Shown here piece after piece: positions 1 to 64,000 of a stretch of DNA of 64,000 nucleotides. Where the stretch lies: assembly GCF_036588685.1 (NCBI RefSeq), contig NC_086382.1, positions 48,422,001-48,486,000 on the forward strand, given 5' to 3'. Made by a program: the position numbers and the translations under genes. The notes beneath the pieces were generated by a model, which searched no databases, was not told where the DNA came from, and worked only from the letters and a program-made list of their open reading frames with translations. How positions within the stretch are numbered: the first letter of the stretch is position 1; each line of letters opens with the position of its first letter. This DNA is from Mytilus trossulus (taxonomy: Eukaryota).

Positions 1-2132
1 CCCTTCCCTCGCAATAAGAACGCAAGTTCGGAAAATACGATAATCCTTCTTCGTTTATGCTATTATGAATCCAGTAGTTCCTTGTTAAGTTTTTGGTAAC
101 CATCACCACATATATAGTTCATAAAATTCGGCAAGTCTAACATCTGAATATAATAAGTTCATTACATTCATCAAGTCAAATAGCTTGATATATTTACACA
201 TAGTTCATTCGAATCACAAGTTCAATATTTCGGTATACATAGTTCATGTTTTATTTCCGTCACCATCATAGTATGTTGTTCCTCAATATTTGGTAGTGTA
301 CAAGTGTCGGTCATCATCATCTCCATTACGTAGTATTTGACGCATCTAGCTGGTTGGTTCGTCCTTTTTAAGAGTCTGTTAACATCTTCATTGTGTTAAG
401 TTTGGTCCTTGATCAATGGCGCAGAGGAAGACATCTCTCTGGAATCAGTAACATCTATTCTAACCAATTGCGAAGACACCATTTTTTTTTTCAATTGTTC
501 GTGGCATTAGAACCAGAACTCACAATATTCTTTTTGGCTAACCAAGATATATTCTTAATTAATTAACAGTACAAACATATGGCTATTCCAATGAAGATCG
601 CACCTAAACCCACTGATAAACTTATCTCACTTTGGAAAAACTAAAACTTGTTTACTCCCCCTTATTTCTTTTTTTTATTTATCATCTATCCGATTATTGA
701 TAGTTTGTTCACTCGCCTTGAGTTCGCAGGATTGTCCAAGCCTAACAATATTTTGCAAAACCAGTTCTCGATATAAATCAATACAATACGTTCTTTATTT
801 ATATCGAATTATCCGTTTAAACAAAAAATAAATAAAATCGGGAATCTGTCGCATACAACTTCTACAAGTTTAGAAATCCTACATAATAAAAACCAAAAAA
901 TATGTGTATTTACACAAGACGAAAAAAAAATCATTAATTTACAATAAAAAAAATTCAATTCGATCATGTTATATAACCCCTACACCTACATGATACTTAT
1001 AAAAAAAAAAACATTTATGACTACTTATGAACAAAACACATCGTAAAGAATCTTTTTTCAACTCCTTAATTAATTATTTCCTTTTTTTTTTTTATCTTAA
1101 TTTATAATAATAATCCTCCTGATTGCTTATGAAAATTTAAAGCTAGTCTTCCTTTTATATCTATTATATATTTCATTAACATTTTTGTCATTAGTTCTGA
1201 AGTTCATATGTCGCTCATTTTTTCTTTACAAAATCAGTCTACTGCAACAATACTAGTAAATCCCTAAGGGCAAACATATCCATGTTTTTCTTTAATGTGC
1301 TACTTTATGAAGATACTTCTCTTAATCTATTAACAATATGTAAATATGGCGTAATCTAACACCATAAACAACTTGCACCATTTAATAACTTAACATCACT
1401 TATGTTAATCATCCGAAGAAGGGGTTGGAATCTAAAATTATAGACTATTTGTTTTCTCTAAACAAATGTGCGTAAACACTACCCAACTGCGAAACCATCA
1501 CCCAATGGCTCTAACACGCAAACAATGTATCCTCAAAGTACCCTTAACTTCATCTACCAAAGGTTCTAAATCAACTTTTATTTACACCGGTGCTCTACTT
1601 ATTTTACGTAAAATACATATTTTCTAGAATAATTGAATGTATCTTCAAAAAACTAACTCATAATATGATCAAAACAAAAACCCAAAATACCTCCAAAAAA
1701 TGATATTGTATCAAGACATATTTACTTGTTTTTTTTTACATATTACTCTCAACAAAAACTAGCTTCTTCAAACTTAAAAAAAAATATATTTTTTAAGAAT
1801 CATATTATATAATTTATCCTATCTATTAAATAACAGCCGATAAAAATAACACTTAAAAAATAACCTTGTTCTCTAATAAAAAAAATGTGTATAATATTCA
1901 TAGTTTTTTAATCGACCTATAATACCTTCAAATATACCTAATAAAAACAATTTGTTCCTACCACAACTCGTGACAAAACTTCTGATTTTAAGCATTTTAA
2001 AAATACGGCCTGACTCCCTTTAACATTAAAAACTTTACTGAATATGTGTGCCATCCCTTGAAAAGCCATTTCTATATGTTGTACTGACATAGAAATATCT
2101 TGATTGTCCATTAAGAAAAATTAAAGTAACTG

Positions 2133-2139
<7 letters not shown>

Positions 2140-2169
<30 letters not shown>

Positions 2170-5100
2170 TAATGTGTTTATTGGCAAAGAACTTCATATA
2201 TGCAATATAATTATAGTAAATAAGTTCATAGTAAATCAGCAAAATCGAGACGAGTACATAAAGTTGATATTTTGAATCCTTCTATAAACGTATATTGATA
2301 TTATCAATAATTTTAAAAAGGAATAGAAAATCTAAATCTAAGGTAGCATGGATTGGGTAGATATTTTTATTATATGAGAGTTAGCTTATAAAATCATTCT
2401 ATTAGTAGGAGCCAGGGGTTCCAGCAGGTGTACGCTCTTTGCAATGGTTTATTTTTATAAAATATTATTTTTTCAATGAACAAATTTTCTTTAAGGTATT
2501 TTTTTAAGGCTACACTATTTACTTGTCCACATTGCATTTTTGTTTTGTATATATAATATTTGGTTAATAGTATTATGAGATTTCTTATGTAGTTTTTTTC
2601 TGTTTTTTCTAATATCCCAAATAAGACAATATCAAAATTAAGTGGTAGTTCAATTTGGACTTTTGCAAATATCCATTTATTAAGTTCTTCCCAAACATCA
2701 AAAACTTTTGGACATATCCAGAATATGTGTTCAATAGTTTCTATTGAGTCTGAACAGAAAGTGCATTTATTGTTTTGTGAGATTTTAATTTTGTAGAGAA
2801 ATTTATTTGTTCCCAAAATTCTGTGATTAATCCTGTATTGGAGCCACTGTAATTTTGAGTTTTTAGTAATGTAAAATGGAAGTCTGTATATTTTATTCCA
2901 AATAATATTATGTCTATTTAGGATTAAAGACCACATTTCCTGTGATGTGATATTGGTTATTTTTTTATTTAAAACATTATACATGTCTTTTGATCCTTTT
3001 GTAGATTTCATAAATATAGAAATAGTAGTTGGTATAATTGGCCCATAAGGCTTCATTAGCTGATTATTTTTAATATTAAGACTTTTCATATAGAAATAAA
3101 CAGCTGACATTACTCCTTGAAATATAAGGAAGTTGGTATCAACATCATATGTTTTTTTAAATTCCTGCCAATTCATTAAATGTCCATCATTATCAATTAA
3201 ATCATTTATTAGCCAGACACCCTTTTCAGTCCATTTTTTATACAGAGGGGTTTGATTACCAATTTTAATTTCTTTATTATTCCAAAGATTAGATGCGATA
3301 AAATCATATTCGTTCTTAATAGCTACTTTGGTTTGTAGTTCAGTCCAAGCATTAAAAACCTCCAGCCAAAAACGATTTTTAACTTGTGTTCTTGGACCTA
3401 CCAAGAATAATTCATTTAATTCAATTTTTTCAGTACAAGTTAGTAATTTACAATAGTTATTAGTTTGTTTGATTATTCTTCTTATCCAAGTTAGTTTTAA
3501 TCCTTTGATGTATTGTTTTAGATTTAACATGTTAAGTCCACCCAGTTCATATATTTGAGCAATTGTTTCCCTTTTAATTTTGTCTGGTTTACCATCCCAA
3601 ATAAAATCAAATAATTTTTTTATGAATTGATTTAGTAATCCATTATTAAGATTTGGTAAAGTTAAAAATAGGTGATTGAGCTTTGAAATTATAAGACTTT
3701 TAATTATTGTAATTTTTCCAATTGGGGATAAGTATTTGTTAGACCAGCTTTTCATTGTTCTTTCTATCTCTTTAAATTTGGGTTCAAAATTTAGTGTTTC
3801 CATTTCTTGTAAGTCTACTGAATATTTAATACCCAAGAGCGTAAATCTGTTGGAACCCCACTCCAATCCCCACTTTACACACATTGTATCTTGGCTATAT
3901 TTCTTTTTCCCAATCCAGACTACCTTTGTTTTCTCTAAATTCATCTTGAGACCAGACCATTCAGCATATAGTTCTAAAACACAAAGAGATGCATCTAAGG
4001 ATTCTGGTGAACCATCTAAAATAAGTGTGGTGTCATCAGCATATTGTGATATCAAAAATTCAGAGTCTTCAATAGTAATACCTTTTATGTTTTCGTTTTT
4101 CCTAGTAAGTAATATTCCTAAAATTTCTGCACATAACAAGAAAATGTAAGGAGATAAAGGATCCCCTTGTCTGCAACCTCTTTCAATTGTAAAAAAATCT
4201 GATAGAAAATTATTCTGCGTTATTGGTGATTTAGTATTTATAAAAAAAGTTTTAACCCAATGTTTTATGGAATTTCCAAAGTTGAAAAAGTCAAGAACTT
4301 GTTCTATAAAAATCCAGGATATTGTATCAAAAGCTTTTTCGAAGTCAATGAGGAGGAGAATGCCGGGGATATCATTTTCTTCAGTGTAGTGTAGTAAATA
4401 ATATATTAATCTGGTGTTTTCACCAATAAATCTACCAGGTATAAATCCGGTCTGATCATTTTTTATTAAAATTGTTAAAACTGACTTTATCCTTTCTGCA
4501 ATGCAACTTGATGCTAATTTATATATATTATTTAAAAGACTGATTGGCCGCCAATTCTTCATGTATTGTTTTGGTTTGTCACCTTTTGGAATGCAAGTTA
4601 TAATTCCTTGTTTTTGGGTAATAGACATTTCCCCTTGATTATAGCCATATTTGATTGATCTATGTATGAATTTACCTATATCAATCCAAAAAAATTTAAG
4701 AAATTCATTTGTATATCCATCTGATCCAGGGCTTTTCTCATTTTTCATTCTTTTAATTGCATCAGTCAATTCTATAAATGATATTTCCCCTTCTAACGAC
4801 TCTTTCATATTTTCAGATAGTTTTGGTATATCTTTATGGGGTAAAGCATTATTCAGATTAATAGATTTTATAGTCTCATTTTTGGAATATAGATTTTTGT
4901 AATAATTTTTGGCTTCGTTTAGAATTTGTTTTTGGTTTTCAATTATATTTCCTGATTGATCAATTAATTTAGGAATTGTTTTATTGACATAATTTTTTGT
5001 CTCTAAATTTATGAAAAACTTTGACGGTTTCTCTCCTTCTTCTACCCATTGTGTTTTTGACCTTATGTATTGACCCCTCATTTTATTTTGTCTGATAATT

Positions 5101-6151
5101 CTAAGATCCGTTTTCTTTTTTTCTATCTGTTCCAAAATTTCATCTGTTTGGGTTATTTCTTCCAACTTGTTTATATCTTCAGCTAGCAAATGTTCTAATT
5201 TATTTGTTTTTTTCTTTTTAAATGAAGCATACGATATTGTTTTCCCCCTTATTTCAGTTAACAATGTTTCTAAAAATAATTGATCACTAATTGTGAACTC
5301 AATTTCACTAGAGTCTACTAAGTTTAGGTTTTCTCGATTATATACAAGAGAAGCATATTGTTCTTTAGTTTTATTTATTACCTCTTTTACAATATGGATA
5401 TAATCTGGATCATATAAAAGAGAATTGTTAAATTTCCATAAACCCCTCCCAATTCTGAAGTTATTAAGTTTTATTTGTAAAATAATAGGCGAGTGATCTG
5501 ATCTATAACTATTTTGTATCTTTAAGTCATGTACATTTGGATAAAAGCTCTGTGAAACTAAAAAAAAATCTAGTCTGGCCTGTTTTATAGGGTTTGGTTT
5601 CCTCCAAGTATATCTTTTACTTTCTGGATATAGTTCTCTAAATGGATCAGTTAAGTTGTAAATTTCCTTTATATCTAACACTTTTTCCTTAGCTTTTGGA
5701 TTATTTATATTCAAGTAATTAAAAGTATCAAGGTCTTGATTTTGCACTAAGTTATAATCTCCTGTCACAATGACAGTATGATTATCAAATTCTTCAATTA
5801 TTTCGCTAACTTTATCATAAAAATCAGGACTGTCACTATTTGGACCATATAATGTAATTAAAGTGATATTGTTATCTTCAATTTTAATATTCAATCCTAA
5901 TAGATTTCCATTTTGATCTTTTTTGCTTTGTAAAATCTTATATTCAAAATTATTATTAAATAAAATGGCCACTCCTCTTTGATTTGAAGAAAAGGAACTA
6001 AAGACGCATTCTCCACCCCATTGATTCTTAACAAATTGTTCATCTTTTTCAGAAAAGTGTGTATCTTGAAGACAATACATGCTACAATCTTTTGCTCTTA
6101 GATAGTCTAAAACATCTCTTCGCTTTTCAATTGAATTAAGTCCTTGGCAGT
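2140..6151 (-). mobile_element. L1/Tx1-clade non-LTR retrotransposon, 5'-truncated at the start of ORF2
   Basis: Poly(T) run 2138-2168 on + (poly(A) tail), AATAAA at 2182-2177, 13-bp TSD TAACTGAGTTCTT at 2127-2139 and 6152-6164, and an intact EN-RT ORF. There is no ORF1. Confidence 0.93.
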
Positions 6152-6224
6152 TAACTGAGTTCTTACCTTTTATATTCCTTCGCGTTATTTTAGACAATCC
6201 AAGTCGATCGTGGTCAAACGGCAT
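2394..6224 (-). CDS. LINE ORF2p: APE endonuclease, reverse transcriptase and C-terminal Cys/His motif
   Basis: EN motifs SVNCQGL, LQDTH, LYGPN, GDYN, RLDFF, SDH. RT motifs KSPGSDG, WRPISLL, DFEKAFD, GCRQGDPLSP, QYADD. C-terminal CTFC..ETIEHIFWIC. The first ~24 codons come from target DNA (ATG at 6224). Confidence 0.92.
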   Translation of the reverse strand: MPFDHDRLGLSKITRRNIKGKNSVNCQGLNSIEKRRDVLDYLRAKDCSMYCLQDTHFSEKDEQFVKNQWGGECVFSSFSSNQRGVAILFNNNFEYKILQSKKDQNGNLLGLNIKIEDNNITLITLYGPNSDSPDFYDKVSEIIEEFDNHTVIVTGDYNLVQNQDLDTFNYLNINNPKAKEKVLDIKEIYNLTDPFRELYPESKRYTWRKPNPIKQARLDFFLVSQSFYPNVHDLKIQNSYRSDHSPIILQIKLNNFRIGRGLWKFNNSLLYDPDYIHIVKEVINKTKEQYASLVYNRENLNLVDSSEIEFTISDQLFLETLLTEIRGKTISYASFKKKKTNKLEHLLAEDINKLEEITQTDEILEQIEKKKTDLRIIRQNKMRGQYIRSKTQWVEEGEKPSKFFINLETKNYVNKTIPKLIDQSGNIIENQKQILNEAKNYYKNLYSKNETIKSINLNNALPHKDIPKLSENMKESLEGEISFIELTDAIKRMKNEKSPGSDGYTNEFLKFFWIDIGKFIHRSIKYGYNQGEMSITQKQGIITCIPKGDKPKQYMKNWRPISLLNNIYKLASSCIAERIKSVLTILIKNDQTGFIPGRFIGENTRLIYYLLHYTEENDIPGILLLIDFEKAFDTISWIFIEQVLDFFNFGNSIKHWVKTFFINTKSPITQNNFLSDFFTIERGCRQGDPLSPYIFLLCAEILGILLTRKNENIKGITIEDSEFLISQYADDTTLILDGSPESLDASLCVLELYAEWSGLKMNLEKTKVVWIGKKKYSQDTMCVKWGLEWGSNRFTLLGIKYSVDLQEMETLNFEPKFKEIERTMKSWSNKYLSPIGKITIIKSLIISKLNHLFLTLPNLNNGLLNQFIKKLFDFIWDGKPDKIKRETIAQIYELGGLNMLNLKQYIKGLKLTWIRRIIKQTNNYCKLLTCTEKIELNELFLVGPRTQVKNRFWLEVFNAWTELQTKVAIKNEYDFIASNLWNNKEIKIGNQTPLYKKWTEKGVWLINDLIDNDGHLMNWQEFKKTYDVDTNFLIFQGVMSAVYFYMKSLNIKNNQLMKPYGPIIPTTISIFMKSTKGSKDMYNVLNKKITNITSQEMWSLILNRHNIIWNKIYRLPFYITKNSKLQWLQYRINHRILGTNKFLYKIKISQNNKCTFCSDSIETIEHIFWICPKVFDVWEELNKWIFAKVQIELPLNFDIVLFGILEKTEKNYIRNLIILLTKYYIYKTKMQCGQVNSVALKKYLKENLFIEKIIFYKNKPLQRAYTCWNPWLLLIE

Positions 6225-6236
6225 CAAAACGACTTA

Positions 6237-6848
6237 TGTAACATAGTTAGTGGATTAAATATATTTTATTATGTAACAACAAAGTCAAGAAAGATACTAA
6301 AGTTCAAATGTTCGAATGTTCACAAACTGTCTTTAAAGTTGAATTGTTCAAATGTTCAATAAATTGTCACACGGGCACATGATCGTATAGTGGTATAATT
6401 GTTCAGTCCTGATAGAATACGTTAGAATATAAAGCGCATGAGTTCCAGCCTACCCACGAGGGGGAAGACCTTGACGGAATCTCCGGTACCAATAGCTTGT
6501 ACCAATCTGTCCTCTCAAGTCCAAAGCTGGATCTTATATAGTCCGGTTGTCCATAAACATTGGCTCATAGCTAATGGCCGGTTACATATTAGTCTGAATG
6601 TTAGTCTATGGTTAATTGTCAAACTATGCAATAAACCCCTGAAGGATACATGTTATTTCACAGTGGACATGGTCATTTATTGGCTTCAGGCTATACATGG
6701 TATGTCTATAATATTTGAACAGATCCTTATTTAAAAGTGTCCAAAGCGTACATGATTGTCATTGAATTGTTTAATTCCCTTTTAATAAATTTCCTAATTA
6801 ATACTCCTTGATAATTAATAATATGGAACACCATGCAATTGTGTAACA
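6237..6848 (-). repeat. Candidate 5' LTR (612 bp, TG...CA)
   Basis: TGTTACA at both ends on the minus strand, internal TATA and polyA signal, PBS-like sequence about 10 nt downstream. An alternative end at 6272 is possible. Confidence 0.45.
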
Positions 6849-7321
6849 ATATCACCATACCATATCTCTTTTTTTTTTATAAGGGGTCAATAACAGAAAC
6901 CCACTTGTTGCAGATGAAGCCACCTATACAAGAATAACATGTTAATCTAAATAGAACAAAAACATTCATTTTGATAGATTTAAGTTATTTTGTGCTTATG
7001 GCGTTTGTTTATTTTCATATTCTCCATGGATTGTTGTTTTTAAATTTGAAGGATGATTGATTTCAAGTAAAAATAAGTCCGAATTGTTGAAAAATGCACA
7101 TGATAGGGACACTTGTGGACACAAGGCTGTATCATTGCATCTAGGCTACAGTCTGGTCTGATTAAGCACCTTTATGTAATTTGATAATATCGCTGCTCGT
7201 GTGTTTCGGAAACCATACCTTTTGTTAACGTACAGTATATTGTTCAAATCATTAACAGAAATACAAATATTAAATATATCTATTTCATACAAATTTTATT
7301 ACTTCCACTAAAAAAATAGCT

Positions 7322-9816
7322 TCATTTTTCATATAAAGTTGGTAGATTATAATCTTCCACAAAAACTGAGTCATCGTCATTTTGCTGTGTTCTTTTCCAC
7401 ATTCTGATGTTTCTCATTAGTATTTCCTCTACATGCTGATCACAATCAGTAATGTGATCTAAATAGATAGATGGTATAGTTGAGATAGACTTTGGTCTGT
7501 GTGACTCTGGAACTGACAACTGTCTTTGCATAAAAGTGTTGTCTTCATACTTATATTCGCCATTACTGCTTCTAACTGAATCACCGCATGTTGACAGCGA
7601 GTCGGAATCTGAAGAAAAATCAGTTAGGTATACAGATGTCAGTCATCATTTCAAAATAGTTTTTCCCTTTATGTATAGAACTGTATTACTCATACCTAGG
7701 AAGAAAGGTATGTACCGCAACAGTAAACTAGACAATTTGACTAAGTGAACTTAGAGACACGATGATACCAAAGGGGCAGCCAAACCTACAAGACGAAAAC
7801 TAACTTACAATCATTTTTATGACAAACTATGAAAAACAACCCAAAGTCTAACAAAATGCAAAACATAATATAGAATACAAACGACACAAAAAAACTGATA
7901 TCAGGTGCTCCGGGTGGTTAAACAGATCCTGCTCCATATAACACTTCCGTCGTGTAAGATAAAAGTAAACATAACATTATGATTAAATAGACAACAATAA
8001 AAGGCCGCTGTTGCACATATAACTTCTAAACAAGAGACAGTGTCACTGTTTCTCTTCATTTGTGTAAATGTTGTGTTGCGTTTTTGAATTGTTGTCTTAC
8101 CAAATATTCGTAGTACATATTATAATGGCAAACGCATGTTATAAGTAAAATATCATTTAATCAAATATACCTTCAATACTAGATAGTGATGACGAATCCA
8201 ACTTGTTCATTCTACAGTAGGTAGGAACACTTTGTTGTCTGATTAATGGCGTCTCTATTTTTACCGACAATGAGGCTGGGTTAATGAACATCAACACCTG
8301 ACTGAGATAACCTTTTGCATTAAACAAAGGCCTCTGTTGTATCTGACGTTTAGAAATCTGTTGTATTGTATCGCTTATTTGAATCAATTGTTTCATAAGT
8401 TTGATGTCTTGATTCCGTAACTGAATCTGAATAAAAAGGTGTAATTATTAACATATACATGCATTGCTACAATGGTATTAAGTGATGAACCTCATTGGTC
8501 GATTTAACAGATGAATATTAAAATTAAAACTCTAAAATATAATTTCATTTATTGTTACACAAGAATAATTATGACCATTCTTTTGGTTTAATTCAGTAAT
8601 TCGAACGATACAATGCTTGTGTGGATTTTTTTTTATATAAATGCATGGTGCTGTCAACATGATCAAATAGGAACTTTGTAAAATTTCACTTATTATCTGT
8701 CTACGACCTTGTCTTTCTATTGTTTACCATCCATTTTCTCTGTTCTCATGGCTTTCACATTACCTGTAAGTCGTTATAATTAAAGATAGAGACTTATAAA
8801 AAAGGACCATTTTTTAAGATACCAAATCGTTAAGTTGAAAACTTATAAACTGATAACGCCAAGGCAAAAAATAAAAGATATATAAAAAGAAAGAAACACA
8901 ACAGCATACTATCATATGAGGTATCTCTCAGTATGCTATCATATGAGAAACACAACAGTATACTATCATATGAGAAACACAACAGTATATAAAAAAGAAG
9001 ATGTGGTATGATTGCCAATCAGACAACTATCAACAAAAGACAAAAATGACACAGACATTAACAACTATAGGTAAACCGTACGGCCTTCAACAATGAGCAA
9101 AGCCCATACCGCATAGTCAGCTATAAAAGGCCCCGATAAGACAATGTAAAACAATTCAAACGAAAAAACTAACAGCCTTATTTATGTAAAAAAAAATTGA
9201 ACGAAAAACAAATATGTAACACATAAACAAACGACAACGACTGAATTACAGGCTCCTGACTTGGGACAGGCACATACATAAATAATGTGGCGGGGTTAAA
9301 CATGCTAGCGGGATCCCAACCCTCCCCTAACCTGGGACAGTGGTATACCAGTACAACTTAAGAACGAACTATAAAAATCAGTTGAAAAAGGCTTAACTCA
9401 TCAGATAGACAAAAAAATACAAGTGGACGTGGCCGGGTACTTATACATCCCGACACAAAAAGACACAATGAACAGATCTGAGAGTACTCGCAGTTATCTG
9501 ACACAGCTAGTTCACAGCCACTAACAACTAATAAAAAAATCATGCATCTAAGACTAAACAATCAATCCGTACACATCCAACATCCAATGTATTTAGTGTA
9601 AAGACGTCATAAACAGCCAGAGAAAAACATGACCTTGTGAAATACTATCATATGAGAAACACAACAGTATACTATCATATGAGGTATCTCCATAAAAGAA
9701 ATATATTTACATTTTTAAACATTAGCAAAATATATGTATGTTAAACCTACCAGATCCGACTTGATAGTTTCTATTGTCGTGTCAAGTCTAACCGATGCAA
9801 TCATCAACTCATCCAT
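7322..9816 (-). CDS. LURAP1/FAM89-like small coiled-coil protein, paralog A (3 coding exons, 202 aa)
   Basis: Exons 9816-9751 (MDELMIASVRLDTTIETIKSDL, donor GTAGGT), 8426-8171 (tttattcag/IQLRNQDIKLMKQLIQISDTIQQI..., donor GTATAT) and 7608-7322 (ttcttcag/DSDSLSTC...EEILMRNIRMWK...YEK*). Phases 0 and 1 join in frame (609 nt). AATAAA at 7300-7295. Confidence 0.82.
8993..9641 (+). mobile_element. Dispersed non-autonomous repeat (unclassified) in intron 1 of paralog A
   Basis: Begins AAGAAGATGTGGTATGATTGCCAAT.AGACAAC. Related copies lie in this window at ~21383-21776 (+), ~36715-36860 (+), ~19290-19400 (-), ~22360-22560 (-) and ~41545-41732 (-). Flanked on both sides by ATACTATCATATGAGAAACACAACAGTATA. 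Confidence 0.7.
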
Positions 9817-10999
9817 AGTCGATCGCTATATATTCTCTAGCTAGTATGTATTCTACAGTTGTAATGTCTGCGGTATGAGCATTGGTTACAGTCCAGATTT
9901 CTGGTTCTTGGTGAGGCACCCTTAAAATATTTGTCACCTTTAACTACATATTTTTAAATACTACATGGAAATTAACATTTTATTTCAAAAATGTAAAATG
10001 CGAACGACTAATATTTTGATTAGGCGTTTAATTTAATCACCCAAATTGCTTTGAGATATAAAAGGAGTAAAATATTGACACAAATTATAGCTGCGTACAA
10101 GTATTATGATTTTTGAATTACATTGTCTTACTTGACCTAGTAAAATTAATAATAAATGATTCAAGGTTTTAGTATTCTGTTTAAAATCTGAAGAATTTAC
10201 AATTTGAAGTGGTTATTTAAAATTAATTTGCCCAGGTGGTCGGCGGTTTGACAATCAGAACACTAATTTTCGCATATTATTACTTTTAATGACTTTTAAT
10301 AAGCGAACTTATGAAAGGATTGAATTCTTAATTTCATATATTACGCGGGGTATTGAATTTCTTGATTTAATTATAAAACCAGAGTTCTTAATAAAATTAC
10401 AATGTTTGGTATTCATTTTTACGGAAGCGTTTTTGCGCCACACATTTTTTACGCAAACCTTTGCGATATAACGTAAAAATTTGCGATGTAGCGCAAGTTA
10501 AACTACTTATTTAAAAGTTGCCGTTAGGTTTTTTCCTTAACCTTGAGTCGTCTGTTATTTTTAGTTTGACTATTTCAGTACACAAATTTTGATCGGCAGG
10601 TAAAAGTAAAATGATAACAAGTGTGCAATAATATATAATAATGAAAAAGGACAAGCTATCCTTTAACAAAATATAAAAGCAAAACAAAAAATACACTGCA
10701 GAAAACTGAACAATGAGTAACGGTACACAAACCAACAAAAACGGAAGTTCTCCGGGACAGTTTACAGTTCAACAAGTGAAATCGCGGTTCTCGCGATACA
10801 GTTTAGTAAGTTGGTGTTGATGATGTTAAGGGGTCATCCAGCCGTTAATATATAGATGCTGAAATTACTTTAATTTTTAATTTAAGCATCACTTCACGTA
10901 AGTCGAACAATAACATTACCAAAAGCAATTTGATTTGAGTGTTTGGGTTCAAACTCCACTTTTATAAGCAACGCTTTTTTGGCTTACTATGTCCACCAG

Positions 11000-11152
11000 T
11001 CTTTATTGTTGGGGGGAGCCGGAATGCCAGGGGAAAACCTTCTATATGAAAATTGAAAACTCTAGTGAATTTAGATTCGAGTCGCACGAGTGGGTTTTGA
11101 ACTCACAACCTCAGTGGTGACTGGCTACTTAGACCACTCGGCCATCGATGCC
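11000..11152 (-). mobile_element. tRNA-derived SINE fragment
   Basis: Pol III A-box TGGCCGAGTGG (11144-11134) and B-box-like AGTTCAAAACC (11103-11093) at tRNA-like spacing. There is no complete cloverleaf. Confidence 0.6.
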
Positions 11153-11667
11153 ACTACCGAAAGCGAAATCAAAATTTCCAAATGTAATACAATGGGTCTA
11201 AATCAAACCTTTTATTTACATTAATTTTGATTTATGACATTACAAAACAAACAACTGATTCATTTAAATGTTTAAATATTTTGTATTAAAGTGTATTTAT
11301 TCATACAAATGAGCGATGACACAATCAAAGAGATACGTGTATATACGGAACTAATTGGAACTAATTAGATATACTATATAATTCAAAGTAAAAAAGCAAC
11401 TTGCACTCCATCGTTTTCAGGTTCTATCAAACATATAATACATTTGAATGGACAATGGAACAAAAATGAGAAAGCATGCCTACATTTGTAGTTATGGCAT
11501 TGTTCGAGTGTTTTCTAACTCTATGTTTAATTCACAGTTTGTTATCTTTTGTAAGAGAATGGTTTAAATGCTATGATAATAGTTGCACTTCTTCTCTTTC
11601 ATCGTTCCGTTTCTTGTTTAGTCATAAAACAGGCCCTTTGGGTTTTTCGTTTGAATAGTTTCATGTT

Positions 11668-12018
11668 TTAAGCTCACCTGGTCTACAGGGCCAAGTGAGC
11701 TTTGCTCATTACCCGCAGTTTGTCGTCCGTTAACTTTTACAAACATCTTCTCCTCTGAAACTACTGGACAAAATTAAACCATACTATCATTCTGTATAGG
11801 AGTGAAATGCCCTTAAATGAGGATTTGTTTACCCTCTTTTGTGTTTTGAGCAAAAACAATTAAGAAAGAAACTAAACAGACAAAATGATCGATAATACTA
11901 GATAAAAAATACGAAATTTTTATTATGAATTTTATTTCTTGTCTACAATGTTGGTGAGAGCCCATTGTCAAATATGCTTATAGACCTAGATTAGCACCAC
12001 AGGCTCTCAAGAGCCTAT
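11668..12018 (+). mobile_element. HINE/DINE-1-like non-autonomous Helentron-type element (degenerate)
   Basis: Starts after a T run with GCTCACCTGGTC..GGCCAAGTGAGC (subterminal inverted repeat/hairpin) and short GTC/GTCC repeats, then GGTGAG near 11953 and a perfect 3' hairpin AGGCTCT-CA-AGAGCCT (12001-12016). Confidence 0.5.
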
Positions 12019-14178
12019 AGTTTCATGTAGAGCTTGTTAAAATATATAGCTGAATAAACGGTATGGTTTATGCTCTTTATTGGTGGTCGAAAGGTGACCT
12101 TCAGTTGCTTTAATCCATTTCCTTTAAACTGTTTACCTCTGTTTGATAGATTTTACATTGACAATCACATCTCATCTCTTTGTTTTATATTAAGTAATTA
12201 TCTATAAATATTGTTCGATGGTAAAAAATTTGTTTCTCTTATGAACGACGAAGTATAATGTCTTGTGTATCTCCAGTGTTTAAGCATTTTTATTGTAATT
12301 AGTACAAAGTCTAATGTGTTATAGATCTTATATGTACTTTAGTAGGTATCTAGGCGAAACAAATATTCCCAAGACCATCCAAATATTTTTTTATCTTTAT
12401 CATTTTTGATAAAAAGCCAGTATAGAAACTCTATTCTCACCCATCCACGTATTGGATAACGGGTCCCTTTACATAATGTACTGTTAGTGTATTGTCCATT
12501 GGTACATTGACTGATCCGTTACTAAGATATAGTTATCAGACCACAAAGACATATTTGTTGACAGATTAGTTTGTTTTGAAATATGATATAAGGTCATGGA
12601 TCAGTCTTATTTACCAAATAAAGATAAGCTCAACACCTTGTGTCAATCTTTAAATGGTCAGATCAGAAAGATAAATCTCTAACACGCATTAAATAATGTA
12701 AATGTTCATTTATAAAAACTTTTTACAATGATATATTCTATAAAGTAATTCTTTTTTCCGTGTGAATTCAAATTCTTGAATCTAAGTCAAATATTTTGTA
12801 TTATTACCAAAATGCGCGGGTTTTCAAGGGTGTATGCGTATTGTGGGAAGAATGTAAACTTTTTTAATGAGGAAAATGTACAAATTCTAGATAGATGTTA
12901 TATCAGATGTGCTTTTCGTTTTTCGTTTTGTTCAGATATTAGGCCGTTTGTTTTCCCCATTTGAATTTTTGTTACATTAGTCATGTCGTTGCCTTTTTTA
13001 GCTTGCAATGTGGTATGAATTTCGCTTATGGACGTTCAGGCTTATATTTGCCTTTTTTTAATGTTATTTGCTCTCTGATAGAATGTTGTCTCATTGGCAT
13101 TCGTACCAGATCTTTTTTATTTTTAAAAACACGCTACTCAAAATAACTTCAAAGTCTGCTCGAGTGCTTCGGAGGGGTACACAGTTCGTGAAAGTATTAT
13201 ACCAATCTAGTGTAAGTTTAGGTTGAGATTTTGGTAGTGAAAAAGAAGAACCACATGAACTTCAATTTTTCTTTTTTTAATAGATAGTGACTCTACCATA
13301 TGAAAAGTTTTGGACAATCAAACACATTTAAAATATTGCGACCATGAAAAATATAACAAACTATATTGAAGGTTACTGTTAGCAGTTATATCTGATAAAG
13401 TGAACTTTTATAATTAGTGAATAGAACAGTCATAATCTACCAATATTTCTCGGCTACATTACAATCTGCCCTCGAAATAAAAAAAAATTGTGTACATTGA
13501 ATTCGAAGCTGAATATCATTTAGAAATATAGATTCAAAATAAGACATGATTATAGTTATACTATAAAACAAGGTTAATTCCACATACTAGGTACCAGACT
13601 ATTTATTTTGAAATTGTATTGCCCAAAAATCTCATTTGATAGTATCTGTGACCACTTTAATAAGATAATTACTTTGACTGATATTATGAAACTAAAACAA
13701 AAACATTTTGCATAAAGATAGAATTGGAACCAAATTGGTCTTTGTAAAATTCTAAATTTTCAATAAATGTGCAGAATTATTTATGTTTCTAATAAAGAGT
13801 CATTTGGAATGAGTAAATTATGAGCCAGCTGTCTAGTAATGAAGAAAAAATTCAAAATAACATTTCATTGCATATACGAATATAACCATTACTGATCTTG
13901 TTCAAGCTTTAGTAACTATGTAACCTCAAGTATCCAAAATATTCTATAGAAACGCCAACTAACAACAGAATGAGACATTGAAATACCCACGATATTTGTT
14001 TATGACTCAGAAATATTTACTGTAGTGAAATGTAGGAATGATTTCCTACAACTGTCAAATTCAAGGAAATATTTGTTTTACCCTTTTTTGTGTGGAACTG
14101 GATTTGACATACACAACCGGATGTGATGTATCATGAATTGGTGATATGATATTACACCTAGGCTACACTTGCTATAAT

Positions 14179-14568
14179 AGACCACTTTCGAGTTCATCCG
14201 TCACCGGCAAAAACTCGTCAATTATACACGCCTTTATGACGTCATTTACCAGATAGAGGGGGTCGCCTGTATCCCTGAACTATATACGTTCATCAAGCGT
14301 CTTAGTGATCGTCATTGTGCAGTATAAACTAGAAATAATGGTTGCTCTGTAGGTACTTACTGACAATTCCCTAATGAAAGCAGTGTTGATTATCATTTTT
14401 GAGAATTCAATTTGCCAAATAATTCGTACAATACAGAACTATAGTTTTCCAACCACTCGCTCAGCATTAGACGGAAATGAAGACGCCCCTAAACGCACAA
14501 ATGACGGTGATAAAGGCGCGTATAATTGACGAGTTTTTGCCGGTGACGGATGAACTCGAAAGTGGTCT
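14179..14568. mobile_element. MITE (non-autonomous DNA transposon, 390 bp) with ~60-bp TIRs
   Basis: AGACCACTTTCGAGTTCATCCGTCACCGGCAAAAACTCGTCAATTATAC.CGCCTTTAT at the left end and its reverse complement at the right end (1 mismatch). Flanked by AT on both sides (possible 2-bp TSD). Confidence 0.9.
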
Positions 14569-15034
14569 ATTGTGGTATCTACACGTAGATGGCGTGTTGC
14601 AATGCTCTTGTCCAACATACCCTCGTGTCGAGGTATTGTGCACGACGTGTCATATCTACTGGATTGATTGTTAATACCGTTCTCGTTCTGCCAATGCATA
14701 ATATATTGGCTTTGGACTTTAACATACTACATACAATTAATTGATTTTGAATGTTAATTTTGTTCTTCTCTAAGATTGCTCTGACGACTGACGTCCTTTA
14801 TGAGGACTGCCGAGGCCGAGAGACGAGTATTGCGTGATTGCTATGACGTCTGTACGCATTTCTTTTCACTAATTGCTTAGTCCCCAACAAACCTTATATG
14901 TTAGAGCAATTTCAACTATTTTTTTTCTTTCAAATAGACTTTAATTATTGAATCTAGACAATTTTATCAAACAGGTAGAAAAGGTTGCAAATCGTTTGAA
15001 ATTCAAATAAGTCTGCTCTTTGGTTAACATTTGT

Positions 15035-15290
15035 TATGCTCCGCCTAGGGATGCTATGATTTTCGGTCTGTGCGTGCGTTCGTTTGTACGTCCTTCTGAT
15101 TGTCCCGCATCAAGTTAAAAGGTTGTGGTCAAGGTAGTTTTTGATGAAGTTGGAGTCAACAACTTGAAACGCAGTACAAATGTTCCCTATATATGATATA
15201 ATCAATCTAATTGTAACCACAATTGCACGGTCCACTGAATCTAGAAAGTACTAGTGCGAGTGGGGCATCCGTGTACTATGAATTCATTCT
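15035..15290 (+). mobile_element. Second HINE-like element (degenerate)
   Basis: ATGCTCC ... GTGC/GTTC/GTCC microsatellite-like core ... GGGGCATCCGTGT, a subterminal inverted repeat layout. Confidence 0.35.
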
Positions 15291-17713
15291 TATATTTTTA
15301 AAAATGTAAGATAGCTTATTTGAGACAGGTCGTCCTCTTTTTTTGACTGCAATGTAGTGCCAAATGCACCTTACTGTTTCATTTAACGTATTTTAACAGT
15401 ACAATGGGGTAGAAAAATAAATGTTTTGTCTAGACTTCATAAAATTCCCTCTATTTCGATCTTTTTTTTTTCGTATCTCGTTTTCATTTCGATGATGAGG
15501 TGGCCATGTTATATATTGATCAGCGAATTGTTCTATAAAATATAACACAGCAGTCTTATATCATGACTACAATACACTAAAGAACTTAGTCCTGTATTAC
15601 ACCTCTCCTGCAAAGAATATTATTTTAGAAATTAATTTAGACAACGATATTTGTTACTTTATCATTCTAACACCATTAATTGAAGTATCTTCACGCTGGG
15701 TGTGGGATCAAACAGTAAGTGTTTTTAAACATTCTCCTACATTGAAATAGTCGTTTTACTAGTGACTTATTGTCAGATATCAGTACTTTATTAAACTTAC
15801 GAGGAAAGTTATTGTCAATGCTGTCTTGTGTATAGACGGTTACCTAACAATTTATGCCTCACATGTAGTTGTTCATTAAACACCTGTTTGAGTACTAAAA
15901 GTCATGGATTAGGCTAAAATTCGTTGACACATGTATTGGTTATTAAAAACTTGTTTGTTACCTAGCTTCAATGCAAATGTATTGTAACGTCGACATGCGG
16001 AAATTAAATAAAGGCAAATGGTGTAACATCAGGAAACAAGACTTTCAAAAATTAAAATCTTTATGCACATGTTAAATTAACGAAAGCGTTTTTTGTAGAA
16101 TTTTTGTCAGGGCACAATAATATCTAAATAGGAAAAAATACATCAATTTTATTATACGCCTTTTGGTTAAGAAGAAATAAAGTTTAATGGGTAAAATTTA
16201 ACAGTAGGAAATGTCAAAACCATATAAACACTATGATTTTAAACATGCAAAGAATTTACTATATAAAAACCACAGAACAGAACCTTCGGCATTCCTCAAC
16301 AGTTTTTTCATGGAGAAGTAGAATCATACATGGAGTCACGTGTATTTTTCATTTTTCTGTTGTTTTATGCATGACTTAATGATGACAACAAAAGACAAAC
16401 AAAATCTCAGCAGGACAATACAATTTCTTTTCCATGTAACGATACTAATTTTGTATTTGTTTTTGTGTTTTGTACAAGATTTATGTCTTCCGTTAAATAA
16501 TGTCCTGTTGTAAATCTATACAAATTGAAATGTTAAGACTCTCCGAATAGGCATTCAACATGTAACAACGTAATCATTACTGTTATCCTATTATAATAAA
16601 TGAAAGGACTATTCTTTTAAGTGGTCTCAGCTAGGATCTCGAATCTGTAATTTGGACTTAAAAACAAGTATTTTTGGAAAAGAATCTTTTTTTTCAAATG
16701 ATCAAATTATTAAACAAATCTAACATTAATTGTTATGAAGAGATAAAAAAGATTTCTGGTTGTATAATATAAACACATTAAACGAGTATGATCATCATTG
16801 CAATTCTCACCATTATCTCTGTTGTTCTTTCGTCATCCCTGTCCCCTTTTCCGTATTCTAGTCTAGTGATATTTATGTTTGTTTGTTTTTTTATTATATA
16901 ATGCATGCTCACATTCAAATTATAATGTTATAATATTGTATCGTGGAGAAAACTTCATAAGTATGTTTTACTTGTGTCTGATCCTTTTTGCTTTGAGCAA
17001 ATAAAATATTTCGAATCTAAAACGATATATATGCATAATACCGAAGCACAAAACCTTGCGTATTAAATTAAAAAATCAAAGCTTCCCTTTAGATATAACA
17101 TTTGGAAAATTTGCGTTTAAGCAAAACAAATCATACCTCATTCCCAAGACGTATAATAGAACAAAACAGTATTTGGAGTTTTTGGTTTATTTTTTTATAA
17201 CAATTGTACAGTAACCAGTAAAAATAAAATGCTGACCAACAATTGAGAATAAACGACTCTAGAGGAAATGTTATACAAGGGAGAAAGCGTTCTTCGTCAT
17301 CGATGTTATAGATTTACAATAAATTATTCATTAGAAATACTTGTAACACATATACACTGAACATTCAACATTATATTGCAGTGAACAGCGTCGTGTAAAT
17401 CAGAATAAATTAGCATTTTACAACACGGAAGCGTGTCAAGTTCTCTATTAGAATAAGTTAGCATCTTTCAACACTGAAATGTGTCAAGTTCTGTCAATTT
17501 TATATCAAACACTATGTCACTTGAAAACAGTTCCTCTCCCACAAGTCGCGACACTGATGAATGTATTGCACACATTGCTCAGAGTGTGTCTTCTATTCAT
17601 TTATATATCGGTAGTAACGGCGTCCTGAGTGTAAAGTATTGAGCGATACCAACATGGTATTTTGTCGAAGAATGCTAAGCTTTCAATGAAGCTTTTTGTC
17701 GTCCAAGTCTAAC

Positions 17714-18435
17714 TTAATCACTATCGCTGTCACTACTTTGTGAATATTTCCATAATTTTACATTTGTTCTGAAGAGTCCTTTGTCTGCACATTCATCATT
17801 ATCGCCGTCGCTGTCGGATGAACTGCTAGATACATCTGAAATAGTACATAAATACTTTTACAATAAATTCGTGTAATAAAAGATACAATGTTTTGGCTAT
17901 TTTTAATTTGAACTCTTCCATATATTTTCATGTTGCTATGACCATGAATGCATGGGTACTATCAGCTTTAGCATAATTAATGTTGATATAAAAATTTCCT
18001 TTTTTTTTTAAACTTATAACTTACAAAATATGAACAACTTAACACAGATGAAAGAAGTTGAATGAAACATCAATTCCACCTCTAACTGAAATAAAAAAAA
18101 TCACTGCTTTTGAAAAGACGAATATTAACAGAACGCACACAGAATTGTAATATTAGTTTATCATTTTCAATAAATTATATATAAGCTTAGATACCTTCGT
18201 CAATTTTGGTCAGCTCTGCCGCCTTGAAAGCATCTGATAGTAATGTACGGCGCCCCCTGTTGCTAACTCGTACCCGTTTAGTACTTTTACTTTTCTTGCT
18301 GAGTTGTTGTATACTGTTGTTGATATTTAACAACTGTTTCATCAGCTGTACGTCCTGGTTTCTCATTTCACTCAACTCGTTTCTCAGCACAGCCAGAGCA
18401 CTGGTAACTCTCTCTGTAGCATTGTCGTTGGCCAT
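17714..18435 (-). CDS. LURAP1/FAM89-like small protein, paralog B (2 coding exons, 120 aa)
   Basis: Exon 18435-18195 (MANDNATERVTSALAVLRNELSEMRNQDVQLMKQLLNINNSIQQL...KIDE, donor GTATCT) and exon 17835-17714 (tatttcag/DVSSSSSDSDGDNDECADKGLFRTNVKLWKYSQSSDSDSD*). In frame, 363 nt. Confidence 0.88.
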
Positions 18436-18524
18436 TTTAAGTCGTTAGTAAACTAACTTTGTCTAAGTTTAAATAGTATTTCGTGATCAGTAGCGGATTT
18501 TCTACCGAACTAAGCGGATTCCCG

Positions 18525-18547
18525 TTTATATACTTACAGAACAATAG
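18525..18547 (-). promoter_or_regulatory. TATA box with adjacent conserved ACAAT motif, paralog B
   Basis: Minus strand CTATTGTTCTGTAAGTATATAAA, about 90 nt upstream of the ATG. The same arrangement occurs at paralogs C and D. Confidence 0.6.
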
Positions 18548-20277
18548 TTAGCTATTAGCTGATTATTCTATCTTACCACGTGACTTACTAATTGTCAATT
18601 TAAAACGGGTTTACAATAAATTTACATTGAATATAAAGGCCTTACAATATTATGGAAAACTTTTTTTATGCTCTACGCCTTATAGAGGTCATGAACAAAA
18701 TTAGATAATAATACTGAACATCTAAAATTATTTATTTTGAATTTGAAATGTTATATTTTATAATTTTATCAAACTAAATTACCTTTATTGAAAATATTCT
18801 GATCATAAATTTTTCCATCATCATCAGTCTTAATTCTTGATATATATTTTTATACAAGGGTGCTACCAATACTATAAATTGATTCAATACGTGACGTTTT
18901 CATTTCCTTTTTTGTTTGCCTAGTAAAACGCTTTATGTTGAATTGAATCTGCCATACAGAAAACTAATAAACAAAATCTGCACAGTTGGGAATAAGAAAT
19001 TTACACATGTACACGATAGTCAGGTTTCCTGATACAATATTTTCAAAACTTTAAGCTAACTTCCAAATCCGGAACCATTTTAAAAGTACACTAAGGTATT
19101 AAAACGATCTGTATCTAGTTTTTTTGGTGTTTTTTTTCATAGTCTTTGAAAGTAGTAAGTGTTTGACTTGTGTTGGTTCATCGGGATAACATTACTATAT
19201 TAAAGTCAATTTAGTCATGTGCTTTCTCAATCTTATAAGTTGATATTATATACAGTGAGCTTGGTATACATGTACTTGTTATAACATGTGCTTATTGTTG
19301 AAGGCCGTATGATGACCTATAGTTGTTAAAATGTTTGTGTCGTTTGGTCTCTTGTGGAGAGTTGCCCTCATTCGCTATCATTCCACATCTTCTTTTTTTT
19401 TTATATTAAAGACCTAAATTTCAGTATTTTTGTTTGCTCATTACTCCTTACAACAGCAGCCTTCTACAAATGTATATGATCGACAAGTTAACCGATGTTT
19501 TTTGTTGTATATTTATAAATGTAAAATATTCGGTGCTATATTCGCGACTTTGAATTTACCTTCGAATCATCAAGATCATTTTACCGCAAGAGTGTCTCAT
19601 TGTAAAATCACCATCGATTTTGTGTAACATGTATTTTGATTAAACAAATAATGTTTTTTAGGATGAAAAAATGTGTTGAAAAGTTATGGTTCATTTGCAT
19701 GTACATGTATTTGAGATATTTAAATACCAAAATTTCAAGTGGTTGTATTTAAAAGTGCATCAAAACCGTATATATTTTGTGTTGTTAACAAATCACTTCA
19801 TAATGTATATTATTGACTACTAAGAAGAAGATACTAAATGATAAAATAAGTCTTAATAAATTAATAATTATTTAATCTTTAATTGATCATAACAATTGTA
19901 AAAAACAATAACGTAAGTCAAATACATTTGACTGTGTAAATAAATAAGTTGTCTTTGGTAGGAAAGCCTACGACTGCACCGCCATCTCATAAATAGTCAT
20001 AAATAAAACTAGTCATATTTCCCGTTAAAAGATTCAGGTCTTTGAATAGCACCATACAGTCATTATATTGCACGTTTATAATTCTTGACACATCTCCAAT
20101 CTTTTAGATTCAGAGGAACGCGGATCTCATGCGGTTTAACATATTCTCACTCTAGACTCAAATGTCCTAGTCTCTTTGGAATGTTTTCTAATCCGTTTAA
20201 GTTTACCCGGAACTCGGATGTATCCTACATCCTGTATTCTTTGTATTTTCAGATTCTGAATTGTAAATGAAGTGTGT

Positions 20278-20845
20278 CTATTTACTGTCCACTGATTTGG
20301 CATACTTCCATAATTTCACGTTTGTTTTGAACACGTCTTCATCTGAACTTGAACAGCTATCGTCATCACTCTCAGACATAACTGCATCTGGAAAAATAAA
20401 AGAATAAAACAATTAAAATTTAGTTCAACCATGTTGAATAGTTAGTTTATTCATAATTACGCTACAATATCCGACTTTTTAATTTTACGATATAATAATA
20501 TATATATATATTTTTACATTTATTTTACCGTACGACACAGCAGACAACAATTAAAAAAATTAAAACATCTTATTTTTTTTTCATTTAAAAATATAGAAAA
20601 TTTGCTAAATCAAAGTTTTAATTACCTTCATTTATTTTTGACATCGTTGATGATCTCATGAGTTCCTTTAATGTAGCCTTTCGATTTCTGTTTGAAGATT
20701 TGCTCTTTTTCTGTTTCTTAATCAGCTGTTGGATACTGCTATTGAGATTAAGTAACTGCTTCATTAACTGGACATCCTGACTTCTCACCTCATTCAGTTC
20801 TGTTCTCAGGACAGCCAATGCACTGCTTACTCTATCTGTTGCCAT
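20278..20845 (-). CDS. LURAP1/FAM89-like small protein, paralog C (2 coding exons, 109 aa)
   Basis: Exon 20845-20626 (MATDRVSSALAVLRTELNEVRSQDVQLMKQLLNLNSSIQQL...KINE, donor GTAATT) and exon 20387-20278 (ttttccag/DAVMSESDDDSCSSSDEDVFKTNVKLWKYAKSVDSK*). In frame, 330 nt. Confidence 0.88.
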
Positions 20846-20925
20846 TTTACTTATATATTTCCCTTTTAATGTTCCCAGTTAGCTTTCACATGTAGATATG
20901 ATTAAATGATCGATTCACCTGTGCC

Positions 20926-20948
20926 TTATATACCCACAGACACAATAC
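20926..20948 (-). promoter_or_regulatory. TATA box with conserved ACAAT motif, paralog C
   Basis: Minus strand GTATTGTGTCTGTGGGTATATAA, about 80 nt upstream of the ATG. Confidence 0.55.
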
Positions 20949-21382
20949 TACAGCTAGGGGTATATCACTGGTTGATCGAATTTCACCTATTTGTCAGACC
21001 ACCACTATTACTATTAATTTCTAAGGCCAATAGAGAGATTATTGTTTAAATGCCACATCGATGAAATAATGTAACACCCGTGAGGATATTAGTAGGTCTG
21101 TACACTGTATGACCGGTCAATGATATCATTTATGGATAGAACAGAAAGTATATGATTACTGTACGTGGATTTATTACGACATTTGGATAAACTATTTATT
21201 TTTCATATATACACGTCTCACGTATTACATAAAACCTCATCAATATGTCAATTTTGATATGTGCATTTTCTTCGCTTAATATATTAAAATGAAAAGACTG
21301 TTCAAATTAAAACGCCATTTCAACAATTCAGGGGGTCTTTGATTTGATTACCGTTATACCAATTTTACAGAACACAGATATA

Positions 21383-21776
21383 GGAAGATGTGGTATGAGT
21401 GCCAATGAGACAACATCCCATCCAAATCACAATTTAAAAAAGTAAACCATTATAAGTCAATGAACGAACTGCAACACGGAGCATTGGCTCACACCGAACA
21501 ACAAGCTATAAAGGGCCCCCAAAATACTAGTGTAAAACCATTCAAACGGGAAAACCAACGGTCTAACCTATATAAAAAACGAGAGACGAGAAATACGTAT
21601 GAATTACATAAACAAACGACATTACTGTACATCAGATTCCTGACTTAGGACAGGTGCAAACATTTGCAGCGGGATTAAACGTTTTAATGGTACCAAACCT
21701 TCTCCCTTTTTCTGAAACAATATCATAACATCACAATATAGGAAAACACACGATAAAATATCAATTGGCAGGCTTA
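21383..21776 (+). mobile_element. Copy of the same dispersed repeat family
   Basis: GGAAGATGTGGTATGAGTGCCAATGAGACAAC start; collinear with 8995-9330 and with the reverse complement of 41545-41732. Confidence 0.65.
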
Positions 21777-24418
21777 ATACCTATATTTATAATTTTTTAG
21801 TTCTCGTCATGAGATTTTATGAAATATCTGTCACTGATGTTAATCAAGTAATAATCCAGCAATAACACCTTACGTGATAAAAGCTCCGTATGATGTGTAT
21901 GTTTTATGTTGACACAATCTATTATTCTTTCATCCCTTATGATTTCAAATCTGACCAACATTACTCGGTCTGTGCATTACAAAACCATGCAATTTAAAAG
22001 AGTACATGAAATACTGTTAACTTTTGCCATATTTTAAAACAATTTCATACTCCTGACCCAATGACCAAGAATCATAAATTTTAAAAGAGTGAGGAAAATT
22101 GTGTGTCCTTCCAAAAATACCATTATAATCATATTAACAAGCACGATTACAAATCTGATTTATAGGACTAATAGGAATTTTAATTGGCAGCATTGACTGC
22201 TAGTTGATTGGTAAACGTCCAGTGACAAATAGTTCGTGTATGTTCAAGACGATTTCTTTAGTTGTTTACTCGTTTTGAATCATCTTGCTATTTGTAAAGC
22301 ATGTAATTTCCCTAAATAGAATACTTAACAAAATAAATATTCGACGAACTGACCGCTAACATGTTTAACCCCGCCACATTCTGTTTGTATGTGCCTTTCC
22401 AAAGTCAGGGCTTGTCATTCAGGGGTTGTCGATTGTTGATGTGTTACATATTTGTTTTTCGTTCATTTTTTGTACATTTGGCATTTCAGCGCCTTTTAGA
22501 TGACTATGTGGTATGGGCTTTGTTCAATGTTGAAGGCCGCACGGTGACCTATAGTTGTTCATTTTTGTATTATTGCCGTTGCATTTTATATGACCAAATG
22601 GTTAACTTAACAAAACGTTTATTGGATGTACAGAAAATGTATCTGCGAAGTTTTTAGGGGACGATCATCTTATATCTAAGAGGGCAGGTGATGCAGCAGG
22701 ATGATTTTATAAATGAAACTCCTGATCAGCCTGGAGCTGAAAATATATAACCTTGCGCGAGATGGACTAACATTTTAAAGTATGCACAAATTGAAGGAAT
22801 AAGTTGAATACAAACGTAAAAAAAGAATAGTCAAAACTCAAAAAATTCTCCTGGTCATCTCTTCCCCCAAATATATCAAATGGTTGTCCAGCTTAATACA
22901 AGACGTTTGGAAATAATTTTCATTTAAACGTACATGTATGACCGTTTCCAATAGTGGTACTCTATATGGAAGAAGAAGTCATGCATTGGAGAAAAAAACG
23001 TATGGTGAACTCATTTGTTTTTCAACACATACAAATATAATTAACATGCGTTACACGTGAAACCAATATAATGTTTCCTTTTCCTATTTCACTTTTACGC
23101 CAGAGTTTATTTAATATTGAATAACCACTTTCTCCCCTGCTACGAATTCTTTACTTGTGTCGAACAGTCCTCCATTGTTCCGTTTCATTAGGTCTTTAAG
23201 GACAGAAATAATTTTTTGTCTCTTGTGGAGTATTGAGTTTCATTGTTTACTATCTGCTTTGTTTTGATTTATTTCTTTGTTTTATGTAAATACAATAAAT
23301 TGATGTCATTTGAAGGTGTTTCATGTACATTATTTATTTCTGCGTACTAACTTTTTTCTGTTTGTATTTTTTGTTAAATATTTGAAAGTGTATTTTTTTT
23401 AGATACATTTTCATAGTATTGTGAAGTTGCACAATATTACATCTTCCGTATTGTCATTTTGGGAGTATGTTTGTGCATACCGCTAGAAATATTTACCATT
23501 TCACAGAACCACCTCATGACCAGAATATTTGATGACTGCAATCCCTAACACAGTACAAAAACCATGTAGAACAAAATGTAAATTTGCATTTATAAGAGTT
23601 GAAAAAGATTTTTAAAAAGATTTTAAGATAGCTGACAGGACATTACATTTATGATTTTAAACGAACTGGCAAAATATAATTTTTTTTTTTTTGCAATGTG
23701 GACTAAAGCCTAGATCATCAATATTATCAATCCCAGTTGGTCTGGATGGGTTACCCCATGTCTCCTTTAGTAAACACATGATATTCCTTCTTTGACTGTG
23801 CAGAAGACCTCCAAAAACATTGAAAGTGCCTTGTCAATTTGTTTTGTTTCTTCCCGGCGTGAATACTTCAATTAAACATTCGACAGCTAGACAGTAAGTA
23901 CATATTGAAATATAAACCAAATAAAAAACAAAAACCATAAGGAGCCAATGACACTAGGAGGTGATATATCAATCATTGAAATTATACCTAGGTACAGTAT
24001 AGCAAGAAAAACATATATAAATATATTTCAAATAAATTTAATATATTAAAATCATGATAACAATTGTATAAAGTTAACAATAAAGTAGTCGATTTGACCA
24101 TGTGTCGGTAAAATAATTACAATTAGAGATAACGTAATAAATAGAAAATAGTGTTAATTCATCATTTCGATAAAGAATGTTATTTTAAGCATTTTCTTGT
24201 TCCAATCCATTACTCTGATTTGAGTTCTGCGATTTCGCATATGCACTGTGTCCTATAAATACGATTTCTCTCCTATGTAACAGCACCATTTAAAGTTTAT
24301 TGCACAATGTCTTGAGCTATTGGCAGTAGATCTGAATATCATCAGAAAACTCGTCTTCTTGCGATACTAAACTTTGTATCTTGTTAGTTTGGCAGTGTAT
24401 AAAATGTTTGTTAAATGT

Positions 24419-24988
24419 CTAATCACTGTCTTCCGATGATTGTGAATATTTCCACAATTTAACGTTTGTTCTGAAGATTTCTTCATCTGAACTTGTATCG
24501 CTTTCATAATCACTTTCTGATGAACTTGATGTACTATCTGAAAATATAAATTAAGACAAATATTAAGTCACAGTTCTTTTGAATATAAATTTTAATATTG
24601 TATTCATAAGATTTCAAAATAAAGTATAAAATAAATGTTTACGTTATCATATGCTTATATTAAATAAATTAAAAAGTTGGGTGATAAAATGTCGAAATTA
24701 TCATTATTATTTTTTTTTTAAATTTTATTGAAACATAGATATTGAACGATAATTACCTTCATCAATTTTGCTGAGTGTTGAAGTTCGGATCATTTCTTTG
24801 AAGTTTGTTTTCTGACTTTTGGATCCTTTACTTCTTTTAGAAGATTTTTGTTTCTTTGTCAGCTGTTGAATGCTGTTGTTGATGTTCATTAATTGTTTCA
24901 TCAGTTGTACATCTTGGTTTCTCATGTCACTCAACTCAGTTCTCAAGGCAGCAAGAGCTGTATTTACTCTTTCTGTAGCGTTGGCCAT
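24419..24988 (-). CDS. LURAP1/FAM89-like small protein, paralog D (2 coding exons, 116 aa)
   Basis: Exon 24988-24757 (MANATERVNTALAALRTELSDMRNQDVQLMKQLMNINNSIQQL...KIDE, donor GTAATT) and exon 24537-24419 (ttttcag/DSTSSSSESDYESDTSSDEEIFRTNVKLWKYSQSSEDSD*). In frame, 351 nt. Confidence 0.88.
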
Positions 24989-25063
24989 TGTTTTTCTGTA
25001 ATGTTTTTTGACGTGTAAATGTAGACGTAAAATGTAATAATAAAAGTTAGAAGAAATTTGCTC

Positions 25064-25087
25064 TTTATATACTTTCAGAAACAATAG
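25064..25087 (-). promoter_or_regulatory. TATA box with conserved ACAAT motif, paralog D
   Basis: Minus strand CTATTGTTTCTGAAAGTATATAAA, about 76 nt upstream of the ATG. Confidence 0.6.
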
Positions 25088-28000
25088 ACCACTATGGGGT
25101 ATATTCAGTTGTATTGGATGATTAAATTTCACTCGCCACCTCTGAGACTATCGATTTCATAGGCCAACAGGAACCCGATTGTCATTTTACCCCCTTGGCT
25201 AATAGCACTTACCATCGGCGAGAGGTTAAAGTGTATGATTCTGAAAGTAAACATATACATTAGTACGTTTTGTTTTATAATTACATATCTGTTTACGGAT
25301 ATGTAATTAATCGCTTCACACCTTATTTTAATGTGATGTTTTACTTGATTATTTTATACTTTACCCTACAGGGCCTTAATAATAATTTGTATAAAATATA
25401 TACTCACGAAATGCAGATTTTATGATATATTTTTATACTGCAGGGGTAACATGACATTTGTTTATTTAATTTGTGGGAAGGTAGAAAGGATATAGACATC
25501 ACGTTCAATGTAATTTTCCATTAACATTTTGTTTGTTATAGGTATATTATAAAAGTTTACGGTGCAGTTTTTTACATACGGATAAGAATAAATGCTCATG
25601 ATTTCCATTTGTAAAAATAATATGATTTTTTTTAAATTTTACACACTGAAATTATTCATTGCTTCTTTTTTCAAATGAGTCTTTATCAATTATATGCAGT
25701 TAAAAGGCAAGTTGAAATGTATATAACTTTTACACAACTCTTAAAAATAAAACTATTTATATAATATTTTGACTTTTATACATTGAGTACTGGCAAGTCG
25801 TTTACCATAAGCACACATGCTATCATTTAAAAAAAAAATACATATCAAGTTAATTAGATACACTGATACATCATGTAAGATCAAAGTAGTATACCAAAGG
25901 GAAAACATAAACCAAGAGGCAATAGTAAACGACTGGGGAGAAGAAACCAAGAGTAAAAAAAGTTGTAAAATAATAAAAAATAAAAATCTGAAACATTTCA
26001 AACGTATGGAAAACAAATCAACAAAAGAAGCCTCTTGGTGTCAGATATTTTCGCTGTGTTGAACATCTTTTGATGGTCTTGTTCTGCTTCTTTGGTCTTT
26101 GGTCACATTGTTGTCTCTTTGACACATTCATTGTTTCCATTCTCAATTTCAACCATAACGGAACGGAACAGAGGATCAACAAAACACTACTTAGAAATAC
26201 AGCATGCAGCATCTGACGAACACTAAGAAATATCACTCATAACCAGGATGCTGATCTATACCTTTGACTTTGATAGTTATATAAAGCAAAAGTGTATATT
26301 CAGATCAAATGTTCACCCATACATGTTACTGGTAGAATATTATTCACGTATGTTTTGATTAAATGCTTGGAAAGCTTAAATTTATACAATAGCAAAAAAA
26401 AAACCTTCATAGAATAGGTTCCAATTTACCTGTGTTAACAACAGTAGTTTTAACTCTAAATCACTTCCACAGTTTTAAAAACAGAAAAAGACCCGAACGA
26501 AACATGATAGACATAATTTAAGCTTTGTGTCGACTTGACGATTTTGTCTCTTTTGGAGAGTTGTGTCATTGGAAATCATACATATCTTATATGTATACTG
26601 TCATTTACAAAAAATCTGCAATGTTAAATTCCGATCTGATATCAAAATTTTATTAAACCACTTTACGAAAAGATGTCTGTCTCTGCATTTGGTTTAAATA
26701 GAAGGTAAAAAAAAGGCCCTTGAATGATATTGAGGGGAACATGTCATTGGATGCAATTGTGACAGTCGCAGTTTTTCATTGCAACTCGGAAGTTCAAAGA
26801 TCGAAAGTTAATTTTTAGGAGCAAATCTTTATATATCATTATTAAAAGAAATGATCATCACAATCATAATATACAATGGGAACTTACTTGTATAAAGCTG
26901 ATTTAGAACATCTTAGATTTCATGTTATAAGACTGTAATTATAATTTGTCAATTAGAATACATTGCATACATCATGCTGACGTAATTGTCTTGCATGTTA
27001 AAGACTATTGTATCTAGTGCACAACACGACTTACACATTGGCTCTACTATTTGCCATTTGTTTTCATGTGTTTGGTATACTATATCATTTTCTCTCCTAG
27101 TGTGCATTCCTGTCAAACAGAACAACCAGCTATTCAATGTGTCCATGATCCATACACTTCACTTTCACAATACTATTAATTAGACCACTTCAGAGTTATA
27201 TTTGTGATATTGAAAGACTTGGTTTTGTTTGCTATTTTTGTTTTATGATTTCTAATTATAAATCTTGATTTTTTTAAGTAGCATACAAACATTTTACCTT
27301 GACCCATATCATGACCATATGTTTAAATGGAATATTTATTCTGACTGGAAAAATACCAGTTCATAAATGATTGATTTTTTCATTTGAGAAAGACATTGAT
27401 AAGCAACTCTTCTGTGATAGTGTAAAAATTGTTTGTTATTTTTTGTTTTTGTTTTGTTCTTGTTTGCTCTTGTTGTCAGAGCCATTTATAGTTGACTATA
27501 TGATATAAATCTGATGCTGTTTTTTTTCATTGAAATTATAATTATAGTAAAAAAAACGTTCGCAATGGCAATCATACTACATACCCTAATTTTTCTTTTT
27601 ACTAGTATAAAATTTCAAAATCCACAATGGTACAAACATGTATCAACTGAAAACCCTTATTTGCAAAGAAAAAAACACCACCGTAGTACACTAACAAGAA
27701 GTTGAATACATGCTCTTAAAGAAGATAACAGTGTTTTGTTGCAATCGACGAGACAAGCTCAGGGTTAAAACGTGACAAGATCTAAACAAAGATGTATATA
27801 ATGTGCTATTGTGTAATAAAAAAAAACCACCCAACTATGCTAAACAATATGTACAAAGGAACAGAAACACTAAACTGCATGGAACAAATGAAAGGAATTC
27901 AGCACAAAATGCATATACATTGTATGCAGTGGTAAATTGAGTTATTGCTAGTGATACCAGTTTAAAACAAAATAAGGTAGATATCACATAGGTTCTAGTA

Positions 28001-28297
28001 GCCTCGATGTAAAAGAAGTCTAAAATAAAACCAAAGCATTATTAAGTTATATAAATTTTATTGCAAGAAATCCAGCTAATGGAGCCTTCATCGAAATGTG
28101 AAATCAGGTAGCGTTTCGTTTTCTCCGTCCTATATCTCAGCACGTACACCTTAATAGACCACATTGTATCAGTCGAATTTGTTTGTTCGCTTTGTAACAA
28201 ATATCATTTTAGAGCATCTCCAACAAATATCGTCTTGAGCTGAGGATTTTACGAACAGTTGTCTGTCTTTTATTTGTAAACTCATAACGGCACATGT

Positions 28298-29944
28298 TCA
28301 ATCATTATCATGACACCTGGAGAATTTCCATAATTTTATATTCGTCTTAAGAATCTCTTCATCTGAACTTTCATCGCCTTCATCGTCACTCAGAGGAAGT
28401 ATAGAGACTATGCTGGTACGTAAATGAAAACCATTGGATTTTGAAAATGTTTCATCTTCTGTATCGGAATAATCACTCATATCTTCTGAAATGTCTGCAA
28501 TAATAAATCAATTACATTACGAATAACAGTGCACAAAATATACTACCTTAACGATGTGTTATGTTTTTCAAACTTAAATAATTTTGCTCGATTCGATAAA
28601 GTTGCTGTTCTGTTGACGTCTTACACCATATTGCAATAGTTGTAAAGTTGCATGCACACTGTAAGTTCTGTACTTCCTTAATTCTTTGTGATAATATTCT
28701 AAGTTTCTACTATTTTCCAAGAGTATAGACATACCAGTATCAACAATTTTTATTTAGAGAGCCTACACCAATATTAAATGTTGCATAATGTTTCAATTGC
28801 ATAAAAATCCCTGATTGCAATATATGGGCTTATGAACCATTTTAATATTCATTGGTTTTTTTTCAGAGATAAAATTAAATGATTTGGAATGCAAAATGTA
28901 TGCAAATCGTAAATGTGCAAACGATTTAGTGTGCGTGTTGCTGTTACAATGATGACAATATTTTAAAGAATATAATGGATTCCAATTTTAATATTTTTAC
29001 GAAGAAATGGTATCACCTTATGTAGGTATCTTTAAATAAAAGCTCTTTTATCATTTTTTTTTTAAAATAAACAATGCTATACTATCTGTTTATTTTTTAT
29101 CTAATATTATATACCCTATATTCCGTCATGACCAAATACTGTGATATTTCTTTAGTGGAAAATATTTTTTCAGAATAGTTATTTCGTTTTAAACGTTGAT
29201 TGTAGAGGAACATCTAGGCCAAAAAAGAAAAAAAAAGAAAAAGTCAAAATAGGATTGTTTTTGCTATTGGTCAAGTGTGATGACAATTATCTAAAGAATA
29301 ACACGTATGCAGACTCAAACGATTATTGTGGTGTTTAAATGTTCGCTTACAGTGCACATTTAGGTAACATGAAGTAAATAGCATCGTGTAAAGAAACACA
29401 CATACAACATACCATCTGAGCTTGAACTAGATCCAATATAGTCCTTGTGAAGCCACATAAAAGGTGGCACACTTTGTTGTCTTTTTGGTTTATGATTGTT
29501 GGTACATGGTTTAATCAACTGCCAACGCCGTTGATGGGCTATTTTCTGTATCGTTACATTGATATTCAATAATTGTTTCATTAGTTGTACATCTTGGTTT
29601 CTCATCTCAAGCTAAAATAATAAAAAAAAATATCATTTAAGAGTCAAAATAATTAATCTTAATCAAATGTATTTTGGTCAAACGTGAAATGCGTGTTACA
29701 TTTTGCAAGCATATTCTATTTCTATCGGGTTTGATACAAATATAGTTAGGATAGGTAAAGTAACATCATGTAGAAGTTTCTATTCGAATTATGTTTATCA
29801 TATATAGTATCAACAATAGATGAACCAAAACAATAAAACATACAACGAAGCACATACATACCAAACGGCAAACATATAACCTACCAAATCATTGCGTAAT
29901 GTAGCAATAGCCATATTTACTCTATCAGCACCATTATACTCCAT
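28298..29944 (-). CDS. LURAP1/FAM89-like small protein, paralog E (3 coding exons, 151 aa)
   Basis: Exons 29944-29885 (MEYNGADRVNMAIATLRNDL, donor GTAGGT), 29611-29413 (attttag/LEMRNQDVQLMKQLLNINVTIQKI...RQQSVPPF...SSSSSD, donor GTATGT) and 28494-28298 (attgcag/DISEDMSDYS...EEILKTNIKLWKFSRCHDND*). In frame, 456 nt. Confidence 0.85.
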
Positions 29945-32484
29945 CGTCCAACACTGTGTCATAAAAAGTAGTAGTCTACAATTATGTCGATGACATTGAT
30001 ATCAATCACGTGGACTATCTGAAAACAAATGTAGAATACTTAATACTTTTAATCTTTAAACAACGGGGCTTCTCATATTACCTCTCCTGCATACAATATT
30101 TTACAGATGTTTTTTTTGAGAAATTAAGTCACACGACGAATAACTTAGAATAAAAAAGACAACACAGTTGCTATCTTTGGAAATATCAAATATGGCATTT
30201 CTGTTTAAAAAAAGTGATTTGAACATTTGAACAATGTTGGATAATGGATTGTTCATTGGTGGATGACTGATTATGGTTGGCTTTGTTTTTGTTGATTTGT
30301 TTTGTTTTTGTTATAAATACAGAAGGCAAACACTACGCATCAAAGTTACAAAGAAATAGTTTTATAACTTCTGTTTACACAGCTTATATAAGGTGATTTG
30401 AAGAAAGTATTCTTTAATTATGATACCCATTTTAATACAACGATTCCCTTTCGGGATGAAAATTTCAGGAACTCAATTTTCTGCTCTCCCTTGACACCAT
30501 TTGCGAGTATGGTCTTTGAGGAAACGATGATAGTCCGTCGGAAGGGGACGATAAATGGCTGATCCGTGTTAAGAGAGAGAGCCATATCTCTTGCACGTTA
30601 AAGACACACTTGTAGGTTTCGAAAAAGAGTAGGCTAATGCCGCTACAAGGCAGCACTCGCAACCACAAAGTGGAAAGGGATTAATATAAGTTGTAAAACT
30701 TGTTTCCCAATCCACTATAAATAAATATGTTTAAACTAATACAACCAAGTCTGGAACATCTAAATCATACACAAAACTAGAAAATAGACCTAGTTTTCTT
30801 TATTTGGTTCTCTTATTTTCTTGACAAAAAACGAACTTTTCTGCAATTCTAATTCGGGTTATATACATATTGATCTTAACAAAAACAAAATTGGTAGTAA
30901 AATGAAAGGTTGCCAGATTTCCATAAAATGCCTTTTCTTTACATATCTCCTGCATAGAAATTCCACTATGAAATTGATACGACCATGGGAGACATTGAAA
31001 GCAAGGGTTCGAAAATTAAAGTCGAAATGTACGTTACGTAAATACTTATAACCATTATAGGGTCATGGAATAAATATAATAATAGTGTATTTATAGCGCT
31101 TGAAAATAAAATATAATTTCTGATATATCAATTAGTGTTTAAAACTTTTTTTTGAGATTGTACATTTGTAGAATGCTATATTTTAAATTGTGTCGTTTTA
31201 CATCCATCATAAGGAATTGGTTTATGTTTCCCATATTCTTTTCTGTTTAGAGAAGACGTTATTTAGTTCAAAATTTTATCTACTTCTGTCATATTTGAAC
31301 TATAAGTTTATGTTTAGACTGAAGTATATTTTTTGTTTCTAAATATATATCCGTCTCCCACTATATCTAGCAAGATGTTGATTTTTTACAGACACTTCAG
31401 AGTCTGTCTTTGTAAGCAGAGATTAGATGTAAGTGCATTTTCATGCACATACTGTACATTTCAAAACATACACCTGTTTGATGATGCTGGATAGTCGTGA
31501 AAACAAACCAATAATGAAACACACATTTATTAAATTTACATGAAATAAACTTATCATAAAAAGGACAACCAATCAGATCTTAACTAAATTAATCTTGAAT
31601 TTCTTCAATTCATGTTATTTGAACATTCATGGATGGTGTTTATACCAATCATACCACATTTCCTTTAAGAAGAGAAACAGTGCTGCCAGAAATTCAGTTA
31701 ATGTAATGAATCTAATATCATACCATAACCTTAATTACAAGGACAACCAGAACGGCTCATACGACAACTGATAGTTTTGAATCTCTGAATTGAAATCGTA
31801 TAACTTCATAATACACAATGATCTAAACAGCTCAGAACGAACTGAAGAGATGCATATTTGTTAAGAAATAAAGGATTCAGAAGTGTGCATATTCTCTATT
31901 TTAAAGGGTATTTTTAACCATGTGTTAAAATGAAGAAAAATAACATCTATATGTTTTATGCTATATAGGGTATCTAGGATTTAGCATATTTATAGACGGA
32001 AATGTGTGTAGGTAGCAATCGCTTACTTTGTATCAAACCCCTTCTTGTGTTTTAAAATCTCCTTGAAGTCATCACCATACCAGAACGAAATTAAATATGT
32101 ATATATAGAAGTACAAACGATAAAGTACATTTTTAGCTTTTATTATTTTAGAATATACATTTACATTAAATGTCTCATATGTTCAAACTGTGCTTCTGGT
32201 TGAACATTGTCATTGTTTTTGTTGTTGTTCTGTCAATGTCTAATCTTCTAATGTCTTCATTTACACTAAGAATATACTTATAATGTCTATGCCCTGTCTC
32301 TCTTCTATATTCCTGGAGCTTAGGTTTATAATCGTAAACCATTCGTAAACCATTTTATTTCCGACGCAGTCTGTAAACCATCGTAAACCATTTTCCTCCG
32401 ACGCCGAATGCATACTTTCATAACAGTTGGTTAGTACTTATGTAGTATTAATATTTGATTCGTGTTAATCAAACGTAATAATGT

Positions 32485-33120
32485 TCAAACGTGGTCAAAT
32501 ACATTTTCATCGTCTGATGTTTTGTCTTCAAACACGTCGCAATCGCTGTCAGAGAAATCGTTGATCTCGTCATCTGAAGATCCATATTCTGAACCTGATC
32601 CAGTGCTATTGATGCACAGAGCTCTGAAAGCTGCAAGTGTTCCCTTAAGCGGCATCGGTGTATCAATTTTACGCATGTCTGATGCAGAAATTATTCTCTT
32701 TCCTCCGCAGTTTGTATTACCACATGAACAAAACAGCTGACTGCATCTTTTAGATGGTTTTGTGCCCCTAGTCGTTAATTTCTTTATAGTTGCGTTGATA
32801 TTTAAGAGTTGTCTCATTAGTTGATCATCCTGAGTTCTGACTTTCATCTGGAAAATAAATATAGACCGTAAATAAGTTTGTTAGCACATTATATAACTGC
32901 AGCATAAATACTAATAATAATTCATTTTTTTTCTAAATTTGTATCTTCAGGTAAACATATTTTCTTTTTTTTAATTATAACTGGAAAATTAAAATAAATT
33001 GTTGCGTTATCATATCAATTGGACTAAAGAACATTTAAATGAAAATCTTACCAGATCATATTTCACGGTTTCCAGTGCCTCGCTGACTCTTTCTGTTGCT
33101 GCTTCGTATTGGTATTCCAT
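32485..33120 (-). CDS. LURAP1/FAM89-like small protein, paralog F (2 coding exons, 143 aa)
   Basis: Exon 33120-33052 (MEYQYEAATERVSEALETVKYDL, donor GTAAGA) and exon 32847-32485 (ttttccag/MKVRTQDDQLMRQLLNINATIKKL...acidic Ser/Asp tail). In frame, 432 nt. It lacks the NVKLWK motif. Confidence 0.83.
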
Positions 33121-33206
33121 ATTCAGACTTTTGAAGACTATTCTGTTTGATGCGTGTGCTTTCAATGTAAAAATATTTATGAAGATACGTTATGTTTCAG
33201 TCATTA

Positions 33207-33231
33207 TTTATACTATTTAGGAATGTAAACA
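33207..33231 (-). promoter_or_regulatory. TATA box with adjacent forkhead-type site, paralog F
   Basis: Minus strand TATAAA (33212-33207) about 87 nt upstream of the ATG, with TGTTTAC (FOX consensus) at 33231-33225. Confidence 0.45.
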
Positions 33232-36200
33232 TAGTCAGCATGGGGTAATGACATATCCTTTACTTGATTATTAGTTTGTTGTGAGTAAGAACAATGTAAT
33301 AATTTCCCTTCGGAGTATCAAGTTTCACATGTATTGTTTTTGTTGTAGACCGTTGTCTATTGCTCTGCATGAGATTCTCAGTGTGAGATTTTATACAAAA
33401 GTCACAGAAGTACACTGCCACAATGCTTAAGAATAGAAATTCCAATCGCTAAAAATAAATAGTAGCAGCTTGAAGGAGAAGGTGGTTAGCAGATACTTAC
33501 TGTGGTGTTAAACATTTAATTCCCATAAATCTCTCTTTCGTGTTGTAATAAGAAAATGCATCTCTAATCGACTTATTATGGCAAAAAGGACAAAAGGAGA
33601 AGAGGGTATACATTGATGAGAGATCTAATACATAAAATAATAAAAGGGTTTTGCTGTCGTTCAGGCTTCATTATCATATTGTGTACAGTCTTTGTAATTC
33701 GAGGAAAGTTCTGAAGTTTAAATGGTTCATAATGAAATTATTGCAAAGTTTATTAACATTGTTTTAGCTATGTTGTTGGACAAAACAGAAACATAAGATA
33801 ATGAAGGAACACTTAAAGCTCAAAAGCTCATAAGTAAAAGGGAGACAAACAAAATAATAACATTAAAAACTACAAAGAGATAAACAACAGTCTACAAATC
33901 AATATAAAGAAAAAAAAAGAGACTTATCTATATGAACCCCTCTAAAACTGGCGGTGACCACAGGAAGGAGTATCTGAATTGACCTGGTTCAACATGCACT
34001 TTGCATAAGTAATTATTCGAAGTTGCAAGTAAGCAGAAGGGTTCTAGTACATTATTGAACCGTCCTTCATTTAAAATAACAGCTAACTTCAAAAGTAAAA
34101 TAAGTTTTAAAAAAAATATTTGGATTTGGTCTTCTATTTAAGACAGAAGTAATAAAAGAACAGAAAAAGAACTAAGGAAAGTCAATCTGATTTTGTGTAC
34201 TACAATTTGTTCTATACCATTTTGGTGTTCTATCGACCAATATAAATTTAATGTATACTAACAAAATAATCGATTGGAATATGAGACAATTTGCTGCTGG
34301 ATATTCATAATATGCATCATATAGTTTCTATCGTTTCAGAGGAGTAAACACGACAAGATAAACTATTTGACCTCTGAAGTTGCAAAACGGAAGAATTTGT
34401 TTTTCCTAAAAGAATAAATATTAGAAGTGAATTCATTTGTTAATGAAGTAGAACATTTGAATCAGTAATGCCATATGTCAAGTTAACAGCATCCCATAAT
34501 ATATCTTTCTAAGACCAGTTTGACTAATGTGAATTGGGATAGTAACGGAGTCGGAGTTCAATGCCATTTTTTGTTTGTGTGTTTTAAATTGTAATCTGCT
34601 TTTGGAGATTTCGACAACGATAATACTATCGTGTGAACTTACATGAAAATATGAGTAACAAATTTAACCACAAACATTTTTCTCTTACATCACCAATACT
34701 TGATAACACCATATGACAAAACAATATTTTTTTCAAGAAATCTAACATGTATGAAGATATTAATGTAATATCACAAATATCTTTTTTTCCAGGTTGATAA
34801 TATTTTGTAATTTTCATATTCAAAGGGCCAAGGTTAGCCTTACAATATCGTCCCCTTTTAAACTCTAGAATTCCGTTTATGACACGAAAAAAAACCACAA
34901 TGTAATATTCGACCTGGCTGTAGTGCAATACTATTCATAGATATGTATATACTTGATAACAATGTTCTTTTGGCATGACAAATGTATTAGGTTTCATAGA
35001 TTCTATAATTGAACAGTTTTATATATCAAAGTCCCCCGATGCATTATTAACCTTTAATTTGATATCTTTGTTTTGGTAAACATGTCATAGATATCTTTGA
35101 CGTTTTTATAAATGGCCAAAAGTATTGATATTTTCATCGTGTTATAATAATGTTACACGTATTACATTTTGCAGCTTCTTATAAATTTATAAATATAAGA
35201 ATTTATAAATATAAGATGAGTATTATATAATAAATATGTGCATCAACTTTTCTTTGTATCGGACATTGTTTATGAGGGGGCATGATGTCCCAAATTTAAA
35301 GAATTTTTACATTTAAGACTTCAAAATTCTAAAAACTTCAAATTCCTCAATCGCTTCTATACAACAGAAAGGTGCACCGTTCGATTAGAAATATCAGAGT
35401 TCGACAAATTAAAAACATCCAAACACATTCATTATTTGTAGTGTTTTCAATTCTCATTAACGATAATTCACACAAGTTTCTACATTTCAATACTGCAAGT
35501 ACAAAGTCAGAATGATGACAGTTCTTATCCATTGGTTAATGTGTTTGAACTTTCAGTTTGCCATTTGATAAGGGACTTTCCATATTGAATTTGACGCAGA
35601 GTTTGGTATTTTTGTGATTTTACTTTTTCGTACAATACTATTTTGCAGTCAATGTGTGAACATCGGTGAACTTTGATACCTACTATGGATGAAACTTATT
35701 TAATTTACATATACTTTAAGTAAAACAATTTTAAATGATGAACATAATTATACTCAATCAGACTCACCAGTTGCTTTAAAAATGGGAAGTTTATGTTTGG
35801 TTATAAAGTTGCATTCACGCAATTTTGAATGAATTTATAAACATGCCATTAGATTTTACAAATTTCATAGCGTAAGGTCACGTTTTCTGCACCAATGAAC
35901 AGGTTTTCTACCATTGTCTCAAGCATATTACTTCCTTTAATTCATATTAAAACATTTTGATTTATTTACAGTATATTTAACAGTTTTAATATGTATGCAT
36001 AATTCATTATAATGTTTTCTATTGGTGGACGCTTTTGAAGTCCACCTTTTTTTCCACTGGGATACAAGGCAATGATTTGTGCATCTTACGTGTCATATTA
36101 CGCCATTTCTATAACAGTTAATGCAATTTTTAAACACTTCCTTTTATGTTTTGATAACAATTTCCGTCAATTTGTAATTAATGACATGTATTACATATTG

Positions 36201-39200
36201 TTGTTCTTTTATAAATTCCCATTACAAGTAGGTTTCTTGATAGGACAGATGTTTGTATTGACCTGATATGTATCTCTCTTCAAGTATCATATGAAGTATC
36301 ATATTTTCAAAGAACAATATTACTTTAAGTTTGTGTGAATAATATCTACAATTTAAAATATATATATATTGATATAGCTCTTATCAATTTAATAAATTGC
36401 ATTTAATTGAGTATGTATATTACATGTACATACAGGGGGCTTTTTGTGGACATACATTGAGTTAAAGATAGGCACACTTTATTAAAGGATGGTTATATGA
36501 TACAAAAGATACTTTATAAAACAATACCTGTAACAAGTCAGGAATGTGACATTTGTTATCTATTCATTTAATTCATTTGAGATTTTAATTTTACTATTTG
36601 ATATGGGACTTTCCGTTTTGAATATTCCTCGGAGTTCAGTTTTTTTTGTGATTTTACTTTTTATAGCCAAATACATTGCTTTTTTAATCCTTTGGTTTAC
36701 TCAATACATAAATAAGAAGATGTGGTATGATATCCAATGAGACAATGCTCAACCGGAGACCAAATGAACATTTATTGGTCACCATATGGTCTTATTAAAT
36801 CAGCAGACCAAAAAGCACATAAAAAGGTATTAAAGTCCGTGAAATGACAAAAAAGGAAAACAGAGAAATCTTATTTCAATCTTTAATTAAAAATATCCTC
36901 TAATATATATATAAAAAAACAGTTATGTGGTAATTATAAAATTGCAAGTGTAACTACATACATAAACATTAGTTATTTTAATGTTGCACAGCAATATGAC
37001 GTGCAAATGATCAATATCCTACGAATATTTTTTTTTTTTATTTGGAAAGTACAATTCTACGGACTATAAATTAACCGAAGTCTAATGGCGCTTACATGTT
37101 TTGGTATTAACGAGTGTTCCTATTCTGAGGAAGTTCAATTATCGTAAACAGAACCAATTGGAGATAACTCCGACTTAATAATTAACAACGAAAATTATTG
37201 ACTTCTGGGAATTAGTTTACAACCAAGGTTTATACGCTCGTTTGATATCCATGACTGTCTATTATTTTCCCTTTTTTATAAAGCTTCACTCAAATTATCA
37301 AAGCTACTATAAACATTTGAGTACATAGAGAAATATTTTTTTCGTAGTAAAAAATGGAAAATTAGATTATTGAAAATACAAATGTCTACAGTGTATGAAG
37401 CAGCTAATTTCATATCCTTCTTGAAATTGCTAGACGACTGTCAGAATTATTTGGTCTACACATGTTTGAAAACATTTTACAATAATGTCTCTATAATACA
37501 TAAATACTATATATTTATAGTTTTGTATCGGTTTGAAATCGTATTGTCTAATTGAATGGGACATAAATTTCTAGACTTATAAATTATATTAATGCATCAA
37601 GTAAAATAACACCTATCTCTAATTAATCTACTTCAAAGACAGAAAGTACTCCTTTTCTACATTGATTTGGATTTTTCTATTCCACAAATAAGCTCTTTAT
37701 CATAATTTCTCGTTTCTACATGTTAATTATCCCTTTTACGACAGTCATAATCCTTTGACCTAATAGTCCTGTGTCGATATGCCCATTGAGCCACGAATAA
37801 TGGAACCGCAAATTACTAAAGACCTTTGCAATCTCCTTACTTATACACAACGAACGTATCAACGAACGGCTTATTGAAAAAGATTTAAGTGAACATGACC
37901 GAAATTTAAACGAGACAATATATTGTAATGAGCCTTATATTATATTGTTTGGGCTTCATTAAAAAGCGATAAATAATATTTTTATCACATTACATTGACC
38001 ACGTTGAGGCAAAAGTGTTTCTATTTATGGTCATGTTAATGCCAATTGATTGATTTGTTAGTCATAAATTAAAGTGCATTCTTGATTGAGATAATGACTG
38101 GTGCAGATTGATGTCTATATAATCAATTAACTTGTACCTAGTACATGATCAAATCATACATCATTTTAAAACTGTTTTTTACTTGATTGCATAATTTAAC
38201 TTGATGAAAATAGTTTAAATAATTGTCTTTGTGTGCATATTTTACACCTACATCTTTTGGTATGGTAATTTATGAATATATTACTAATAAATTTTCTACT
38301 TTATAGACTTTAATTTGTGAACAATGCGAATGTGCTTTCTGGCTCAATCGTTTTCTATCATTTTTTAAGATAAAAAAATTGCATATTGAATGTGGTTTGA
38401 TTGATCATTTCAAGAGTGCAGATAAACCTCATGTCTAGTATTGACCACTATCACACCGGACAGTATTCAATGACAGTTGTTTTTCATTAATATGAGGTGT
38501 TGGAGCATTCGGTTGAGCTAATTTTTGTTTGAAATTTGTGTTTTTGTTATTTTTCTCTTAACTTTATTAAAATACCAAACAAAACAACGATTCTCATCTG
38601 ACTGTACATTCTGTTAAAAGTGAAATCACAATAAAACTGAACTCAATGGAAAATTCAAAATTCAAAGTCTCTTTACGAAATAGAATCAATAGCTCAAACA
38701 CATAAAAAAAAATAGAAAGAAAAACAACAGTCCTATTCCAGATTTGGCAATTGATGTTTTAATAGTAAAGAAAAGACATTTGTTCCTGATAAAATTTTAA
38801 TCAACATACATGTAGTCTGAAGACTAAACACAGGCATACGTTTTCGTTATTTGCAAAATTTAAACGATCTTTTCAAAACGTGAAATGGCTTTTAACACTC
38901 ACTCATACAAAATTTCATATTTATATAGATGAGTATGCACTCATTAAAGGGCAAGTCGAAATGATATATCTGAAAAAGAATAGTTTATATATTATTTTTT
39001 GTTTCATTTTTATAAATTACTACATACAAATGAATATGTGTGCTCTATATACAGTATACTTCAAGTAATCATAGAATACATTTACATGTGCCCTAATGTT
39101 AACTTTTAATTGAAATGATACATAAAAAAATCCTCTCTGAAAGTTAATTGCAAAATATGTATTCGTAAGTGCCATTCACATATAATGTTTCATTTGTGTT

Positions 39201-41732
39201 TTCTTATGGTAGTTGACAAGACGGAGAAAAGAAATATATAAATTAGTGTTAGTAAACAGTATTATAAAAATAATAAACTCAAGGCAATATAGAAAGCTTA
39301 AACCTTTTAAAAGTATGGAAATAAACTCATCATAGATACCAGGATTAACATTTTAGAGAGTTCAAAATAGTCAGAAGGAATTTCCGCGGGGTTGTAAATC
39401 ATGCATTTTTATGTGAACCTCATTTTATAGACACATATTGGTGAATTGGGTGAATTTCAAGGTGTTGGAAATAAGTATATTTTCAAAATCAGTTTCGCTG
39501 AAGGAAAATCAATATGTGCAATGAAATCTTCTAAAGTTTTTCAATTATCAGACTTCTAGTATGTTTGTGTATGTATTACCAAAAGCACCGAGCCGTGAAT
39601 ACACATATTAAAACTATCGCCAGAGAGTACCATAAACGGTACCGATTTAAACACAACAGATGTGCATTGTTGACGATTTATGTCTCTTAAATGATGCCTG
39701 AGGCGGACATATCTTAATTTAAATTTAATGAGAAGTCGATGACCTTACTAAACCAATCAGGAAAGTATAGTTTGGTAGGATTCGTGTTGCTTAGTCTTTA
39801 GTTTTCTATATTGTGTCTTCTGTACTATAATTTGTCTGTTTGTCTTTTAATTTTTAGCCATGAGGTTGTCAGTTATTTTCAACATATATACACGAGACAA
39901 ATTTGATAAATTGTTAAGAAAAGCGGAACGTGAATATAGAAGTGCGAAAGCTTCGGACTTTGAATCGATATCTGTAAATAATATGAACGAGTTTTGGAAG
40001 AAAATAAGTAGACTTGGACCTAAAAGGGATACATCTATTCCAATAAAAATTATTGACGATAACGGGAATTCTGTACGAAAAGAAGCTGATATTCTAGAAA
40101 AGTGGCGAACTGATTTTTTCAACTTATACCATGGTGAAAATAGTGAACAGTTTGACAGCGATCATTATAATCGAACAAAAGTGCATAAAATCTTATTAGA
40201 ACAAAATATGAATGACCCTTTATATGAACCAAATACATTCATTAACGGTAACATAACACGTGGAGAAACCAGTGACATAGTGATGCACGCTAAGAACAAA
40301 TCTGCCTGTGGTCATGATCACATACCATACATTGTTTTGAAGAATCCCGTAATAATAGATGCCTTGCATAATCTTTTTCAGTGGATTTTCGATACTAGTA
40401 CTATTCCGTCGATCTGGCGAAAGTCCTATTTGTCCTATTCTGAAAGACTATAATACGGACGCTACAGATCCTATGAATTATCGAGGTGTTAGTTTGTTAT
40501 CATGTACCAGTAAAATATACAGCGCTTTAGTTGATAAGAGGATTACGAACTATTTAGAGAGTAACGACAAATTAGTTGACGAGCAAAATAGCTTTAGGAG
40601 AAACCGCTCTTGTGAGGACCATATTTTTACATTGATTAGTGCAATTCGAAACAACGATTAACTTTTTGTGGCTTTCATTGACCTAAAAAAATGCTTCGAT
40701 TTTGTTGACAGAGAAATGATGCTTTATAAACTGTTAATTAATAATATTGATGGTAAAATTTACAACTCTATAAAGAGCATTTACAACAGTTCCGAATATT
40801 GTGTTAAACTGAATGGAAAGTAAACTGACTGGTTCCCCTGTACAACTGTTGTAAAACAAGGAGACACTTTATCGCCTACATTATTTTCAATTTTCATAAA
40901 TGACCTTATAGCTGAACTGAATGAATTGAATATTGGCATTATATCTCAGGCAGGAAATTATCGGCGTTACTTTATGCAGACGATATAGCTTTATTGGCTA
41001 AAAGCGAAGACGATCTACAATTATTGTTAAATAAGCTCGGGGACGAGTGTAAACGCTGGAGAGTCCTAATCAACACCAATAAATCAAAATGTGTTCACTT
41101 CAGAAAATCAAAATGTAAGCAAACTGATTACAATTTCATGATCGGAAGAAATAAACTCGAAGTTGTTGACCAATACAAATACTTGGGTGTTATATTAACA
41201 TTTAACGGAAATTTTACAACAACCGCCGAAGCACTGTCAAAAGGGGCTGGTAGAGGACTTGGGAAAATCATTTCTAACATTCATTCTTTAAAGAGATTGA
41301 AATAAAGTAATTTGAAAAGCTATTTTACTCGTGTGTTGTGCCTATACTAGACTATGCATCCGGAGTTTGGGGGAACCGGAAGTTTCAGGCTATAGAGATC
41401 ATCAAGAACCGATCTATACATTACTTTTTAGGAGTTCGTCGGTTTGCCCCACTTCTTGGTATTTATGGGGATATCGGATGGATCCCGTGCCACTACAGAC
41501 AATGGACTAATATTGTGCGTCTCTGTAATTATACGTTTTTTTATTGAGTTAAGTCTGCCAATTGATATTTTATCGTGTGTTTGGATCCATTAAAACGTTT
41601 AATCCCGCTGCAAATGTTTGCACCTGTTCTAAGTCAGAAATCTGATGTACAGTAGTTGCCGTTTGTTTATGTAATATATACGTGTTTCTCGTTTCTCGTT
41701 TTGTTTATATAGATTACACCGTTGGTTTTCCC

Positions 41733-42027
41733 GAGGTATCGTGTGATCAAATTGCAAAATTTCAATTCTAAGTTCAGATGTTCACGAACCAATGTATAGT
41801 ATTTATTGCAAAGAGCTATCAAATCTCGGAGCAACCTTGTTTTTTTTCGTTTCAACAAAAACAAAAATAACATCAACATATCTCGTTTAATTCTAATGAT
41901 ATCAAATGAATTCATACAGTTACATTAATATTCTGTCCACGCTAATATTGAGATAAAAACAATTTAAAGTGTAATAAGGTTGTCATATGAAACAAATTGT
42001 CTTTTGTTTTTTTGCAAGAAAATATTT
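41733..42027 (+). repeat. ~295-bp direct copy of 53384-53676
   Basis: GAGGTATC.TGTGATCAAATTGCAAAATTTCAATTCTAAGTTCAG...TGCAAGAAAATATTT at both loci with scattered mismatches. Confidence 0.85.
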
Positions 42028-42046
42028 TATCTTTTTTTGGATTCGA

Positions 42047-42088
42047 GCGTCACTGATGAGTCTTTTGTAGACGAAACGCGTCTGGCGT
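42047..42088 (+). ncRNA. Minimal type I hammerhead ribozyme, copy 1
   Basis: GCGTCA-CTGATGA-GTCT(TTTGT)AGAC-GAAA-C(GC)G-TC^TGGCGT: intact core, 4-bp stem II, 1-bp stem III with palindromic ACGCGT, and 6-bp stem I. Predicted cleavage after 42082. Confidence 0.88.
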
Positions 42089-42407
42089 ATATACTAAATT
42101 TAGTCCTGGTATCTATGATGAGTTTATTTACAACCACTGGGTCGATGCCACTGCTGGTGGAGATTTATTTCCCCGAGGGTATCACAAGCCCAGTAGTCAG
42201 CACTTTTTGTGCTGACATGAATTGTCATTGATATGGTTATATTTATAAATTTACTGTTTACAATTTTTTGATTTTTTTTAAATATTAAGGCTTTTCTACC
42301 TCAGGCATAGATTACCTTAGCTGTATTTGGCAACACTTTAAGGAATTTTGGTCTAATGCTCTTCAACTTCGTACTTTTTTTGGCCTTTTTAACTTTTTTG
42401 GATTCGA

Positions 42408-42449
42408 GTGTCACTGATGAGTCTTTTGTAGACGAAACGCGTCTGGCGT
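42408..42449 (+). ncRNA. Minimal type I hammerhead ribozyme, copy 2
   Basis: Same core with one C>T change in stem I (GTGTCA, giving a U-G wobble). Predicted cleavage after 42443. Confidence 0.86.
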
Positions 42450-43073
42450 ATATACTAACTTTAGTCCTGGTATCTATGATGAGTTTATTCCTAACACAGC
42501 TGAGATGTGGAATTCTTCCTTTGAGACTAGAGACGGGTAGATATAGCGGCGAGCAACCAAATGAACGCTTATGTAAGTTTTGTAACAGAAATTCCATGGA
42601 GGATGAGTGTCACTTTATTCTCCACTGCTCCTTATATAATGACTTGAGAGAATCTACTTTTAATGAGATATTTTCTGCGATGAACTACTAAATATGACAA
42701 ACGATGAAAAAATTATCTTTTTGATGACAAACTATCCTAGAAAGCTGGCTAAGTATACAGTGAAAGCGTTCCGGCATAGACGTGAAGTGTTATATAATAC
42801 ATGAACAGTTTGATAAACAGTATATTGCAATTCGAGTTGACAGTATTGAATGTATTTGACTGTAATATGAAAATGTAAAAATGTTACTTCATGGGCATTT
42901 GAATATTTCCAGTTTCTTCATTTTTACAATAAATTTATTATGCACTCAACTGGACATTTATTAAATCGATTTTCTAATAACTTCATTTTTTTTTTATATA
43001 AGTTTGAATTTGTCATTATTAATTAATTATGCATTTAACTTGACATTTACTAAATCGATCTTCTATATATAAT

Positions 43074-43332
43074 AATTAGAAATTTTTAATTGATGTTTAT
43101 ATTAATGTTTCATGTTCTGTCCGACTCGGCTTCTGTTAAAATCATTATTTATTTAGGTGGACGATAAACATTTTATTACTAGATTTATTATGTCTGTGGT
43201 AGAGACGGCAATGTTTTCTTAACCGTCTCATGACTTGGTGCACGTGTTAAATTTTCAATCTTTGTCAGGTTTATTCAGTCAGTTGCATTGATAAGATAGT
43301 AACAGTATAGAAGTGCAAACAATTCAAATCAA
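43074..43332 (+). repeat. Split direct repeat A1
   Basis: Appears identical to 48413-48671. Confidence 0.92.
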
Positions 43333-43379
43333 TATTACTAGTATTTGGTTATTTCATAACTTTTAACTACTTCTTAAAA

Positions 43380-44561
43380 ATGCCGCCAGTTCGTAAAAAG
43401 CGTGTTTCCAGTAAGAAAAGTAAGAAAAGTGACACACCAGTTATACAGAATTCTAATACAGAATTGACACTTGACGAAGTTAAAGGAAAACTAAGAAAGC
43501 AAGGCATCAGGGCTCCATCAACTTTTACAAAAGAGCAGTTATTGGAACTATTAAATGAGAATTCAGGACAGGATAATACAGTTATGCCCGAAATTCCAGC
43601 ATTAACTCAACTTACCACCAGTTTAAACAACATGGAGCAAACTGTTCAAAATCAAGGAACTTTAATTCAGTCGCTATTAGTTAGAGAATCAAATATCATT
43701 AGTCAACCTGCATTCGTGAGTGATATAAATAATGGAGTACATCATGATACAGGATCTTATCACACTACCAAGGTTTCCTCAGGCATGTTTCCGCATGTTC
43801 AAGCAGTGGCACCGAACGTTCGGAAGCAGATTTTAGAAGGCAAGTACATTAATCTGGCTACCCTTCTTAACAATCAAGAAAACGTACAAGATTACAAAAC
43901 CGTTGATGAATCTGACGGGTTCGTATTGTTAATCAAACATCGCGATCCCCGCCTTCAAAGAAACTTGTCTATACAAGAGTTTCTAGAAGCTTTTAATATT
44001 TACAAAAATATTATCTGTGAAAAGCAAGACCGACGAATCGAATTCGATATGTATATTCAAGATATCATTGATATCTCTGCAAGATATAAAGGTCCCGTTT
44101 TCTACGAGTATCACAAGGCTTTCGCAAATAAGGTAGCTGCTATCAAACTGACCCATGGTAAAGTTGTAGATTGGTCCATCAGAGACGAAAAACTCTATTC
44201 ATCCATCACAAGTGGACAAATAATTAAAGAATGTGAAACATGCGGTAGTCTTGGGCATCTCACAGCTGTTTGTCAAACGTTACTAAGCTTTGGTCAATCG
44301 AATAATCGACCGAAACCAACTTATAATCAAACTCATTTTCAGAAATCACAAGTTGGGAGTAACGATCGTGTTGATTCCAATACAGATATACGAGGACGCC
44401 CTGTTCTTTTCTTTCGTGGTCGGGAAGTGTGTAACAATTTCTTATCAGGAAAATGTTTCAAGGTGACAAAATGTTCATTCGCCCATGTTAATACTAGATC
44501 ATCTACTGGTGCTACTCCGAACAATGGGCCGTCACAAGAACAAGCGCAGGCCAAGAATTGA
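43380..44561 (+). CDS. Ngaro gag-like protein (393 aa)
   Basis: N-terminal basic patch and SAP/HeH-like helix pair (LTLDEVKGKLRKQGI...TKEQLLELL), RKQILEGKYINLATLL, FYEYHKAF, CCHC knuckle CETCGSLGHLTAVC and CCCH finger CNNFLSGKCFKVTKCSFAH. Confidence 0.88.
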   Translation: MPPVRKKRVSSKKSKKSDTPVIQNSNTELTLDEVKGKLRKQGIRAPSTFTKEQLLELLNENSGQDNTVMPEIPALTQLTTSLNNMEQTVQNQGTLIQSLLVRESNIISQPAFVSDINNGVHHDTGSYHTTKVSSGMFPHVQAVAPNVRKQILEGKYINLATLLNNQENVQDYKTVDESDGFVLLIKHRDPRLQRNLSIQEFLEAFNIYKNIICEKQDRRIEFDMYIQDIIDISARYKGPVFYEYHKAFANKVAAIKLTHGKVVDWSIRDEKLYSSITSGQIIKECETCGSLGHLTAVCQTLLSFGQSNNRPKPTYNQTHFQKSQVGSNDRVDSNTDIRGRPVLFFRGREVCNNFLSGKCFKVTKCSFAHVNTRSSTGATPNNGPSQEQAQAKN

Positions 44562-46169
44562 CTAGTGTCTACGCCTATTGATATCGATCAACTTGAATTT
44601 GAACTTACACATTATCCAGATAAAAATTTTGTTTTTAATTTAATTAATGGACTTCGATATGGTTTTGACACAGGCATAAACGTACTACCAAGTAAATCTT
44701 TGGAATGTAAGAATTTATTGTCTACCAAGAAATTTCCCGATGATGTTACGAAACTGGTAGATGACGAACTTAGTAAAGGATACCTTATTGGACCATTTAC
44801 AAAACCTCCGTTTGATACTTATAGAATTAGTCCGATAGGTATTGTTGAAGGAAAATATTCAAAAAAGAAAAGATTAATTCTAGACCTCTCGGCTCCTCAC
44901 AACAATGATGAGCATCACAGCATCAACGATTTGATAAATAAGGAAGACTATTCATTAACCTATGTAAGAATTGACGACGCTATAAATATAATTAAGTCAT
45001 TAGGAATTAAAAGTCAATTATGTAAGTGTGACGTAACCGATGCATTCAAATTAATACCTGTACATAATTCTTTATGGCGATTTTATGGATTAAAATGGAA
45101 TGACATGTACTATTTTTATACTCGTTTAGCATTTGGTTGCCGTTCAAGTCCCAAGATATTCGATACATTATCAGTGGCAATATGTTGGATCTTACAACAT
45201 AATTACGGTTTGCGGCACGTGTTACATTTGTTAGACGATTTTCTCCTGATTAACAATCCTTACGTAGATGCTACAAGGAATATGAACACAATGTTATATG
45301 TATTTAATAGTTTAAAGATTCCTCTCAGCGCTCATAAAACAGTTGGTCCATCTACTTCATTAGAATATCTCGGCATAATTCTCGATTCAATGCATATGAT
45401 TGCTAAATTACCTGATGAGAAGCTTGTTAGAATTAAGGATATTTTATACAGCTATCTTAATAGACGTTCATGTACTAAGCGTGAAATGTTAAGTTTATTG
45501 GGTCATCTCAATTATGCATGTAAAGTAATTATACCAGGGAGATCGTTTGTGTCGTATTTATTGACATTAGCACACTCCGTTAAAGAACTTTATCATCACG
45601 TTACAATTACAAAGGGATGTAGAGATGACATGGCAATGTGGTTTAAATTCCTAAGTCAGTGGAATGGTATATCATTTTTTATCAGCGATAACGTTATTAA
45701 TGCGTCCGATTTTCATTTATTTACGGATGCTTCATCAACAATCGGATACGGAGGTTATTTTAGGAAAAGGTGGTTTCAAGGCAGTTGGCCCGACGATTTT
45801 ATTCGGCCCGATGAGGAGTCTTTCTCAATGGCTTACTTAGAATTGTATCCGATTGTTATATCTGCTATTTTATGGGGGCATGAATGGTCTACTAAACGCA
45901 TTCTTTTTCATTGTGATAATATGTCTAGTGTGTACATTATTAATAAGGGTCGTTCAAAGTGTAACGTAATTATGAATCTTGTTCGCCGTTTAACTTGGTG
46001 TGCGGCTAAATTTAATTTTGTTGTACATGCTGTACATGTACCAGGGAAAGAAAATAACATAGCAGATGCTCTTTCTCGTTACCAGATGAAGCGGTTTCGA
46101 CAATTGGCTCCAGAAGCTTCGCCAAATCCATGCACCTGCCCTCCTCATTCCGAAATTGTGTGGAGTTAG
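44562..46169 (+). CDS. Ngaro pol: reverse transcriptase and RNase H (in frame with gag after the UGA)
   Basis: ISPIGIV, RLILDLS, CDVTDAF, LAFGCRSSP, HLLDDF, YLGI; RNase H FTDAS, LELYP, CDN, NNIADALSR. No ATG until about residue 180. Confidence 0.92.
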   Translation, partial: LVSTPIDIDQLEFELTHYPDKNFVFNLINGLRYGFDTGINVLPSKSLECKNLLSTKKFPDDVTKLVDDELSKGYLIGPFTKPPFDTYRISPIGIVEGKYSKKKRLILDLSAPHNNDEHHSINDLINKEDYSLTYVRIDDAINIIKSLGIKSQLCKCDVTDAFKLIPVHNSLWRFYGLKWNDMYYFYTRLAFGCRSSPKIFDTLSVAICWILQHNYGLRHVLHLLDDFLLINNPYVDATRNMNTMLYVFNSLKIPLSAHKTVGPSTSLEYLGIILDSMHMIAKLPDEKLVRIKDILYSYLNRRSCTKREMLSLLGHLNYACKVIIPGRSFVSYLLTLAHSVKELYHHVTITKGCRDDMAMWFKFLSQWNGISFFISDNVINASDFHLFTDASSTIGYGGYFRKRWFQGSWPDDFIRPDEESFSMAYLELYPIVISAILWGHEWSTKRILFHCDNMSSVYIINKGRSKCNVIMNLVRRLTWCAAKFNFVVHAVHVPGKENNIADALSRYQMKRFRQLAPEASPNPCTCPPHSEIVWS

Positions 46170-47200
46170 ACCAAGCAGTCGACAGCTTATGGAATAAAAG
46201 TATCAACGTGAATACCCGCAATGTTTATTCAACAGGATATAAATGTTTTATTCAATTTTGTGGCAATCATATCACTGGATTCAACTCAAGGACTTTCAAT
46301 ATGTCTAAAATTTCGGAAGATTTATTGATCTATTTCGTGGCCCATTGCCAATCAGTGTTAAAACTGAAATATTCAACAATCAAATTATATCTCGCTGGAG
46401 TTCGTTTTCATGGAGTTAATTTTGATAATGTGAACCCACTTTGTGATAAATTTGGTCATACATACCAACGCTTGCAAAATGTGTTAAATGGAGTTAAAAA
46501 ATCTGAGAGTAAGCCATTACGACAAAAGTTACCAATAACGTTTAAAATTTTACAGGAAATAGTAACTTGTTTGCAATGTGGATTTTTCAATCATGATTAT
46601 ATGGATTTAACATTTCAAACAGCGTGTGTTCTGGCATTTTATGGTTTTCTGAGATGCAATGAGTTTACATGTAGAACTGTGTTTGATCCAGATTCAAATT
46701 TATGCGTTTCTGACATAAATTTCGTTTCAGAATGCGAAGTAACTGTTAATTTAAAAGCTACAAAGACAGATATATTCCGACAAGGTATTATAATTTCCTT
46801 GTTCAAGATAGAGGGCGTCGTTTGTCCGTATAAATTGCTATCCCAGCTGATGAGTGTAAGATTAAACCTAAACGCAAAGCAGAATGATTCGTTTCTCGTT
46901 GAAGAAACCGGAAAACCACTTTCCCGGAACTATTTTATAAGCAAGCTGAAAACAATACTCATAGCATTAGGATATAGTGACAAGGATTATAGCGGACATC
47001 CTTTTCGATCAGGTGCGGCCACAAGTGCTAGTTCTCAAGGTATTGAGGACAGCATGATACAAACACTGGGACGTTGGAAATCAGATTGTTTTAAACGTTA
47101 CATTAGAACTTCCAATTGGATATTAAATCCGCGCTGGAAAAGATTAAATGACAAGATACAATGCCGAAAACGTTTTTTACCATCGGTTATAACTTTGTAA
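46130..47200 (+). CDS. Ngaro tyrosine recombinase
   Basis: FYGFLRCNEF (R), KATKTD (K), SGHPFRSGAA (HxxR), LGRWKS (W) and FKRYIR (Y). Overlaps the pol 3' end by 40 nt. The C-terminus is probably frameshifted. Confidence 0.92.
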   Translation: MHLPSSFRNCVELDQAVDSLWNKSINVNTRNVYSTGYKCFIQFCGNHITGFNSRTFNMSKISEDLLIYFVAHCQSVLKLKYSTIKLYLAGVRFHGVNFDNVNPLCDKFGHTYQRLQNVLNGVKKSESKPLRQKLPITFKILQEIVTCLQCGFFNHDYMDLTFQTACVLAFYGFLRCNEFTCRTVFDPDSNLCVSDINFVSECEVTVNLKATKTDIFRQGIIISLFKIEGVVCPYKLLSQLMSVRLNLNAKQNDSFLVEETGKPLSRNYFISKLKTILIALGYSDKDYSGHPFRSGAATSASSQGIEDSMIQTLGRWKSDCFKRYIRTSNWILNPRWKRLNDKIQCRKRFLPSVITL

Positions 47201-47457
47201 TTTGTCCTCCATCCTAGCCTTGTGTCTTTTCTTCTCACGTTGATCTCAATATTGTGGTTAAGGATTTTTATATTGACATTAATTTTTCTCTAGATCAACT
47301 TTAATTTTAACAAGACACAAGGCTTCATCAGGCACAACATCTTCAATCTTTTGGGGTTACTCAATATGCAACTTGGGCAGGCAACATAACGTTACATATT
47401 TCGTTTTGGGCTATGATATTTTATTTTGGCCAAATATAATATCGTTTCCCCAAAACA

Positions 47458-48414
47458 TTTCTGAGTAGTTAGGGTGCCTACGTGCCTTAACGAGGAATAG
47501 TGTCATCTTGATTGCTCAACAGCTCTATTTCACGTCGGTCTATGCCCACAAAGATTTACTCTTATGCGGTACCACGTGGAAAATCAAGTAAGGCTATACC
47601 GCTCGGGAACGGCTTGCTAAAGTACTCTGAGACAAGTAGACTGGTAGTCGTACACACACGTGTATGCAAATACCCCTATGGTGACGCATTTCTGTCAAAG
47701 ATATGTGGCTAGCTCAGGCACAGTATTTTAGCGGCAAATTATCCTTAATTATCTGAGAACACACTATCATTTTATGTACATACTGTGTGTTTTGTGTCAA
47801 CTGCAGGTAGCATGTAATTTGTTTTGTTCTTGATTTACAATATGACAGAACTGAGTGAATTACATGATACTAGAGAAAAAATATCCTCAAGCATTCACAC
47901 AGTGTGCCGCGCACACTGCTCGGATAGTTAAGTATAATGTTGGCGTCAGTTAGTTTACATTCATCGCTTTTTATTCACTGACGCCAAGGAAGTTTTCTGT
48001 AACATAACGTGTTGCCCTTAAGCCCAAATATTTGTATAATAAAAATAATTATTTTATTATGTTTTATATTCATTCAGTACTCAAACAATCAGACTGGGTA
48101 TCTTGAAATACTTCCTGCTGGACGTTTAAGGCTTTATATCAACAATAACTACTTTCGTAATTATGGTATATTGTCTGTGATCGTTCTTATAGACGGTCAT
48201 TAAAAGCTATCAATTATCTGCGGTCAAGGTTAATTTATATGTATTTGTACATATCTCTAATCATTGTTCACGCCTGTAATTCTCTTATCAAAGGTCTATT
48301 AAGGTCAACGCATTGAGGTTTTATTAGTAAATTGGCTTTGGTCTGCTGTGTCGGTATTAACTTTGGATCATACGCTTGATGTGTATTTATTATGTTTGAA
48401 ACATGTTGTATAAA
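47458..48414 (+). repeat. Split direct repeat B1
   Basis: Near-identical to 48776-49732 (offset 1318). Confidence 0.92.
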
Positions 48415-48671
48415 TTAGAAATTTTTAATTGATGTTTATATTAATGTTTCATGTTCTGTCCGACTCGGCTTCTGTTAAAATCATTATTTATTTAGGTGGA
48501 CGATAAACATTTTATTACTAGATTTATTATGTCTGTGGTAGAGACGGCAATGTTTTCTTAACCGTCTCATGACTTGGTGCACGTGTTAAATTTTCAATCT
48601 TTGTCAGGTTTATTCAGTCAGTTGCATTGATAAGATAGTAACAGTATAGAAGTGCAAACAATTCAAATCAA
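48413..48671 (+). repeat. Split direct repeat A2
   Basis: Copy of A1, directly abutting B1. Confidence 0.92.
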
Positions 48672-48775
48672 CCCTCCAGCCGCCCCAACACCGCCGATTA
48701 TTATGAAGATGTTGTGCCTTTATGGTTCACGTTATGTTACTATAATAAATGATCAGGCCAGACATTTATGAACAT

Positions 48776-49732
48776 TTTCTGAGTAGTTAGGGTGCCTACG
48801 TGCCTTAACGAGGAATAGTCTCATCTTGATTGCTCAACAGCTCTATTTCACGTCGGTCTATGCCCACAAAGATTTACTCTTATGCGGTACCACGTGGAAA
48901 ATCAAGTAAGGCTATACCGCTCGGGAACGGCTTGCTAAAGTACTCTGAGACAAGTAGACTGGTAGTCGTACACACACGTGTATGCAAATACCCCTATGGT
49001 GACGCATTTCTGTCAAAGATATGTGAATAGCTCAGGCACAGTATTTTAGCGGCAAATTATCCTTAATTATCTGAGAACACACTATCATTTTATGTACATA
49101 CTGTGTGTTTTGTGTCAACTGCAGGTAGCATGTAATTTGTTTTGTTCTTGATTTACAATATGACAGAACTGAGTGAATTACATGATACTAGAGAAAAAAT
49201 ATCCTCAAGCATTCACACAGTGTGCCGCGCACACTGCTCGGATAGTTAAGTATAATGTTGGCGTCAGTTAGTTTACATTCATCGCTTTTTATTCACTGAC
49301 GCCAATGAAGTTTTCTGTAACATAACGTGTTGCCCTTAAGCCCAAATATTTGTATAATAAAAATAATTATTTTATTATGTTTTATATTCTTTCAGTACTC
49401 AAACAATCAGACTGGGTATCTTGAAATACTTCCTGCTGGACGTTTAAGGCTTTATATCAACAATAACTACTTTCGTAATTATGGTATATTGTCTGTGATC
49501 GTTCTTATAGACGGTCATTAAAAGCTATCAATTATCTGCGGTCAAGGTTAATTTATATGTATTTGTACATATCTCTAATCATTGTTCACGCCTGTAATTC
49601 TCTTATCAAAGGTCTATTAAGGTCAACGCATTGAGGTTTTATTAGTTAATTGGCTTTGGTCTGCTGTGTCGGTATTAACTTTGGATCATACGCTTGATGT
49701 GTATTTATTATGTTTGAAACATGTTGTATAAA
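48776..49732 (+). repeat. Split direct repeat B2
   Basis: Copy of B1; terminal. Confidence 0.92.
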
Positions 49733-52700
49733 CTTCATTTTTTATATAAGTTTGAATTTTTCATTATTAATTAATTATTTTGAAATTTAGCTTAATCTTA
49801 CTTTTCATTATTTTGTTTGAAATCCGTGATAAAAGAATTACGTTTTGTTATTTGAAAGTGACTTATAGACTCAATGGGTCGGGTGTATTTTATTGTGTAT
49901 GTAATATATTTGTACTTCATTGAGATGTGATTACACATGTCACTATAATAAACATTTACTTACTTACTTACTTTCCTACTATTTATGAGTTTGACTGTCC
50001 CTCTGGTTTCCTTCGTCCCTCTTTCATTATTTGTTAAAACTTTCGATATCAGTAGATACGTATAACTTTCCCTATGATAAGTTATGTCTGCATCGGAATA
50101 CACTTTACATAGATACCGTGATTAAATTTATATACGACAGACGCGTGTTTTCGTCGAGAAAGACTGACGCTCGAATAACAAAAGTGTAAATGGCCAAATT
50201 TAGACTTAAAGTTGAAGAGCATTGATTGTACCATACATATCCTCCGAAATAGGCCAATTGACTTAATCTGTAAAAGAGGTATTATATTAGAACTATTTTG
50301 TTTAGAAAATAACAAATGCAATTCTTTAGAATAATATCAATACGTGGTTTGATTGGTTACAATTTTGTTTTCTTATTAGATAGAAAACTATGGAAAATAC
50401 GCAACATATACCTCAAAACATTTTTTTTTAAATAACATGAATTTCGGTTATAGTCTAATAATTGAATACCTTTAGATGATTTTAAAGCACACTTTAATTA
50501 TCCTTCAGCGAGACTGATATTGAGAATATACTTAGTTTCACTAATGTGACATGCCATGGAATCATACTCCGTATGACAAAGAAAACTATATTTGAAGAGA
50601 TAAAAAAGAAAATCAAAAATTAGTTGGTTTCTCTAATCAATTGAGAATTTGAAGAACATTGAATAAAAATATACAAAAACTTGTCTATCTATAATTTGGG
50701 ATAAAAAAAATCCGTAACTCGCTTAATTCGGACGATTAATTCTGCTGATCTTCGATGACTGTTTTAACGCTTTGGATGAAATCGGACACAGGGAGGGATT
50801 TAATTATTCGATTTAGAAAAACCGTAGTATTTCGGAGGACCTTGATGTTCATGATCACTAAATTTTTCGAATATGACGTTGAACAGAACATGCATATTGG
50901 GTATCAAGGTTATTTCGAGTCGAACTTCAAAAGTTACGAAGATTTGCACAGACCTGGTGGTTGTTAACGCTAATCATAGATACCAGGTTTATAAACTTGA
51001 GCGCCAGACACGAATTTCATCTATATTCAATTGATTTGTGGCGATCTAATCATAGCAATTGCCAGAAACCTGTACAAAATGTGTTATTTGATTTCTAAAA
51101 TTTTTACTACCAAAATTAATACTATTCACAAAATGAATTATTCATATTGATTTGAGTCAAATAAAATACTCTTTTGAGACTGTCGCTTTTTTTAATTAAT
51201 GTGATTTTTTCTAATCATTTATAATTAGAAAGTAAACATATTTTTGTGGTTTTTCAAATCAATTGTCATCTATAATTAGATATTACACAGCTTTTTTTAT
51301 GTGGTTTTATATTTACTTTATCTATTATACATTTTCGCGTTATTAAAACAAAAGAATGTTCATATATTTTGTAAAAATTAGCATTTTAGTAATTTATAAT
51401 CATCTTTTAATGTAAAAGTCAAATTATATAGTACATTGTCCTTGCCATTGGATATGTATTTAAAAAAAACATATTTACAAAATATGTTTTGCTGATATTT
51501 ATGTAAAAGGATATTAGATATTGCAAATATCACAAATATATGTGCAAGTACAAAAATGGAAAAAAAATATAAACGATTTCCTGTATTCTCTAGAATAAAA
51601 ATAATTAAATAAAAAAAAGATAAAATGTAATCCAATTGTATGAGTGTTACCTGTAGTATGAAACATCCAGCAGAGATTTGTTAAATGATGATGTTTTACA
51701 TTTCCAATAGTTATGCTTAATTGAACTCATTTGCAATTTTTTAGAACAATCCGGAAGGAATCTTAAGCATTTTAATTTGTGAATGTTAGACGTTAAATTT
51801 GACTTGTTATTGTAAAAGCAAAAGTATATGTTAATAGCACTAAATGATTTTAAAATACTAACAAATAGGCAAACATTAAAAGTTTGTTAAATTGTACCCG
51901 GACCTTTTAGCACAAACAGATAGGAACAGTTTTATCTAAATCTTCCCTTCAAAATTGCATCCCAAATTCCATAAGTCCTAGTGTAATATATTTCTTCTAC
52001 GCGTCTAACATTACTTTTTCAATACTTTCTGAGAGCTAGGGTCGTTTAATTATACTTTATCTATACTTTATCAAATAAGTGAATACTATATACAGTATTG
52101 ACAATCAATTACAAATAAATGTTTTAATCGTATCAATTACATAAACATTTGATTTTTGGCGTCTTTATCAAGTTATCTATCAACTACAATCTGGTTTTTT
52201 TTCGTGTTTGCTAGATTCATTTGTATGTTTCTTTGAGTTTGAAGGCAGTTAGTGTGGGAAATTTGTGAATTGTGTTTGCACAGATTTGGCTACTGAACCA
52301 CACTTATTGCAACATAAACCTTTTATTTCTGTTTAAGTTGCCCACCAAATTTTGTCATTATAACGACATGTGAATAATTTTACAAATAAATACACTATCT
52401 GGATTGAATATGTTTAGTTTGTCGAAATGCAAGAATACCAACCTCTAATTCAAAAAGAGGAAGCCATAAAAAAAAAACCCTGACCAAACCAAACAATATC
52501 AACGAACGGAATGTAAAAAAACCCATCTTATTCCCTACTCGAAGCAGGCATTTTCAAATTTTGTTTTAGTTGTGAAGCTAGTTTAACCTCCAACTTGTAG
52601 GCCAGTTGCTTATGGTTGCGTTATATCGACAAAAAATGGGTGAAAAACCGAACAGACATAAGAGGTTTAAATGACAGTCACTTGGATCCAGCCGCCAAGA

Positions 52701-55700
52701 CAAACATCGCAGTTCAATATTTTAATGATAAACTAGGACCAGGAGCCATATCAAGTCTGTATGGTATTTGCTCCTTCAATCAGTAACATCTTTCATTGTC
52801 GGATAGACAGAGTATCATATGGATTTCGGGTCGTTCTCCTGCTTGATATTTTTTCGAACAAACTTCAAATAAACCATTATTTGCACTCGACTGAAACTGA
52901 CTAAGTTCATGAAATGCTAGCTCACAAGGCATATTTTAACAAACATGGCTAAAGTTTGAAATATCATAGAAGTTAACATAATAGCAATTAGTTTGATCAT
53001 ATCATTCAAGTTTGTGTTTTTTGGAGAATACCATCAACTGTTCGTCAATTTTATTTGTTATTCTGCCTAATTGCGTTGAGATAACTACAAATAACATAAA
53101 GAATGTCTAATACATTATGGTATAACTTTGGTTTTTTTTTGTACGTGAATGTTTTTCCAATAAAGAAATATATCAAAAAGTGAATTTATGGGAAATTACC
53201 AACAAAAACATATATTAGTGATTTCCGTTGAATTAGTTTTTGTATTATCCATTGTAGTCGTGAAAACTAAACCTTGAACAGTACTTGTTACGTATTTTTT
53301 ACAATGTCATCAAATTTTCACAATTAAAATCGACGAATGAACTCCTGTGCACTCATAAAGCATGCTGCACTAATTTTACCTGGGAGGTATCTTGTGATCA
53401 AATTGCAAAATTTCAATTCTAAGTTCAGATGTTCACGAACCAATATATAGTATTTATTGCAGAGAGCTATCAAATCTCGGAGCAACCTTGGTTTTGTCGT
53501 TAAAAAAAAAACAAAACAACCATCAACATGTCTCGTATAATTCTAATGATATCAAATGAATTCATACAGTTACATTAATATTCCGTCCACGCTAATATTG
53601 AGATAAAAACAATGCAAAGTGTAATAAGGTTGTCATATGAAACAAATTGTTTTGTTGTTTTTGCAAGAAAATATTTCTTAGGATCTTACAGTATCATCTT
53701 GAGCAAAGATATTTATGAACTCTAAATGAGTCATGCATTTCAAGATATAAAAACTGCATTTATCAAACCCAAATACATTTTGTAGTATGGTTATGTCAAT
53801 CTTTAAGCAAATTAACAACAAGATATTTTTAAAATGTGAAGAGACATCGCAGGTTCTTCATAAAACAATAGATTATACATTTTTAAAATACGTAAGAGCT
53901 GAAAAGACAGTGATCTCATTAAATAGAAATAAAATAAGTATAAGATGTGGTATTAATAGTCTCCGGGAAAAGTTTGCAATTCTGCTAAGTGCAAAAGTTG
54001 TCACCTGAATTTTTGGAGGTAGTTCAAAATAAACTTGAGTGAATTTATTTTAGGACAATTATCAGGGAGCCGATAACAACCAAGTTATCCACTTCATTTT
54101 TTTGCACTCAGCGGAATCGCAAACTTGTCCGAGAGACTGTTAAATACTACCAATGACACAACTGTATACCAATTACAAAACGACGAAGGTGCAAATATTC
54201 ATGTCATTGTATAGCCTTTAACGATGCTCACAACTCATATTGTTAAGGTAAAGTTTAAGCATGAAAAGCATGAATAACAATTATGAATAACTACAATCAT
54301 CGACATTGCGCTCTTTGTAATAAATTCATATATCGAATGCATTTATCGTATCAAAATTGAACATCAAAAATAAAACCTTGATATTTTGCAGCTATGCCTC
54401 TATTGCATAGTTGCCAATACCATAGAAGACGGGTAAGATGTTATCAAATATTTCACAAGATACAAATTAGTTGGTTGATTAAAATAAACTTGTTAAACTG
54501 ATTAACCCCACCAAATTATTTATGTGTCTGTCCTAAGGAGACTGTAGCCCAGTAGTTATCGTTATTTCATCTTTATGCTATGTTTTTTTCGTAAACTTTT
54601 TTTTAATCAATTATGCTGTATGCTTTCTAAATTGAATTGTTTCATATTTTACATGTCGGTGCCTTTATATCCCATAGAAGTGGATTTTTCTAATTGGCGA
54701 AGGCAGTACGGTAACCTTTAATTGCTTACATTTACTCCATTTGAACATTTGTGGATAGTTATCTCAGCAACAATTATACATTGTACGACATCTCCCTATT
54801 TCTTTATATTGATAAAGAAATAATAAAATGTTTGGTGGGTAAAAATGACAATAATTTATATACAGTTAAGCGTCAAAACTGTGAAAAGTACTTAGTGTGC
54901 TTTCTTTAACATAAGATGTTATTATGGTCTTTTATTGTGATAAATAGAAATGAATTCTAAAAATGACAATAATTTATATGTGTGTAAAACATAAGCTGTG
55001 TGTCATATATCTTTTTTTTAATTATTAAATCAACCGATATTCAGAAATAGTAACCACTATATTTAACGATAAAAGTGGTCCTTCTTCCTTATATTGAATA
55101 TTACTATTGTTTAGGCTTAGTACGTTTCTGTGTGTGTTACATTTTAATGTTGTGTCGTTGGTCTCCACTTATATTTAATGCGTTTCCCTCAGTTTTAATT
55201 TGTTACCCCTATTTTTGTTGTTGTCAATGGACGTATGAGTTTTGAACAGCGGTATACTACTATTGCCTTTATTTATGTATTCCTCATTTAAAAATTTACA
55301 TTTATATATTAACTCAGTTATGTGTCGTTCAATAATAATGGTACTATCATGGCTCCTATTACATGCGGGAAAAAAACCTTCAAGGTCACTCGAATAAAAA
55401 AAAATTAAATAAGTACAGCTGAGGTAATATTTTAAACAAAAAATGAGTACTTTTCACAGCTAGCAAGATCAAATATAGACTTTCCATTTCTAAAATACAT
55501 ATTCATTTTGAAAATAACATATGGTGATAAAATTATAGTTACACTAAGTACAAAGATATATGTTGGTCGTTAATTTTTGTTATGACATGAAGATGATTGA
55601 TGACCGTAAATATTTAATTTAAAAATGGAGAAATAAATACAAGTTTATTTTATAAACAACAATTCTGGTACATTAGACGATTTAATATATTTGGTGCAAC

Positions 55701-57109
55701 ACGTATAGCATAACAATATTTCACTAAAGTTGATTCAAATTTTACATGCAGGTTATTATCACCTTATGAAGAGTGCATAATTGAATATTCTTGTTTCCAA
55801 TGTACTTTTTATTTCAAAATACAAATATAATATAGATGTCAAGACTATATCCTATTTCAATTCCAAGCGGAAGGTATTATGATATAGAGTTCTGTTCCTT
55901 GTAAAATAGTGCAATAACCTCATTGTTCACCAAGAGTTGCAAAATATAAAATTTAGAAAAAAACGCAAATACTAAATATATTTAAATTGTGGTTTATAGA
56001 CTTCATCCAGACTGTTTATTAGCATTTACAAGATGGAACCTTTAACGCTTCATAAATGATACAACAACCACCGTTTGTAATATTTAACAGCACGTACTGA
56101 AAGTTAAGTGTCTTTGTTTCCAATTCAAAGAGGTATTTGTCTAAATCATGTCCTTATAGTGTTGTTTGTAAACTGTTTCATGGTCACCTTGAAAGTTTAC
56201 TCTTACAACAAAACAAATACCTCGTTCAAACAAGGATATTTCCAAACACGCTGGTTTATGTCGATTGGTTCAAGTTGTAAGGTTCGAGTTGGAATGAAAA
56301 ACCCTGTATCAATTTATATCAACAATCATTACTTCCCCAAGGTTAAGGAATCAAAATCAGGTTCAAGGATTGGAATTAAGAGAAGTGCAAAGATCTATGT
56401 AAAATTCACTGTTACCCAGATACTCTTTTTTGGGTTTATGTACTGACTTGATTTATACTGTAGATCGAACTTAGTACAATTATCCTTTGGTTTTTATAAA
56501 TATTGATAATTTTTATTTACTTTTACAAAGTTCTTTGTTCTTATATTATTACGTCATGCTTTGGCCTTTTGTTTGTTGTTGCAATGGTAAATTCGTCTAA
56601 TGAACTGAAATGAGAAATGCTTAAGATAAAAGAAAGACGATTCTTTGTGTAAACTCGTTTGGTAAAATAAAAGTTTTTTTTTAGATATATTGCTTCTATT
56701 TTCTCTTTAAAATGAACATTTTTTCTTTCGTTGAACATGTATAAGTACACTCAACCTAACAATGTTAGACTGTATTACGATTTGTTGCGTCCTTCCTTAA
56801 AATACACCAATGCATATCATTCAAAATTGCAGTCCAGCTTATTGTACTCAAATCTCTCAGAATTGTCGAACAGTTTCAACAGAGAAAAAAAACCGAGTAA
56901 ACTTAAAAAGCCGCTCGAAGAGACATGGTTAAAAAAAATCGAAAAGAGGAGAGCATCTCATGTTTCAATACATTTTAAGATTTAAGAACATAAAAAGTAA
57001 AAAAAAAGTGCGCATTATCAGAAAAAGTTTGTTACTACAAGGATTTGTTTTTTCTCAATCAATTCACGTGTTGGCATAAATTTTATGATAAAATGATACT
57101 TAACCCTAA

Positions 57110-57652
57110 CGGAAGGAATTTTGCCTGATATTCATATGATGAAGACATAATCTTTTAATCAGTTTACTTGAGGTCTGCAGCTGGCATTTCAGTTAACTGC
57201 TAGTAGTCAGATGTTATTTATGTATTATTGTCATTTTTTCATTTTCTTTTATTACATCTTTTGACATCGGACCCGGACTTCTCTTGAACTGACTTTTAAT
57301 GTGCGTATTGTTATGCGTTTACTTTTCTACATTGGCTAGATATATAGGGGCGTTTTGGGATCTCATAAACATGTTTAACCCTGCCTCAATTTTGCGCTTG
57401 TCCCAAGACGGGAGCATCTGGCCTTTGCTAGTCTTGTATAATTTTTTATTCTTGTATGATTTTTTAATTTAAGTGTCTATTGTAGAAATCGGAGTTTATT
57501 ATGACGTCCATATTTTTTAAGGGGCTATCTGAAGGACGCCTCATGGTGTGGGAGTTTCTCGCTACATTGAAGACCCATTGATGGCCTTTGGCTGTTGTCT
57601 GCTCTGTGGTCGGTTGTTGTCTCTTTGAAACATTCCCCATATCCTTTCTCAA
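57110..57652 (-). mobile_element. Dispersed non-autonomous repeat (unclassified)
   Basis: Shares the block CATGTTTAACCC.GCC.CA.TT..G...TGTCCCAAG.C.GGAGC with the 22360 copy and, in reverse complement, with the 9250-9305 copy. Its end TTGTCTCTTTGA.ACATTC recurs at ~26110. Confidence 0.5.
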
Positions 57653-60143
57653 TTTCGTTTTTTTTACTTTCGAACAGTGGAATAAAACTGTTGCCTATAT
57701 GTGAAGACTGGCTGTACTTTGTAGCAATTAAGGAACAGTGAAAAGGATTTCAACATAAAGAACATATTAATAACAAAAAGATATAGTTTCAAAACATCTT
57801 TTATTCAATACGTATACTTCAATCAGGATAAACTTAAGCATTTATCACTACTAAACATTATTAAAAGACGTATAACAATGTAACTATACATGTACAAATA
57901 CACAATCAAGGTATATATATAGCCAAACATAAGTATTATTTATAAGTCATGGCAGTGTTTTAACTTTTTTCTGTAAAATGAAGTTCAAGAGTTTAAACAC
58001 GGCAATTCAAACTACCTAATATGTATGGATGTAGAAGACACAAACCCAGAAGATGTCTTGAGGTCATTGTGCTGTTTTCAATAATAATATACAAGTGTAT
58101 ATATTAACTGGTCAACAAAGGTAACGATTCAGGAGTTGAACTTTAATGCATCGTACATGTAATACTAGTAGATAAGAAAAGTATGGAATTATACAATGAA
58201 TAACATTCATTTTCAAAGTAGATGCAGTTGATAAGGACAATCTTACCAAGGTCGACAGCAAAAAAATAAAGTGTTTTTTTTTATTGAACAATGGGGTCAA
58301 ATAGTTTTACGGGGAAATTATAAAATAAGTCGGCACTGAGAATTAAATGTTCCATATTTTAGGTTCTTAGATCGGTTTGTATATTTCGCATGTTTTCTCA
58401 TTAAATGATTGGCTATTATGAAAACAAAAGCACAAGACCAAATGAAATTTTCTTTAAGTTGATGCTGTGTATCCAATTTCATTATATGCGGTAGGTTCAT
58501 TCCCGTGTGTCGTTTCTTTAGTTGACTAATATACAATAATTGCCCCGAGTTTGTAAAAGGTGCAAGATTTAATAGTTACTGGTCAGAAAGTCTTTAAAGA
58601 AACGCTATCAATACAAAAAGTCTTTAAAAAGATTATATACTTTTAATTGATATATAATTATGTCAACATTACCAGTATAATATGGCCTGCATCTATTAGT
58701 TCATTAATCAAATAATTAAACATTTGAAGGAAATGTATGTATTCTTATTTTGTTAAAACATAATATTATCATAAGAAAGACTGGATATGAAATATCACTT
58801 TACTTGACTATTGCAAATAGAATCATGCTTCTACAAGAAATTCCTACTTTTGGATATTTTTCAGTATGAACATAATAAATATTTTACCAATTAGGAATCT
58901 CATTCTGTATATCTATTGTTGAAGTATGTGTATCTGACAGCATAACATAATGAATAATTATAAAAGCGTTATACATGTAAACTCATACGAATTTTCCACT
59001 CAACCACAGGGGAAAACATAGATATACATGTACTATGAAATAATTTTATCACTCAACCACAGCGGGAAACATAGATATACATGTACTATGAAATGATATC
59101 ACCAAAATTCCGCTCCAAGAACTCATCAGACATACAACAGGGTACAAATAAATGACTAAGTCTTTAATGCAGATAGAAATCGAAATTTATTGCTATAAAA
59201 AAAATATAGGAGATCTAAACGATGGCATTATGTGATGATAATTATAAATCTGATTACTATTTTCATATATTGATTGATTAAGAAAAAGTGGAAGAATGTC
59301 TTCTATCTTGCGGATTATCAAGTTCAACATGTTCAATACGTCAAGCAATGTTGACATATCAATTTTATAAGTCTTTTCGTCTACAACTTTAATAAGGGTA
59401 ATACATCTAATCCTTTAACCGATTCGCTCGAATGAAATTAACAGCATAATAATATAGTCTGAATAAACCGCCATGTATTTATCTATGTAGACTATATTGT
59501 GTAGCCATTCATAAAGGATTTGTGCACTTTTAAATGAAAATAGTTGCATACTTTTAAAAGTTCAAAACCGATTTAAGATAACGGTTCCTTAATAATCTTA
59601 ATTGGTTTAATAACCTGCCACATTAGTAAACAATACCAAGTAGTACTAAATGATGAAAAGAGTGGGTGTCTTGAAAATATAGAATCTATAGAACACTAAT
59701 TAATTCAAAGTACAATGGACGTAACAACAGATTTAAACAGAAAAAGAAACTGATAATGAACACATAAAATACATTTATTAAGCAAGTTTAAGGCTAACAC
59801 GTTGTTATTGTTGGTATTTGTTTTTTGTATAGTCAAATGGAAGTTGGTTCTTAAACACCATATAGGGTTAGCAACCGTATGGAGTTAGTAAGGAGTTACT
59901 TCCCTTTCAAAACAAAAAAGAAATCTGAAAGATCTAAAACGTTCATTTGTATTTGTTCTATTAATAATATTACTTTTTCTGTTGGATTTTTTTATGTAAT
60001 ATTTGACGTGGCTTGGAACTTATACATCCCGTCAATGTGTTTGTATTGCCTTTCATTTTTTTGGTGGTGTGTTTTGTATATGCAACTTTTTGTGTTTCTT
60101 TTGTTCTTATAACGTGACTCTGTACTTCATAAGATCTCGTCAG

Positions 60144-60281
60144 TATGATATTATTCTATTTCATGTCATTATGATATTATTCTATTTCATGTCATTATGA
60201 TATTATTCTATTTCATGTCATTATGATATTATTCTATTTCATGTCATTATGATATTATTCTATTTCATGTCATTATGATAT
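60144..60281 (+). repeat. 26-bp minisatellite, 5 full copies plus a partial copy
   Basis: Unit TATGATATTATTCTATTTCATGTCAT starting at 60144, 60170, 60196, 60222, 60248 and 60274 (partial). Confidence 0.92.
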
Positions 60282-60728
60282 ATTTCTATTATGAATTACA
60301 AAATGCGTCGAACCATAAACGTCAAAATCATTCAATCGCGTAGTGGAATTAGCTATTTGTTGATTCTTATAAATTCTATATTTAACTTTTGGACTATTTT
60401 AAATCTCGGTCTATTTTTGAAATTTATTCTTACATACTTTTGAAGTTTTAACCCTGTAACTAACATTGCCTATGTGAAATTTTGAAATTGTTTGTATGTA
60501 CATTGAACGACAAATATATGTGACGTATTAAGTTTTCATACGTCAGACACGCAAATCAATGAATGTATTTGTATGTAGATGTGTTTGTGTTCTGTTAAAT
60601 TGTTCCTCTTAAAATTGTTACACAATGATGACTGCTGTTTCCATATTTTAACTATTTTATTTAATGTGTCTGTTTAGTTAACGCATCATTGTAAATATAA
60701 CGGAATTTGATGAGACTGTCATCAAAGT

Positions 60729-60878
60729 CTACATTAGAAAATGCCTATACCAAGTCAGGAATATGACAGTTCTTGTCCATTCGTTTTTGATGCGTTTTGT
60801 ATTTTAATTTTGCCATGACATTATGGACTTTCCGAATTGATTTTCCTCCAAGTTCAGTTTTTTTGTAATTCATTTTTT
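60729..60878 (+). repeat. 3' block of a dispersed repeat family
   Basis: CAAGTCAGGAAT.TGACA...GGACTTTCC...AGTTCAGTTTTTTTGT.ATT also occurs at ~35500-35625, ~36533-36660 and, reversed, ~38620-38745. Confidence 0.6.
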
Positions 60879-63800
60879 TAACAGACCAAGAAACTGATAA
60901 TAAACGATTAAAATACTAGTAAATTCATATTTTTTTTTAAAGCTAACACGCTTTTATTTTTGGCATTTTTTTGGTGTGTAGACAAATGGAAGTAGGTTCT
61001 TAAACATGTTAAAACTTGGTATTGAAGACTTGATCACTATAATAGGCCGATAGTCTAAATACCACAGGTGAAGACAGTCGGTAAGATACATTCGTTACAC
61101 GATGTGATAATAACCTAATACAATATACATGGGGGCAGTAATTTCCATTTGGTGATTCGAGCTTCGCTTTCACCCCATATGGAATTTACTGACCCCATAT
61201 GCATCATCAGGAATTGTCGTATTTGTCACTATAGGAAATTCTGAGATCAAGAATATTTTTGTCATAATTAAATTCTAATCGACCAATTTGCTGAGAACAG
61301 ATTTTTTGCTAGTGAGGAGAATTTTTTTTTTCATACCGTTCAAGAAATAGTATTATGGCACAAAAATTAGAGAATCATGCTTCTACAAACAATTCCTACT
61401 GTTGGATTTTATTCAGTATGAACATGATATATATTTGACCAATTTAGGAATCTGTAAAACTATTTGTATCTGACAGTATTTCAACATAAAAAATAAATAA
61501 AATAAAAGCTTATATATTCATAAGACTTTTCAGTCAAGCGCAGAGAAAACATATAAATACATGTACTATGAAATGATATCACCACTCAACCACAGTAAAA
61601 ACATAGATATACATGTATTTTGAAATGATATCACTTAACATTCCACTTCAAGTACGCATTAGACATACATCAGGGTACAAATAAATGACTAAGTCCTTAA
61701 TTTAGAATGAAATGGAAGTGTATTGCTATTAGAAAAGAAATAGGGGATCTATACGATGGTGTTATTCAATCATAATTATAAATCTGTTGACTATTGACAT
61801 AAATTGGTTGATTAAGGAAAAGTTGCGGTTGCAAGTTTTTTCTATCTCATGTTTTAAGAAGAATAATAAGTTCAATACATCTTGCATTGTTTACATTGGG
61901 TTTTTTTAAAGTCTTTTCGTCTGCTAATCTAATGGTAGCGTAGCTTATCTTATAACGAGCTCAAATAGAATGAGATTAAATGCTGTATAATAAAGTCTAA
62001 AAGAACCGTCACAGATTATCTTCATGCATTTAACTATGTAGACTATATTCATAAGAATTTAGGCACTTTTAAATGTAAATAGTTGCATATATTTTAAAGT
62101 TCAAACCTGATTTAAGATAACGGTTCCTTAATAATCTTAATTGGTTTAATAACCTGCCACATTAGTAAACAATACATGGTAGTACTGAATTAGTTAAGGT
62201 GTGGGTGTCTAAAAAAGATAGAATCTAAAGCGCATATGCATTCACTCCTTTTTAGTTGAAAGTGCAATTAACGTTACACAGTTTATATGCAATAAGCTAG
62301 TGTATTAATTATTACATTTCTTGTAAATTGCAAATACGACTCAGACTTGTGGCGATGAATGTATACACTCTGACTACCTGTAGTTCATTTCTATCTATAT
62401 AACAACGGTCTGAAAGACAAGCATTGCATAGATTTTGCGATGCTAGTTGAGTTTTTTTCTATCATCCATGCCTCAATATTACCCGCTTTGAAGGCTCACA
62501 TTTTGTTATTCGCAGTAATTGTTTATTATTTCCACACTAATGGTTTTCTATTAGCGGTATAGGGGCCTCAGTTGCCAATTGGTTTAAGCCGTTCAAATCA
62601 CGTCGTTTAGTTTTGTTATTGTCTCGGCATAACACTATAATTTACGTTTCATTACTTAAAAAAAATTATACTGTACTAATCTAAAAACATATAAGAAAAA
62701 ATATCAGAAAAAAATGAGTCCTGTTTCTAGCTTAAAAAAAATTACCCCCCTTATCTTTAGCAGACACCGTTATTTTACAACATGTACAATGTACAGTATA
62801 ATATCCATCTATAAGTCAAATAATCCAATACTAAAGATTTAAAGGACATGAATGAATACTTATTTCGTTAAAACATAAAATTATCATTCAAAGTCTAGAT
62901 ACGAAATTCATGCAAATAGAAATATAGATTTCATCATTACAAATGTGTTACTATATTTCTACACTTGAGACTGTTAAAATCTAATGTTCAAAGCGTGAGC
63001 TTTTGTTATACATGTAATCAAAATTTATCTGTTGAGAAGATAGAAGTATAGAAGAGAAATATCGTAATACACGAGTTGTAGTGTTGGAATCTGTTTCTCT
63101 TCGAATTTTTATCCTTCCTTTTTCAAAGATTGCAGAAAAGTTGTGTTCGTTATATGTGACGTCATCAGGCATTGTCGTATTTGTCAGGACGTCAAAATAA
63201 GAAATTCAGAAGAAATCACCAGATTCAATGTCATAATTAAATTACGACCAATCATTTGCTGACAATGGATATTTCGCTAGTGAGGAGACATATTTTTCTC
63301 GCATCGCTCAAGAAATGTGAAAATATTACACAAAATAGAGAATCATGCTTCTACAATCAATCCCTACTGTTGGATAATTTTCAGTATGAACATTATAAAT
63401 ATTTGACCAATTTAGGAATCTGTACAGCTAGTTGTATCTTACAGTATTAAAATATGAATAAAAATAGCTCTATACACTTATAAAAAAAATCAACCCAACT
63501 GCAGGGGAAAACAAAGATATTCATCTATATACTATACATTCAGCTCTAAGTACTCATTAGACATACAACAGGGTACAAATTAATGACTAAGTCCTTAATT
63601 TAGATGGAAATGGAAGTGTATTGCTATAAAAAAAAAAGAAATAGGAGAGCTAAACGATGGCATTATGCAAAAATAATTATAAATCTGATTACTATTGACA
63701 TATATTGATTGATTTAGGAAAAGTTGCGGTTGCTAATGTTGTATCGTTTTTAAAAAGATTATTAAGTTAATAAATTCTGTAGAGTTTACATTTAATTTTT

Positions 63801-64000
63801 TTAATTTTTTTCGTCTACTAGTTTAGGGTAGCACAGTTTATCTTTTAACCGATACGCTTGAATGAAATTACATAAACTGCATAATAATAAAGTCTGAATG
63901 ATCCGTTACGGATTATCATAATGCATTTAATTATGAGGACTATATTTTGTCGCCAGCCATAAGAATTTGTGCACTTTTAAATGTAAATAGTTGCATATAT

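Follow-up and report, generated by a model that had tools for sequence, protein, structure and literature searches.

The element and its genes

The window, by which we mean the whole stretch of 64,000 nucleotides from Mytilus trossulus that was analysed, carries a young retrotransposon of the Ngaro type on its forward strand. The RT/RNase H frame and the tyrosine recombinase (YR) lie on the same strand, as judged from open reading frames and Pfam matches (Table 1). Proteins that are 98–100% identical bear the names of Mytilus edulis and M. galloprovincialis, as expected of a mussel host. The N-terminus of Gag is HeH/LEM-like, and a CCCH finger lies at about 44418-44489; the Pfam matches of Gag are weak in the window (E 0.16–0.18), and zf-CCCH is matched with E 9e-5 in a sister family. 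Pol matches RVT_1 (E 6e-9) and, weakly, RVT_3 (E 0.0013), and the third frame matches Phage_integrase (E 5e-6). No further open reading frame or Pfam family match in the element pointed to a DDE integrase or a protease. There was no family match to a methyltransferase either, and pol stops at residue 535, just past the RNase H-like match at residues 441–506. A methyltransferase after the RNase H is the trait that separates DIRS1 and PAT from Ngaro.

Table 1. Features of the retrotransposon, in positions of the window.
Feature	Position	Strand	Remarks
Whole Ngaro-type YR retrotransposon	43076..49732	+	About 6.66 kb; copies mostly 96–99.6% identical
Split direct repeat A1	43076..43332	+	259/259 identical to A2 where compared
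gag ORF, 393 aa	43380..44561	+	ATG at 43380, TGA at 44559-44561
Predicted phase-1 GC splice donor in gag	43837..43845	+	Intron starts at 43840; Gly codon bias
In-frame UGA-CUAG, likely readthrough signal	44559..44565	+	Sequence; conservation in copies and families
pol ORF (RT + RNase H), 535 aa	44562..46169	+	First ATG at 45105
Predicted 3' splice site	46062..46085	+	Pyrimidine run and CAG at 46083-46085, into the recombinase frame
Tyrosine recombinase frame, -1 relative to pol	46085..47200	+	No conserved ATG; frame of this copy broken near 47113
Split direct repeat B1	47454..48414	+	949/955 identical to B2
Split direct repeat A2	48415..48671	+	Adjoins B1
Unique spacer, A2 to B2	48672..48770	+	C-rich at its start
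Split direct repeat B2	48771..49732	+	Paired with B1

The direct repeats of the window family follow the order A1 ... B1 A2 B2, with the B1 A2 B2 part downstream of the YR. Among eight other families that were fetched, the full A1-B1A2-B2 pattern was present in three (L223, L227, L228), partial or permuted in three and not clear in two. No target-site duplication was found; the left and right flanks of full-length copies are unrelated, and the flanks differ between copies. With its split direct repeats, no target duplication and no methyltransferase the element fits Ngaro, as the group is defined (split repeats, no methyltransferase) in passages of PMC4157794, PMC7192593 and PMC9210276.

The spacer at 48672-48770 is G-rich on the opposite strand and may be a priming signal. 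The element was inserted into a degenerate tandem repeat, as seen from an AT-rich repeat of 41 nt that flanks it on both sides (42990-43030 and 49738-49778, 98% identical). Upstream lie two minimal cores resembling hammerhead ribozymes, at 42044-42082 and 42405-42443, with a spacing of 361 nt. They are part of a 96-nt repeat and match Rfam Hammerhead_3 below the gathering score (E 0.012 and 0.08). Such cores are associated with Penelope-like or retrozyme repeats. Another, decayed retroelement is found in pieces at 39851-41305, with RVT_1 in two of the three ORFs scanned, and is likely a LINE.

The junction between gag and pol

Gag and pol lie in one reading frame and are parted by a single TGA-CTAG. 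The letters at 44556-44573 are AAT TGA CTA GTG TCT ACG, just as an earlier note on this DNA had read them, and its statement that pol continues in the gag frame with no ATG for about 180 codons is also correct. The first ATG is codon 182, within the RT, past the motif CDV (residue 156) and ahead of LLDD (residue 223), which implies that translation begun there would give a protein with an incomplete RT core. The predicted Gag-Pol fusion has a length of 929 aa.

A DNA search of the genome gave 18 matches, 15 of which belong to the family of the window. At the stop, 12 of these copies read TGACTAG and one reads TGACTGG, one has a 12-nt in-frame deletion and one has TTA. The TGA is kept in 13 of the 15 copies, and both exceptions are otherwise decayed. 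In the copy with the deletion (L013, the same as L220) the stop is removed and gag is fused to pol, and the copy is broken further on. The earlier note had considered that other copies might carry a sense codon at this place, which is not what the copies show. The stop could be taken for a nonsense mutation of single copies in a once-fused gag-pol, seeing that it is missing in two of the 15 copies, but those two are decayed and the stop is present in all 32 in-frame families described below. The family counts refute this reading, and its probability is practically nil.

Conservation of UGA-C among distant families

The sample of relatives was drawn from the genome, where 105 of 150 matches to the N-terminus of pol were taken, and from metagenomes, with 80 of 137 relatives; 172 loci were analysed. 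Of these, 150 with a pol match of at least 250 aa were grouped into 59 families at 80% linkage; the other 22 loci, 18 of them at clade level, have short or stop-ridden pol matches and stand outside the family counts. Viral contigs gave 145 pattern matches, none of which was a relative. Forty-six families are at least 43% identical to the window pol, and in these the gag frame was anchored on the CCCH finger. Gag and pol are in one open frame in 32 families and overlap in the -1 frame in 12, and two could not be anchored (L147 and L177, both with TGA-CCA in the pol frame). With L177 left out, the remaining 45 families form a clade supported 100/100 against 13 more distant families, some of which bear an SGNH hydrolase. 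The pol of the clade is 33–38% identical to that of hydrolase-bearing Ngaro-like families of this genome.

The earlier note had proposed to see whether TGACTAG is invariant. The UGA-C part is, since gag ends with TGA-C in 32/32 in-frame families, but the full CTAG is not, the codon after the TGA being CTA in 17, CAA in 5, CTG in 4, CTT in 2, CTC in 2, CAG in 1 and CCG in 1. Thirteen of the in-frame families come from this genome and 19 from metagenome contigs only; the GC3 of the metagenome-only families reaches 0.56, as compared to 0.25–0.31 in this genome. Counted per locus, TGA-C is found in 71/73, and the two exceptions, L076 and L094, look like damaged copies.

Other stops of the same families served as controls, and TGA-C was found at 1/29 pol stops and 3/28 YR stops, 4/57 in total (Fisher p = 4e-20 against the gag stops, a value that overstates independence because the families are related). 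The gag stops of the families with a -1 overlap are TGA in 0/12. In the 22 in-frame families with intact pol the median amino acid identity is about 54%, and at four-fold sites the median identity over 231 pairs of families is 31%, the level of saturation, which implies that the motif is not passively inherited. Furthermore, leucine after the stop is encoded by CTN in 25/25 cases as compared to a background of 51%, and glutamine and proline are also found there, which suggests that the constraint acts on the base. No conservation is seen from +7 on, and the sequence 5' of the stop is rich in A. The layout of the readthrough type is scattered over many deep branches of the tree. Judged from these comparisons, the leaky UGA-C context is real and under selection.

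Other routes into pol

No conserved splice acceptor, start codon, SECIS element or 3' RNA structure was found at the junction. The search for 3' structure covered 80-nt windows at 16 offsets in the 32 families, and the windows that begin at the stop gave z < -2 in 0/32. Long-range duplexes and window folds at the junction were no better than shuffles, and the region past the stop was slightly less paired than controls (p 0.012). The downstream 150 nt, where the earlier note had left room for a stimulator, hold no structure that the folds support. A 3' stimulatory structure is present in many cases of readthrough but is not required; its lack here suggests that the rate of readthrough may be low.

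Pol could instead be made from a spliced RNA in which an intron removes the stop. The elements do appear to splice for their recombinase, as described below, and one gag-to-pol joint, at CCAG near 44619, is common to five public gene models of M. edulis; it leads from residue ~382 of gag to residue 21 of pol and skips the stop. Also, the distant hydrolase-bearing families L110, L112 and L113 have a pyrimidine run and CAG before pol. Against this, the acceptor AG of the models is found in 8/22 families, which matches neutral use of proline codons, and the required position of the donor has GT or GC in 0/16 copies examined. The joint would also remove the nearly invariant TPI motif. Between the stop and the first motif of pol, the phase of the AGs is variable, and 5–6 of the 32 families have none there (6 by the automated count; 5 if L134, whose motif that count put in the wrong place, is set aside). 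A spliced pol would explain neither the invariant UGA-C nor the shared frame. A pattern search of this genome for the gene variant implied by the public Gag-Pol models gave 0 matches.

A GT..AG joint was not found in the contigs of eight public runs, two recorded as RNA and six guessed to be so. The contigs of X1, X2 and X3, which are RNA only by guess, bridge the junction unspliced, and their listed differences are explained, none of them falling on the stop. This is a weak test, because the predicted splice for the recombinase is also unseen there; since contigs drop rare forms, the missing joint is no evidence against that splice. The earlier note had named a spliced transcript as a finding that would speak against readthrough, and with no conserved acceptor at the junction, and with unspliced contigs as far as they tell, we consider a spliced pol very unlikely in this clade. 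Outside it, in L110, L112, L113, L105 and L101, gag ends before pol and a pyrimidine run lies ahead of pol, accompanied by CAG in L105, L110, L112 and L113, and these may have a spliced pol. Several such families have an SGNH hydrolase ORF after the YR.

It is also conceivable that translation of pol is started afresh, by termination and reinitiation, from an internal promoter as in Tca2, or at a non-AUG start. In 7 of the 32 families (8 counting L134) an ATG in the pol frame lies past the stop and ahead of the first motif, the RefSeq-type models P0009 and P0024 begin at such an ATG, and a minor promoter is reported at the Tca2 junction in a passage of PMC2194720. The ATG count is, against this, what chance gives (7.2 families expected), and the first ATG in the window lies past the first catalytic motif of the RT. 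CTG follows the stop in just 4/32 families. A fresh start needs neither a shared frame nor UGA-C, and there is only a slim chance that it accounts for pol.

Finally, the UGA might be decoded as selenocysteine or altered by RNA editing, as could be argued from the stop being UGA in 32/32 families. No Rfam family, SECIS included, matched at E <= 1 over 42900-49900, and the UGA does not sit at a cysteine position but in a variable linker that cannot be aligned, with the first motif of pol following after a few to about 28 codons. As for editing, no difference falls on the stop in the contigs of X1, X2 and X3, runs that are only guessed to be RNA. Both are extremely unlikely.

Relatives with overlapping frames

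In the 12 families with a -1 overlap, an in-register A_AAA_AAC was found in eight and C_CCU_UUA in one, and three had no canonical heptamer. By contrast, A_AAA_AAC in register within the last 43 gag codons was found in 0/32 in-frame families. The families with A_AAA_AAC are L124, L072 and L056 from the genome of the window and L136, L151, L153, L154 and L161. Some of these loci then have a hairpin of the GGGCC type, and are candidates for a programmed frameshift; the hairpins 3' of slippery sites reached z < -2 in just 2/10 loci. It appears from the sequences that the relatives with an overlap also arrive at this Gag-Pol fusion, through a different, known kind of recoding, and this lends support to the reading of gag and pol as a fusion. 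Monophyly of the readthrough families is not rejected (AU test, p 0.418), and we therefore claim no order for the switch between readthrough and frameshifting.

Two further cases were observed. L155, L158, L160 and L164 form a deep-branching group with a -1 overlap of gag and pol and no canonical slippery heptamer. L163 has an open frame of 1023 codons that ends in pol, with an N-terminal part unlike the Gag frame, and its sibling members overlap in the -1 frame.

Expression of the recombinase

The YR frame is 364 codons long in 8/13 other copies as compared to 380 in the window copy. An in-register canonical slippery site in the overlap of pol and YR is absent in 29/32 families. At the predicted donor the glycine codon is GGT in 22, GGC in 3 and GGG in 5 of 30 families, and GGT makes up 30% elsewhere. 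In the acceptor region glutamine is CAG in 35 cases and CAA in one, as compared to 220 and 230 elsewhere in pol, and the acceptor CAG is present in 32/32 families with intact pol. Donor and acceptor are both in phase 1.

Among 16 public YR proteins listed at a length of at least 440 aa, 13 were inspected, all of them gene models and not reads. Five join Gag to YR at the predicted pair of donor and acceptor, and these come from Mytilus californianus, M. galloprovincialis, Ylistrum and Saccostrea. In three others Gag is joined to YR from a more upstream position, and five join pieces of pol to YR. It is likely, from the codon use and the gene models, that the recombinase, which has no ATG of its own, is made by a separate Gag-to-YR splice. 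A second RNA would lose a 2246-nt GC-AG intron, 43840-46085, which takes out the UGA and pol and would put the recombinase behind the first 153 codons of Gag. As the UGA lies within the predicted intron, the YR would not need readthrough.

A model for Gag-Pol

We regard it as likely that the 929-aa Gag-Pol is made by programmed readthrough across the conserved UGA-C. On the unspliced RNA, ribosomes would now and then read through the stop, in a few percent of cases or less, and give Gag-Pol beside abundant Gag, and the rate of readthrough would set the ratio of Gag to Pol. The signal would be the short context alone, UGA-C, mostly in the form UGA-CUA, preceded by A-rich sequence and acting without RNA structure. 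The earlier note had proposed this mechanism: the layout stands, it holds in the copies and in all 32 in-frame families, and no other conserved entry into pol was found, while the readthrough itself and its role for the ratio are what we infer from this. Passages of PMC4132726 describe UGA-CUAG as a context of efficient readthrough, and UGA-CUA alone as giving 1.5% in human cells.

Taken together, there is a good chance that one large lineage of animal Ngaro elements makes Gag-Pol by readthrough of UGA-C, free of structure, or by -1 frameshifting at A_AAA_AAC, the two being interchangeable, and Gag-recombinase by splicing. If so, these elements have an expression programme like that of retroviruses, the splice replaces the frameshift model for the YR, and the elements offer a large natural collection of minimal readthrough signals of the UGA-C kind. 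The parts of the literature surveyed gave no demonstration of how a Pol and a recombinase that lack an ATG are made in YR retrotransposons. The positions given here are exact and can be tested for the expression of both, and the young family is present in runs recorded as or guessed to be RNA. It also follows that intact Ngaro copies with such a stop are prone to be mis-scored as pseudogenes, or to be given invented introns by gene finders.

Readthrough is a known mechanism, here likely at work in a group of retroelements for which we found no description of it. The earlier note knew of no demonstrated case in DIRS/Ngaro, and our search, which covered literature other than the key Poulter reviews, Gao et al. 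2003 and Repbase, found no published report of readthrough between gag and pol in these elements. The passages seen of PMC8547959, PMC6681497, PMC3783388, PMC8226300 and a zebrafish preprint do not report it.

Comparison with known systems

Hydrolase-less Ngaro elements (order DIRS) are like the window element in having a gag with a CCCH finger, RT/RNase H and YR on one strand, no methyltransferase, and split direct repeats in the A1-B1A2-B2 pattern. That the frames of DIRS/Ngaro usually overlap, as the earlier note had it, agrees with passages of PMC9210276, where the ORFs of the Xenopus Ngaro overlap, but not with PMC3266345, which says in part that Ngaro elements do not usually have overlaps. 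In amphioxus the Ngaro frames are described as alternate (PMC2632668, in part). The window element differs from both in its one frame across UGA-C. For the YR of Ngaro, frameshifting was proposed by Poulter and Butler 2015, as quoted in a passage of PMC13003380, whereas a splice is predicted in the window element.

The vertebrate genes OPRL1, OPRK1, AQP4 and MAPK10 have the same stop and 3' context, UGA-CUAG (PMC4132726, in part), and Sindbis virus has UGA-C, going by a title cited in PMC10085805. In contrast to these cases, the extension in the window element is a whole enzyme of 535 aa, and only the C at +4 is invariant. In murine leukaemia virus and Tca2 of Candida, as in the window element, gag is parted from pol by one in-frame stop. 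The gag stop of murine leukaemia virus is UAG. Its readthrough is stimulated by a pseudoknot, according to passages of PMC4132726, whereas no structure is supported in the window element. In yeast reporters the gag-UGA-pol junction of Tca2 alone gave no readthrough and held a promoter, as a passage of PMC2194720 has it. By analogy, the Tca2 result counts against readthrough from the junction alone and is a caution for the model.

The closest precedent for gag-UGA-C-pol in Ngaro is found in the Ty3/gypsy elements Tj1, Tosmo1-3 and Tcry1 of fission yeasts, where gag and pol are likewise parted by a TGA in frame, with CTA or CTG as the next codon. The passages of PMC10085805 describe TGA-CT as conserved at this place and read it as programmed readthrough, with relatives that use -1 frameshifting, and the stop of Tj1 is reported there to be essential for transposition. 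These are fungal LTR elements with a protease and a DDE integrase, five families as compared to the 32 here, and they have a GAA codon 5' of the stop, which is not fixed in the Ngaro families. The Ngaro elements would thus be the third group of retroelements, after the gammaretroviruses and some LTR elements, to have converged on a leaky stop to ration Pol.

Follow-up and report, generated by a model that had tools for sequence, protein, structure and literature searches.

We asked whether, in a retrotransposon with split direct repeats, base pairing between the spacer that separates the A2 and B2 repeats and the region upstream of B1 takes part in copying the element. A preliminary description of the window (here, the whole stretch of 64,000 nt that was analyzed) had noted three complementary matches between these regions and had likened them to DIRS1 elements' internal complementary region (ICR). 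It proposed a long-range RNA duplex that brings the two B starts together, possibly for self-priming or template jumping.

The element occupies positions 43074 to 49732 and is a young Ngaro-type tyrosine-recombinase retrotransposon with the order A1-ORFs-B1-A2-spacer-B2, all of its listed features lying on the plus strand; the genome holds about 25 near-identical copies. The A1 repeat (43074 to 43332; 259 nt) has 100% identity to A2 (48413 to 48671). A gag-like ORF (43380 to 44561, with its ATG at 43380) has no match in Pfam and takes its label from its position. The ORF for reverse transcriptase (RT; 44562 to 46169; 535 amino acids) has RVT_1 as its sole Pfam match (E = 5.7e-9), with a putative RNase H part and no Pfam match to a methyltransferase or methylase domain, and it overlaps the tyrosine recombinase (YR) ORF (46058 to 47200; Phage_integrase, E = 4.6e-6). 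Downstream lie B1 (47454 to 48412; exactly identical to B2 from 47458), A2, a C-tract (48672 to 48686) whose first base directly follows A2, and B2 (48771 to 49732; 962 nt; 99.3% identity to B1), with 99 nt of spacer between A2 and B2. These features fit the definition of Ngaro in passages of two papers (PMC4157794, PMC9210276): split direct repeats A1-B1-A2-B2, of which the internal pair lies downstream of YR; ORFs for RT and tyrosine recombinase on one strand; and absence of the methyltransferase domain, a trait that separates Ngaro from PAT and DIRS1. The YR tree that accompanies this assignment holds sequences from this genome alone, without named Ngaro or PAT references, and the element may alternatively be a PAT element that has lost its methylase, a loss for which a passage of PMC4157794 provides a precedent.

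Several other features of the window were recorded. In this copy, the YR frame diverges from that of sibling copies toward the C-terminus (47000 to 47200, with a frameshift near 47113). The element is flanked by a 41-nt repeat (42990 to 43030 and 49738 to 49778), which seems to be an 89-nt tandem unit already present at the target and not a target-site duplication. An intact LINE ORF of 1279 amino acids with endonuclease, RT, and zf-RVT domains lies at 2394 to 6233 on the minus strand.

All three matches between the spacer and the pre-B1 region are exact reverse complements, as described, yet they differ in what they contribute to a predicted fold of positions 47200 to 48780. The 16-base match, which joins the P arm (47330 to 47345) to the S arm (48704 to 48719), is paired with a predicted probability of 0.98. 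The 6-base match (TTGGGG at 47351 to 47356 with CCCCAA at 48683 to 48688) reaches 0.71 and competes with a local 8-bp pairing of 47349-56 with 47448-55. The 10-base match (47383 to 47392 with 48729 to 48738) is as exact as the others, but its proposed membership of the duplex was not borne out: its predicted probability is 0.00, and it crosses the 16-bp helix in pseudoknot order. In B lies a perfect 13-bp complement of its spacer half (47999 to 48011 and 49317 to 49329). According to the folding model, then, the 10-base match is incidental, and its spacer segment pairs better with a segment inside B, here called Z. Considering chance, a 16-mer inverted match anywhere in the non-redundant element arises in 5% of 300 shuffles, and a complement of at least 14 bases between the pre-B1 region and the spacer arises in 0 of 5000 shuffles. 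Inverted 10-mers (60 seen and 39 expected in the element) and 6-mers (2087 seen and 2122 expected) are common, and the two shorter matches therefore carry no weight on their own.

The preliminary description had held that a lack of conservation or compensation in sister families would count against the duplex. We fetched loci around recombinase matches and sorted them into about 20 groups, 13 of which belong to the window's clade and have a complete B1-A2-spacer-B2 tail; scoring was limited to these 13 families. Eight of the 13 retain the duplex in letters of their own: helices of 14 to 20 bp are clear in these eight, each with its own sequence, absent in four, and doubtful in one. The eight families are spread over three sub-clades, at a YR identity of 37 to 64%. 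Cognate pairs of pre-B1 region and spacer scored higher than non-cognate pairs, with 0 of 200,000 permutations reaching the observed value in a test of 15 families and 0 of 50,000 in a repeat with B1-anchored windows in 13 families. In the 15-family test the G anchors of two families (L058 and L057) were probably misplaced, and the repeat used other anchors. These permutation values overstate independence because the families are related and all come from one genome. The helix signal is absent from a hydrolase-bearing sister clade of nine families (p = 0.39), and a metagenome scan for further elements yielded three loci, none with 3' repeats. Across families, the S arm begins 17 to 33 nt past the A2 end and the P arm ends 5 to 55 nt upstream of a conserved TGGGG. 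Departures from Watson-Crick pairing in the helices comprise seven G-U pairs on the plus strand versus three on the other strand, and predicted P:S pairing is 0.83 to 0.99 in all seven families folded with the spacer. On this comparative evidence, the 16-base match is real, and selection has maintained it in a portion of one Ngaro clade; its function is inferred.

The helix is one part of a larger predicted fold. A T-run followed by GGGG (47349 to 47356), which occurs downstream of YR in nearly all families, pairs either locally with 47448 to 47455 or with the CCCC of the spacer; most families of the window's clade have the local partner with matching flanks. Next comes a segment M (47373 to 47397), for which the preliminary description had suggested an alternative pairing inside B. 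This pairing, with Z1 at 47998 to 48028, was recovered at a predicted probability of 0.83 to 0.84, and the partner inside B is conserved across families. M can alternatively form a local hairpin (47362 to 47402), and its competing local fold is closed by TTGGGG:CCCCAA with matching flanks; a switch is thus possible, although nested folding does not reveal one. A conserved TTTTGG(G)C motif with an AT-rich hairpin follows at 47404 to 47443, and its loop might pair back in a possible pseudoknot, as judged by eye. In the spacer, segment M' (48728 to 48740) is a 13-bp complement of Z, with Z2 in B2 (49316 to 49346) as its nested partner and Z1 as its crossing partner; in the minimum-energy fold, all 13 bases of M' are paired with Z2. 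The best sites for M and M' in B overlap in nine of 14 families when a fixed window is used, bases left bulged by M are often covered by M', and M' may in part be a decayed copy of M. Both pairings are family-specific (1 of 200,000 permutations for spacer-Z and 0 of 200,000 for M-B).

In minimum-energy folds that reach into B2, P:S forms in six of six families, M':Z2 in six of six, and M:Z1 in five of six. The predicted architecture is a nested hub made up of the P:S helix, a B1 domain (M:Z1), and a twin B2 domain (M':Z2). Each helix is more stable on the plus than on the minus strand (5:1 for P:S, 9:1 for M:Z, and 9:2 for M':Z). The proposal that the duplex unites the two B starts survives in an indirect form. 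B2 would be drawn in by M':Z2, but the S arm itself is not fixed to B2: its position tracks the A2 end rather than the B2 start, which in two families is 820 to 890 nt distant. Two families with a B2 start more than 800 nt from the S arm are among the six folded. In the window, AATAAA stands about 10 nt or less downstream of Z1. Across families, AATAAA occurs within 65 nt downstream of Z in nine of 13, compared with 4% elsewhere in B, which suggests that the RNA ends just past Z.

The edges of the repeats are sharp. The C-tract begins at the first base past A2 in 23 of 23 families, and A1/A2 identity ends no more than 2 nt from the C-tract's first C in 21 of 21 families, and exactly there in 18. 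At the other side, B1/B2 identity begins no more than 3 nt from the second G in TGG in 23 of 25 families; the exceptions are L058, where it begins 4 to 5 nt off, and the window's family, where it begins about 50 nt past TGG. Differences between B1 and B2 that are common to several copies cluster at the B start, with one exception; the window's family has one such site, and the L001 family has three or four, located in the initial 24 nt. At B position 876, the same deep B1/B2 difference is found in two separate copies (window 48329 and L032).

Deleted copies point to the A edge. Four of 16 loci in the window's family carry deletions with breaks 1 to 7 nt from the A edge and 1 to 6 nt of overlap, joined to four different internal sites, and 56 loci from two other families yielded one further A-edge deletion. 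All five break 0 to 7 nt from the A edge, and the internal site to which the break is joined differs from copy to copy. At least five loci carry deletions whose left breakpoint lies elsewhere. In the L042 family, 15 apparent jumps were artefacts (14 from a reference offset) and were excluded from the deletion counts. Together, the sharp A and B edges and the A-edge deletions suggest that B1-A2 is copied anew, as one strong-stop unit, in every cycle and that there is a DNA end at the A edge. The P:S helix is unnecessary for these boundaries, since it is missing in the nine sister-clade families, which keep both sharp edges. Among the matches listed (40 A-end and 40 B-start), none is a spacer-less A-to-B joint, and a genome-wide search with a C-tract pattern returned about 92,000 matches per strand, equal to the control level. 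Solo A-spacer-B units were also observed (L071, L072, and L073) and fit recombination between A1 and A2; in L104, L151, L158, and L159, a solo or truncated A copy stops at the A edge or a few bases away. Extra tandem B-A-spacer units are present in L033, L092, and L095, with three spacers and a 1318-nt period in L033, which suggests repeated template jumps or unequal crossing over.

The comparison with an ICR failed. The ends of the element are complementary to neither arm, and according to excerpts of PMC7192593 the DIRS-1 ICR works after first-strand synthesis. Inverted terminal repeats are absent, the element ends being direct repeats, and no region is complementary to both ends; the best complements of the spacer lie before B1 and inside B. 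Other candidates were rejected as well. Priming by tRNA-CCA at B2 was set aside because TGG is lost at B2 in several families, and TTGGGG as a polypurine-tract primer because B identity begins at least 24 nt later, with fixed B1/B2 differences between. An HDV-like ribozyme, judged by eye, has too few bases separating the pseudoknot stems. No Rfam family matched at gathering score in 14 loci (best E = 0.83 within the window), and an ARAGORN search returned no tRNA.

Our best explanation, which we hold tentatively and at somewhat less than even confidence, is that a predicted fold at the RNA 3' end, with P:S as its hub helix, gathers the sites at which RT would begin, halt, and jump. The P:S helix would assemble only on RNA that extends through A2 into the spacer; given that it needs this read-through, it would mark full-length genomes. 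The hub would bring together the C-tract, the B1-start TGG, and B2. RNA of the element itself, close to that TGG, would prime the minus strand at the edge between A2 and the C-tract; this strand would copy A2 and B1 as a single strong-stop unit and halt at TGG. It would then jump to the tethered B2 and continue, in a second pass that likely uses a second RNA, via the spacer, A2, B1, and the ORFs. The circle to be inserted by the recombinase would arise by closure at the A edge, with B1-A2 acting like one internal LTR. Self-priming and template jumping are here inferred. Against this explanation stand the clade families in which the helix is absent (four of 13) or doubtful (one), the nine sister-clade families, the B edge in the window's own family about 50 nt past TGG, and the silence of the sequence data on the direction in which B1-A2 is copied. 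No complement of the whole C-tract is found among the inverted matches in the element. In eight RNA sequencing runs of low depth, several of them possibly DNA, we saw no mapped ends, joints, tails, or poly(A) ends. In a small-RNA library, antisense, piRNA-like small RNAs about 30 nt long cover the ORFs (window 43400 to 46500).

The same B1-A2 unit could be copied in the opposite direction, a reading that we consider unlikely, albeit the main rival. Here the minus strand would start from the hub-folded RNA 3' end, and the plus strand would run from TGG to a stop at a G-quadruplex formed by the C-tract complement, with a splint or jump closing the circle. A single RNA suffices for this scheme, the overlaps at the deletion junctions suit an invading plus-sense 3' end, and a 3'-hairpin primer has been proposed for DIRS-1 in a passage of PMC7192593. 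The C-tract has at least four CC runs in 23 of 23 families; however, shuffled tracts yield four runs 69% of the time. The bases preceding TGG are U-rich rather than a purine tract, the B-start fold favors the RNA strand, which copying would already have removed, and DIRS-1 cDNA is mostly single-stranded. A retron-like form of priming from the element's own RNA is improbable, in our estimate: the conserved G of the B1-start UGG (by its 2'-OH or after a cut) would pair with the first CC of the C-tract and prime there. If so, one event would fix both repeat boundaries, and the long-range helix would license that event on full-length RNA alone.

Other readings take the helix out of priming. It could be real and serve RNA handling, through the choice of poly(A) site in B2 over B1, protection of the tail, dimerization, or packaging, with M' perhaps stripping Z1 from M. 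The sharp boundaries of families that lack the helix and the AATAAA downstream of Z in nine of 13 families suit this reading, as do the two exclusive folds of M, the swapped state being lower in energy in 12 of 13 families. That comparison selects the best window in the spacer and takes no account of what pseudoknots cost, though, and M:Z1 is retained in nested folds. The S arm, moreover, keeps its position relative to the A2 end, and the helix cannot suppress the B1 poly(A) signal during transcription, as it forms only once that signal has been passed. We judge a role in RNA handling to be rather unlikely. Chance, or a by-product without function such as an old inverted duplication from template switching, could draw on the 5% of shuffled elements with a 16-mer somewhere and on the five of 13 families that lack a clear helix. 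The complementarity that differing sequences keep at one and the same position in three sub-clades largely refutes it, and the non-Watson-Crick changes lean to plus-strand G-U (seven vs three), leaving this explanation very improbable.

The comparison across families makes predictions at the level of single bases: DNA should end where A2 meets the C-tract, synthesis should stop or start at the B1 TGG, and the RNA should end just past Z2. The three predicted helices can be broken and rescued, which would make the priming step of Ngaro testable. The split repeats are recast as one internal LTR-like unit, and the C-tract and TGG boundary motifs offer a simple aid for annotating Ngaro ends. No primer is known for DIRS-1, according to a passage of PMC7192593, and none is reported for Ngaro in the literature searched. 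The literature searched gave no prior account of these motifs; an earlier remark, for example in the founding Ngaro papers by Goodwin and Poulter, is possible.

Compared with Ngaro elements, of the order DIRS, in excerpts of four papers (PMC9210276, PMC4157794, PMC3783388, and PMC8547959), the window's element is alike in its A1-ORFs-B1-A2-B2 order, its RT and YR on the same strand, and its lack of a methyltransferase match; neither spacer pairing nor a C-tract, a TGG boundary, or a primer is mentioned in those excerpts. The window's clade has no hydrolase ORF, whereas the sister clade carries a GDSL/SGNH hydrolase ORF. In that clade (L085, L086, L087, L090, L091, L092, L095, L096, and L100), conserved TGCTG, a pyrimidine run, and TTTCAG lie 45 to 75 nt past the A2 end; this motif resembles a 3' splice site and may serve a short transcript from the A2 promoter. 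L085, L087, and L090 also have their own fold about 100 nt before B1, two-state-looking by eye, with a G-rich strand, a hairpin, TGGC, and an upstream competing strand. In passages of PMC7192593, the DIRS-1 ICR is likewise an internal sequence that restores ends absent from the transcript, a role that the B1-A2 junction would take here, but the ICR is complementary to both termini, whereas the window's arms match each other.

Priming by the element's own RNA, as proposed here, is described for Tf1/Tj1 in excerpts of PMC4600332, where the 5' end of the RNA and the primer-binding site (PBS) are fully complementary; no comparable complement of the C-tract was found in our element. A title cited there refers to an RNA duplex cut by RNase H. 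In the retron msr-msd (excerpts of PMC7736814), inverted repeats bracket the copied region, with a conserved G on the 5' side and copying heading back toward it. Retrons, however, have a bacterial RT class, a short ncRNA, and an experimentally shown 2'-5' branch, and the G in our element is not at the base of the helix but tens of bases inward; inverted repeats around the template are present in only eight of the 13 families of the window's clade. Ty1 differs in being an LTR element with a tRNA-Met primer at its PBS and a pairing that links both RNA ends (excerpts of PMC3592414); a tRNA-type PBS is not evident here. Its CYC5/CYC3 pairing is nevertheless the closest to ours in its working, as a long-range duplex that adjoins the start site and that the same excerpts report to be necessary for reverse transcription.
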